A stretch of DNA of 64,000 nucleotides, from IMG/VR virus record IMGVR_UViG_3300028920_000060, positions 7,968 through 71,967 of that record, one strand, 5' to 3'. The DNA comes from a virus. Positions within the stretch are counted from its first letter, which is position 1; each line of letters opens with the position of its first letter. Of the stretch, positions 1 through 64,000 are shown one piece after another. The position numbers were made by a program, and so were the translations under genes. The notes beneath the pieces are model-generated. The model was not told the DNA's origin and made no database searches. It saw nothing but the letters and a program-made list of their open reading frames with translations.

Positions 1-1994
1 CAACCACGAATATAATTAAGATTTAATCTTGTATCCATAGTACCACCCATACCCCAAGTAATACTATGACTTACACTCATTAAAGTGCCAATGCAATTTC
101 TAGGTTCAAAATAAAATGGACGATTTAGCCAAGCACCTAGGTTTGGAGCAGCATTAATACCTAAAGTTCTAGCATCAGCATTCATCTTATTTAAAGTTAA
201 ATGAGCATATAATTTTGCTGCTTCATTTGTTGCTATGTATGCTTTAGGTGGGACTTGCTCTAAACGATACCAATATAATGGTATTAGATGTTCTAAAGTT
301 ACTTCTTGTGGTGCAGCATATTCTCTAGAAGTTCCAGGTTTTTTATGTCCCTGCAGTGGATGATAATATGATGTAACTTGTGTTCTTACTTTCTCGTCTG
401 TTATACCTTTACTAAAATTATAAGTATTTCTTTTAGTTGTTGTATATTTATTTCTGAAAGGCCCCCTTTGCACTTTTGTTTCCTGATCTAAAGTTAAACT
501 ATTACGTCCTTTCATAAATTTGTGTGGTACAGTAGCATCGCTACCAAAATCATCTGGATCAAAATCATATAGTGGGAATTCACATATCAAATCACCTTTA
601 GGCGACTCATAAAATACAAATTCTATCCGTTCTACAACATCAAGCATAATACCCAATCTAGACTTGAATTGGGTTGTATTGAGAGCAAAAGTATCTAAAA
701 AGTCTTTTAATAATACCTCTCTATTGACATCTGCTTGAAAAGATCTAGGTACAAGCATTATAAGTCGGCCACCATCTATTGGATAGATATCAGTATTTTC
801 ACCAATAATATTTATTACATCTTCAGCAATAATATTATTGGTATTAGGATCTATTCTAGCTCGACCTTTTAGTGCTTCCTTCTTTGATTCTGCATCTGCA
901 GGTATATTACCATCTGCATTTTCAGTTAACATATCATCTAAATCAGTCTCTTTAACCTCATGATCGATAAGAGATTGGTATTCTGCTAAACTAGTAACGT
1001 TAGCAGTTGGAATATTACTTAATATTAAAGGATCATTTCTATCAGGACCAAATTCGACAACTACAGAACCATTTATTCTAAATTTACCAACAGCATCAAT
1101 ATTCATGGTTCTAACTTGTGATGCATTTGGTGATGTATCTGTTAAAGTGAATTTACCTTCTTCAGAAGGATCATTTCCAAAAATAATTGTAAAAAATAAT
1201 TCTGGTAAAGTTAATCCAGAAAAACCTTCAGACAAAGCTGCTCTAAAATCTAAATCCTTAGATTTAATAATTGCTGCTCTATCTAATACAGCAGGATTAG
1301 TAGTAACACGAGCATAACGTAATAGTTTAAAAGGTCCTTCTCCAGTTACTGTTAAAATACGTTGATTGTTTTCATCAACTGTATCATCAAAGTTACTCAA
1401 ATATCCACTAAACTGATGATACCATTTACGTGGATTATATGGGTCACGCATGAATATTCTAATAGGATCATTGGCATGAAAAATAGGGTCTTCAGCTTGA
1501 AATGGATATTTATATGCACGTGCTGAATATTGTCTTACATTTTCACCACCAAGTTTACCAGCTATATCTGGAATTTCTATAACTTCAGTTCTAATATTAA
1601 ATTTTGATGCAAGTACTCTCTTTTTAATATCATTATTTAATTGCTTAATTTTTTTAAGAATTAAATCATCTATATCACTAGTAGCAGCAGCACCAAGATC
1701 AGTTTCATCATTTTTATCTACTCCGGAATCCAAATATTCTTTAATTCGTTTTTGTATTGCCTGTTTAACTAAAGATACATCACCAAATAATGTAGTAAAT
1801 TCTGGTGTAGTTAATATATATTTATCTAATTCATTAGCCAAAGTAATAGTACAAGTGTTAGGAGCTCTACCAACATTATAGCTGACCTCAACACTCAAAA
1901 CATCTTCTGTAACATTTACTCCATATATAAATACACGATACGCAGGAAATGCATGACGTGCCTGTAAATTACCTTTACTATCTCTGATGCTCAT
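1..1994 (-). CDS. Baseplate hub protein (T4 gp27/Mu gp44-like), 3'-truncated by window edge
   Basis: Not in the ORF track because its stop lies outside the window. ATG at 1994 overlaps the TGA of the upstream gene and the frame stays open to position 1. Manual translation: MSIRDSKGNLQARHAFPAYRVFIYGVNVTEDVLSVEVSYNVGRAPNTCTITLAN ... LNKMNADARTLGINAAPNLGAWLNRPFYFEPRNCIGTLMSVSHSITWG. This is the typical hub N- and C-terminal beta pattern, and the gene sits after tape measure and tube initiator. Confidence 0.7.
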   Translation of the reverse strand, partial: MSIRDSKGNLQARHAFPAYRVFIYGVNVTEDVLSVEVSYNVGRAPNTCTITLANELDKYILTTPEFTTLFGDVSLVKQAIQKRIKEYLDSGVDKNDETDLGAAATSDIDDLILKKIKQLNNDIKKRVLASKFNIRTEVIEIPDIAGKLGGENVRQYSARAYKYPFQAEDPIFHANDPIRIFMRDPYNPRKWYHQFSGYLSNFDDTVDENNQRILTVTGEGPFKLLRYARVTTNPAVLDRAAIIKSKDLDFRAALSEGFSGLTLPELFFTIIFGNDPSEEGKFTLTDTSPNASQVRTMNIDAVGKFRINGSVVVEFGPDRNDPLILSNIPTANVTSLAEYQSLIDHEVKETDLDDMLTENADGNIPADAESKKEALKGRARIDPNTNNIIAEDVINIIGENTDIYPIDGGRLIMLVPRSFQADVNREVLLKDFLDTFALNTTQFKSRLGIMLDVVERIEFVFYESPKGDLICEFPLYDFDPDDFGSDATVPHKFMKGRNSLTLDQETKVQRGPFRNKYTTTKRNTYNFSKGITDEKVRTQVTSYYHPLQGHKKPGTSREYAAPQEVTLEHLIPLYWYRLEQVPPKAYIATNEAAKLYAHLTLNKMNADARTLGINAAPNLGAWLNRPFYFEPRNCIGTLMSVSHSITWGMGGTMDTRLNLNYIRG

Positions 1995-2764
1995 GTGAAG
2001 TCCGAAGTAAAAGTACTAATATTCTTAACTAAATCATCTATATCTGGTATAACTTCTTGTACAGTAAATGAAAAGGCATAATCTTTAGAATTTGGTTTAT
2101 CTGCGTTATCTGACCATTCTAAAGTAGTACTAAAGAATCCTATTAACATTATTTCTAAAGGTATAGCTGCAGAACTGTAAGTAATCATAAATTCGTTAAT
2201 AGTATTATCTTCAAGAATCATGGTTTCTCTAGTCAAATTCCATAAATTATGCCATATTATCAATTTCTTCATAGCGTCAGTATCGGAACCAGTTGCACCT
2301 AGTGCTCCAACACCGGATATCTCAGGAGCTGAATCCCCTAATAAATTAATATTACCTGTATTGCCTTTAAAATCTAAGACTAAAATATCGTTATTTTGAC
2401 CTCTAGCATTAGTAAAATGAAAGAATATACTACCTTCTTGTGTATCCTTCTTTGTAATACGTTTTGGCTGTCTCCAGTTGATACTGTTTGGATTAACATT
2501 CATCTGAATAACAGGCAAATCAGACTGAACTGTTTCTGAAGTAAGGAGACCTTGAGATATGGTTGTATCTTGAACATCAAATTGAGCAAGGTCATTTAAA
2601 CTTGCTCTATCAAAATCTTGATTTATAAGACGAAGCCTCCTTGTAGAAGTAAAATTCATAGGAATGCGAGAGGCTCTTAGAGAAACTCGTGATTGTCCAA
2701 ATAATGTGGTGGCTAGCACATCTTGTACATTAAATACTTCTGAACTTAAATCTATAATAGGCAT
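1991..2764 (-). CDS. Baseplate/tail-tube initiator protein (tube-fold, gp48/gp54-like)
   Basis: 257 aa directly after the tape measure; C-terminal beta pattern (FMITY...LIGFFSTTLEWSDNADKPNSKDYAFSFTVQE) typical of tube initiators. Confidence 0.5.
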   Translation of the reverse strand: MPIIDLSSEVFNVQDVLATTLFGQSRVSLRASRIPMNFTSTRRLRLINQDFDRASLNDLAQFDVQDTTISQGLLTSETVQSDLPVIQMNVNPNSINWRQPKRITKKDTQEGSIFFHFTNARGQNNDILVLDFKGNTGNINLLGDSAPEISGVGALGATGSDTDAMKKLIIWHNLWNLTRETMILEDNTINEFMITYSSAAIPLEIMLIGFFSTTLEWSDNADKPNSKDYAFSFTVQEVIPDIDDLVKNISTFTSDFT

Positions 2765-4860
2765 CAGCCACCCTCTGCTGGAACTGCGCTACCACCAACT
2801 TGTCTAATTATGAATTCTAAATTTACTACTTCTCCCTTACTGGTTTTAACCTTTGTAATTTTACGTATATTAGACTCTACTCTTTTAGCTAATCCTACAT
2901 CTTCTACACCAAGCTCTCGAGCTTTCTCTTCAAATGCTACTTCGCCTGCCTCATTCTTTGTTTCTCCAGATCTGTATGCATTAACTAGTTGTGCAATCTT
3001 TTCTTCGTCTATTTTTCTACGCTCTAAGGTTTTACCTACACTTAGAGCAGTTTTATCTCTTAACATTCGTTTAGCTTGTTCTGAGCTTGTAACTGTTTGA
3101 TATTTACCTTCTTCTTCATCCCCTCCAAACATAGAGCCAACCCAATCGGTTATCCCTGCGCCTTTTTTTCTAGCTGCTTTGCCGCCGGCATATGTATTTA
3201 ATATTGTACCAAGAGCATCTAAACCGCCCTTTTTCATTTGGATTGCGCCCTCAGCCATATAACCCATAGACGCTTGAGAGATTGATAGTGCTCTAGCCAT
3301 TGCTTCTTGACTTTTATCTGCATCATATCCACCAAATAATCTAGAACCATAATACATACCTTTTAATAATTCAACACCAGCTAAAACAGCACCTAATATT
3401 CCAGCACCAATTTTAGCCAATCCATCTTGTATTTTTAATAATGAGCGTTGAAATTGACTAGTTTCTCTTGCTCTACCTCCGAGACCTCTTGCTAACATCT
3501 CTTGGCCTTCTTTTGATTCCACCATCTCAGTTATAGTTTTACCTGAAATTTCAGCCTGCTTTTTTAATTCCATTAATACACGAGATCCTTCAAATCCCAT
3601 TTTAGCAGGACCAACTTCTAAAAATCGCCTTTGTTCATATTCTGAACCACCAGATTCTTCTGCCATTTTAAGAAGTTCTGCAATAGTCTGTGAGAATACT
3701 TTTCTATCACCGCTCGGATCACCAGTAGCACCTTCTCTAAATTTATAATAGGCTTCAAGGTCATTGCCTAACCCCATTCGTCTACCTAATTCGGCAGACA
3801 TACCAACACCCATACCAGCAATACCACCAGAGATTTGTTGTGTGGCTTGTTCAGCATATTGCGCAGCAAATTGGTCACTAACCCCAGGCATTAATTCTTT
3901 AGCAATCTTAGTAAATCTAAGTTGCGCGTCAGTTACTTCTTTAATATCAACACGCATCATACGCATAGCAGAGGCATTACGCATCACAGAGGTAGTAAAA
4001 GCCTGCACGCTAGTACCAGAATCTCTAGCAGCCATACCAATACCTGCTACAACTTTAGCAGATTCTGTAGCATCTAAATTAAAATCTCTAATTAATTGGC
4101 TCATATTACGTGCAGCTGTACCAGCACCCTGCTTAAACATACTATCTAATCTGACTGCGGTTTTTATTGCTGTTTCCTCTACACCTTTTAAAGGAGATTG
4201 AAATTTATTTATAAGTACATCTTCTACATCGACGCCCGCTTGTGCAAGTTGTTGAGCAGATTGTTGAAACTCAACAAACATTCCACCCTTTTCCATACCG
4301 AATTGTACTGCAAGATCACGTGCCTCCTTACGAACTGCACCTAAAGCACCTTTAGCAACTTCACCAGATTGCTGGAATGAACGCATGACACCGGTACTAA
4401 GAGCTCTAAATTGCTCTTCCTTCATAGAACCATACAACATGAGGCCTAACATACCACCAAATGGTAGTTCACTTATTATAGAGCTTTTTAATTTAGCCAT
4501 GCCCCCTTGTAAACCAGACATATCTTTTTCTGTTGCAGGTAATAATTCACCAACAGCACCACGTATTCCACCTTTAGATCTTAGATCTGCAACAAATCTT
4601 TCATATGCACTTTTAATTTTCTTAATTTCTTTTTCTGTATCCTCTGCATTAATTATTTTTTGTTTTCTAGCTTCTTTTGATCCTCTTTTAAAACCAGTCA
4701 TAAATTCAGAACTAGTTTTATCAGCAGTTTCTATTTCTTTTTTAATATTTGAAATTAAACCTATAAATTCCTCTACAGGAATATTAAGCTTCTCAAAATT
4801 TCCAGTAAGTGAAGCTACCGCTTGCGATATTACTTCAACTTCTTGTTTAGGATCAGCCAT
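2764..4860 (-). CDS. Tape measure protein
   Basis: 698 aa, Ala/Gly/Met-rich and predicted helical, immediately downstream of the two tail chaperone ORFs. Confidence 0.8.
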   Translation of the reverse strand: MADPKQEVEVISQAVASLTGNFEKLNIPVEEFIGLISNIKKEIETADKTSSEFMTGFKRGSKEARKQKIINAEDTEKEIKKIKSAYERFVADLRSKGGIRGAVGELLPATEKDMSGLQGGMAKLKSSIISELPFGGMLGLMLYGSMKEEQFRALSTGVMRSFQQSGEVAKGALGAVRKEARDLAVQFGMEKGGMFVEFQQSAQQLAQAGVDVEDVLINKFQSPLKGVEETAIKTAVRLDSMFKQGAGTAARNMSQLIRDFNLDATESAKVVAGIGMAARDSGTSVQAFTTSVMRNASAMRMMRVDIKEVTDAQLRFTKIAKELMPGVSDQFAAQYAEQATQQISGGIAGMGVGMSAELGRRMGLGNDLEAYYKFREGATGDPSGDRKVFSQTIAELLKMAEESGGSEYEQRRFLEVGPAKMGFEGSRVLMELKKQAEISGKTITEMVESKEGQEMLARGLGGRARETSQFQRSLLKIQDGLAKIGAGILGAVLAGVELLKGMYYGSRLFGGYDADKSQEAMARALSISQASMGYMAEGAIQMKKGGLDALGTILNTYAGGKAARKKGAGITDWVGSMFGGDEEEGKYQTVTSSEQAKRMLRDKTALSVGKTLERRKIDEEKIAQLVNAYRSGETKNEAGEVAFEEKARELGVEDVGLAKRVESNIRKITKVKTSKGEVVNLEFIIRQVGGSAVPAEGG

Positions 4861-5404
4861 TGTTCACTTCATCGTCAAAAGTCATCTTAATAGACTTTTT
4901 AGTTATTTCTTCTACTTGTTTTTCATGTTCTAATCTACTAGTTTTAACCTCATTAACTTTTTCTCGTAATTCTTCCATATTTAGACTAAAATGAGGAGCA
5001 TTAGGAGACCCATCCACCATTTTGACTCCTAACAACTTTAATTGTTTTTGTCTATCTACTTCCATAGATTTTTCAATAATTGGATCCATATCTCCAACAT
5101 CATCAACAATTTCACCTCGAGCAAATGCTTCGGACACAGCATCAAATTGTTCGTCATCTAAAGCCTGTTGAGCATCAGATGTTTGTTTAATCTTTTCAAT
5201 CATCGTCTCAACAACTTCACGTCTACCCGTTAACATACTCAAAGGTATAATTGTGTCTTCATCTTTTTCTTTTAATAGATCTAAACCAAGCAATTGCACT
5301 AACATTTTCTCTATAGCTTTTAGAGAATCAATTGCAAAGTTAGTACGTTCTTCCTCTTTCTTTTGTAGTGCCTGATACTCCCAAAGCCATTGGGCTTTGG
5401 TCAT
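4853..5404 (-). CDS. Tail assembly chaperone, T (frameshift) portion
   Basis: Starts MTKAQWLWEY, a motif typical of chaperone T segments; lies in the -1 frame of the upstream chaperone and is open back to the slippery site at 5491-5497. Confidence 0.7.
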   Translation of the reverse strand: MTKAQWLWEYQALQKKEEERTNFAIDSLKAIEKMLVQLLGLDLLKEKDEDTIIPLSMLTGRREVVETMIEKIKQTSDAQQALDDEQFDAVSEAFARGEIVDDVGDMDPIIEKSMEVDRQKQLKLLGVKMVDGSPNAPHFSLNMEELREKVNEVKTSRLEHEKQVEEITKKSIKMTFDDEVNNG

Positions 5405-5973
5405 ACATCTGATGTCTGGGCTGCTGGCGAGGACCCCTTTTCTTGCGAGGACGTAACTTTTGATTTCCCACCAGGGGTCCTCGCCGATGATTTTTTTAAT
5501 TTATCCCAGGATTCATCTCTACGTTCGACTAATTTAGTATAATTAGCCCAAAGTTCTTTAGTTAATTTACTTGAACGATCTCCAAGCCATAACATCAACT
5601 GATTCATAACCCAATATCGTTTACGATATTGAGATGCACTATGATACTCGATATCGGCCTTTTCCATCTCATCAGAAAATTCAAAAAGTTCTTCAACGGG
5701 AGTACCATCAATAGCTTTAATAGATGCAGCTAATCTAGGTACCCTTAAAGAAGAAAAGGCAGAGATTTCACTACTCATATTACAATAAGAGTCTGCCCAT
5801 ACTTCTTCATCAGAAGTTAAAGTACTCATACGATATTTATTACCCGCAACTTCGAAGGTATCGTCAATTTCCATACCTCCGATCTGCGTGTCAATATCTT
5901 GTAATAATTTGTGGCGTTTTGCTACAGGAATTTTTACTGTTTCGTTCTCTTTTGCTTTGTCTTCTTCAGCCAT
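5401..5973 (-). CDS. Tail assembly chaperone (G)
   Basis: 190 aa acidic protein between tube genes and tape measure; LAASIKAIDGTP motif. Confidence 0.75.
   Translation of the reverse strand: MAEEDKAKENETVKIPVAKRHKLLQDIDTQIGGMEIDDTFEVAGNKYRMSTLTSDEEVWADSYCNMSSEISAFSSLRVPRLAASIKAIDGTPVEELFEFSDEMEKADIEYHSASQYRKRYWVMNQLMLWLGDRSSKLTKELWANYTKLVERRDESWDKLKKSSARTPGGKSKVTSSQEKGSSPAAQTSDV
5426..5497 (-). promoter_or_regulatory. Programmed -1 ribosomal frameshift signal (A AAA AAA plus 13-bp stem)
   Basis: Minus strand TTA AAA AAA at 5491-5497, a 5-nt spacer, then a perfect 13-bp inverted repeat (5473-5485 with 5426-5438). The -1 frame reads IIGEDPWWEIKSYVLARKGVLASSPDIRC into MTKAQWLW with no stop. 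Confidence 0.8.
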
Positions 5974-6011
5974 TTTTGGCCTCCTTCAAATGAAGGGTAA
6001 GGGGAAACTAC

Positions 6012-6539
6012 TTATTGAATCCTAATTCTCCTAGTAAATTCAAGAGTTGCTCTAGCTTTAATAATACGATCATCATTGGCAGCTATAGTTCTACCAAGAC
6101 TAGAGAACCAACAACCCACATAAGCATAGGCACGTAAATCCCCAAAAGGATCACGCCACATCTCTCTAACGTGGAAAGGTTTTGCTTGTAGTGTTAGATT
6201 TATCAGATCAGTATCTGCACCTACTACTGGTGTACCAAAAGCTTCACCTATATGGAAAGTGAAGAGCTCATAACGTTCTATTGCAATAGAATTAGTTGTT
6301 TGTACTTGAGGTACACGTTCTATAGGTTCACCTTGATTGGTTAAACTAACTTCATATATAGTATCTACAGTTCTTGTCATATTTAATGACCATGACTGTA
6401 TGCGACCTATTTTAATACCTCTATCAGTCTTAATAGATATAGAATGAGAAGATGCTGTCTGAGTTAAAGGTGGAGATACAGAAAACCCACCAGTATCAAA
6501 CTGATTCTGAAAGTCACTTATGCCTTTAGGTAGACTCAT
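6012..6539 (-). CDS. Tail tube-like protein, paralogue 3
   Basis: Shares SHSISI...GRIQSW...RT...YE and YVGCWFSSLGR...DDRII...ATLEF motifs with 6536-7090 and 7108-7584. Confidence 0.75.
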   Translation of the reverse strand: MSLPKGISDFQNQFDTGGFSVSPPLTQTASSHSISIKTDRGIKIGRIQSWSLNMTRTVDTIYEVSLTNQGEPIERVPQVQTTNSIAIERYELFTFHIGEAFGTPVVGADTDLINLTLQAKPFHVREMWRDPFGDLRAYAYVGCWFSSLGRTIAANDDRIIKARATLEFTRRIRIQ

Positions 6540-7090
6540 AATAGAATACCTAGAGCACCTTCTACTTTTATTTTCTTAGTATAAACTAATGTTGCATTTA
6601 CATTGACGATACGATTATCATCAGAACTCAATGTTCTACCTAAAGAAGTAAACCAACATCCACTATAAACAAATCGTTCTTTATTAATAAAAGAAGTATC
6701 AACACTCTTTCCGATAGCATTACCTATCGAGGTCAAAACATTTGCAGCCCCTCTATCAAAGGCTGTAGGATCTCTAGTCGGAACAGTCCAAATTTCATAT
6801 AGGTCAATTGGTTCTGATTGCCTAGTGAGCATAACTAAGTCTCTAGTACCAAAAGCTTCTTCGAGACGTGCAGCATATGCATCAAATCTATTTACATTTA
6901 TAGTAAGACCAGACATATTGCCTGGTACATATTCAATGGGATTGCCAGAATCGTCAACCGCTACTTCAAAAACAGGAGTTAACGTTCTAGATTGAGAAGG
7001 AGCCCAACTATTGATTAAACCTACTGTTTGGCCGTTAGCCCTGATGGATAGGGCATGAGATGTGCGTACCTGTGTAAGAGGTATCGCCAT
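6536..7090 (-). CDS. Tail tube-like protein, paralogue 2
   Basis: RTSHALSIRANG..VGLINSW, VPGN, AFGT.DL.ML, YSGCWF..GR..SSDDNRIVNVNATL; clearly similar to 7108-7584. Confidence 0.8.
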   Translation of the reverse strand: MAIPLTQVRTSHALSIRANGQTVGLINSWAPSQSRTLTPVFEVAVDDSGNPIEYVPGNMSGLTINVNRFDAYAARLEEAFGTRDLVMLTRQSEPIDLYEIWTVPTRDPTAFDRGAANVLTSIGNAIGKSVDTSFINKERFVYSGCWFTSLGRTLSSDDNRIVNVNATLVYTKKIKVEGALGILL

Positions 7091-7107
7091 TCACGACCAG
7101 AGCCTCG

Positions 7108-7584
7108 CTAGGCAGTAGCCTTAGTTCTCTTAACGTACTCAAGCGTAGCGTTCGTATTAATAATACGGTCACCATCTGATCGATAATTTCTACCAATATT
7201 AGAGAACCAACAACCAGTATAAACCACCACTTCAGAACCACCACCATCTCTATCTGGGATAGTCCAAAGTTCTCTCACTTCAAAGGGACTATCCTGAAGT
7301 GAGAGCATCATAAGATCAGTGGTACCAAAAGCAGTTTCCATTCTGTCTACATAGATATCATATCTCTGGACAGCAATGGTTTGACCGGTGACATTGCCTG
7401 GCACCTTTTCAACAGGATCGCCAGAGAAAGTGCCACGATGATTCTCTGCAATTTGGTAAATAGGAGTAATGGTTCTACTAATAGTTGGGTTCCACCCGTT
7501 TACTAATCCGATAGTTACACCATTCGCTCTAATAGTTAGAGAGTGAGAAGTGCGAACTAAAGTCTCTGGTACTGGGAAAGCCAT
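7108..7584 (-). CDS. Major tail tube protein
   Basis: 158 aa immediately after the sheath gene, tube-fold motif pattern. Confidence 0.8.
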   Translation of the reverse strand: MAFPVPETLVRTSHSLTIRANGVTIGLVNGWNPTISRTITPIYQIAENHRGTFSGDPVEKVPGNVTGQTIAVQRYDIYVDRMETAFGTTDLMMLSLQDSPFEVRELWTIPDRDGGGSEVVVYTGCWFSNIGRNYRSDGDRIINTNATLEYVKRTKATA

Positions 7585-7614
7585 ATTTGACTCCTAGTGG
7601 CCTCTAACTAATTG

Positions 7615-10143
7615 TTAGGTACTAAAGAATGGATTATCAACAGAGAATTCACCGAAGAATCTAAGTGCCGGATATCTCAGGAAGAAGAAATACCGGAAGA
7701 AGAACTTAGTAGGATCGGTAGTACTCTGTTCTGCCTGTACGTCTCTAGAAAGATCGATGTCTCTCGAAACGCCATTAGCATCCCTAAATGGACCAATTGC
7801 ACCACTCTCAATAAGAGCAACTAACGTCTGACCAACAAACGTCTTAATATCAAAAATGAAGTCAGCTAAATCTTCTGGTACGATACCACGCAAGTTAGTA
7901 TCAACCACTCTCGAAACCGACCGAGTAACATTGTCCTTTTGTGAGGTTACCGATCTATACGAGAACTGCGGCAGATTACCACCAGCAACTTCAGTAGTAA
8001 CTGGATCAAGAATGTTAAGTCTGCCACCTTCCTGAGTAACAATTAATGTACCATTAGAGGCTAATTGAGCTCGTTCTGCTCTAACAAAGGTTGGGAAGGT
8101 ATTAACATCAAAACCAATAATTCTCTTAGAAGCTAGTGAAGTGGCAGGAGAGGTAAAGCTAGTATGTCTAGCTGCAACAGCACAAGCAACTGCAGTAGAA
8201 TCCAGATTTAACGTAGCCTCACTGCCATTTTCTAATGTGATTGTTCTATCAACACCAGTAGGTGCAACTAACAATGAACGACCACGTGCTGGGCTATCTG
8301 CAGCAACCTGTAAAGTCACTGCAGCACGATAAACAAAGGTATCTGGTGTATCAGCATCACCAATGAGAGTACCAACTGGCATACCATACCAACCGGTACG
8401 ATAGTTCTTCTCAGTAGGCGAGCTTTGATTCTCAATGTGAGAAAGCTGATAGGTCTGTACATTCAATCTAGTATCAACAGTCAAAACATCGGTAATGAGC
8501 GTAGACTGCTCAAGACCATCAATAGCATCCTTTGTCTCATTAACAGTAGGATTATTAGTAGAGGTAGCATCATCAATCTGACAAGTAAAAATAGAAGGTG
8601 CACCATTTTCAAATGCAATCTGACCATAAACAGATAAAGTATTAGTAGTAGAAACAGGACCTAAGTCCTGAATCATAGCATCTTCAGAGAAGAATCTCTT
8701 AGGCGTCTCGTATTCAGCAGTTGGACGGTCATACTCGTACGTAGCAAAATAGATAACACCAGTAGCTGGTGTAGAACCAGTACCAACTTCAGTGTAAGGT
8801 AACTGTCCAGCAGTCAAACCGAAAATAACAGTAGTAGCATCATTTGCAGTAGGAGCGGAAAATTCAATACTAGACGCAATACCCTCAACTGGACTAGTGA
8901 TTTTTACTTTACCACTACCATCATCAGCAGCAACACCAATATAATCAGGACCATAACCAGCAGCGACTGCTAGAACAGCATTAATATTATTTGCGATATT
9001 TGCGGCAGTAGAAGCATCACCAAGCGTGCCACCCATACCTGAATCAATAGTAAAACCAGGCACTGGCGCTACAGCTTGAATTAAATCAATTTCTACAGCT
9101 GCTTTACCATCTAATGCTATACTGATTGTATCGGTTTGCCCACCAGCCACGGATAAATCAAATGTTTCAGTTATAGAACCAGTAAAAGTAGCTGCAGTAT
9201 CTGGTGACCAATCAATATCTCCACCATTGAGTAAATAATCTGTTGGAGAAGTGAAACTAGTTACATTAGCAAAAGAACCAATACGAGTAAGCGCAGTTGC
9301 AGTTTGAGTTAGTGTGTCAGTAGTAGTGTCCGGAGACACATAATCAATCTCATATGTGGCACTAGCATCATACTGAGTAGCATCTATCTCAACAACAGTA
9401 GGTGCTAACGCTGGTGTAGTAAAACCAATACTAGCAGTTACATCGTTAGCAAAAGGTTCTAGAATTTGTACATCAGAAAATGGAGTAGTAATAGGGCTGG
9501 TAAAAGTAAGAACATTGGTAGCTTCTGTTACAACAGCAGCATAAACAGAACCATATCCAAGGGATAGACCCGCTGCGCTCGCTAAACCGGCATTAACAGC
9601 TGTGGCAACCTCATCTGCGGTTGCGGCTGCGCCAGCAGTAGAAAAACCATCCCATTTAATTTCGAGTAAAGTGCCAGTAGCAGTAGCAACTGGATTAGGC
9701 GTGGCAGCGGCATCATACTCAAGCTGAATAGTAATCTTTTGCCCACTATCCATCTTAAAGCCGAATGCTTTAGGACTACCAGCACTAACATTGATAGTAG
9801 TCATTACAGTACCAGTGAGTACTGCTGCTGGATAACTGATAAAGGTACTATCAATAACAGTTACTAATCCAGCGAGAGTGCGTCGAATTACAGTATTCGA
9901 CACACGTCGATCACCACGATTTGGAGTCAGAGTGTAGACATGAGGAGAAGAACCAGCAAAAGTAGCAGCCTCTTCAAGAATCTGTCCACGCTTTATTGCC
10001 TCATTAGTTGCTCTCTTCTGACGATTACCTACAGCAACAATAGCCAGAATGTCAGGCACAGTGGCAATAGAAATAGCTGCTGGCGTTACAACTTCACCAA
10101 TAATAACGCCTGGATCTACATAGCCGCTAATAGAGAGAGCCAT
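7615..10143 (-). CDS. Tail sheath protein with inserted surface domains
   Basis: N-terminal YVDPGVIIGEV and C-terminal sheath core (ITDVLTVD...YRTGWYGMP...FFFRYFFFLRYPALRFFGEF) typical of contractile sheaths; 842 aa. Confidence 0.9.
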   Translation of the reverse strand: MALSISGYVDPGVIIGEVVTPAAISIATVPDILAIVAVGNRQKRATNEAIKRGQILEEAATFAGSSPHVYTLTPNRGDRRVSNTVIRRTLAGLVTVIDSTFISYPAAVLTGTVMTTINVSAGSPKAFGFKMDSGQKITIQLEYDAAATPNPVATATGTLLEIKWDGFSTAGAAATADEVATAVNAGLASAAGLSLGYGSVYAAVVTEATNVLTFTSPITTPFSDVQILEPFANDVTASIGFTTPALAPTVVEIDATQYDASATYEIDYVSPDTTTDTLTQTATALTRIGSFANVTSFTSPTDYLLNGGDIDWSPDTAATFTGSITETFDLSVAGGQTDTISIALDGKAAVEIDLIQAVAPVPGFTIDSGMGGTLGDASTAANIANNINAVLAVAAGYGPDYIGVAADDGSGKVKITSPVEGIASSIEFSAPTANDATTVIFGLTAGQLPYTEVGTGSTPATGVIYFATYEYDRPTAEYETPKRFFSEDAMIQDLGPVSTTNTLSVYGQIAFENGAPSIFTCQIDDATSTNNPTVNETKDAIDGLEQSTLITDVLTVDTRLNVQTYQLSHIENQSSPTEKNYRTGWYGMPVGTLIGDADTPDTFVYRAAVTLQVAADSPARGRSLLVAPTGVDRTITLENGSEATLNLDSTAVACAVAARHTSFTSPATSLASKRIIGFDVNTFPTFVRAERAQLASNGTLIVTQEGGRLNILDPVTTEVAGGNLPQFSYRSVTSQKDNVTRSVSRVVDTNLRGIVPEDLADFIFDIKTFVGQTLVALIESGAIGPFRDANGVSRDIDLSRDVQAEQSTTDPTKFFFRYFFFLRYPALRFFGEFSVDNPFFST

Positions 10144-10159
10144 TGTTTATTGCCTCCAA

Positions 10160-11266
10160 CTAATTCTTTTCGGGAATTGTATCGTCATATTCAAGTTTCG
10201 AGGAATCCAAATAAAGTGGGTCAGTTGTACCAGGAACTAAGACTGCTCTGTCAACGTATTGAATAGTAGTAACTGGTATGTTAATTCTGTTCACGAAGAT
10301 TTTGTCTTTTTCATCATTCGGTCTTGGTACCTCTTGCTCTCCAGCCATAGATGGATCCGGTTTAATAATCACCTGATATATCTCGTTGGAAATAGTTTCA
10401 TCAAATCCACCCCTACCCAAAAATGTATAGTCCCTACTATCCATATAAAATGTAAAAAACGACCACACTAGGTCTGTTAGTTCTGTTCGTATATTGTAAT
10501 CCTCGGCTGCCACTTCAATTGCAATATCTATATAAGTAGCTTGATGATATCTATTGTAAGGAGTACTGTTAACGTATTCAGCCTTTTGTCCGACAGTAAA
10601 ACCAAGCGCAGTTAAAGCTGAGGCTGTGCCACCAATAATCTCAACATCACCAGTGACGCAGTGCGTTAAAGGACCACCATAAGAAATATCCAATTGGCCA
10701 TTATTGTTATATCCTCTAATATATAATGCCTGAAATGTTATTTCCTGTATTATTTCATCTACAGTAGCCTGAGCGATATTTTGAAAACGACTACCCCTTA
10801 ATAAAATTGTGCTTACCCTAGAAGTTTTATCTTTATCAGTAGTTCTAACCTGTATAGTATCTCCATCTGATAAAGCAAATGGTTCAGTATTGGCACCTGT
10901 CACAGAAGTAAATTTGGCAACAGAAGCCACATATTGACCACTAATCCCCATTGGGAGATTTCTACCAGTAGATCCAAGCACAGCAATTAAGGGTAGATTT
11001 TCATCTAAATCTGGAAATTTTTGTATTAACTTCACAGCTGTCTCTAAAGACCCATCATTAGGATTAGTAGAAACATCATACTTTCTAATTGTTGGAATTT
11101 CAACTAATCTACTAGAACTAATATTTGCTCTATTAAAGAATTTTCTTAATTCAATAACGAAAGCATCTTTAGTAGTTTCTACAGGCTGTGCAAAACGTGG
11201 AGGATCATTAGTATCTTTAGGTTCAGTAGGTACTAAAACCTTATCATAGTCATGAATGCTGGTCAT
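10160..11266 (-). CDS. Tail completion/terminator protein
   Basis: Immediately upstream of sheath; IQKFPDLDENLPLIAV and IDIAIEVAAEDYNIRTELTDLVWSFF pattern, with an inserted sheath-like surface domain. Confidence 0.6.
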   Translation of the reverse strand: MTSIHDYDKVLVPTEPKDTNDPPRFAQPVETTKDAFVIELRKFFNRANISSSRLVEIPTIRKYDVSTNPNDGSLETAVKLIQKFPDLDENLPLIAVLGSTGRNLPMGISGQYVASVAKFTSVTGANTEPFALSDGDTIQVRTTDKDKTSRVSTILLRGSRFQNIAQATVDEIIQEITFQALYIRGYNNNGQLDISYGGPLTHCVTGDVEIIGGTASALTALGFTVGQKAEYVNSTPYNRYHQATYIDIAIEVAAEDYNIRTELTDLVWSFFTFYMDSRDYTFLGRGGFDETISNEIYQVIIKPDPSMAGEQEVPRPNDEKDKIFVNRINIPVTTIQYVDRAVLVPGTTDPLYLDSSKLEYDDTIPEKN

Positions 11267-11617
11267 CTATATACCCACCATTTCTTCATCCAAAGCTTCA
11301 GTAATTAGTTTATTTAAGACGTTCATAAATTCTTCTGGCAAATCACCACCATACCAATGACTGAGATCATCTTTATATTCAATTTCTAATCTAGCTGGTA
11401 CTTGATCAGTAAAATTTACTTTAATACCCCTAATTAAAATACGCATTACTTCAGCATCAGCTTGTTCACCAACATATGCTTTTAGTTCATTAGATCTTTC
11501 GATTTTACGAACGATAGTTTTACGTATCTTATCACTAAGATCATTAAGTAAATCTCTATATAATCCACCAACATCCAAAAGAGGATTAGGTGGCGCTGAT
11601 CTACTTAAACCAGACAT
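11267..11617 (-). CDS. Hypothetical neck-region protein
   Basis: 116 aa ORF in the neck gene run, coupled to its neighbours. Confidence 0.45.
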   Translation of the reverse strand: MSGLSRSAPPNPLLDVGGLYRDLLNDLSDKIRKTIVRKIERSNELKAYVGEQADAEVMRILIRGIKVNFTDQVPARLEIEYKDDLSHWYGGDLPEEFMNVLNKLITEALDEEMVGI

Positions 11618-12909
11618 TAAAACACCAATCTTGCATACACCTCTTCTGGTTGTACGCGTCTTACTTCAAATGATTGTTCTGTGAAAGTACCAAATTCTTC
11701 ATTATAGTTAAGCTTTGTAGTTACAAAACGATTACCTACATTAATACCAGTAACTCTTTCATAAAATGAATTTTCTACAATCCTGGCTGCCGGAGTATCT
11801 GCTTGGATATTTTCATCAAAGAAATCAAGTGGCATAGTCCAAAATCGTTCGCCAATAAATTCAGATCTACGACCATATTGCATAATTGAAGGAAATTCAC
11901 TAACTTGTGGGCGTAGAATTTTAATAAATGGTTGCTCAGTATTAGCATGTCGTAAACGTATTATTTCAAATTCTGGACTTCTATCTTCAGCATTGGCTCG
12001 AGCCATTGTAATACGAAGATATATATTCCCTGTACCAATAGGAATTTTACCAGAATCGTTTAATTCACTTATAGGATAGAAATCTATATTGTTGGTAGAA
12101 AATTCAACATTTATACTATTAGTATCTAAAATATTGGCAGCATCAAGTCTATACCCCCAATTAGCACTAATTGCATTAGAATAAGGAATAGCACCTGATT
12201 CTATAGTACCAGTTAATTGAGTAGGACTCAATAAAATCCTATATGGTTTAATGTCCATATTAAGTTCAGTATTGGTCAATGTTAAACTAGATGAAGTAGA
12301 AGATGAGAATATCGTCTCATGTCCAAATTTAATATAACCAGGAATAAGCTTTACACCATAACAACTAGAACACGTGATGTCAGCTCTCTGTGTAGTATCT
12401 TTTACACAAGAACAGATTTCAACACCTGCAGTAGACTCTGTAACCTGTTGCCAAAGATAAACATCCTTGCCACGAGACAACAATTTATCACCCAATAAAG
12501 TTTTAATTTTACAGGGTATCTGTTCACCTTCTATACGACATTGTAAATCTCTACCCCACCAACCAACAGCTAGATTACAATTAGTATCACGCTTAGGAGA
12601 TGTTGTGATAGAAGGTGGGACTACATCAACAATATAACGCTGTGTCTTCGTTCCAATAGATGCTACTGCTTGCCAAGTCCACTCGTGATAATATCTACCA
12701 GCAACAACAGTATCTGGTATATCCCAAATTACTTTGTATTGACCGACATTCACAAGTTGTGGAGTAAGTGGTCCCGCTATAAGCGTTCCACCAGTTTCAG
12801 CATCATATATGTTTACATCTAGAATATCAAATGGATTAAAGAGAACACCATTTTCGTAAAATCTAACGAATAGTTCTCTTTCTTGACCTATAATGCCAAC
12901 AACTGCCAT
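11617..12909 (-). CDS. Head-closure/neck protein with N-terminal Ig-like domain and Cys motifs
   Basis: N-terminal beta sandwich (GQYKVIWDIP...YYHEWTW), then GKDVYLWQQ...CSC...CSSCYG..LIPGY, a pattern seen in large-myovirus neck proteins. Confidence 0.55.
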   Translation of the reverse strand: MAVVGIIGQERELFVRFYENGVLFNPFDILDVNIYDAETGGTLIAGPLTPQLVNVGQYKVIWDIPDTVVAGRYYHEWTWQAVASIGTKTQRYIVDVVPPSITTSPKRDTNCNLAVGWWGRDLQCRIEGEQIPCKIKTLLGDKLLSRGKDVYLWQQVTESTAGVEICSCVKDTTQRADITCSSCYGVKLIPGYIKFGHETIFSSSTSSSLTLTNTELNMDIKPYRILLSPTQLTGTIESGAIPYSNAISANWGYRLDAANILDTNSINVEFSTNNIDFYPISELNDSGKIPIGTGNIYLRITMARANAEDRSPEFEIIRLRHANTEQPFIKILRPQVSEFPSIMQYGRRSEFIGERFWTMPLDFFDENIQADTPAARIVENSFYERVTGINVGNRFVTTKLNYNEEFGTFTEQSFEVRRVQPEEVYARLVF

Positions 12910-12911
12910 AA

Positions 12912-13382
12912 TTAGCGCCTATCTGGCTCACTCTCATAAACATTAACAGTCCCAGCAGCACCTTCCCAACTACCAGCACCATGTTGTGAGCTCAATTCAG
13001 CATCAATCACCTTTTCTACTGCTAAACGTATTTTTATTTCTGCAGGATTAGGTAGTCGTGCGTTTGTTCCTGGTGTTTGTAAAGCAGTAACAAAAACAGT
13101 TTCAATTGTAGCTAAATTAGTTAAACTGGTATCCCAACCGCCGGCCAATTCATATATGCCAGGAGCACCAGCAGAGTTAACTTCGGTGAGTAATCGTCTA
13201 TTATTAGTTGGTGTAATAGTGATATATGATTTAAAAGTATTATCACTCCAATCTAAAAAGAAATTATCGCTCTCCCTATAAATGCGGATATAAATATCAG
13301 TCAATCCAGCTAAAGGTAATCCCTTACTGTCTCGTACATCAACTGCAATAGGCTCAACATCGCCAAGTACGATCTCAGTCAT
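12912..13382 (-). CDS. Virion-associated Ig-like/beta-sandwich protein
   Basis: 156 aa; GLPLAGLTDIYIRIYR...LTEVNSAGAPGIYEL pattern. Confidence 0.4.
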   Translation of the reverse strand: MTEIVLGDVEPIAVDVRDSKGLPLAGLTDIYIRIYRESDNFFLDWSDNTFKSYITITPTNNRRLLTEVNSAGAPGIYELAGGWDTSLTNLATIETVFVTALQTPGTNARLPNPAEIKIRLAVEKVIDAELSSQHGAGSWEGAAGTVNVYESEPDRR

Positions 13383-13920
13383 GTTTACCTCTAATTAAGC
13401 AAATCACTGAACGACCATTAGGTATAAGAGTTGACTCACCAAAACTATCTAATTCTTTGGGTGTCCATACTGACTTATGTGTCTCATGAACATTGCCAAA
13501 AGCAGCTCCTTGTGCTGATGGTTTATGTGGTGTTGCTACAATAACTGCATTGCTTCTATGTAATAGACTAGATAATAATTCATTACCTTTATCTTTATCA
13601 AAATGCTCAATTACATCTATTAATAAAGACAGGTCATACTTTCTAGCTAATGTAGGTACTATATCTAAAGCATCACCATAAAAAATGTTGTTATAAACCC
13701 AATCGTGTAATGGTGTTCTATATTCATCGTGAATTTCTATACCATCTATTCTACATTTAAAATCTGAATATACATTTCTACCATCCCATAATTCTAAATA
13801 TTCACGTACTAATACACCAAATTTACCAAAACCTATTCCAACATCAAGTATAGATTTGGGCCTTACTGACATAATCAGACCCATAATCTCGTTTAATTGC
13901 ATCCAATGACTAGTAGGCAT
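13375..13920 (-). CDS. Class I SAM-dependent methyltransferase
   Basis: Motif I ILDVGIGFG, IDGIE, GDA, YDLSLLIDVIEH. Confidence 0.85.
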   Translation of the reverse strand: MPTSHWMQLNEIMGLIMSVRPKSILDVGIGFGKFGVLVREYLELWDGRNVYSDFKCRIDGIEIHDEYRTPLHDWVYNNIFYGDALDIVPTLARKYDLSLLIDVIEHFDKDKGNELLSSLLHRSNAVIVATPHKPSAQGAAFGNVHETHKSVWTPKELDSFGESTLIPNGRSVICLIRGKHD

Positions 13921-14578
13921 CTATGTCATATCCAAATAGTTCTTCAGTTGACAGTCCACTAAATCTATTTATAAAAGTAATAGGAGGTATCCTATCCTGT
14001 ACTGGTTCTTTAATTGAATACCACCCCACTGACTCCTCCACTCTTTCGAATTCAGATAATTTAGGAGTCAAATTAAATTTATCTGAAATTGTTTCTAAGA
14101 TCTCATCATGTTTTTCATCAATTAAATCTTCATATCTGATCCAAAAACAATTCTGGGTAAATCCTTTCACATGTCTTTGCCAATACTCTATACGATCAGA
14201 CCCAAGATAAAGATCAGGATCATTCTTTAATTCAGGATCCATTATACGCCATAAAGAAGTCAAAGTGGGTATTGGATGCCTAACTATATAGATGATATTT
14301 TGTGGTTCTTTATACCATGCTGGATTATAAAAATTATGATTACTACACAATTTTCCCCATGGAATAGTAGCTCTTTGTTCCCATTCTTGATCACCAAATA
14401 TGAATTTCATACCAGAACGAATTGTAGCATGAATAGACATATCTGGTAACTCGAAATTTTTATAAATAGTGGCTGCTAACAAATGCGTACCACTACGCTT
14501 ATGTGAACAGACTAATACTGGTGGATTCATATTAAACTCTCTCTTCTTTTTGTTGTGTTTTAGTATCGGTTTCTTCAA
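13910..14578 (-). CDS. PAPS-dependent sulfotransferase
   Basis: 5'-PSB loop VCSHKRSGTHLL, 3'-PB motif IIYIVRHPIPTLTSLW, and IRYEDL. Confidence 0.8.
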   Translation of the reverse strand: MKKPILKHNKKKREFNMNPPVLVCSHKRSGTHLLAATIYKNFELPDMSIHATIRSGMKFIFGDQEWEQRATIPWGKLCSNHNFYNPAWYKEPQNIIYIVRHPIPTLTSLWRIMDPELKNDPDLYLGSDRIEYWQRHVKGFTQNCFWIRYEDLIDEKHDEILETISDKFNLTPKLSEFERVEESVGWYSIKEPVQDRIPPITFINRFSGLSTEELFGYDIDAY

Positions 14579-16664
14579 GTAATTTGGTAGACCAAATTTC
14601 TACATTATTTTTAATTCGCCTATCACCCGGCCGCTTTAATAACGCCTTCATAGCACAATTTATTGAAGCTTGCCAGTTTTCGAGATGTGAATATGCCATA
14701 GAGAGTTTATCATAACGTTCCCAATCATAAATACTACGACGCACAAATAGCCGCGCATTGCTAGGAACTGGAATAGCACATCCAAGTTCATACCATACAA
14801 CAGCATTAGTAAAATCACGACACGTATATGCTATATCACCCATAAGTATGAATGCTTCTGCTCTATCTGCCTTTTCTTTTATAGCTTGATGTAGACTTTC
14901 CCGGGCTTCTGTCCAGCGTTTAAGATACATTTGACAAGTAGCCATATCATAACATGCTTGCCAACGTTCTTCATCCCAACCACCAGTAGCAAGATATTGT
15001 TTATACCAGTTAATAGCCTCCCAATGTTGACCACCCTCCCTATATGCTACTGCTAAATAAAACATAGACCTTGTATCATTAGCATTTTCACCGACTTTTT
15101 TACGAAATACTTCAATATTAGTATTGCGTTGTATTGATCTGGCTGTACGACGATCGGTAGCTTTAATTGATTTATCATCTACTACAATAATATCACCATT
15201 CCAACGACTTTGTGTTTTTATCATGGCTGGATCTGGAATATTATGTCTAGCATTTTTCCAACGTACTTTTTGTCGCAGAATTCTAGCACTATTCCATGTA
15301 TAACCAATATTACCATAACCATCGTCGCCCATACCACAGGTGATTTCTACAGCATCATCCTTTTCATGAGCTTGAAGTACAGCACGAATTTCATCAGGTT
15401 TTAATACATATTCATCATCATCAAGTACAAATGACCAGTCGCAGTCATTCATATTATGAGCTATATTACGAGCAAAACTAAAATCCCAGGGATCTGGCGG
15501 ATCAAAACGCTCAGCTTTACCATTAAGTGAAAGCTCTGCTAATAAATCATTCACCCTTTTAAGTAAATCAGGTTCATTACGATCATCTACTGCCAAATAA
15601 GCAGCATCTATATATTCATGGCAGCTTTTGAGTGCTCGTTCGAGACCCTTATAGTGGCTGACCACCATACAAGCTGCGATGGTCGAGTCGGAGTCAGGCT
15701 TAAGCCTGGGCGGGGGATCAGACTTCTCCTTGTCGGAATCACCTGACTCCGACTCGTCAATTTGTTCTGAACCAAGTATTACTGCAGTCAGTTTATCTAA
15801 TTGACGTTCAAAGTTATAATTTGTAAATATATAATCAGAAGCTTCTTTAGCAGAAGTTTCCTTATCATCTACCATCTTTTTAAGATCATCGATTGAACGC
15901 CAAGTATTACCCCACAATTGTTTAGCACCAAACCAGTCGTGTACTAATGGTTTAAGACCACACGCCATCCCCTCAGCAACAGCAAGATGAAAAGATTCAC
16001 CTATACTAGTACTGAGTATAAATTCATACTGTGGATCTTTCATTACGTTACATATATCTTCTCTAAATTCATGGAATTTAATATTAGGTAAATTTAAATG
16101 TTCATAATATATTTGAGATCGTGAGCATTGTGGTTTTCCACCCCTTCCATATATGTGAACTTCACGATCTGGATATGCTAATGCTACTTGTGCTAATAAT
16201 TGAGCTCCCTTCCAAATATTAACATTACCAACATATAAGAAATTCTTACCTGTATGCTGAATAAAATTAAATTTATTATGATCTATACCATGCCAAACCA
16301 CAACTGTTTCTTTAGGTATAGATTTAAGATCTAATTTTTCAAAAATCTGTTTATAGTGATCACTTACAAAAATAACGGTATCAACACTATGCCAAGGTAT
16401 CTTTTTAGCAAAACCATCATGGGCTTCATAAGCATGTAATCGCACAGTAATTCTAGGGTTTCCAACAAAGGAAGCACTTTGAAATAAACCTTTCTCAGTA
16501 ACTTCATCTGCCCAGTCAAAATGTAATATATCAAATTCATTAAAATGTGGTTTAAAAATAGGTGAATGCTCTACCTCATGACCTTTGAGTTGTAGATATT
16601 CCACCAAATTTTTAGAAAAGTTATAGTTAACATTACAAAACTTGTCTACGATTGCAATTTTCAT
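14532..16664 (-). CDS. Bifunctional glycosyltransferase GT4 (GT-B) + GT2 (GT-A) + TPR repeats
   Basis: Likely start at 16664 (MKIAIVD, GGTGGGG SD) rather than 16700. GT-B half: FLYVGNVNIWKG, STSIGESFHLAVAEGMACG. GT-A half: SFARNIA...WSFVLDDDEY...ARHN. TPRs: RSMFYLA..Y...AINWY, RAEAFILMG. Confidence 0.85.
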   Translation of the reverse strand: MKIAIVDKFCNVNYNFSKNLVEYLQLKGHEVEHSPIFKPHFNEFDILHFDWADEVTEKGLFQSASFVGNPRITVRLHAYEAHDGFAKKIPWHSVDTVIFVSDHYKQIFEKLDLKSIPKETVVVWHGIDHNKFNFIQHTGKNFLYVGNVNIWKGAQLLAQVALAYPDREVHIYGRGGKPQCSRSQIYYEHLNLPNIKFHEFREDICNVMKDPQYEFILSTSIGESFHLAVAEGMACGLKPLVHDWFGAKQLWGNTWRSIDDLKKMVDDKETSAKEASDYIFTNYNFERQLDKLTAVILGSEQIDESESGDSDKEKSDPPPRLKPDSDSTIAACMVVSHYKGLERALKSCHEYIDAAYLAVDDRNEPDLLKRVNDLLAELSLNGKAERFDPPDPWDFSFARNIAHNMNDCDWSFVLDDDEYVLKPDEIRAVLQAHEKDDAVEITCGMGDDGYGNIGYTWNSARILRQKVRWKNARHNIPDPAMIKTQSRWNGDIIVVDDKSIKATDRRTARSIQRNTNIEVFRKKVGENANDTRSMFYLAVAYREGGQHWEAINWYKQYLATGGWDEERWQACYDMATCQMYLKRWTEARESLHQAIKEKADRAEAFILMGDIAYTCRDFTNAVVWYELGCAIPVPSNARLFVRRSIYDWERYDKLSMAYSHLENWQASINCAMKALLKRPGDRRIKNNVEIWSTKLLEETDTKTQQKEERV

Positions 16665-16674
16665 AGGTCCCCAC

Positions 16675-17214
16675 CTATCGTTCAAATTTATATAGCGCAC
16701 CTACACGAGCAAACTCTAAAACCTCAACCAAATTTAAAGGTTCCAATATACTTGTATACTCTAAGAATGGTCGATAACATTGATAATAGCCATCTGCAGT
16801 TTTACCATTAAAAGGATTTTTTCGCCAAGTATAGACATACAATTTGTCTCTTGTCCATTTTTCCAAATTTCTCAAAATATTTTCATATATAGAATCTTTT
16901 AATATATGGAATAACAAATCAAGACACAGCACTACTTGACCATCTAGATCCTGTTCTGTACTAGCGTCAGCGCAAATAAAATTCCAATCAGGACGTTCTT
17001 CTTTATTTTTATCTATTATAATTTTGGATGAATCAATGCCAGTATAGTTTAAACAATTACGCCCTTCCCAAAAAGAAAGATCACCACAACCAACATCAAG
17101 CACATTTTTATCAGACAAATTGCCTATTTGTAACCATTTCCAATCGCGATGCTTACCGATAGAACCTCCACCACTACCTCTACCGCTAAGATATCTTCTG
17201 TCCCAATAGCTCAT
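16675..17214 (-). CDS. Class I SAM-dependent methyltransferase
   Basis: YWDRRY..GRGSG N-terminus, VLDVGCG, YTGIDSS, FICAD, CLDLLFH. Confidence 0.85.
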   Translation of the reverse strand: MSYWDRRYLSGRGSGGGSIGKHRDWKWLQIGNLSDKNVLDVGCGDLSFWEGRNCLNYTGIDSSKIIIDKNKEERPDWNFICADASTEQDLDGQVVLCLDLLFHILKDSIYENILRNLEKWTRDKLYVYTWRKNPFNGKTADGYYQCYRPFLEYTSILEPLNLVEVLEFARVGALYKFER

Positions 17215-17615
17215 AATAGATTCTCACTAACCCACAATGTTACACCGCCAAACAATCGCACTGCAACATAGTAATAGAAGGCTCGAAATCGAAACATTTT
17301 ATCTTCTAATAATAATTTGCGAAAAAGTTCATCTATTTCTTTTCTGTGTTTATGATCTAATCCGTAATGCATTAATTGATATAGACCATCATGAATTAAC
17401 GATGCACGCATTGTATCGGGAGTATCAATAGTTGGACCACTTGGACCATCCCACGCATAATCTTTAGAAATTCTAACAATTCCATCCAAATCAATTGATA
17501 CATATTTGTTTTGCACAGGATTAACTGGATAAATATTGGTTTGAAGTTCATATGGTAATACAGTTACATACTTCCATTGAACTTTCAATATCTTATATGC
17601 GAATATATTATTCAT
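17211..17615 (-). CDS. DUF1353-like protein
   Basis: DYAWDGPS...ASLIHDGLY...EIDELFRKLL...YYVAVRLFG motif set. Confidence 0.7.
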   Translation of the reverse strand: MNNIFAYKILKVQWKYVTVLPYELQTNIYPVNPVQNKYVSIDLDGIVRISKDYAWDGPSGPTIDTPDTMRASLIHDGLYQLMHYGLDHKHRKEIDELFRKLLLEDKMFRFRAFYYYVAVRLFGGVTLWVSENLL

Positions 17616-18055
17616 ACTTCATGTCTCATCCGAAATACTACATATACTTCACGAGTGTCTCCTGCGTCAATGGCATGATATTTTAATCGAAATTTAAATC
17701 CAGATGGAAAAGAAGCTGTGCTTTCAGATACTATAGGATCAATTTTTCCACTGGGTGGAATATAAATTGTTTCTGCGAACTGTCCAACAACTGCTCCATT
17801 ATATGGAGCACCATCAGGAGCTATAACTAATAATTCTACGTAGTCACCTTTCTCTCGGTTAACGACTTCCACCGTGGCGCCCTGAAGCTCTCTCGTCTCT
17901 GTCAGCACCATATCTCCAGAAGTATCAGCATTCTTTGGAGCGTCAAATTGAAGTCCACCCAGAACAAGCAGACGACCGCTTTTGCCCGGAAGCTGGGTGA
18001 CATATATGACGCCTTCATCGGTAACAGGCGGGTTACCCTTCAAACAGGTAGTCAC
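17612..18055 (-). CDS. Hypothetical virion beta-sandwich protein
   Basis: 147 aa, beta-rich, coupled within the fibre block. Confidence 0.45.
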   Translation of the reverse strand: MTTCLKGNPPVTDEGVIYVTQLPGKSGRLLVLGGLQFDAPKNADTSGDMVLTETRELQGATVEVVNREKGDYVELLVIAPDGAPYNGAVVGQFAETIYIPPSGKIDPIVSESTASFPSGFKFRLKYHAIDAGDTREVYVVFRMRHEV

Positions 18056-19326
18056 GAGATCACCTCCACACCAAAATGCAGGTATGCACGAAGTTGATTG
18101 ATGTCGGTCAGGTCATCTCGAACGACCCACTCCAGCACCTTGGTCTCGGTCACCTCGACCGACGCTTTCACCCTCTTGTCTGGGCGCATCGCCAAGGTGA
18201 AGAGATGCTCCCCATTACCGAACACCACATCGTTCTGGATAATCATGCGACCAAACAAATCCACGTTGTCTTTGATGTTGATCGACCATAGAACGTTGTC
18301 CTCCACAAGCTCGGTGTCGACTTGACGAAGAATCAATCCATTGGTCAAAGCTGAGAGACTGGCGAAACCATCGCCAGACCAGTTGGAGTTCTCCTCAACT
18401 AGGACCAGCATGATAGCGTCGGTGCGGTAGATTGTGCCCGACTCAGCCGCCACTCGGAACCTCTTCACACCACCACTACCTGCCGCAACCAACTCGATGT
18501 CGTCGATGTAATGCTGTTGACCATCCACAGCCATGAACCGAAGTCGGAACTTCTGAACGTTGCCGGTCAGGTTGAAGTCCGAGATGGGGATCGTGACTTT
18601 CTGCCAGACACCCAAGTCCATGTTGGTAACATAGTCGTCTACCTTGACGTTGCTTCCCACAACAGCATCCGACCCGTCTAACCACACGGCCCGAATGACC
18701 GAGCTGGCTGGGTAAGCCTGCGGGTTGATCCAGAACGCGACGGCATCGTAGGTCCCGACTACATCCGTCATCGACCCATTGTCGAAGGTGGCGGTGTTGC
18801 CCGCCGTGGTGGACCCGGTGTCAAGACCGTTGGTACCACTATGCATGGCAGCGGTAGCCTCGGACCCCACTCCAGAACGAGTCCAATCCCCGCCAGTGTC
18901 CCCGGCTCCCGTTCCATTCCACAGTACGACGGGAGTACCTGCTGGCGTACCGTTGACGTTCATCAACTCAGAACCAGATACCGGTTGCTTGAACTTCGCT
19001 TGCCCGAGCTGAAGCGGCTGTGCAGCAAATTGCGGCGCCCCGCTCGGTGACAACGGGAGTGGCTCACCATCGATGTTGTGTGCGACCGTTTTCTGAACAC
19101 GGACCGGAGGCTCACCAGTGTGAGCCGCCACGACGCCATCAAGAAGTGTCTCATCCCCGGTGGAGAGGTCGGCCTTGAACCAGATGTCGCAGACATCGCC
19201 CGCCACGTCGATGTGGTCCAGGGCAGTGACAATGGCTGATGCCTGGATCTCTTCAATCAAGCGAGCAGCGCTAACAACTTGATTCGGGAAATCGGTCGAT
19301 ACCGAATAGGTATATTTAGTTGCCAT
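18052..19326 (-). CDS. Virion protein with carbohydrate-binding (CBM11/galactose-binding-like) domain
   Basis: Central VLWNG...YDAVAFWINP...WQKVTIPISDF...HYIDDIELV jelly-roll pattern; GC-rich relative to flanks. Confidence 0.55.
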   Translation of the reverse strand: MATKYTYSVSTDFPNQVVSAARLIEEIQASAIVTALDHIDVAGDVCDIWFKADLSTGDETLLDGVVAAHTGEPPVRVQKTVAHNIDGEPLPLSPSGAPQFAAQPLQLGQAKFKQPVSGSELMNVNGTPAGTPVVLWNGTGAGDTGGDWTRSGVGSEATAAMHSGTNGLDTGSTTAGNTATFDNGSMTDVVGTYDAVAFWINPQAYPASSVIRAVWLDGSDAVVGSNVKVDDYVTNMDLGVWQKVTIPISDFNLTGNVQKFRLRFMAVDGQQHYIDDIELVAAGSGGVKRFRVAAESGTIYRTDAIMLVLVEENSNWSGDGFASLSALTNGLILRQVDTELVEDNVLWSINIKDNVDLFGRMIIQNDVVFGNGEHLFTLAMRPDKRVKASVEVTETKVLEWVVRDDLTDINQLRAYLHFGVEVIS

Positions 19327-19329
19327 AGA

Positions 19330-20898
<1,569 letters not shown>

Positions 20899-20899
20899 A

Positions 20900-30852
<9,953 letters not shown>

Positions 30853-30855
30853 GTT

Positions 30856-32109
30856 TTACGCTCTAAAATATATATTTCTAAACAAGGCCCCACTAGGAGC
30901 GGCGGTAAGTAATGCGGCAAGTCTATAATTAGGACCGGTCTCTATATGTAGACTACCGCTGCTAACAAAGTTAAGCTTGAGCTGTGGTATCATCTTATCT
31001 AATCTCTGTGATAGCCAATTAAGATAGGATACCAACTGTGGTTGATGTTGAATAACAAATGCATTTCCCTGATCATTCCAACTTGGAATATCAGTATCAA
31101 TAGCAAATACTTGCTGACTCATAACGCCAGCCATTAAAGCAGCTTCAATAAGCGTAAATTCAAAACATGAATATGGATAGTTATCAAAACTAAAACAACC
31201 AGAAGGCTGGTATGCATTAATAACTTGCAAACCACCTTCAAGAAATGTGACCAGTTGTCCCTTACTATATCCTAAATAACAACTTTCATCCGGATTGCCA
31301 GAAGGTGTAACTAATTTTACAGCTTTATCAATTTGTAATCTTAATTTAGAAATTAAGGAACATACCTTATGTGATATAATTCTAACATTTACGCAAATAG
31401 TTTCCTCTTCTGTACCATCAGTACCACCAGTTAAAAGCGTCTCTGCGTACGCAGCAACAACACTAGTACCAGCGCTTGTTGGACCCAAAGCAACAGAAAT
31501 AATCTCAGCTGCATCCTCACTTGCAGTAGCACTAAACTCTGTAATAATATCATTAGCGATTGTAGTTATAACAGAACTACTATTTGTTGCTAAATTTACT
31601 TGTATCTTGGCTTCATCTCTTACAATAGAAAGTGTTTGATCAGGTGCTCCTGGATCAATATACTCAATAGATATAAAATTACCAGGAGAACCCGCAGTTA
31701 CAGCAGTCCATACCAATACTGAATTTAAACCAGTTCCAGGATCTACTGTTTCAGATGCTTTTACAGAAGCCACTGTCTTAGCACGCCAATTAAAGAGCAA
31801 GTCACGCCTCATTGTAGTCTTGTTCTTTTTATTGGCGTCAGAAGTAAATGCGTTATCTAAACCTAAAGGAAACTCATATCTGCCAATAGATGGATTTAAT
31901 ATTCTAGGTGGATTTGGAGTCCTATCATCTAAAGGTAAATAAACATCTTCTAAAATTTCTGAACCACATACATCAGTAATATGTAATGACAATTCTTCTG
32001 GATCGGCTAATACACCATTAGCATTTTTAAAAGATATACCTATATTTTGTGTTGTTCCCATCAACACTACTTCAGCATCTTGAGAACCAACATCAGGAAT
32101 CAAAGTCAT
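30856..32109 (-). CDS. Head-tail adaptor with inserted Ig-like and sheath-like domains
   Basis: C-terminal LISKLRLQID...YSKGQLVTFLEGGLQVINAY...LIEAALMAG adaptor-type helical pattern; central WTAVTAGSPGNFISIEY insert. Confidence 0.55.
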   Translation of the reverse strand: MTLIPDVGSQDAEVVLMGTTQNIGISFKNANGVLADPEELSLHITDVCGSEILEDVYLPLDDRTPNPPRILNPSIGRYEFPLGLDNAFTSDANKKNKTTMRRDLLFNWRAKTVASVKASETVDPGTGLNSVLVWTAVTAGSPGNFISIEYIDPGAPDQTLSIVRDEAKIQVNLATNSSSVITTIANDIITEFSATASEDAAEIISVALGPTSAGTSVVAAYAETLLTGGTDGTEEETICVNVRIISHKVCSLISKLRLQIDKAVKLVTPSGNPDESCYLGYSKGQLVTFLEGGLQVINAYQPSGCFSFDNYPYSCFEFTLIEAALMAGVMSQQVFAIDTDIPSWNDQGNAFVIQHQPQLVSYLNWLSQRLDKMIPQLKLNFVSSGSLHIETGPNYRLAALLTAAPSGALFRNIYFRA

Positions 32110-32372
32110 TACGTCTGTTCCTCTATTGGAGTGATCATTCCAGTTTCAGCATCAATTTGAACATTATTAATATCTAATCCCTTTTCATTCAGTTTGACAT
32201 TATACTCGTGTTTCCACATCCCTATTTGGAATTTTAGTAATTCTGAATTTGCTTGAGCCTCGGATATCATTGCTTTGTGTTTATCAATTCTTTCTTGTTC
32301 CAAACTCAATTTCAGCATAAGATTTTGCAATCTAAGCTGGTCCAACTCTTCCATTTTTTGTTTTAAGGCCAT
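32109..32372 (-). CDS. Small coiled-coil protein
   Basis: 87 aa, heptad-rich, AGGAGG SD upstream. Confidence 0.5.
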   Translation of the reverse strand: MALKQKMEELDQLRLQNLMLKLSLEQERIDKHKAMISEAQANSELLKFQIGMWKHEYNVKLNEKGLDINNVQIDAETGMITPIEEQT

Positions 32373-32450
32373 GGTTTTCCTGCCCTCCTAACACTAGTGT
32401 GTCAGGGTGTGTTAAAATAATCAACCTAGACATTAATTTAGCTATTCTAT

Positions 32451-32921
32451 TCATTCTTGCGCTTTATCTAAAATCCAAGCCGACAGAGCTATAGTTCCTG
32501 CGGCAGTTATAATACCATAAATATACGTTGCAGTTCTATCCTCATACCAAGAATACTGAACAGGTTTTAATTTTGGAAAGGCTTGCAATACGTCATTCAA
32601 ACCCTGCTGATAATATGTAGCGGTTTCTTTATATGAATTAGTAGATATTTTGTATGCATTTACTGCATTTTTAAGAGCAGTAATCTGCATATCTTGAGAA
32701 TCTATAAGATCAAGTGCTGAAGGTAATTTGTCTTCCAGTAGGCCAAGCACTATTTCAGCTTGGTCTTCAGAAAACCAAACACCATCCTTACCTTGAAATT
32801 TAACTTGGGTAGGTTTTAGGCTCTTTAGAGCTCTATTGATTTCGGTTCGATCAAGTTTCTCAGCATTTGCGGTTGTACTAAACGCCAAGATTCCCAAGAC
32901 GGTCAGCAATCTCATCAGCAT
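32451..32921 (-). CDS. Secreted protein with C-terminal membrane segment; putative non-lipoprotein outer spanin-like
   Basis: Signal peptide ending ANA|E with no Cys anywhere, coiled-coil middle, C-terminal hydrophobic YIYGIITAAGTIALSAWIL; overlaps the upstream TM/coiled-coil gene. Confidence 0.45.
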   Translation of the reverse strand: MLMRLLTVLGILAFSTTANAEKLDRTEINRALKSLKPTQVKFQGKDGVWFSEDQAEIVLGLLEDKLPSALDLIDSQDMQITALKNAVNAYKISTNSYKETATYYQQGLNDVLQAFPKLKPVQYSWYEDRTATYIYGIITAAGTIALSAWILDKAQE

Positions 32922-33216
32922 TTAATCCTCTCTTCTCTAGGCCCTTTTGCAGAGCCTCTTTTTGCTTAGAGATTGCCTCCTCCGTTGCCTTAGCTTCCTT
33001 CTCTATTTCTACTGCACTAATTTCATTAGCCTCTGCCTTGGCCTTGGTAGCCGCCGCCTTTTCTTTAATATTAGCTACTTTGGTTTTTATTTGTAGTTCC
33101 AATAATAAAATTTCTAATTTCCTTCGTAGATTACCATTAATTCCGACGAGTAACAGTAAGGCTATGATCCCTACTGCTACTACGCCGAAAATAATCCATC
33201 TACCGTACTTTTTCAC
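32878..33216 (-). CDS. i-spanin-like protein (N-terminal TM + coiled coil)
   Basis: Probable GTG start at 33216 overlapping the holin TGA: MKKYGRW-IIFGVVAVGIIALLLLVGI, then a long coiled coil. Confidence 0.55.
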   Translation of the reverse strand: MKKYGRWIIFGVVAVGIIALLLLVGINGNLRRKLEILLLELQIKTKVANIKEKAAATKAKAEANEISAVEIEKEAKATEEAISKQKEALQKGLEKRGLNADEIADRLGNLGV

Positions 33217-33629
33217 TGAGGCTGGCCATTCTTCCAAGCAGTGGCAAATCCCTGCACAGCATCCTTACCAAGTTTGATACCAGCATAACCAAGCAAAGCA
33301 AACAATACATAAAGTTCGCTTTGACTAATTTCAGCATACTTGACTACAATTTCAACAACCTGTATTACTTCTTCTTTTACACCACCAACAGCAATAGAAT
33401 CGGCCGCAACAGTAGCCTCATTCTTGATTGGTTCTACAATTTCCCTGACGACATCACCCACCCTGTTCCAAATATACATACAGTGGGAAAACACAATCCA
33501 AAAAGAAACACGTCCAAGGGATAGTTCCCAACCACCATCTTTCTTTTCGCAGATGAGGCCACGAAAGCTTTTAAGTATAGCAAGACTAACCTTCTTCCAA
33601 GTCGCTACAGCAATCTCCTTAGTGGACAC
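33213..33629 (-). CDS. Holin-like membrane protein
   Basis: Probable GTG start at 33629; two TM segments (LSLGRVSFWIVFSHCMYIW; LYVLFALLGYAGIKLG), basic N-terminus, precedes spanin-like genes. Confidence 0.6.
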   Translation of the reverse strand: MSTKEIAVATWKKVSLAILKSFRGLICEKKDGGWELSLGRVSFWIVFSHCMYIWNRVGDVVREIVEPIKNEATVAADSIAVGGVKEEVIQVVEIVVKYAEISQSELYVLFALLGYAGIKLGKDAVQGFATAWKNGQPQ

Positions 33630-34024
33630 TACGCACCCCCTGGTGTTGCGGCTGCCATCATCCAAACATCTACAACTGCTGGAACTGCTGCGCTGTTGGT
33701 AATTACCAATTCACTTTTAAGAATAACTGGTAGAGATTCATCGTCAGGATGTTTTTTATTCAACCTAGTAGAAGGTCTCCATTCCTCAATAGGAACTTGA
33801 AATACTTTGTTAGGGGGTGCGGTATTCACAACTACAGCAGCACCATCATTTTCACCACCAAATTTAGGCTGTACACTAACATTAATTGTAGTGGCATATA
33901 CTTTAACCCAAGCACAGTAGTGTCGATATGGTGTACCAGACTCTAAAGTTAAAGTAGCACTATCAGCACCACCTGCAGCTTCTAACTTTATACGTCTGGC
34001 AAGCTCTAGATGTGTTACATTCAT
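33629..34024 (-). CDS. Hypothetical small beta-sandwich protein
   Basis: 131 aa ORF coupled to neighbours. Confidence 0.45.
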   Translation of the reverse strand: MNVTHLELARRIKLEAAGGADSATLTLESGTPYRHYCAWVKVYATTINVSVQPKFGGENDGAAVVVNTAPPNKVFQVPIEEWRPSTRLNKKHPDDESLPVILKSELVITNSAAVPAVVDVWMMAAATPGGA

Positions 34025-34026
34025 TA

Positions 34027-34968
34027 TCAGACCTGTGCTACAGAATCATCCTCATCATCCAACTCATGAGAGGCTAAATCTGCTGCCTGTTTTTGAGCCC
34101 ACTTCTTTACAGACTTGTAGTAGGAATGAGCTCGAATGTGCTCGTAGTCATCTAAGGTTAAATTGGGAATGTCCTGCAGTGATTCTAAGAGTTCAGCAGC
34201 GGGCATTCTTTCAGATTCTTCAATCTCAGCCTTGACCTGATTACAGAAATGTAGCACCCGAGGATTAATAACTTCATCCTCACCAACAACATCATTATGT
34301 GCTACACGATTACGCTCACCAAAACGAGCAGCACCACCAGGACCGGTCCCCTTTTCTACTACTTCGTGAATCGGCTCTGGAGAGGAAGCTGCAACAGGCT
34401 CTCTATAGTTTCTATCAGAAGTACGTCGACGCTTTTCTTCAGATGCATCAATAGCAGCATCAACGTCTGGTTCACCGTCGTTATTAAGCATATTGCTGCG
34501 CTTTGCTTTACCAGCAAAGTAAGCTTTATACTCTTCTTCAGTCAAAAGTTGGAGAGCCGGTGGACGCCGGCTAAGCATCTTTCTAAAATCCATAGATGCT
34601 TTAATAGCGTCAAAAGGAATAAATTGTGTAAGATTAACTGGATCTCTGTTGTTAGCAAACAGAAAACCTTCATTCCGATTTGGAGCTATCGGAAATTCGC
34701 ACGAAACTTGTGCGTTTGCGAGATTCTGAACATAAATATCTCGCTCTTCCTTGAAGAATTCAGTGAAGTTTCTAGGTACTGGCATAACTTTTCTTCTCCT
34801 GATTGAGGTAGCAGATACTGTTTTGAAGAGCATAATAGCAAAAGGTCGCCTCGAGTAAATTTTGGCTTTCTTCTCTCTCAGCAGCCTTCTTGCTCTCCCA
34901 GGATGTATATACTCCAAAAATCTCTTTTCGGAATCTACTACTAATACATCCTGAGTATGCTTGCTCAT
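34027..34968 (-). CDS. RRXRR/PLMP-domain fusion to a probable capsid-associated protein
   Basis: Residues about 7-47 (VLVVDSEKRFLEYIHPGRARRLLREKKAKIYSRRPFAIML) match the recalled RRXRR consensus (VLDK.GKPLMP.HPARARKLLK.GKAKV.RR.PFTI.L). An internal ATG at 34785 has its own AGGAG SD. No HNH or RuvC motifs. Confidence 0.65.
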   Translation of the reverse strand: MSKHTQDVLVVDSEKRFLEYIHPGRARRLLREKKAKIYSRRPFAIMLFKTVSATSIRRRKVMPVPRNFTEFFKEERDIYVQNLANAQVSCEFPIAPNRNEGFLFANNRDPVNLTQFIPFDAIKASMDFRKMLSRRPPALQLLTEEEYKAYFAGKAKRSNMLNNDGEPDVDAAIDASEEKRRRTSDRNYREPVAASSPEPIHEVVEKGTGPGGAARFGERNRVAHNDVVGEDEVINPRVLHFCNQVKAEIEESERMPAAELLESLQDIPNLTLDDYEHIRAHSYYKSVKKWAQKQAADLASHELDDEDDSVAQV

Positions 34969-35019
34969 GCACAGAGCAGCCCCTCAATCCGTTTGTGCTC
35001 TTGCCAAGAGCACGGGAAT

Positions 35020-35076
35020 TTAACCCACCATGTTCTGTTCTAACACCATGTTAGAAGGAACAGTGTATTTGCTCAT
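35020..35076 (-). CDS. Possible 18-aa leader peptide MSKYTVPSNMVLEQNMVG
   Basis: ATG at 35076 with AGGGAGAGG SD-like sequence; overlaps the 35031-35062 hairpin. Confidence 0.3.
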   Translation of the reverse strand: MSKYTVPSNMVLEQNMVG

Positions 35077-35101
35077 AACGAGCCTCTCCCTAAGGAGGTA
35101 A

Positions 35102-35139
35102 ATTCTAGTGGGTGGATGGTGGATTCCACCCACTAGAAT
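35102..35139 (-). terminator. 15-bp perfect stem-loop downstream of the 35145-35726 gene
   Basis: ATTCTAGTGGGTGGA / TCCACCCACTAGAAT with an 8-nt loop, only a short U tract. Confidence 0.6.
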
Positions 35140-35144
35140 AACAA

Positions 35145-35726
35145 CTACGAAGCCTTCAGAATCTTAATCCGAAGAGCAGAATCGACGATAGGGGTCGGAC
35201 TACCACCAGCAGTATAGACTAACGCGATCGAAATCTTGTCACCCTTAACTACAGTAGCTCCACCTTCATCGCCATAAAGAGTCTGACGCGCAGCAGTAAC
35301 CGTGGTATCATCAGCAACCAGAGCCGAAGCCAGGATGGATGAACCATTTACCAGAACGTCAAACGTCATGTCCTCACCGGAAGCGGGAAGAGCACCAACC
35401 TGAGCTTCGACAGAAATGGTGCCTGCCATATCAGCAGTACCAATCATAATCTCAGCCTGATTTGCAGCAGTTTCCTGCACAAACTCCATCAACTGGGAAT
35501 CGAGCAAAGACTCAATATCGCCAGCTTCCGCCACGGTGGAGATGGTGATCGTACCAGCAGCTACCAGCGTACGAATTGAACCAACTCTGTTCAGATCGTC
35601 AATCGTTACCCGATCCCCGACATCGACATAGCCACTACCTGGCACAGTCTCTCTGATGGTTTCTTCACCAACAGTAAAGTCAAGGGAAATAGGATCTGTC
35701 GTAGTATTGGTAATCAATACTTGCAT
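35145..35726 (-). CDS. Capsid-associated/decoration protein
   Basis: Follows the major capsid gene; N-terminal docking-type domain plus C-terminal beta sandwich; capsid-module codon usage. Confidence 0.5.
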   Translation of the reverse strand: MQVLITNTTTDPISLDFTVGEETIRETVPGSGYVDVGDRVTIDDLNRVGSIRTLVAAGTITISTVAEAGDIESLLDSQLMEFVQETAANQAEIMIGTADMAGTISVEAQVGALPASGEDMTFDVLVNGSSILASALVADDTTVTAARQTLYGDEGGATVVKGDKISIALVYTAGGSPTPIVDSALRIKILKAS

Positions 35727-35748
35727 TTCATTCCCTCACAAAACTTAA

Positions 35749-35790
35749 TAGACAGCTGGGCGTCAGAAATCTGACGCCCAAGCTAGTCTA
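35749..35790 (-). terminator. Stem-loop after major capsid gene
   Basis: GGGCGTCAGA (35758-35767) / TCTGACGCCC (35770-35779), extendable by imperfect pairing. Confidence 0.65.
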
Positions 35791-35798
35791 CCAATGTT

Positions 35799-37007
35799 TT
35801 ACTTCCGGCCCTTGGCTGCCGCTCTCGGGTTCGGGATACCGAAGCCGATGATCTCGCCAAACGCCCAACCCTTGACCAGACGACGATGGCTGAACATGTT
35901 GAAAGGCTCACTGAAGAGCTCAACACGAACACCCATCTCGCCGAGGTACTCACTGCCGGTGACGGCGTAGAAGGTACCCGCAGGCACGACTTCTTCAACA
36001 CCGGTACCAGCTGCAGTGATGATCTGAGCATTGAGGATGTTGCCGATGTAACCGGCGAGGATTAACTCGCGCTCGGTCACCGGGTCAACAGCCGCACTCA
36101 TCGTCTTCACAACGTCCGAAAGCTCAGCACGGTTGATGAAGTACTTCTCAACCATGAGGCGGTGACGCTCAACCTGATAGCGAACATCTTCAAACGCAGC
36201 AATACCGAGCGTAGTGAAGATGGTCTCGGAGTTTACGGTGACGGCAGCACGATCAAGCAGTGCCAGGCCGCGCTTATCCTCTTCGAGCTCAATCTCCTGC
36301 CGCGCAGTGTCCTGAGCACGATCGAGAACATCGTAATTCATCTGATAGATGTCTTCGATGTCCACGGTCGGGAAAGCGGTAACCTTGAACTCGGAAGGCT
36401 GAATGAATCGACCATGAAGTCGAGACTCAATGGACTGACCATCCTGACCAACCACCCAAGCGGTAGCACGAACATCCTTCGCAATGCGGAAGAGTTCGCC
36501 CTGAGCTAACGGACGGACACGATAGAGCTTGCGAGCCCAGCCCTCGTAATCCACGATGTCCTTGATCGGAAGCAGAAGCTCCTGACCAACAATCGCGAAA
36601 CCTTCACCAGTTGGATCAGTCATCGCCGCAGCGAGAACCTTACGCCGATCTTCGGCGTCCATTTGGTTAGAAGCTTCACGATAAAAAGTGCCCGGAGACG
36701 CTTTACGCGTAACGCTCTGAAGCAGGTATGCTACCTGCTGAAGGGCATCTTTATCATCGTAGGCATTAACTTCACCAGACTTATCGAACATGCGGTTCGA
36801 CAAATTGGTGTTACCAACAGCCTGACGAACGCCATCACGAGTAACCTCACCAGCATACGCGGTGGGGTTAAACTTGCCAGTCTCATCAAAATGCTGCTCA
36901 TCTTGCACACTGGCATGACGTTGGATGGTTGGGGTCTCTACACCCTTTGGCGGAGGCGTCGCCGCCCCAGCCGCAGCGAGGCGCTTATAAGGATTTACTA
37001 CGCTCAT
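35799..37007 (-). CDS. Major capsid protein (HK97 fold) with about 110-aa N-terminal propeptide
   Basis: GQELLLPIKDIVDYEGWARKL...FKVTAFPTVDIEDIYQMNYDVLDRAQDTARQEIELEEDKRGLALLDRAA...KGWAFGEIIGFGI; resembles recalled Bxz1-type capsids; located after protease and decoration genes. Confidence 0.9.
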   Translation of the reverse strand: MSVVNPYKRLAAAGAATPPPKGVETPTIQRHASVQDEQHFDETGKFNPTAYAGEVTRDGVRQAVGNTNLSNRMFDKSGEVNAYDDKDALQQVAYLLQSVTRKASPGTFYREASNQMDAEDRRKVLAAAMTDPTGEGFAIVGQELLLPIKDIVDYEGWARKLYRVRPLAQGELFRIAKDVRATAWVVGQDGQSIESRLHGRFIQPSEFKVTAFPTVDIEDIYQMNYDVLDRAQDTARQEIELEEDKRGLALLDRAAVTVNSETIFTTLGIAAFEDVRYQVERHRLMVEKYFINRAELSDVVKTMSAAVDPVTERELILAGYIGNILNAQIITAAGTGVEEVVPAGTFYAVTGSEYLGEMGVRVELFSEPFNMFSHRRLVKGWAFGEIIGFGIPNPRAAAKGRK

Positions 37008-37042
37008 CTTTTTCTCCTGTTAAATTGATTCATAACCTTAAA

Positions 37043-37069
37043 GAGTGGGCGGGTTACCCCGCCCCACTC
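37043..37069 (-). terminator. GC-rich hairpin between decoration and capsid genes (attenuator or mRNA stabiliser)
   Basis: GAGTGGGCGGG-TTA-CCCCGCCCCACTC with one bulge. Confidence 0.45.
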
Positions 37070-37083
37070 AGTACTGGGTTAGA

Positions 37084-37878
37084 TTATGGCTGAACCACAG
37101 GATCGCCACCAAGACGTACACCGAGGAAAGGATCATCGGCGGTCGGCAGCTGCATCACGTGACCAACAAACTCACCTTCAGTACTGTCGGTGGTGAAATA
37201 ACCAGCCAGTGCCGCAGTATTACCACCACAGTACAGGTTTTTACCAGCACCAGTCAGTGCGTAGTCGTTGCGGGAGGTGTCATACATCGAAGTAAACAGA
37301 ATCGAAGCATCGGTAATAACCGTGATTCTGTTGTCAGCGATGCTAACATCATCCGTGAAGTTGAAGAAGTTACGACCCTGGAAGTCCAGATCTCTGGTAG
37401 CCAGATCGTAAGTGTAAGTCACGTAGGTGGCAGCGCCAACTACGAGATTACCAGAGCCGGGGTTGATACGCGTAAGCGTGCCATTCGTTGCATTCAACGT
37501 GTAGTCAGTGGTTGCTACAAGAGCGGTACCACCCTGATCGGGAGCGGTGTTGGCCTTAACATTACTCACGTTCGGATGAGCAAGCTCCACAGTGGCGGTG
37601 ATCGTGGGGAACGTCACAACCTCATCCACCACCGCAGCAGTGTAGACGTTAGTCTTGTTCCACTTAGCAACGCCAAGCACCGGGCGACTGACCGCCTTGA
37701 TCAGGTTACCATCAGCATCCTGCGCCACCAGCATGCCTTGCTCGAAATCGGCAGCGTTAGCTGCACGATAAACGCCGACATCCTGGAGAATGACGCAACG
37801 ACCTAAATCCAGTCCTCTCGGAAATACATCCGATTGGAACGCCCCAAGACGGGGGCTATCTAATCCTACAGAACCCAT
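37084..37878 (-). CDS. Head decoration/cement protein
   Basis: Between scaffold and capsid genes; FEQGMLVAQD, RITVITDASILFTSMYD, VGHVMQLP..DDPFLGV. Confidence 0.7.
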   Translation of the reverse strand: MGSVGLDSPRLGAFQSDVFPRGLDLGRCVILQDVGVYRAANAADFEQGMLVAQDADGNLIKAVSRPVLGVAKWNKTNVYTAAVVDEVVTFPTITATVELAHPNVSNVKANTAPDQGGTALVATTDYTLNATNGTLTRINPGSGNLVVGAATYVTYTYDLATRDLDFQGRNFFNFTDDVSIADNRITVITDASILFTSMYDTSRNDYALTGAGKNLYCGGNTAALAGYFTTDSTEGEFVGHVMQLPTADDPFLGVRLGGDPVVQP

Positions 37879-37928
37879 TTTCTACCTCCATTGGTAGTTA
37901 ACGTTGTGGGGGGACGATGCCCCCGTCC

Positions 37929-40622
37929 CTATCGCCCAAGATTGGCTAAACCTGCCACCTTAGTTACACCAACAGCATCTCTAATAGCTGTACGTTTATT
38001 ATCAGTTTGAGGCTGCTGAGTAGTCTCAGTTGGATTCAACTGTAGATTTCCTTGCGTAGCAGCCTGCTTGAGTTGTACATCGCTAGCACTCGGTTGAAAC
38101 GCAGCTTCATCAAGCGGAACAGCAGCAGTCTTGATATTCTTCAAGTCTGCCTCTACTTGCATCAAAGTCTCATCATTCCAATTCATAACCGACGCGGCAC
38201 GTTCAATAATGCCATCAATGAACGCTTCCCACGCTGGTTTATCAGTACCTTCAATAATAGGATCAGAAAATGCAGCTTCTACAATAGTAACTGCAGTTTT
38301 CTGATCCATAGGGGCGTATTCATACCCATCACCAAGCGGCATCGGGTTACAAAGTGCAATCCCCATTGCCGTCTTCAATGGCGAATACTCGAGGTTGAGA
38401 GCTTGTCGCTTAGCGACAAGTTTAAGAGCACGGGCAAATCTATCAGCCATGTTGGTGATAAATTGCTTCTTCTCTTCCTCTAGTTCCGCGATTTTCTTCT
38501 CTAATCTACCCTTATAAAGCGATTCAATTCTAGCAGCGTGTTGCTTGATATCATATGAAGCAACTTCTGCCTTCTTATCTTTGTCCTTCTTCTTCTTTTT
38601 ATCAAGACATTCATCATCATCTGACATAGGACCAGTACCATCAGGCTTACCAGGGCCTTTAATCTTGCCAGCAGATTTCATATCAGTACTGACATCATCA
38701 ACAGCGCTCTGACTCAAACTCCAGTCCTTACGCTTGTCTTTCATGTCAGAATCCTTCATCTCGTTCACCGACAACTGATCAGGATTCCTGTCGTGTTGTT
38801 CATCCTCAAGATCAGTTTCACGATCACTCAAGGAGTCATTACTAAGAGATACAGTTTCATCGTATTCATCAGCACGATCAGAATCAGCACCATCACCAGT
38901 AGCAGTATCTTTGGCAGAACCAGGCTTATCTGCTAAATCAGAATCGCCTTCAGCAGAAGTTGGAGCACTTGGTTCATTCCGATCAATACCAGTCATATCA
39001 TCGTGATAATGCTGTAAAACCTGAGCAAGACGTGGACCAACAATGGCCTTCGTCATGTTAATAGCAGTTCCAATACCATACTGTGCGATGGTAGTAAGAA
39101 CTTTCTTAGCTAAATCCTCAGGACCGACGCTAGCAACCTTGGTAGTATCTACCCTATCAGGTTTTACTACAAACAAGGTACCTTCTGCATCAAAGATACG
39201 GACATTACCAGCACTAGTAATCTCCGCCTTTAAATGCTTGTATGACTCAGCAAAACGAAGCATAGGGGAACCTCCAGAGGTTTCTTTATTTCCACGTTTA
39301 GGCGGAGTAGCCTCAGGCCCTTCAATGCCCATGGCTGCCGGTGTTAACACACCACCGGGACCTGCCGGTGTTGCGCCTAATTCTTCTGGTTTCAATTCTT
39401 CAATAGGAGTTTTATTATCTAGTGAAGTTTCTTCTAATTCACTTGATTCAATTTCTACACCATCCGGTGTAGTATTAATGTTTATTGTAACGTCACCACC
39501 GCCCTTTTCTTCATCCATTGGTGGAGGTTCAAGACCTGGAGGTGGCATATCAGGGCCAGGTTCTGCAGAACCAGGACCAGGGAGGCCAGGTGGTGGAGGA
39601 GGCATCGGAGGGCCAGCTTGTGCCGCCTTCTGGAGCTTCTCCTCCACCCGCCTTTCGAGATCAGCAACCTTTTGGCTTAATATAAGTATGTCAGATTCGT
39701 TTTGGAGCTGATCATCGTTTAGCCGTTCACTGAGCTTTAAAATCTCATATTGCTCAGCTTTGGTGTCAGCTGGGTCATGTACACGACTATACTCATCGTA
39801 TATAACCCCCTCACACCACTCGAAAGCTCTGGCAGTTTTCTTAGTAATCTTAGCGGTTTTATCTTTACCGTATTCAATTACAAAGGCTACTGGATTAAAT
39901 CCAGGTTCAGACTCATCATAAGTCTTACCTTTGTTTTTAATATGAGCACAAAACTCGCCTCTGCTATATGCAACGTTATTACAAACATTGCATCGAGTAC
40001 GTAAACAAGAGCAGCCCATCGATCCATGTTTAAGGATGCCAGCTGTTACTGCTCGAGCGAAAGTGGGATCTTTTTTAGTATCAATAGCGACAAGAAGTTC
40101 TACAAATTCATCCTTGACTACATTACCGCATTTTCTACAGTGAATGCCAGTCTCAGGATCGCGACCTTCTTTTGATGCAGTTTTATTACCACAATTTGGA
40201 CATTCATCAAGAGGTGGCGTAGCATCATTGTAATGAGCGTCTACAATAAAACCTCTTGCATTTTTAGGATTTTCTGCTCTATGATTAATGTGATGCGGTT
40301 TATTTTCGTAAGTACGATAGACTTGTTTACCAAGACGCCCATCAAATCTTAAAAGTTCATGCTTATGAAAAGCATCCTTATTCTCATTAGGCACATTAGA
40401 TGTATTGCCTCTAATAGCCTCAAATATATAATCAGCAGGATTATCTGAAATATCGTATTCAGACGCCACAATTGCAAGTGAGGCTTTAATATCTATGGGC
40501 TTACGTTTATTTAAAAATTCGCTAGTATTTTCATCACCATAAGCTGCCGATTTTTGCAGCTTATCGTCTTCATACTCAGCGACAGATAAAGTCTGAACTT
40601 CAGCAGTTTTGATGAATGTCAT
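37929..40622 (-). CDS. Prohead protease fused to scaffold
   Basis: N-terminal protease (KPHHINH His region, GFIVDA, GSMGC serine motif followed by CxxC...CxH), a Zn-ribbon insert, then Pro-rich, acidic and coiled-coil scaffold segments. Confidence 0.8.
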   Translation of the reverse strand: MTFIKTAEVQTLSVAEYEDDKLQKSAAYGDENTSEFLNKRKPIDIKASLAIVASEYDISDNPADYIFEAIRGNTSNVPNENKDAFHKHELLRFDGRLGKQVYRTYENKPHHINHRAENPKNARGFIVDAHYNDATPPLDECPNCGNKTASKEGRDPETGIHCRKCGNVVKDEFVELLVAIDTKKDPTFARAVTAGILKHGSMGCSCLRTRCNVCNNVAYSRGEFCAHIKNKGKTYDESEPGFNPVAFVIEYGKDKTAKITKKTARAFEWCEGVIYDEYSRVHDPADTKAEQYEILKLSERLNDDQLQNESDILILSQKVADLERRVEEKLQKAAQAGPPMPPPPPGLPGPGSAEPGPDMPPPGLEPPPMDEEKGGGDVTININTTPDGVEIESSELEETSLDNKTPIEELKPEELGATPAGPGGVLTPAAMGIEGPEATPPKRGNKETSGGSPMLRFAESYKHLKAEITSAGNVRIFDAEGTLFVVKPDRVDTTKVASVGPEDLAKKVLTTIAQYGIGTAINMTKAIVGPRLAQVLQHYHDDMTGIDRNEPSAPTSAEGDSDLADKPGSAKDTATGDGADSDRADEYDETVSLSNDSLSDRETDLEDEQHDRNPDQLSVNEMKDSDMKDKRKDWSLSQSAVDDVSTDMKSAGKIKGPGKPDGTGPMSDDDECLDKKKKKDKDKKAEVASYDIKQHAARIESLYKGRLEKKIAELEEEKKQFITNMADRFARALKLVAKRQALNLEYSPLKTAMGIALCNPMPLGDGYEYAPMDQKTAVTIVEAAFSDPIIEGTDKPAWEAFIDGIIERAASVMNWNDETLMQVEADLKNIKTAAVPLDEAAFQPSASDVQLKQAATQGNLQLNPTETTQQPQTDNKRTAIRDAVGVTKVAGLANLGR

Positions 40623-40735
40623 TGCTTTTCTTGATCTTTCTTATCTTTTTTATCTTGCTTTTCACTTTTATCTTTTTTATTTTTGTCTTTTTTTAATACC
40701 CCTAAGGTAGTTGTCTTACCTGTTTTCTTGAACAT
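40619..40735 (-). CDS. Unannotated 38-aa Lys/Asp-rich peptide
   Basis: MFKKTGKTTTLGVLKKDKNKKDKSEKQDKKDKKDQEKQ; GAGGCGG SD; TGA overlaps the protease ATG. Confidence 0.5.
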   Translation of the reverse strand: MFKKTGKTTTLGVLKKDKNKKDKSEKQDKKDKKDQEKQ

Positions 40736-40828
40736 TCACCGCCTCACATGCTTAAATACTCAGTATTAAGCTGTTTTCAGTAATAATTTAAGGTTAACAA
40801 CGAACATTGTACTTTCTTACAGTATGTT

Positions 40829-43234
40829 CTATTCATCTAAAATACTACTAATATCCCCATTCCATGCACTTTCATGACTTTCATTACCATGACCAACCAA
40901 AAGCATATCTGGTCGACTAAGTGTTACTACGTCAGGTCGTCCACCATCTATATAAGAGGATAGTCTGTTCATCATAGCAGAATCATTAAGCATACCAGAA
41001 TCTTCCGGTAGTTTATCTTCTAACTTCATTAAGTTAGTATCACCAACCGCTATTTGATTAAAAACACCTTCTTTTTCTAATACTTGTTCTAATTGCTTAA
41101 TATCGGACAAAACATAACCATAGCTCATGGCATGTTCTGATATTATCTCCATGATTTCAGCTTTATCGCCAGCAGCAATAGCGGAATTTAAATTATGTCC
41201 TTTAATTTGCTCCCAAAATGGTGATTTAGTATCACCATCAAGTAGTAATTCCTTCAACTCTTCGATTTCAGATGCGCTCCAATTTCCAACTCTACCCTTA
41301 TGATCATAGACATCAGAAGTAGCATCTTCCATAGCTGGATCTTTTTTACCAGATGGTCCAGTACCACCACCATCTGCGCCCTTATCAGATTCACCCATTG
41401 GTCCACCTGGTGAAGGTGGCGGTGTTCCCATACCACCCGGGCCACCGGGGGTTGGTCCCGAGGAGCCAGGAGTAGTACCAGGCATACCACCGCCACCAGG
41501 CATACCAGCTGGCGGAGACCTAGGTGGCGTAGGCTTTACTCCCATACCACCAGCAGGTAATGCAGGTTTGCCACCAGGAGCAGCGCCTTCGGGAGGCTGC
41601 TCATCTTTTACATAATGCTTAATAGTGTTCTCTAATTCTTGCTCTTCAGCAATCTTATTAATCTCATCCTCAAATTTCTTACCAACGGCAGCATACTTAG
41701 AAGTCTTAGAAAATTTAATCCCCATTTGTTCAAGAGCTTGCATTGCGGTCACAAGTTCTGAATTAATGGTGTGATCTAATTGCTTCTCCCATTCTAATTT
41801 AGGTATAATCCAACGATTCTCAGCCTCGATCTGTCTCTGGGATCGTTTAATTCTATATCGATGATTGATTTCTCCCTTATCTCTTTTTACCCATCCATTA
41901 ATTTGAGCGATCGGTTTAAAAAATTTAGGAAGTAACCAAGTGTTAACAAAAAAGTCACGCATCGCCCGCAATCTTTGTAAAAAGACTGACAGACCAGTGA
42001 CAGAGGATGCATAAGTAACTTCGCCATGAAGGAATGATTTACTAATTCCCATGGCAATAAGTTTAATACGTTCAATTACATCATGATGCTGAGCAATATT
42101 CATAATACGGTCAGTAGTACCGACCATTTCAAAGTTAATACCATAGTGGTAAACTAACCAGGCATTAACATCGAGCTCAGCCTGAGCGAGAAGCTGTAAT
42201 AATCTACGCTCATGTTCTTGAGATGGAATCCAACCAGTTTGCGGATTACCAAGTTTAGCTACCTTGATTGGGCCTGCATGGCGTCTAGCAGTAGCAATAC
42301 TGGCATTATAGATACCATCCTCATACATCAAAATACGCCACATACGACTGATAATTGACGTACCACGAGTATCATAGGGATGAAGCCTTCGCGGAATGAA
42401 GGTCATATTTATCGGACTAAGTGGAATATTTTGACGTGCAACAAGCCTCGAGATTAATTCAGGCGGCATTTGCTCACGTACACGTCTTAATAATCTATTG
42501 TTAGAAGTTAATACTGATCGAAGTCTATCATCAGGAATAAATTCTACCACTGGATCCATTTTAATAAATGGAGCATCAATAACTTCTAACTGATCGGGAT
42601 TATGAAGAGCTATATAAGACCAAATTCCCTTAGCGTCATCAAAGAAACAATGTGGAACTGCTTCACCAATAACTAAAAATTCACGCACCATATATTCAAG
42701 AATACGTAACACTTGCGTCTCTTGACACATAGTTTCAAACGATTCTTTGATTTCCCCAGATACACCTTCTCCTGTAAGCTGAAAGTTAGACCAAGGCATT
42801 GTGGCAAACATATCTACACAGTTACCAATTACCGGATCTAATTTATAGAATAATCGCCAATAGCGATTTGCAAGAATTCGATGTACAGGATACTGTTGCC
42901 TATCAGGCGACTCAAATTCAGGCTGATAGGGTCTTTGAGGGGTTAAAGAAACATTTTGATTGTTACTGAAACCCGGAAAAGTAGTACCAGAAGGACAATT
43001 AGCTACTTTAGTTATATTGGCGGTTCTTTGAGTTCTTGGATCTAATTCAGCACCGTCAGGAAGTAATCCATCAAAAAATTGATTAGATGCTTTACCCTCA
43101 GTACTAGATAGACCAGGAAGGAATTTCTCCATCCTGTCACCAAGAGCTTCAATCGTATTAGGCGTTAGACCATGAGGCGTGTCAGACGATGCCTGTTTAC
43201 GCACATTGCCATATTTGCTACCAGGCACGATCAT
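40829..43234 (-). CDS. Portal protein with N- and C-terminal extensions
   Basis: YWRLFYKLDPVIGNCVDMFATMPW, GEAVP, RPYDTRGTS-like (HPYDTRGTSII) and KVAKLGN core; Pro/Gly-rich linker plus extra C-terminal domain; upstream of protease. Confidence 0.85.
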   Translation of the reverse strand: MIVPGSKYGNVRKQASSDTPHGLTPNTIEALGDRMEKFLPGLSSTEGKASNQFFDGLLPDGAELDPRTQRTANITKVANCPSGTTFPGFSNNQNVSLTPQRPYQPEFESPDRQQYPVHRILANRYWRLFYKLDPVIGNCVDMFATMPWSNFQLTGEGVSGEIKESFETMCQETQVLRILEYMVREFLVIGEAVPHCFFDDAKGIWSYIALHNPDQLEVIDAPFIKMDPVVEFIPDDRLRSVLTSNNRLLRRVREQMPPELISRLVARQNIPLSPINMTFIPRRLHPYDTRGTSIISRMWRILMYEDGIYNASIATARRHAGPIKVAKLGNPQTGWIPSQEHERRLLQLLAQAELDVNAWLVYHYGINFEMVGTTDRIMNIAQHHDVIERIKLIAMGISKSFLHGEVTYASSVTGLSVFLQRLRAMRDFFVNTWLLPKFFKPIAQINGWVKRDKGEINHRYRIKRSQRQIEAENRWIIPKLEWEKQLDHTINSELVTAMQALEQMGIKFSKTSKYAAVGKKFEDEINKIAEEQELENTIKHYVKDEQPPEGAAPGGKPALPAGGMGVKPTPPRSPPAGMPGGGGMPGTTPGSSGPTPGGPGGMGTPPPSPGGPMGESDKGADGGGTGPSGKKDPAMEDATSDVYDHKGRVGNWSASEIEELKELLLDGDTKSPFWEQIKGHNLNSAIAAGDKAEIMEIISEHAMSYGYVLSDIKQLEQVLEKEGVFNQIAVGDTNLMKLEDKLPEDSGMLNDSAMMNRLSSYIDGGRPDVVTLSRPDMLLVGHGNESHESAWNGDISSILDE

Positions 43235-43245
43235 TTGACCCCTCC

Positions 43246-43590
43246 TTAGCCTTCCTTCTTAATAACAAATTGAAAATCGCTTTCTTTTTCAGGTACTAAA
43301 GAAACTTGGGGGCGCGTCCATTGTGAAGTGATGTCTTTACTACCACATCTACAACAGTGATTTGCCTGATTGGAGGTAGCAAAAAATTCAAATTTACATT
43401 CAGTACACACATATTTAATTAGTCCATGTTCTACCATTACTGTTTCATTACCATCTCCATCTCGCAATTTTAAATAATGGTGATTTTTTGCATATTCAAA
43501 AGCAGTTACGTCACCTGCGATGTTTGATTCTATAACACGCACTGCTAAACTCCTTACTAAGTCAATTCCATCCAATATGGAAGTTACCAT
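43246..43590 (-). CDS. Zn-ribbon protein
   Basis: CTEC...CCRCGS. Confidence 0.55.
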   Translation of the reverse strand: MVTSILDGIDLVRSLAVRVIESNIAGDVTAFEYAKNHHYLKLRDGDGNETVMVEHGLIKYVCTECKFEFFATSNQANHCCRCGSKDITSQWTRPQVSLVPEKESDFQFVIKKEG

Positions 43591-43591
43591 A

Positions 43592-46267
43592 TCAACTGTT
43601 CCTGTATTTCATTTTTTCTGTGTTTGGGGGTCTAGGTATATCTCTGTTTTCTCTATCTTCAGTACCATCAGTATATTCATTCTCCATAGGATCATCTTCT
43701 GGCCATGTTTGAGTAGCTTTAAAATACCATTTTTTAGAAGCTATTACTTCAATATCCTCATCATCTTCATCATCTTTATTTATTAAAATGTTGGGTAACT
43801 GTTGTTCCTGTTCACGTAATTCTCTGAGTCTTTTATTGCGCTCTTCTTCAGCAACTTCAAGCTGCTTCTCAGGATTTTTAGAATACCAATACATTTTATT
43901 TCGATATGGTATGCTTTCATGAAAACTAAGACCAGCTTCAAAGTCCTCTACTGTAAAACCTAATGCTTTTTCAATTTTCTGTTTAAATTCCGGATCAATT
44001 ATTATACTTCGTGCAATAATGTCGCGATCACTATTTTTAGGATCATATTTTTCTTTTAATCCCTTTAAAATATCTTTAATTTGTTCACTATAAACATTAG
44101 GCGGTGGAAGTTCAACCTGAGTCCCATCTGGATTTGTTAATTTCCTTGATACAGGACTTTCTTCTTCTTTTTCTTCTTGTTTAATTTGTTCTTTAATTAA
44201 TTTTACTCTATCTCCTAATAGACTACGTAGTTCTTGCATATCAGGATTTTGATGTGCGGTTGCTATCGCAAACTCTGCAAATTCTAGATTACCAGCTTCT
44301 TTATCAGCTTCTATATCTGCTGCTGGACCACCAACTCCACCTATGCCACCACTTTGTGAACTTTGTGGTCCAACATAATCAGATTTAGTTTTAACAGTCT
44401 TCTTTTTCTTATGCTTTTTAGCTTTATCTTCAGCAGTTTTCTCTTCATTAGGAACTAGATCATCTTTCCCACGACGATCTTCAGGCTCACCATATAAAGC
44501 ATTGTGTAAAGTCTCGATTGGAACAGCACGTATTTCACCCAGCATATACGAAGGCATATGCTGTAAATACATCTCAATTGCATCTTCTTCAGACGCAAAA
44601 CCAAGCATTACTTTATCTTCATCATACGAACCATCTTCCTTCATTTGCTCAATAATAAAAGCGGTATCGGTATCATCTGGGCCAAGATAAATATCTAATT
44701 CTTCACCATCGCTACCTTCAACACCAGCAGCATATCCATAATCACATTTCATATGGGTGGCGTAGGTATCACTGCCTTTATATGACCGAATTGAACCTTT
44801 CGGCCATTCCACATCCATTTTTATACCATGATAATCTTTAACTGCCTTAGTAGGGTCATTACTTAATTTTGGACCCAAATCTTCAGTTGGTCTTTCAGTT
44901 AAAATGCCGCCAGGAGGAGTAGTACGTCTGTAATATTCCTGCCCCTCTTCTATTGGCCTTTTATATTCTTTTTGTACTGTTTCTTTTGTCTTCTTTTGTT
45001 CTATACTAGGCGTCTGTTGTTCTGTCGTTTCAGGATAATCTTCATATTCTGGGGATGTTAATACTTGCTCTTTTAAATTTTCTGGTAAGTTCTGTGTAAG
45101 AATCTTTTCTCTATATTCTTGTAATTGAAGGTCTATTTCATCTTCTGGAGGAAACTGTGAAGGAACCACACCAGAACTTTCTAGACCAGCCATATCAAAT
45201 AATTTGACAGCAAATTCAGGTTCTGCAATCATCATTTGCGAAATACTATCAATAATAGTTCTTTCACTCTCTAATACTTTATCCTCTACTCCATATTGAC
45301 CAAGATAATTATATAATGTATTTCTCAATTCATCATTAGTTAAACTTTGTTGATAAATCTTATAGGCATAATCTGAATACTGAGCTCTCTTAATATGTGC
45401 TGTTTTTTGTAATTGATCTCTGATAGCATCTAATACTACATTCCAATCACCATTAAACGATATACCCTTATCGTCAATAAAATGATGAGCTGGTGGTTTT
45501 TTACCTACATAAACATCTGTAAATGGAATTTTATTATCACCTAAAACTTTAGATACAGCCTCAATTAATTCATTTTCTTTATCTTCACCATCGGCAAAAT
45601 ATTGGCGAGCAGTATAGATTGATACTACTGCACCATTATCAATCATCTCTTGCAGTGCTTCTTTAGCACCTTCAATTGGTTGACCAAATACATGTTCGCC
45701 AGTTTCCGATGCGTATTGATTGTCTGGCGGAGGTTCTAAAATCGTGCCATCAAGATCTACTGCGATCCAGATATAATCAGGTCCCTTGTTTGGGTCGATT
45801 TCTTCTTTTTCGGAAGCATGTAATGTAATGTTAAATCGTCCCTTGTCTGGGTCCTCGTATCTTGGGTTGGGCTGGCCGATTCCGTCAGTGTATGGTGGGT
45901 ACACACTTTTTGATAGGGTACCATGATCTTCATCTGATTCACCTAATTTTCCGTCTGCATCTTCGAATCGATTCTCATCTGTATAAGATTCATTCCATCG
46001 TGCAGGCTCAGTTAAATTCTGTTTTGGTTTACCATGCTCACGTTCAGTTGTCAATTGGGTAAGTTCTTGTCCTAATTCTGCCTGTCTAGGACGTTTATAC
46101 TGATCGAATTCTGGGCCAGTATTAGTTTCATCTTGAATTTCACCAGCAGGAAATTCTGATGGAAAAGTAACTTGTTCACGTCCATCAACATCACCATCGG
46201 TCTCTTTATCTACTATATTTATAGCTGCGTACTTAGGCAAACCATTAATCATATCAGACATTACCAT
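43592..46267 (-). CDS. Multidomain protein: HAD-family phosphatase + inorganic-pyrophosphatase-like (InPase) domain
   Basis: HAD motifs IAVDLDGT, IYTAR, KKP..HHFIDDK (about 45430-45775); GIKMDVEWPKGSIR...DYGY...GSDGEELDIYLG...DEDKVMLGF (about 44480-44835). Confidence 0.7.
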   Translation of the reverse strand: MVMSDMINGLPKYAAINIVDKETDGDVDGREQVTFPSEFPAGEIQDETNTGPEFDQYKRPRQAELGQELTQLTTEREHGKPKQNLTEPARWNESYTDENRFEDADGKLGESDEDHGTLSKSVYPPYTDGIGQPNPRYEDPDKGRFNITLHASEKEEIDPNKGPDYIWIAVDLDGTILEPPPDNQYASETGEHVFGQPIEGAKEALQEMIDNGAVVSIYTARQYFADGEDKENELIEAVSKVLGDNKIPFTDVYVGKKPPAHHFIDDKGISFNGDWNVVLDAIRDQLQKTAHIKRAQYSDYAYKIYQQSLTNDELRNTLYNYLGQYGVEDKVLESERTIIDSISQMMIAEPEFAVKLFDMAGLESSGVVPSQFPPEDEIDLQLQEYREKILTQNLPENLKEQVLTSPEYEDYPETTEQQTPSIEQKKTKETVQKEYKRPIEEGQEYYRRTTPPGGILTERPTEDLGPKLSNDPTKAVKDYHGIKMDVEWPKGSIRSYKGSDTYATHMKCDYGYAAGVEGSDGEELDIYLGPDDTDTAFIIEQMKEDGSYDEDKVMLGFASEEDAIEMYLQHMPSYMLGEIRAVPIETLHNALYGEPEDRRGKDDLVPNEEKTAEDKAKKHKKKKTVKTKSDYVGPQSSQSGGIGGVGGPAADIEADKEAGNLEFAEFAIATAHQNPDMQELRSLLGDRVKLIKEQIKQEEKEEESPVSRKLTNPDGTQVELPPPNVYSEQIKDILKGLKEKYDPKNSDRDIIARSIIIDPEFKQKIEKALGFTVEDFEAGLSFHESIPYRNKMYWYSKNPEKQLEVAEEERNKRLRELREQEQQLPNILINKDDEDDEDIEVIASKKWYFKATQTWPEDDPMENEYTDGTEDRENRDIPRPPNTEKMKYRNS

Positions 46268-46291
46268 TTTCTCCGATATTTACCAGAGTCT

Positions 46292-46870
46292 TTAATCAAT
46301 GTCATAATTAATCTGATGTAAAACTTTTTCGTATTCTTCTATCATCTCTTTATTTAATTTTTCTATATCAGCCCTCAAATGTTCAATTTGAATAATTTCT
46401 TTATTAATTCGATCAGCAAACTCTTGTGATCTTTGTTTTATTTGACCTATATTTGTTACACGATGTAGTTCTTTTTCATATTCATATGTACTTTCAATAA
46501 GTTGATCAATTGGATCTAATAAAATATAATATAAATCAGTATCAAAATCTTGAATCTCATCATAATCTTTACTCAATTTGTTTTGTAAAAATTGTTTTAA
46601 CCCACTTGTATCTGGAAGATTAAAATAAGAATCAAACACACCTTTATCTTTTTGAATACCAGAATATATTTCCCATCCTGGATGACCACTAAATTCAACA
46701 GATATCTCTGAAAGATTCGTCCAATGTTTAAGTAGTTTATCAAATCTAGGTATATATTTATTTACCATATTAATAATGCCAGGACCTACAGCTTTCTTTT
46801 GTAGTCTAACTAATTTAGTTTTTGCTTCATGCAAAGCAAAATTTTGAAAGGCTTTTTTAAGCATCACCAA
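46292..46870 (-). CDS. Hypothetical helical protein
   Basis: 192 aa ORF between TerL and the HAD/InPase gene. Confidence 0.5.
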   Translation of the reverse strand: MVMLKKAFQNFALHEAKTKLVRLQKKAVGPGIINMVNKYIPRFDKLLKHWTNLSEISVEFSGHPGWEIYSGIQKDKGVFDSYFNLPDTSGLKQFLQNKLSKDYDEIQDFDTDLYYILLDPIDQLIESTYEYEKELHRVTNIGQIKQRSQEFADRINKEIIQIEHLRADIEKLNKEMIEEYEKVLHQINYDID

Positions 46871-48897
46871 CGTCTCCTGCTGTTATTTCCGATCATACGA
46901 TTAGGATTAAATAATCTACCCTGTCCACCCATTTGAAATTGTTGACCGCCCACTTCTTCACGTTTTAGTCTTGCTTCCCTCGAGCGCAGTTTAACACCAG
47001 TAGGCATGATTTGTGAATCTTGACACATTTTATGTAAATGAACTAAGACAACTGCAACGTCGTCAGAGTTATAGCCTCGTCGCTTACCCTTTTGCGGATT
47101 ATATACTTTCTTATCATCAATAGACCTCTCAAGGCGTTCTAATTCATATATACCCACACCTTGAGGAGATTTAAACGGCGGATCAAGTGCGTCATCTTCA
47201 ATATCTTTAGGAAGTAATTGAATACGGCCCATAAGAGCATCGGCAACGAATTTGATATAATCTTCAGCTTTAATCGACTTCTGTTCAGCGCGTACTCCAA
47301 GATTACGAATTTGCTGAATTAATGTCACGCTGTTCCATCTATCAAATTCCACCTGTGCTATCTTTTGAAATCCCTTTTGAAAATCAACTATATCGACACA
47401 AGAATCAAACCATACATCCATATCTTTAGATGGTAGAATACGCATTACCCAATCAACTACAGTTACGTATTCAACCTTGTCATCTGGAAGCTGTCTAATC
47501 TCTAAATGACCACATGCGCCAGCAAACGAGTCGAAATTCTGACCAGCATCAAAACAGATATACCGTGACATATCACGTTTTAGTTGACACTCGACCATTT
47601 GAGCTCGATGATATCGCTGATTAGTCTTATCTATAAATGGTATTATATCAATTTTAGCAGTGGGTTTAAGATTTTCTACTACTGCTATAGTCTCAAATCT
47701 TTGTGGGTCAATAACTAAAGGATTAGCTGCTAATGGTGGTTTAGCACCAAAGTCACGTTCAGTACCTACTGGATCTTTTTCAAAAGCTTCATCATAATAT
47801 TCACGCTTCTCCATAGGGTTGAATTCCCAAGTTGCATAATGGAAAGCGTACATACTTTTAATATTAGTAGAGGTATAAAGTAATTCCATCCCTTTATCAT
47901 CAATTGATATAGGAGATGAAATTGATACCATTAAACCAAACCACTCGAGCAAGTCTCTATTTAGTACTGCTGAACGCACAGTACGTAAAGAATTCTCCAT
48001 AACGCGGTAGGATTCTTCGGCACCTAATGAAGATTCAGTTTGTTTAAATCGTGAAATCTCATCAACAAAAGAACCAATACGAGTACGGCCAGCAAGACCA
48101 GAAGAGTTGGAGTTCTTTGAATTAAACTTTACTCCCATATGACCATTTTCAATTTCTCTTATGGTCTCTTGATATTTCCATCTCTCCATACCAGCTGGAG
48201 TATCTTGATTTTTCTCTTCTTTTTTAACCCATGTTACATATCGTTTGAACCAAGGAGAATCTGATCTAAAATTACGATAATAAGCCCAAATAGTATCATT
48301 AGACTGAACTTCAGTAGAAGCAATGTATGTAACTTCAAATGGCTGTTTAGGTAACAATCCAAAATAGGATGATAATTTACCATCCGATTCACTTAATGAG
48401 ATATTTATAAGTCTATGTTCTAAATATGCACCAATAAGACCAACCGTAGCGGTCTTACCAGAACGCATTCCTACAATACCGTGAAGCTGATTATATCTTT
48501 GAATTGCTCTATCAAGTAATAATTCTGTTCTAGTTAGACCACATTTAGGACAAACATCTTCTTTATATTTACTTGACCAAACCAATAATACTTCTGATTC
48601 TAAATAAGAACGTGGTTTATTCCAACAATCAATTGCCTCTGGTGTTAATGGGTTGCAGATAGGACAACGATATTGAAAGAAATCTCTCAATACCTGATAC
48701 TGTCTAGTGTATTCAAATAATGATGGAATATTCAGATATGCTGGACCAGAAACGAATTCAATAATATTAGGTGCTGGATTAGCTAAATAATCTTTATCAA
48801 TATCACGTTCTTTTTTCTTATTTTTGCTAGTTAGCGGCTGGACCAGCGCTTCCATCGTATCTCTAAGGCTACCGGCCCCATTTATACCTAATATCAA
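46864..48897 (-). CDS. terL: Terminase large subunit
   Basis: Walker A GIVGMRSGKT, Walker B SFVDEISRF, coupling motif SISSP, nuclease YICFDAGQNFDSF and NSDDVAV; N-terminal CxxC insert. Confidence 0.9.
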   Translation of the reverse strand: MILGINGAGSLRDTMEALVQPLTSKNKKKERDIDKDYLANPAPNIIEFVSGPAYLNIPSLFEYTRQYQVLRDFFQYRCPICNPLTPEAIDCWNKPRSYLESEVLLVWSSKYKEDVCPKCGLTRTELLLDRAIQRYNQLHGIVGMRSGKTATVGLIGAYLEHRLINISLSESDGKLSSYFGLLPKQPFEVTYIASTEVQSNDTIWAYYRNFRSDSPWFKRYVTWVKKEEKNQDTPAGMERWKYQETIREIENGHMGVKFNSKNSNSSGLAGRTRIGSFVDEISRFKQTESSLGAEESYRVMENSLRTVRSAVLNRDLLEWFGLMVSISSPISIDDKGMELLYTSTNIKSMYAFHYATWEFNPMEKREYYDEAFEKDPVGTERDFGAKPPLAANPLVIDPQRFETIAVVENLKPTAKIDIIPFIDKTNQRYHRAQMVECQLKRDMSRYICFDAGQNFDSFAGACGHLEIRQLPDDKVEYVTVVDWVMRILPSKDMDVWFDSCVDIVDFQKGFQKIAQVEFDRWNSVTLIQQIRNLGVRAEQKSIKAEDYIKFVADALMGRIQLLPKDIEDDALDPPFKSPQGVGIYELERLERSIDDKKVYNPQKGKRRGYNSDDVAVVLVHLHKMCQDSQIMPTGVKLRSREARLKREEVGGQQFQMGGQGRLFNPNRMIGNNSRRRW

Positions 48898-49238
48898 CCG
48901 CTTACCCTTGGAACAATGTTGGCAGGTACACTACTAACAACTTCAATATTCGATCTTTTGGCTTTTATTCTTCTAACATACTCATCATAGCTATTTACTA
49001 GTGCCTGATCAGCGATAAACTTAGTAGTCCACTTAATCTCACTTTCAGGCACCTCAAAAGTATGAAAAATCGGAGAAATACTTAAATTTACAGCACGTTT
49101 ATTTTGATCTACTACTTCTCGTATTATTAATGGATCTTTTACTTTAATTACAGGTTTTTGACAATCAGATAGTGCTTCACCTATGATTTGACGACCAACA
49201 TAGTCAACAAGTACAACGATAACTCTAGCTTTCTCCAT
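48894..49238 (-). CDS. Phage Sm-like protein
   Basis: VVLVDYVGRQIIGE...IKVKDPLII...LVNSYDEY..IKAKRSNIEV pattern of phage Sm-like proteins. Confidence 0.55.
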   Translation of the reverse strand: MEKARVIVVLVDYVGRQIIGEALSDCQKPVIKVKDPLIIREVVDQNKRAVNLSISPIFHTFEVPESEIKWTTKFIADQALVNSYDEYVRRIKAKRSNIEVVSSVPANIVPRVSG

Positions 49239-49281
49239 ATTAAGCCTCCAGGCCTCCTCATAATGAGGGTATTAACTCTCG

Positions 49282-51255
49282 TTATAACTTCTTGAGAGCT
49301 GCTTCTGCGTGTTCTGGATAATGTGCTTGGATGGCAGCTTTAATATCTACAGACTGGTATCCTTCTCTAAGCATTTCCTGCACTAGATGGTCTACCTGAT
49401 CTTGACTTACATCAGCCTTCTTTTTGGATTTCTTTCCAGGTTTCAAGAATTTCTTAGGAACTACATCCATCAACCCAAGAGCCGGAAATTCTACATAAAG
49501 ACAAAGACCATCACCCTTGGTATCACGTACCACACATCCCTCTTCACCACTAGGAACAATTACTCTCATACCACCACGATCACGAATTTCGTAATCCTTA
49601 GTCAATTTAACTTTAGAACCAACACCAAAAGTATCGCGTTCACGTTCTGCTGGATCTAAGAATTGCTGTGGCTCATCTTCCCAAACTTCAGGAAATTCAG
49701 TAGGAGTATCAATATTGGTACGTTTACGTTGTTCTTTGTTCTTTTTTGCTGCATGTCTAAGTATCTTAGCCATAAGCTCAAGAGGCTCTTCATCACCAGA
49801 AAGCTCTAATTCAGTCTCTTGCTGCGGTTTCAGAGCCTTCTCAATTGGGCGTCTACCTTCAGCCGGTAAAACAGTACCACACTGTCTACAATCCATTGCA
49901 TTTTGATCATTTACAAATCCACACTGTGGACAAGTAGGAGCAGCATAAGGACTGAGACGTGCACTCTCTGTATCAGAAGATGCAATAGGAGTATCACCAC
50001 CACCAGGTGGTACAGGACCTGCTTGAGCTGCTCTGCTCATCAATATTTGTCTACGTGGTCTAACTGGAGTAGACTGTTCAGGTTTCACTGGAGTAGTAGA
50101 CTGTTCAGGTTCCATTAAAATCTGTCTACGTGGTTTAGAAGTTGTAGGAACAACTGTACCATGCGGGACTTGTTGTGGTTCAGGAGCTTGTTGTGGTTCA
50201 GGAGCTTGTTGTGGTTCAGGTGCTGGCATCTGTGTTTGTGGAATCTGTTGTTGTTTAGTATAATGAGATTGAGAAATTTGTTTGATTTGTTCAGGAGTCA
50301 TTGCTGGTGTATTTACTGATTCCAGCTGTAGATTTTGAAGTGCTTCCGGCGCACCTCCTGGTGGAGGAACGCGTCTGGTCATTACTGGTTGAGCTATTCT
50401 TACAGCCTGCTTCCACATAGTTTCTAAAGAGTCTACCAGACTGCTAAATCTTTCAGGTTTAAAAGCTGTCTGCTCAGCCTGTCTCATTAAAACCATGGCT
50501 GAATCAAGATCATCATTAACAGCATAATCAGCAGCGCGCTGTACTTTTTCCATTACACGCTGATCATATTCTGGATTTAATACTGATTTAATTTGCTCTA
50601 TAGTATCCAAAAAGGGCTGAGATTCCCCAGTTTGTGCCTTTTTAGAATAACGTCTCATAGTCCAGGGATTACGTGGACCAATATTAAACATATTCTGCGT
50701 ATTGCCAATTGGAACTCTAGGCAAACTACCACTAGATACCTTATCATCAACCGGTGGAGATAACATCTCACGTGGCTGCATGTCTTTCATAAGAGTGCCA
50801 CGTTTAATGAGCTCATCAAGTGCTGGTCCACACATCACATAAGGTGCACCATCATAAAAGAACATTGATGGTTCCAATAAAGACTTTTTCTTAACAATTA
50901 CTGGAATATCAATATTAGCCTTATGACCCATTAAAGTACGAAACTGAGCACCTACTTTAATGACACCATCAGCAAGTATACCATCTTTATCAGAAGCATT
51001 TTTAATAACACCATGATAAGATAATACAGGCTTAGATGGTAAAGTAAATCTTGAAAGAAGATTAGATACTAATTCCAATGCCTTAACAGTAGCATTCTTA
51101 TTAATATCTAAATCTTTATCACTTTCCTTATTACTTAAATCAAAACGAAGCTGAGCGGTCTTAGGACTAAGCCCTCCCATAGCTTCAGAAATTCTTTTAT
51201 TTACTTCTTTACGCTCTGCAGTCCGAGCCTTCTTAAAGTTATCATAGGTGCTCAT
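49282..51255 (-). CDS. Modular putative head protein (Zn ribbon, SH3-like domain, Gln/Pro repeats)
   Basis: CPQCG..N...AMDCRQCG; FGVGSKVKL...GEEGCVV SH3-like barrel; (APEPQQ)x3. Confidence 0.5.
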   Translation of the reverse strand: MSTYDNFKKARTAERKEVNKRISEAMGGLSPKTAQLRFDLSNKESDKDLDINKNATVKALELVSNLLSRFTLPSKPVLSYHGVIKNASDKDGILADGVIKVGAQFRTLMGHKANIDIPVIVKKKSLLEPSMFFYDGAPYVMCGPALDELIKRGTLMKDMQPREMLSPPVDDKVSSGSLPRVPIGNTQNMFNIGPRNPWTMRRYSKKAQTGESQPFLDTIEQIKSVLNPEYDQRVMEKVQRAADYAVNDDLDSAMVLMRQAEQTAFKPERFSSLVDSLETMWKQAVRIAQPVMTRRVPPPGGAPEALQNLQLESVNTPAMTPEQIKQISQSHYTKQQQIPQTQMPAPEPQQAPEPQQAPEPQQVPHGTVVPTTSKPRRQILMEPEQSTTPVKPEQSTPVRPRRQILMSRAAQAGPVPPGGGDTPIASSDTESARLSPYAAPTCPQCGFVNDQNAMDCRQCGTVLPAEGRRPIEKALKPQQETELELSGDEEPLELMAKILRHAAKKNKEQRKRTNIDTPTEFPEVWEDEPQQFLDPAERERDTFGVGSKVKLTKDYEIRDRGGMRVIVPSGEEGCVVRDTKGDGLCLYVEFPALGLMDVVPKKFLKPGKKSKKKADVSQDQVDHLVQEMLREGYQSVDIKAAIQAHYPEHAEAALKKL

Positions 51256-51264
51256 CTATGTCTC

Positions 51265-52734
51265 CTACCGATAGATCAAAAGGTCAGAATCAAATAATCT
51301 AAATTCTTTTATGAGGTTTTCATTTTGTAAAGCTTCTCCAAGCTGACTCTTATAACTATCGGTAAACATGATTTGCTGGAGAGCTTCTGCATTTCTTTCT
51401 TCAAAACCTAAAGTGTCAATCCAGTTTTGAATAGTCTCAGCTGTAATTACAGCCATCTCATCATGCTCTCCATCTTCTTCTTTAGTCCATTTAGGAGCAT
51501 GATTTCTAAATAGTTCTAAAGATCCCTGTATTAAAATTTTAGGATCAATACTCATCTTAGTTTTAGCAGCAGAGGGTCTAATTGGTGCCTCTAGACCGTC
51601 TGATTTTGGATGAATAGGAGTAACGTGTTTTCTCTCAGAATCAGTTAACGCAGGATCAAATCCTCGAGTATAATTAAAATGTCTACCGCTAAAACCTTCA
51701 CCTATATTACCTTCACCATTTGGATTCCCCATACTTTTAAATGGATCAACATCAGCCTGATCACCATCACCAAATGGACTAAATTCATCAGGTAAGGTAT
51801 GATGTTCAAATCTAGACATTGGACTAGTTTGAACTGTCTGATCATTATCAGTACCGCCAGGTAGACGATTCTCTTTTGCTTGTCTTAAAAAAGGAAAAGT
51901 CTCTAACAACTCTTCTTCAAAATTATCTTCTGTGTTTGCCTCTGTTAAACCACGAAGTGTTTCATATGTGTTCTTATTAGCAGATTTAGATATTGGAGTC
52001 TCTATTGTATCCCCAACCATAATACCATTTTCTTGACACCAGCCAGCATTTACTTCAATAACATCAGTACAAATAGAAGACCAAGTACCGAAAGCACCAG
52101 GTGAAATATTAGCAATGATCTTATTAATCTTACCTTCATTTGCAAAAATAATATCTATAGGAAATTTTACATTTCCCATATGAAATGCAGCCATGCGACT
52201 ATTGTTCTGTGGAAACCATAAACCTCTATTTTTAGGCAAAACAGTATACGCCTGTAAACCACTGGCTTGTTGACGAGGAGTAATGGCTACATCACAAATT
52301 ACAGCAGTTCTATCATTAAATAAGATTTCAGCATTTGCTCTTTCAGATTTTACCCAGCGTGAACTTTGCATCGTCATCATCTGAGTAGTCATATTTTGTT
52401 GATTTTGTTGATTTTGTTGAAGCATCTTATTCATTACATCGGTATCTTTTTGACGTGCTAGCTCCTCTTGTTCAGCCTCTTCCTGACGATTTAAATCATC
52501 AAATTGATCTTCATTTTGTTTAATGGGGGTAAGTTGTGCTTGTAATAGACGCAACCTATCTCTAAGTAAACGCATCTGTTGATTGATAACACGTTTTTCT
52601 TGTTCTTCAACTTGTTTTTGCTTAGTCTCTTTTTGCTGTAAATCCTCAGTAGTAGGTGTATCAGTAACATTAGGCTCTGGAGCCTGTGTATTCGATGGTG
52701 TAATTACACCATACTGCGCTGATTTCATCGGCAT
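51265..52734 (-). CDS. DUF192-domain modular protein
   Basis: DVAITPRQQASGLQ...RGLWF...FHMGNVKFPIDIIFA...VIEVNAGW...I.VGDTI is the DUF192 pattern; preceded by a Gln-rich coiled coil. Confidence 0.7.
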   Translation of the reverse strand: MPMKSAQYGVITPSNTQAPEPNVTDTPTTEDLQQKETKQKQVEEQEKRVINQQMRLLRDRLRLLQAQLTPIKQNEDQFDDLNRQEEAEQEELARQKDTDVMNKMLQQNQQNQQNMTTQMMTMQSSRWVKSERANAEILFNDRTAVICDVAITPRQQASGLQAYTVLPKNRGLWFPQNNSRMAAFHMGNVKFPIDIIFANEGKINKIIANISPGAFGTWSSICTDVIEVNAGWCQENGIMVGDTIETPISKSANKNTYETLRGLTEANTEDNFEEELLETFPFLRQAKENRLPGGTDNDQTVQTSPMSRFEHHTLPDEFSPFGDGDQADVDPFKSMGNPNGEGNIGEGFSGRHFNYTRGFDPALTDSERKHVTPIHPKSDGLEAPIRPSAAKTKMSIDPKILIQGSLELFRNHAPKWTKEEDGEHDEMAVITAETIQNWIDTLGFEERNAEALQQIMFTDSYKSQLGEALQNENLIKEFRLFDSDLLIYR

Positions 52735-53537
52735 TAGTTTGGTAACCTGAATTCTTGCCTGGTTCTACCCATAGCAACTTCAGCCTCATTAACCAGAATA
52801 CTGGCTAACTTCATACCAACAATATCTTCTACAGCCTCAATAATGTCACCGTCAACTTGCTGACGTTTCATTATTGTAACCAAAGAAGCAAACTCATCAG
52901 ACAGCTTAGTAACAATACTCTTTGTAAACGTTTCAATAATATACTGAGTCGCTACAGTTATGAGCTTATTACCTTGACGCATCTTAGAAATTTCAGCTAA
53001 AATACCTTTTTGAGTGTTAATCATAGAAGTAAATGTTTGAATCTTATTTTGTGACCATACATCACCATTAGCGGAATTTAACGCTTTTAATGAGTCAGCC
53101 ATCTCATAGATTTGATCATGCACCTCTCTAAATTTTACATATAATTTACAAAGTTCTTCATGCTCATCAAAATTACCATCTCTAAGAGATTTAATCTCCT
53201 CAAGAGCACTTTCTGAGATCAACTTTTTATTTGGATTACGTTTAAATTCATCTTTCGCACTTTGAATTTTAACGCCATCTTTTGTATTAGTATGTTTATT
53301 AAAATGATTCCAGATACTCTTTTTAGTAGGAGCTTTTAAATCTGGATACTTAGCAGCAACGTAATCAATCAACATTGTGGCTATCCGTCCAGGTGGATAA
53401 CCATCTAATGCTTGCTTACACACCCAATTATATAACTCTGGGTGTTCTCTTGACCAAATACAGAGTTTACACTGATACTGAAATTCAGGTTTCAGTAAAA
53501 GCTCGAATTTTTCTGCTGCCTTTTCTTCTTCAGACAT
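52734..53537 (-). CDS. Probable terminase small subunit
   Basis: CKLC...GYPPGRIA..(HTH)..IWNHFNKH N-terminus plus helical oligomerisation region; four genes upstream of TerL. Confidence 0.4.
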   Translation of the reverse strand: MSEEEKAAEKFELLLKPEFQYQCKLCIWSREHPELYNWVCKQALDGYPPGRIATMLIDYVAAKYPDLKAPTKKSIWNHFNKHTNTKDGVKIQSAKDEFKRNPNKKLISESALEEIKSLRDGNFDEHEELCKLYVKFREVHDQIYEMADSLKALNSANGDVWSQNKIQTFTSMINTQKGILAEISKMRQGNKLITVATQYIIETFTKSIVTKLSDEFASLVTIMKRQQVDGDIIEAVEDIVGMKLASILVNEAEVAMGRTRQEFRLPN

Positions 53538-54076
53538 TACTTCTTAGACTTCTTCTTTTTAGTGGTCTTTTTCTTATCTTCAGTCTCAGTCTCAAGTTCA
53601 TCAGCCTCACCACGCATTTCAACTTCATGCTGGTCAACAGCTGCTAATATAGCACCCTCACCCATATCAGGTTTAGTAGCATCCTCATCAGATTTAGCAC
53701 CACCTTCACCCTGGGGTTCATTCTTATGTGGCTTAGTAACCACAGACTCAGGTGCCTCTTCTTCCACTTCCTTAGGCTCACCAAGAAGAGCATCTATATC
53801 AATTTCTTTATTTTCATCATCACAAACAAATATATTTAACCTATCTGGACGCAGAGCACGAATGACATCTCGGCTATACTTCACACACTCGTGAGTCTTC
53901 TCAAGCGATCCATCAAAAATAGGCAGAATGTCAACATTCGCACCCTTTTTGATATTTAAAGAAATCACAGGAGCTTCTCTATGAAGCTTCTGATTCTTCT
54001 TGAGAGTAGCTCTCTCTGGATCATGAAGATCTACTTGTAAGTTACCTTGACTCATGTTAATAAGCAAATACTGCAT
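53537..54076 (-). CDS. Hypothetical protein with docking-type N-domain and acidic/Lys tail
   Basis: 179 aa; MQYLLINMSQGNLQVDL...; ends KKKTTKKKKSKK. Confidence 0.5.
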   Translation of the reverse strand: MQYLLINMSQGNLQVDLHDPERATLKKNQKLHREAPVISLNIKKGANVDILPIFDGSLEKTHECVKYSRDVIRALRPDRLNIFVCDDENKEIDIDALLGEPKEVEEEAPESVVTKPHKNEPQGEGGAKSDEDATKPDMGEGAILAAVDQHEVEMRGEADELETETEDKKKTTKKKKSKK

Positions 54077-54085
54077 CTTAGTCTC

Positions 54086-57000
54086 CTATCTAATACCTTT
54101 AAGTGGTAAAACGTCGTCTTTGAGTTCACCACCATAGGTTAGAGTCATAATACCTCGAGATTCACTGCATCTAACTTTGACCTGAGCTACCCCAGCATCT
54201 TCATCAAATTCAATGATCTTCGGCTTACCCATGATACCGAAATCATGGAAATACTTATCGCTCTCAAGCCCCTTAATAAAAGAAATGATCTGATGTTGGA
54301 CATTCTGTGGGCTCATATTCTCAAATAATTCAGGATCCCAACCAATATCCATCATGACATAGCCATTGTCATCAGAAGATGTAGTTGAGAACATACGATT
54401 TATACAGAACTTATTATGACTACGAGCAGGTTGTTTATTCCTCTCCTTATAATCATAATCTTTCTTATCATCTTTACCAGAAGCATTATAAGCGTAAGGT
54501 CCTGGACCTGCATCACCTTCTCTTCTCATAACTGCTCCCTCAATCTTAGTAAGATTCTTCTTCATTTCTTTAAGAAGTTGTTCTTTCCTCTTTTGTAATT
54601 TTTCATTCTGTAATTGTTCTTTTCTCCTATTTAATTCTTCAAGTTGTAGTTGCTTTTTCCTCTTTTGTAATTTTTCAAGTTGTATTTCTTCTTTAGTTCT
54701 TTGACGTTTTGGCTCAAAAGTAGTAACAGGTTGTTTACCAGGAACTGGAACTTCTTTCTTCTCTTTATCCTTCTTTTCTTTCTCAAGATTCATCCTAAGA
54801 AGTTCACGTTCCTTTTCTATCTTTTCACGATCTTTCTTTTCAATCTCAGTAGGTATATCTTCTCTACGTTGTGGTGGTTTTTCTTTCTGAGATTTCTGCC
54901 AATTACGATACTCTTTCCACTCAATTGGATAATGACGCCTAATATAATTTACAAATTTATCTTGTTGTTCTGGCTCAAGAGACTTGACTTCATTAGCAGC
55001 TTCTTCTATAGTCTTATTAAACCAAGGATCTTCAATACTTCCCATCTGTAACTTGACTTCAGAAGGATGTTTCTTTTTAAGTTTTTCCTTCCGATATTCC
55101 TCAAGTTCTTTAGCTATTTCTGGTTTTTTTGAATGTAAATAGGCTTGCGCTTCTTCATACTTACGCTGAGCTTCTTCACCCTTAGAATTCTTCAAATGCC
55201 ATATAATATATTTAAGTACACCAGGTTCTTTATCCTTATAATGTAAGCCCAGCTCAACCGCATCTTGTACAGTTAATGGTTGCTCGTCAGCATCAATACG
55301 ATTAACAATCTCTTTACCACGCATATACTCTTGATACTTAAGATCCTCACTTAAGAGATCTTCAACTTCAGTCTCATCAGCCATACTCTGAAGTTCATCA
55401 AGAAGCATCGCTTCTCTATCAGCAGCTACTGGACCCTGAGTATGCTCAACAAAAGATAACCATACACCCTGAGCCTTTAAACGTAACATATTCTGAAGAT
55501 CTAACTTCTCTTCTTCAGATGCGTCCTGTAAAGCTTCCCAGAGTTCTTTACCCTTATGTGGTCCACCAGGAATCTTATAAAACCAAAAAGAATCAATTTC
55601 TCCAGTTGGTGCTTCACTTGGTTCTTCTTCACGTTGTTTACGATGAATAGTTGGTCCTTCGTATGGTCTACCAGTAGGTTCTAATGGTTTTCGTTTTTTC
55701 TTGCCAGGAGCAAATGCGGGTTCAGACACAGGTTCTCTTAAAAACTTTTCACTCTGCCAAATTTCTTCTGGAGTCTTAGGAATATGTGGTTGTCTAAGCT
55801 TCCTTCTTTCTTTTCTTTGTTTTTGCTTAGAAAGCTCTGGAAGAACAGTGCCATGAGCTTTCATAGCAAACATTATTAATTTTGCTAAGCCAGGGTCGGA
55901 TTCCCTAGCTAGAGAAGTAAGAAAACCAGGACCCCATTCTTCAACCAAAATAACTTTAATTGGAGTATCCCTGAATGATTTATATAAATGACTATCAGGC
56001 ATACCTTTACTCTTTAAACCAGCAGATGTAACAGGTGACCAATTTAAGAAATATTCATAAGCTTTTCTTTCTTTAGATTCAGGATCCAACAACTTTCTAG
56101 CAAGATCAATATCAAATTCGGTAGCTCTATTTTTCCACTCACGTGGATCCATATTACCATATTGTTCTTGTGGAAGAGCCTGATCAATCTGTTCACTTAT
56201 TGGTAAACTTTTTAATTTTTCTCTAATCCTTTCATCTTCGATTTCTTCATTAGACATACCTTCTGGTACTTCTACTTCTACATCTTCTGGACTAAGTTCA
56301 ACTTCATCCTCTTCAATAACTTCAAATTCAGGCTCAGCAGCTATCTTTTTATTTCCTCTAGAATAGAACATTCTAGATGGTAAACCTTCTTCTAAATATC
56401 TAGGTTTATGCTTTTCAATTTCATACTTTGGAATTTCTTCCATAAATTTCAAAAGTTCACCCTGAAGTAATCTCACTTGCTCATCTTGGTCTAATGATCT
56501 AAATTTTTCTTCAGTTATGCCACGTTGTTTTAAAAACGCTTGGAATCGTGGTGGTCTATCAGATAAATTACCAGTTTGTTCATTAAGAACATGGATAAGA
56601 TATTCAACTTCATCAAGTTCAGGAAGTTCTTCTTCTCTACGGGGTATAGCCGGCTCTTTTACTCGAGGATAATGTTTCTGAATAAATTCAGCCGGTCCTA
56701 ATTTTTCTTCTTTTTTAACTTCCTTATATTTTGGTTGAGCTCTACCTTCTTCTTTAATTAAGATAGCTGCAACATCACGTAAGAAATCAACACGTTTTCT
56801 TAATGGTAAGCCATCGTATTGTTCTCTACTAATATCGACATTTTCAAATACAGCATCCATTCCACCTTTAAAATTAGCATTTACATAATCTTCTAATTGT
56901 TCTAACCATTTCTGTGTCTTTTTTTGATCAACACTGGTTTCTCTTTTAACCTTTTTAAGATAATGTTCAACTATACCAGGATCTACTTGAGGCGTTTTTT

Positions 57001-60000
57001 CTGTAAATTGGGTACTTGGAACTTGTTTAATCTGTTCTTTACATTCTACACAACGAACATCACCCTTTGATGTTCTAGTAGTACCAGCGGTAGAACCACA
57101 ACTAGGACAAATAAATTTCTTATCTCCGGGTTTTGGTTTTGAATCTGGTAGATAATAACCATCAATAGGCTTGATCTTTCTACCATGAGCGTCATTTAAT
57201 TCATCGTGAATATCTTTAGCATTTTCTTTTCCTTTAGTCTGATATAAATATGTTGCATAAATTTCTGGGTGATACCTAGCTAAAACATTTTGCAATTGTG
57301 CATATTCAGTAGAATCATCACGGACTAACCAAAGTGCTTCCCATAATTTTAGACCAGCCCAAGTGTTAGCATAATCTACATCTTGTGGTCTAAGTTCACC
57401 AGGAGAAATTACTGGCAATTCAATAGTTAATATACTATCACCCTTTTCAACAGGATATCTACTTATAACACTTTTTTCTAAAGACTCAAGCATATTATTA
57501 ATAGCTTCAGTCTGGCCCTTTTCAATTCCTGGAGGATGATATTCTGTAGCTCTTTCATACTCCTCTTGCTTAGTTGGAGTAGTTAATGGAGATTCAGGTC
57601 TTTCAGGTTCAATTTCCCAAGAAGTAAATCCTGTTGAGGGATCTTTAGATAGCTTAGCTTCTTCTGGAATAGTTGATGATATTGCTTCAGCCTCTTCCCT
57701 TTTAATATCTTCCAGTAACTGTTGCTTTTGTTCTGGAGTCATACCACTAATTAATTCAGCAAACTCCTCATCATCCATATCCATAATGCCAGCGGTACGT
57801 GCTACCGGACTAAAAGGTGGTTGCTGTTGTTGTATTGACATTGACTCATCAACCATTTCTTGAGATGGGGGTGGTGGTCCCTGCTGTTTACGTCTATATT
57901 CCTCTATTTGCTCTTTAGTTGGAATAGGCTGACCTTCACCCATTTCAACAGGTCCTTCTCTATACTGTGGTTTTTCTTCTTTACCACCACCAAATAGACC
58001 TTTAGCCTTTTCCAAAAGCCCCTTCTCTTTTTTAGACTGAGACTGAGGTTCTTTACCGAGTATTCGCTGATTTTGTAATTCTTTTCTTTCTTTCTGAAGT
58101 TGTTTGGTCTGCCACTTAGTACGACGTTTATCCCAATTTTTCAGATATTTCATAACAGTATTAAAATGTTTATTATCATCTTGAAGCGCATATCTAAATG
58201 CTTCACCAAGCGCTTCGTTCATATTAGTAGATTTAACTTTATCAGGATTTTTCCTCATATAATCATGACCTATCCAACGAATAAGGTCATATAATTCCCA
58301 ATCCTCTTCCTGAGTTGCCTGTTCGATAGCCCAAGCACCAACATTTTCAATAGATCTTAAATCTGGACCAGTAGTTGGGTAACTAGTCCTTCTTTTAGTA
58401 GGTCTTTGACGAACTGGACGACGCCAAGGCCTCCTACCCCAGAATGCTACCTTCTCAATATCAAATAGGTCAACGTAAGTCTCATCAAAACTCTCAGCAC
58501 TACCTTTCATATGCTTGAACATCTCTACTTCACCGAGACGTTCTTCAGCTTTAGACTTACTCTTATAGGTACCGCCAGACCACTTAGGATTCTTCTTACT
58601 TTTTACTTCGTAACCGCCATCTACCTTTTTAATATAGGCAGAATAATCACTTTCTGCTTTCTTTTTATCTTTCTTACGCGGCACATCACGCGTAAGCATA
58701 TTACCATATTCTTTAAAATAACTAGACCAATATTCTTTAGCTTTAGGATCAACAGCAAGTTTAGTTAAACGAGCATCAAAATCAGCCTGAGCTTCTGCAG
58801 AATAACAACCAAATTCAGCTAATACAGCATCGGCCACAGAAGCACAAACATCTGCTACCATACGTCTAGCAGCAGTAATAGTCTCTAATTCTTCTTCACT
58901 ATAATAATCATCATTACTGGCAGTAAAATTAAATCCATATTTCTGAGCAGATTCCATACCAGTAGGAGTAGATAACATCACTACTGGAAGGTTAGCATCA
59001 GAATCTACCTGTACGTATCCAGTTACAGGATCCATCCCAGAGGAAGCTTCCTCTGCGGTTACCATCTTACCTCTATTATCAAAATAGAGATTATCGAGTT
59101 CTTTGTTCTCCCCCTTCTTTTTCAAAGAGAAGAACAATTGGAATATATGCTCACCACTATGACCGGTCATGCCAATTTGGGTTGGTGCAGCATAATATTC
59201 TGGATTACTATCATTAAAACGACCTAATACCCACTCTGCCGCTTTATGAAGCTCCTGATATCTTAAAGACTTATCTACTTCCTTTTGACTGGTCATTTCA
59301 AAACCAGCAAGTGGATTCTCCCAAGTAAATATACCGCCAATATTTACAGCAGGCTCTATACCATAACCTTCAGCCATATCATTAAAAGATTGAATTAATG
59401 ATTCATCCGTAGTACGTACAGACAGCTGATCATTATTAGAATTTATAATCTCCATATCATGTTGTTTACTTGCCTCATTAACACTATCTGTAAATATATC
59501 AAAATTAGCAGCTTCTTTATTAATTGGCTTAGAAACAACATCACTCAATTTGATAATCTTGGGAATTATCATATCTTTGAGTTCAAACTCTTTACTATGA
59601 TGCTTATCCATCTTATGATAATAGTCAGGATCTTCAGCTAAATGATCAATGGCAATTTCTCTTGCTACTTCTTCGTTATCAGTATGTTCAAGCTCGTGCT
59701 CAGCACCTTCTTCTACATCAGACTCAGATACACCTGATAAAGACTCGACTTCACCAATGACACCGGTACCATCAATCTCCTGACTCATAAGACCAGGAGC
59801 ACGGGTGAAACTGTCACCACCTTGTGGCCTTACATCCTCAGCAGCCTGAATTTCAAAAATCAAATCAATATTTCTAGCCTTCTTATGAATAGCATCAACT
59901 AGCTTTAATTCTGGAAAATGTACAGAAGACCATTTAATAATTTGGTTATCAGATGGATATCGTTCCTTATATTCTACAGTAGCAATGTGTTTTTTATCTT

Positions 60001-60379
60001 CAGTAGTTTCAAATTTAAGCTCTAAATTAGGCATAAACTCATGTTTTAATACTTCCGCAATTCTATCTGCCTCAACAATCTTAGACAGACTACCAGGAGG
60101 CACTAAACAAGATTCACCATCACTAATTTCAACAATATACTCTTCACCACATTTAGATGCTATAATACCATGCCGAAATTCATCAGAATTCGGCATACAG
60201 AACTCTACTCGAGTTCCAACTGGCATAGGATCATCATCTGGTGGAGCTTGACGAGTACCAATAATCTGGGCTACTTTATCAATAGTCCAGTTCTTGGAAT
60301 TACCAATCCCAACAAATGACTTATCACCGTCATTTTTAGGCGGTTCTTGCCCAATAAATTTATTGTCGGTTATGCTCAT
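54086..60379 (-). CDS. 2097-aa modular putative head-core/ejection protein
   Basis: SH3/Tudor-like domain (about 60070-60230), DUF5661-like HELEHT...AIDHLAEDPDYY (about 59600-59730), small YIKK.DGGY...RLGEVEMFKH domain (about 58505-58650), Zn ribbon, repeated G-x-K-LWEAL helical modules, Lys/Glu coiled coil. Confidence 0.6.
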   Translation of the reverse strand: MSITDNKFIGQEPPKNDGDKSFVGIGNSKNWTIDKVAQIIGTRQAPPDDDPMPVGTRVEFCMPNSDEFRHGIIASKCGEEYIVEISDGESCLVPPGSLSKIVEADRIAEVLKHEFMPNLELKFETTEDKKHIATVEYKERYPSDNQIIKWSSVHFPELKLVDAIHKKARNIDLIFEIQAAEDVRPQGGDSFTRAPGLMSQEIDGTGVIGEVESLSGVSESDVEEGAEHELEHTDNEEVAREIAIDHLAEDPDYYHKMDKHHSKEFELKDMIIPKIIKLSDVVSKPINKEAANFDIFTDSVNEASKQHDMEIINSNNDQLSVRTTDESLIQSFNDMAEGYGIEPAVNIGGIFTWENPLAGFEMTSQKEVDKSLRYQELHKAAEWVLGRFNDSNPEYYAAPTQIGMTGHSGEHIFQLFFSLKKKGENKELDNLYFDNRGKMVTAEEASSGMDPVTGYVQVDSDANLPVVMLSTPTGMESAQKYGFNFTASNDDYYSEEELETITAARRMVADVCASVADAVLAEFGCYSAEAQADFDARLTKLAVDPKAKEYWSSYFKEYGNMLTRDVPRKKDKKKAESDYSAYIKKVDGGYEVKSKKNPKWSGGTYKSKSKAEERLGEVEMFKHMKGSAESFDETYVDLFDIEKVAFWGRRPWRRPVRQRPTKRRTSYPTTGPDLRSIENVGAWAIEQATQEEDWELYDLIRWIGHDYMRKNPDKVKSTNMNEALGEAFRYALQDDNKHFNTVMKYLKNWDKRRTKWQTKQLQKERKELQNQRILGKEPQSQSKKEKGLLEKAKGLFGGGKEEKPQYREGPVEMGEGQPIPTKEQIEEYRRKQQGPPPPSQEMVDESMSIQQQQPPFSPVARTAGIMDMDDEEFAELISGMTPEQKQQLLEDIKREEAEAISSTIPEEAKLSKDPSTGFTSWEIEPERPESPLTTPTKQEEYERATEYHPPGIEKGQTEAINNMLESLEKSVISRYPVEKGDSILTIELPVISPGELRPQDVDYANTWAGLKLWEALWLVRDDSTEYAQLQNVLARYHPEIYATYLYQTKGKENAKDIHDELNDAHGRKIKPIDGYYLPDSKPKPGDKKFICPSCGSTAGTTRTSKGDVRCVECKEQIKQVPSTQFTEKTPQVDPGIVEHYLKKVKRETSVDQKKTQKWLEQLEDYVNANFKGGMDAVFENVDISREQYDGLPLRKRVDFLRDVAAILIKEEGRAQPKYKEVKKEEKLGPAEFIQKHYPRVKEPAIPRREEELPELDEVEYLIHVLNEQTGNLSDRPPRFQAFLKQRGITEEKFRSLDQDEQVRLLQGELLKFMEEIPKYEIEKHKPRYLEEGLPSRMFYSRGNKKIAAEPEFEVIEEDEVELSPEDVEVEVPEGMSNEEIEDERIREKLKSLPISEQIDQALPQEQYGNMDPREWKNRATEFDIDLARKLLDPESKERKAYEYFLNWSPVTSAGLKSKGMPDSHLYKSFRDTPIKVILVEEWGPGFLTSLARESDPGLAKLIMFAMKAHGTVLPELSKQKQRKERRKLRQPHIPKTPEEIWQSEKFLREPVSEPAFAPGKKKRKPLEPTGRPYEGPTIHRKQREEEPSEAPTGEIDSFWFYKIPGGPHKGKELWEALQDASEEEKLDLQNMLRLKAQGVWLSFVEHTQGPVAADREAMLLDELQSMADETEVEDLLSEDLKYQEYMRGKEIVNRIDADEQPLTVQDAVELGLHYKDKEPGVLKYIIWHLKNSKGEEAQRKYEEAQAYLHSKKPEIAKELEEYRKEKLKKKHPSEVKLQMGSIEDPWFNKTIEEAANEVKSLEPEQQDKFVNYIRRHYPIEWKEYRNWQKSQKEKPPQRREDIPTEIEKKDREKIEKERELLRMNLEKEKKDKEKKEVPVPGKQPVTTFEPKRQRTKEEIQLEKLQKRKKQLQLEELNRRKEQLQNEKLQKRKEQLLKEMKKNLTKIEGAVMRREGDAGPGPYAYNASGKDDKKDYDYKERNKQPARSHNKFCINRMFSTTSSDDNGYVMMDIGWDPELFENMSPQNVQHQIISFIKGLESDKYFHDFGIMGKPKIIEFDEDAGVAQVKVRCSESRGIMTLTYGGELKDDVLPLKGIR

Positions 60380-60391
60380 GGCAAAACCTCT

Positions 60392-63300
60392 TTACTTAGA
60401 ACGCATTACAGAGGGGGCAGCCTTGCTCATCTGATCCATCTTACGAGTGAGTTTATTCTCTTGATGATCAGAATCTTTACCTAATTCCGTGTCAGAAAGA
60501 CCAACCCCCTGCTGATCAGTTGCGGGATGATGAGCCTTTGGCTTTCCAGCACCAAAATCACCAGGATCTCTATTATCAGAGTCAGGTTCAGTACTCGTAT
60601 CAGAGAAAGTACCTTGTGGCTTGGACTGAGACTTTATACCACCAGGTGTTGAGATTTCACCTTTAGTATCAGAATCCGGTCCCAACACCGCATTACCTTT
60701 TCCCTGAGCAACTGCAGCAGGCTGTTGTTGATTCACAGTAGTAGAGGGAAGATCACCAGCAAGCTTTCCCAGTGCAGCCGCCATTTCCATTGGCGAACCG
60801 TTAAAAACCTTCTGTGCAATATCTACAATTGCCTGCGGGTCAAGTTTACCAGCATCAAATTCTTCAGAATAATCAGTCTTGAATTGAGCAATAGCATCAA
60901 CAATATTCATATCACCTTTATCGTGATAGTGTTCCATCGCAGTTCTAATTTTCTCTTCACCCTCGCCACCAAGAGGCTGCGAATCCACCATCATTGGTTC
61001 AGGACTCTCTAATCCACCCTCAGGAAGATTAATATCTTCAACATCTAAGGCGATTGGTTTAAAGCCAGCCTCTACCATCATATCCCAAGCTTCAGCCTTC
61101 TTTTCTACTGGAACATTAAAAGCATAGGCTTCAGCATTATTGCCTTCTACTCCAATTTCTTGAGCATTCAGCAATTCGGCTGCTTTAGCAAAAACATCAC
61201 CAAATTCTTTAAGATACTTATCAGCTACGAAGGCGGTTAAGGTAGTCTCTTCTGCGGCACCACCAATTTCAAGAGCGGAAGCTATTGCTCTGGCTGGAAC
61301 AATACCAGCACAACGACCACAGCTAAGGTCAGAAGCTTCCTTTGGCATTTCATAACTATTAGATTCACCACAAGCAGGGCAATTTAATCTAATACCCTCT
61401 CTCATAGCGAATACTGGCGGTGGAGGACTACCAGCCGGATGTTTAGCAGTACTAGCAAGATAGAAGAAATCCGCGATAGCAGAATCCATATCTAATAGTG
61501 GGTATTCCTTACTACCACGTTTACTAGTGATATGAATCATGTCATTCTTGACACCAATATTATAACCACCAGCATTATAAGATTTTTCATTAAGAATCAA
61601 TTGTTCAATTTCGCTTTTCTTTTTCTTTAAATTCTCTGGAAATCCACCTTTATCTTCATCTTTATCGTCTTTTTTGTCCTTATCTTTACCTTTTACATGC
61701 TTCTCAAACTGAGGTGGAATTTTACCAGCCTTAATTGCCTCTCTAAGCTGAACTTTGAGTTCATCCACGCTACCAAGCCACCAAGCAGGTGGTTCTTGAA
61801 GGCTAGTTACATATTGGATAGAAGCATGAGCTTTCTTATCATTATAGATAGGAAGATGGTTCTGACCATCATCAACCATTGGATTGTCAGCAGTGATAGC
61901 AGCCTTCAAAGACTGCGGAGGGGTAACTTGACCTGGTTGCTGTTCATTAACTTTAGGACTAAAGGTGTTGGTAGACTTATCCTTCTTCTTGGTTTTCTTC
62001 TTTTTGGAAGCTTCTACTTCCATAGCCTCAGATTCATCATCAATAGCCTCAGATTCACCACCACCACCACTAAAAAGCTCTACTATTTCAGGATTAGCCT
62101 CAATAAAACTATCAGCAGATTGTCTTAATAAATCAACACCTTCTTCACTCTCAAGAAATTCTTCTATTTCTTGCGCGATTTTTCTAGAGGCCACAGCCTG
62201 CTGTGGAGCTACAGCTGGTTGCTCTAAAGCACCAGAAAGTAATTGTTGCATCTTCGGAATTTCAGTTGGATTTCTATATAAAGCTGCAAACAACATTAAT
62301 GCTGGTCTATTAGAACCAAAAGCAGCAATCCATCGTTTCTTATTATACTCATAAGCTTCAGTGCCAATAGGAGACTCACTGATCTCCTCAATAATACTCT
62401 CTAGATCCTCAGTCGAGGTATTAGCAATTAGACTGTCGATCTTTTTAGTAATCTCATCAGATTGACCATAGGCATTCATAAATTCAATGGCCATGGTACC
62501 AAGTTGGGATGGCTGTACAGCATCAGCATCCTTTTGAGCAGCAACTGGCATAACACCAGTACCATCAATACCGAGATTTTCTCTTGGTTTATCTTCCGAT
62601 TCTACATCAGAAGAAGCTTCCATCTCCGATTCAGAGATTTCATTAGCTTTCTTATTAATTTTCTCAGCAACACGCGTTGCTACATCACTACCACGTTTCT
62701 TGTCAGCCATAATAGGAGATTTAGTATCTTTGATCTCCTTCAAATCGTCAAATTGCCCCTCTTCTTTTTTACGAGACTCGTCTAAATATTCACCCATGTC
62801 TTCCCCTTCTTTCTGATTGAGCAAGGCACGGATAAAAGTACGAGCTCTAACATGAGCAGGAGCATCACTCTGAAGACCATTACGCATAATAGCAACATCA
62901 TAGTCTTCTTGAGATTTAATTTCAGAAGCAATACGCACTAGTTTGGCTACAGGAAGCGTATTGAATGACACCTTAGGAATAACAGTGTCAATGACTTCAG
63001 CTACTCTAGAATTAGGATTGTTATATTGATAGTGGTCACGCAAACGTGTCAACGTACCAGCAGAAATAGTACCAAGAGGTTCTTGATGCCAAAGTCTCTC
63101 AAGATGAGTAGCAAATCGTTTAATGCCAATATCATTAGAGATTTGCTTGGAAGCATCTTTTATGACACTAAAAGCATCAAAACGAGATACAATCGGCGTA
63201 TCATCAGGCATTACACTATCACCCATAATCTTATCAATCTTTTCCCGAGCAGCCTGAAGTACAGGCACAGCAGCGGCCACGTCATGCCGCTGCTGTTCAG

Positions 63301-63436
63301 CCTTAATACTGGCTTCACGTTGATTATGAGATTGTAATAACGAATCTGCACGGCTCGCAAGAGGCCCTGTAGTGTTCATGGTATTATAATCAATCTCACC
63401 TTTGCTTAATGCTTTAAGTGCTTTACGAGTCTGCAT
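60392..63436 (-). CDS. 1014-aa modular putative head-core protein
   Basis: Acidic linkers, Zn ribbon CPAC...CGRC, C-terminal PDSD-type repeats. Confidence 0.55.
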   Translation of the reverse strand: MQTRKALKALSKGEIDYNTMNTTGPLASRADSLLQSHNQREASIKAEQQRHDVAAAVPVLQAAREKIDKIMGDSVMPDDTPIVSRFDAFSVIKDASKQISNDIGIKRFATHLERLWHQEPLGTISAGTLTRLRDHYQYNNPNSRVAEVIDTVIPKVSFNTLPVAKLVRIASEIKSQEDYDVAIMRNGLQSDAPAHVRARTFIRALLNQKEGEDMGEYLDESRKKEEGQFDDLKEIKDTKSPIMADKKRGSDVATRVAEKINKKANEISESEMEASSDVESEDKPRENLGIDGTGVMPVAAQKDADAVQPSQLGTMAIEFMNAYGQSDEITKKIDSLIANTSTEDLESIIEEISESPIGTEAYEYNKKRWIAAFGSNRPALMLFAALYRNPTEIPKMQQLLSGALEQPAVAPQQAVASRKIAQEIEEFLESEEGVDLLRQSADSFIEANPEIVELFSGGGGESEAIDDESEAMEVEASKKKKTKKKDKSTNTFSPKVNEQQPGQVTPPQSLKAAITADNPMVDDGQNHLPIYNDKKAHASIQYVTSLQEPPAWWLGSVDELKVQLREAIKAGKIPPQFEKHVKGKDKDKKDDKDEDKGGFPENLKKKKSEIEQLILNEKSYNAGGYNIGVKNDMIHITSKRGSKEYPLLDMDSAIADFFYLASTAKHPAGSPPPPVFAMREGIRLNCPACGESNSYEMPKEASDLSCGRCAGIVPARAIASALEIGGAAEETTLTAFVADKYLKEFGDVFAKAAELLNAQEIGVEGNNAEAYAFNVPVEKKAEAWDMMVEAGFKPIALDVEDINLPEGGLESPEPMMVDSQPLGGEGEEKIRTAMEHYHDKGDMNIVDAIAQFKTDYSEEFDAGKLDPQAIVDIAQKVFNGSPMEMAAALGKLAGDLPSTTVNQQQPAAVAQGKGNAVLGPDSDTKGEISTPGGIKSQSKPQGTFSDTSTEPDSDNRDPGDFGAGKPKAHHPATDQQGVGLSDTELGKDSDHQENKLTRKMDQMSKAAPSVMRSK

Positions 63437-63492
63437 TGTTTGTCTCCGAAATCTTAGAGATTATTATCTCTTTAACAGGCTTATTAAATATG

Positions 63493-63987
63493 CTAGCCTG
63501 CTGTTTGGCCCATTCCTTTGCTTCGTTTTCTGATGAAGCTACCACTTTGAACCTGCGTTCGCTGTCTTCTTCTAATCTTATTAAAACCCAAAACATTGCT
63601 ATCCTTTGGGGATTTAAAACCTGTGCATGATACCGTTATACAAAGACCAACAATATCACTCCATTTAGTACAATCTTTACATTGCAAAGAACCAGGTTCA
63701 AAATAGACTCTGTTACTCTCTTGCTCATCTTTCAACGAATCAATTATTTGCTCTATAGTGGCATTTTTGATTACGTCATGAGCTCTTTGCAATTCAATGA
63801 ACTTGTCATTTTCACCACCTTTATCTGGATGATGAACAACTGCAAGTTCCTTGAACTTATTCTTAGCAATACTCTTTAAATTATTAATGGCTTTTGCATT
63901 AGCAGTGCTAGATATAGACCACACCTCTGCCCTTGCTTTAACAATAGGCCAGATATCTAGCGCTTCACATGCAAGATATACATTCAT
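63493..63987 (-). CDS. J-domain (DnaJ-like, class C) protein
   Basis: KNKFKELAVVHHPDKGG..DKFIELQRAHDVI with the HPD motif; C-terminal Cys cluster CKDC...C...C. Confidence 0.8.
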   Translation of the reverse strand: MNVYLACEALDIWPIVKARAEVWSISSTANAKAINNLKSIAKNKFKELAVVHHPDKGGENDKFIELQRAHDVIKNATIEQIIDSLKDEQESNRVYFEPGSLQCKDCTKWSDIVGLCITVSCTGFKSPKDSNVLGFNKIRRRQRTQVQSGSFIRKRSKGMGQTAG

Positions 63988-64000
63988 TATGCAACGCGAT

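Follow-up and report, generated by a model that had tools for sequence, protein, structure and literature searches.

The locus described here raises the question of why a gene lying behind the major capsid gene of a large phage should begin with a PLMP domain, the N-terminal domain of the OMEGA proteins IscB and IsrB, with no nuclease following it. The window, that is, the whole 64,000-nucleotide stretch analysed, belongs to an 84 kb virus record (IMGVR_UViG_3300028920_000060) which is about half complete, its complete relatives measuring 160-212 kb. Its minus-strand morphogenesis region runs in the order portal, protease, HK97-fold capsid, a 193-aa gene, a 176-nt gap and a 313-aa open reading frame (ORF), the last being present in single copy in the record and conserved in position among relatives. 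The capsid proteins of PaBG, Y3, Motura and phage G are distant relatives of the one encoded here, and the only named phage carrying the 313-aa gene over most of its length is Rctr197k, known from an enrichment culture. The gene and its parts are as follows.

35799-37007, minus strand: HK97-fold major capsid gene, which in most relatives immediately precedes the leader
34980-34985, minus strand: Shine-Dalgarno (SD) sequence GAGGGG of the long isoform
34027-34968, minus strand: long-isoform ORF, PLMP domain plus core, 313 aa; fused in frame in 51 of 64 non-redundant relatives
34786-34953, minus strand: PLMP domain plus linker (aa 6-61), IscB/IsrB-type fold, with the Pfam match at 34801-34947
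34796-34800, minus strand: internal SD sequence AGGAG, inside the IRRRK codons, 10 nt upstream of Met62 (34785)
34027-34785, minus strand: short-isoform or core ORF, 252 aa, a homologue of PaBG gp154
Within 34027-34785, minus strand: the core parts, namely a small alpha/beta N-domain (aa 64-160), a linker and a C-terminal helical bundle

Several features of the surroundings were also recorded. The 193-aa gene (35145-35726, minus strand), between the capsid gene and the leader, comes and goes, since it is missing there in the 90%-identical locus L001 and present in L006; its protein has no detectable homology to the core. A 2696-aa protein at 20900-28990 (minus strand) consists almost entirely of collagen-like G-x-T repeats. 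In locus L004 a TnpB-like 413-aa ORF is inserted directly after the core gene, an insert that its sister L002 lacks. The terminase large-subunit frame of genome G606 (contig C1; L186, L188) is 1090 aa long against 677 here and is split by an insert in an intein-like manner, and that of G607 is also longer, at 837 aa. Loci L110 (G001) and L111 (G002) come from genome bins assigned to Actinomycetes and Archaeoglobales, respectively, and are probably binned phage contigs.

A PLMP domain had been proposed for the first 61 residues in an earlier note made from the sequence, and aa 6-61 are confirmed as a real IscB-type PLMP domain. The Pfam RRXRR profile matches aa 8-56 with 34.6 bits (cut-off 25; E 2.3e-8), spanning only profile positions 1-49 of 174, which correspond to the PLMP part, and the match to the NCBIfam family guided_IscB is confined to the same stretch. 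An AlphaFold model of aa 6-61 overlays the solved PLMP domains of IscB and IsrB proteins with Z scores of 7.3-9.0, the best overlay being with HfmIscB (Z 9.0, rmsd 1.9 A over 54 residues), and the next sequence relatives of the domain outside its own family are mostly IscB proteins. The literal PLMP motif has diverged to FLEY, with L18, A26 and R27 invariant. As this motif packs on RuvC and RNA in IscB (PMC9640706), its drift would be consistent with the loss of RuvC. The statement that the rest of the protein holds neither HNH nor RuvC was likewise borne out, as the RRXRR and guided_IscB profiles and the fold comparison gave no RuvC or bridge-helix match beyond the PLMP part, and no HNH family matched the 313-aa query or its fused homologues.

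The core (aa 62-313) is homologous over its length to PaBG gp154 (hhalign 95%, E 1.8e-8); similar proteins occur in Y3, Lu11 and Motura (Y3_226 in Y3; Foldseek), and 48 of 72 members match phrog_17686. PaBG gp154 lacks a PLMP domain, and the gp154-type genes adjoin a primase and a resolvase rather than the capsid gene, from which it appears that the core is older than the PLMP fusion. The fold of the N-domain is common to a 588-aa Y3 protein and shows a weaker likeness to a Rhodococcus phage head fibre, and these likenesses hint at an accessory role of the core in the virion. Y3_225 (L168:2094-3860), the neighbour of the Y3 core homologue, has the same N-domain fold, suggesting that the two form a small paralogous cluster. 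Sequence and fold searches of the core against the PDB gave no clear match, the best reaching Z 4.3 with ribosomal L9-like and GINS B-domain folds, results that speak neither for nor against a GINS-like role in replication. PaBG gp154 is not among 14 Coomassie-stained virion bands, a shallow proteome that is unable to exclude its presence (PMC7412058). The labels "virion-like" and "docking-type" that the earlier note had attached to the core were not established. The genes following the capsid gene in PaBG, Motura and phage G had been guessed to be core homologues, and were ruled out.

The gene is likely to be translated from two starts. An SD sequence within the IRRRK codons had been noticed ahead of a methionine at 34785, and it is indeed found at 34796-34800; the public gene caller picked the resulting 252-aa form (P0002). 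Across 62 fused loci the internal start pairs with the anti-SD sequence at -5 kcal/mol or better in 60 (median -8.0), compared with 135 of 692 other in-frame ATG or GTG codons, in a scoring that took the best of several candidate starts and so favours the internal-start result somewhat. The upstream start is weaker, with a median of -5.4 kcal/mol. Because the strong internal SD is conserved among relatives, two products are likely, with the short one dominant, in agreement with the second, 252-aa isoform suggested previously. A check of the DNA behind the short database entries L044, L045 and L176 traced their length to the gene caller's choice of the internal start.

The N-terminal extension is conserved in related phages. 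A profile search returned 133 clusters (at 50% identity) with E < 1e-30, most of them with PLMP in front, and at the DNA level the domain is fused in frame to the core in 51 of 64 non-redundant loci and truly missing in nine. In two loci (L078:2560-2772 and L081:3974-4198) an intact separate PLMP ORF of about 63-66 aa lies directly before the core; these loci are not sisters in the tree, indicating two separate splits. L052, which has a frameshift and sits on a short contig, and L088, truncated where its contig ends, were counted neither as split nor as loss. The PLMP domain is under purifying selection, as observed between the window and L001 (dN 0.074, dS 0.76) and between L024 and L077 (dN 0.146, dS 1.26), and the pooled dN/dS is 0.27 for PLMP against 0.38 for the core, in a pool that includes saturated pairs. 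A 98/82 branch separates the phage PLMP domains from 25 IscB/IsrB domains (48 columns, unrooted), and the tree of the phage domains is congruent with that of the core, the same subclades recurring in both unrooted trees. A single capture, followed by vertical descent with losses, would be the history supported by these trees, within the limits of their being unrooted. The idea that the extension is a domesticated RNA-binding module, put forward in the earlier note, gains support from its conservation. One subclade (L016, L056, L060, L061, L068, L078, L081, L084 and L110) has the gene outside the capsid operon with a reduced leader, and in L084 and L110 of this group an AC-hairpin-AG element of the kind described below contains the GTG start within its 3' arm.

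The 176-nt gap upstream of the gene folds far better than shuffled sequences (z -5.0) and comprises the following elements.

35102-35139, minus strand: long hairpin that follows the upstream gene; it resembles a terminator but its T tail is short, and its sequence is not conserved
35084-35101, minus strand: leader hairpin A with flanks, TTAC-[C stem G]-AG, resembling the 3' terminal hairpin of omegaRNA; candidate PLMP site
35071-35083, minus strand: leader hairpin B, covarying; holds the ATG of an 18-codon micro-ORF
35031-35062, minus strand: leader hairpin C, a two-part stem after AC; second copy of the motif, degenerate here and canonical in several relatives
35014-35026, minus strand: leader hairpin D, GGG...CCC, nearly invariant in the close clade
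34995-35013, minus strand: leader hairpin E, covarying

Five hairpins are kept in 14 close relatives, where 22 of the 32 predicted pairs show compensatory changes. The leader of a distant clade consists of two hairpins and has 24 double-change cells, a number reached in none of 500 shuffles and also well above slid controls. In other clades the leader is down to one or two hairpins, and the gap measures about 80-130 nt in many relatives. The long post-capsid hairpin is found after the capsid gene in most relatives, and a terminator scan did not call the copy at 35102-35139. In a group of loci (the window, L001, L005, L006, L008-L010, L044 and L051) its loop TTCCACC is often kept while the stem changes freely. 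Hairpin A and its flank are tandemly duplicated in the closest relative (L001:4844-4883). The 18-codon micro-ORF in hairpin B was set aside, its ATG not being conserved among relatives. A promoter scan gave chance-level results, and an Rfam scan of 33000-38000 returned chance matches only, with no HEARO match at E<=1, whereas the HEARO model matches 13 of 20 IscB/IsrB loci used as a control.

The unit shared by these leaders consists of AC, a stem closed by C-G, and AG. It occurs in 40 of 57 PLMP-positive leaders (3.8 expected), in none of the nine leaders without PLMP and in 9 of 28 IscB/IsrB leaders (2.2 expected), the strict form being missing in 17 of the 57 PLMP-positive leaders, including most of one relocated subclade. 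Since this motif was defined after looking at the data, controls were added: the unit is present in 9 of 105 other intergenic regions, AC/AG ranks first among 256 flank pairs (47/57; median 10), and among six held-out loci four carry the strict form and all six carry it when any two bases are allowed before AC. In eight of the IscB loci whose HEARO model ends on the AC linker, the model is directly succeeded by a short hairpin and then AG, GG or GT, and in the other six an extra hairpin is inserted before the short one. A covariance model of the phage motif gave no significant match at IscB 3' ends (best correctly placed E 0.18), so that the proposed homology between the leader and the omegaRNA hairpin rests on pattern and position; the same model (R2) was too weak within the phage family as well, giving few matches in other clades. 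Structural studies have shown that PLMP binds the 3' tandem hairpins of omegaRNA and that in IsrB it contacts the SD sequence (PMC9581776; PMC9640706). Autoregulation through the upstream hairpins, which the earlier note had offered as a possibility, may be regarded as supported by the conservation and covariation of the leader.

A genome scan placed the AC-hairpin-AG unit before four other genes of the morphogenesis region, which are listed here as candidate trans sites.

49254-49272, minus strand: site before a 114-aa gene (48894-49238), itself ahead of the terminase large subunit gene
32385-32410, minus strand: site before an 87-aa gene (32109-32372)
7602-7622, minus strand: site before a 158-aa virion structural (tube-like) gene (7108-7584)
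5981-6000, minus strand: site over the SD sequence of a 190-aa gene (5401-5973), after tube-like genes

At three of these sites the SD sequence falls in the 3' arm and flank of the unit, and at the site before the 158-aa gene it lies just downstream. The AC flank is found on four of seven start-proximal C-G/AG hairpins in this genome (P 0.0025) and on 6 of 20 in G605 (P 0.003), some of which head doubtful ORFs; the enrichment is not significant in G604, G606, G611, PaBG or Motura, and reaches significance in two of five PLMP-positive genomes. As the 3' half of the motif resembles an SD sequence, hairpins that occlude one will match it above chance. The comparison of orthologues is a stronger test of the trans sites than genome-wide enrichment.

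In that comparison, the site at the 190-aa gene is kept in 8 of 10 PLMP-positive genomes (this genome, G604, G605, G607, G609, G610, G611 and G612), with different stems, across orthologues of 28-51% protein identity, three of the sites having one mismatch or a larger loop. Rctr197k has a long variant and G606 a version without the AC flank, and the site is absent in both PLMP-less genomes, G613 and G614, two controls only, one of which is AT-rich. The site before the 114-aa gene is present in G603, G604 and G605, all three relatives with a readable leader; that of the 158-aa gene is clear in G604 with looser variants elsewhere, and conservation of that of the 87-aa gene was not seen among the relatives compared. 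The distant clade has a trans site followed by a second small hairpin of the GAGC-GAAA-GCTC type, as in its own leader, which suggests that leader and trans sites may change together. The presence of the same hairpin at other morphogenesis genes points to a putative regulon rather than a local loop.

On balance it is probable that the domesticated PLMP domain regulates the translation of its own mRNA and of other late mRNAs. An ancestor of the phage family would have captured the 5' end of an IscB/IsrB element, comprising the 3' terminal hairpins of the omegaRNA and the PLMP coding region, and this piece would have landed in frame ahead of an existing gene whose own start stayed. To judge from SD conservation, the core would be made mostly from the strong internal start, the weaker upstream start yielding the long isoform in minor amounts or, in certain lineages, a free PLMP peptide of about 65 aa. 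By analogy with the IscB/IsrB structures, PLMP may grip the base of AC-[C stem G]-AG hairpins; candidate sites of this type are present in the leader of the gene itself, and others overlap or closely precede the ribosome-binding sites of several morphogenesis genes. Binding would most likely stabilise the hairpin, hold the SD sequence closed and lower translation, and activation is also conceivable. Negative feedback on the long isoform could result, and the pre-terminase, tube-like and 190-aa proteins could be adjusted in timing or ratio. Being translated from the message just behind the capsid gene, PLMP could report late transcription and, as a dose sensor, tune low-copy assembly proteins. 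In IscB, the contacts of PLMP with the hairpin are mainly sequence-independent (PMC9640706) and the domain is braced by RuvC and TI (PMC9581776), so that PLMP by itself may bind RNA weakly.

The chances seem evenly balanced for the broader proposal that PLMP and the omegaRNA terminal hairpin form a portable protein-operator pair, here serving a translational regulon that coordinates packaging and tail genes through a minor isoform whose parent protein is unrelated. Such a pair may have been recruited more than once. The ESM Atlas holds a 56-member Chloroflexota QueH cluster with RRXRR in 86% of its members and, among viruses, a 103-member cluster of 122-aa proteins with RRXRR alone, both of which are possible independent PLMP recruitments.

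A narrower reading would confine PLMP to its own leader, where it would limit the long isoform or readthrough beyond the post-capsid hairpin, the other hairpins being ordinary SD-occluding stems. This is rather unlikely, even with leader evidence far stronger than the trans evidence and a motif whose 3' half is SD-like, because the AC flank persists at orthologous trans sites whose stems have changed and whose proteins share 28-50% identity, and neither PLMP-less genome has it; PaBG, for its part, also has the flank on 3 of 28 start-proximal hairpins, as ordinary stems would predict.

Somewhat less likely again is a tether, in which the long isoform would link a small RNA derived from the leader, or hairpin-bearing mRNAs, to the place where the core acts, such as the capsid or an assembly site. 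The fibre-like likeness of the core N-domain and the elaborate five-hairpin leader of the close clade would suit this role, as would the retention of the in-frame fusion in 51 of 64 relatives, yet PLMP has been split from the core twice and stayed intact, which indicates that the fusion is dispensable, and the leader of other clades has no more than one or two hairpins. Tethering of an RNA to the capsid, one of the functions considered in the earlier note, is weakened by these two splits and by the PaBG homologue, which is encoded within a replication region and was not found in the 14 virion bands (PMC7412058).

The hairpins might also act without PLMP, in processing, as attenuators or as sites for host proteins, with PLMP being a protein-interaction domain on the long isoform. 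PLMP resembles the N-domain of IF3 (PMC9581776) and might accordingly contact ribosomes or proteins, and one subclade keeps PLMP without the strict motif; nonetheless, motif and PLMP are present or absent together (40/57 against 0/9), and the motif is the very element that flanks PLMP in IscB loci, making this reading very improbable. That the domain is a neutral relic of an IS200/IS605 IscB insertion, the other origin once proposed, is rejected as hardly credible. Decayed IscB stubs are common and upstream starts weak in many loci, which would suit a relic, but the open frame and conserved domain persist in relatives down to about 30% identity, dN/dS is well below 1 and the leader carries compensatory changes.

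The regulatory reading, if true, would add a new domestication route for a Cas9 ancestor, through its smallest RNA-binding part and not through a dead guided nuclease. It would also provide a natural test of the putative PLMP control of IscB/IsrB expression through the SD-bearing hairpin and of the role of PLMP apart from RuvC, and it supplies candidate operators by which a large uncultured phage family may control its late genes; should binding prove specific, a domain of about 55 aa and a hairpin of about 20 nt could serve as a compact laboratory RNA tether. No description of PLMP domestication was found in a literature search whose coverage of subscription papers was sparse, and the conserved domestication reported here is apparently undescribed.

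The closest known system is IscB/IsrB OMEGA (omegaRNA = HEARO, RF02033), with which the locus has in common the PLMP fold and an RNA encoded directly upstream; an AC-hairpin-AG element just before the PLMP start resembles its counterpart there by pattern and position. In the IsrB study, the hold of PLMP on the terminal hairpin with its SD sequence was put forward as a possible control of expression (PMC9581776; PMC9640706). Unlike those proteins, which have RuvC, a bridge helix, HNH (in IscB) and a TI domain, the phage protein lacks all of these, and its locus has neither the full HEARO-like omegaRNA scaffold of 200-400 nt nor a guide. IscB/IsrB are mobile elements, whereas the phage gene is fixed and vertically inherited, with hairpin copies at other genes. 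IshB, which consists of PLMP plus HNH, likewise lacks RuvC, but it is a nuclease protein and no HNH is present here. Judged on RuvC, HNH, scaffold and mobility, the phage protein is not IscB, IsrB or IshB. The uncharacterised jumbo-phage family of PaBG gp154, Y3_226 and the Lu11 and Motura proteins is homologous to the core over its length; its members stand without PLMP beside primase and resolvase genes, whereas the protein described here is fused to PLMP and follows the capsid gene.

Domestication of an IS200/IS605 nuclease system into a gene regulator is a feature common to the TldR proteins, described in a preprint as TnpB-derived RNA-guided repressors (bioRxiv 10.1101/2023.11.30.569447). 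TldR keeps the whole dead nuclease and its guide as a DNA-targeting transcription factor, whereas the phage locus retains only an RNA-binding domain of about 55 aa and one hairpin, with mRNA as the proposed target. Phage translational repressors such as the MS2 coat protein, T4 RegA and gp32 bind hairpin operators in their own and other mRNAs, and the proposed binding of PLMP at translation-initiation regions of its own and other phage messages would be similar. Operator-type hairpins are conserved at translation starts here, as judged by a post hoc motif that overlaps the SD sequence and by two negative controls. Fold and origin are unrelated to those of the MS2 and T4 repressors, the putative regulator in this phage family being a minor N-extended isoform derived from a transposon.
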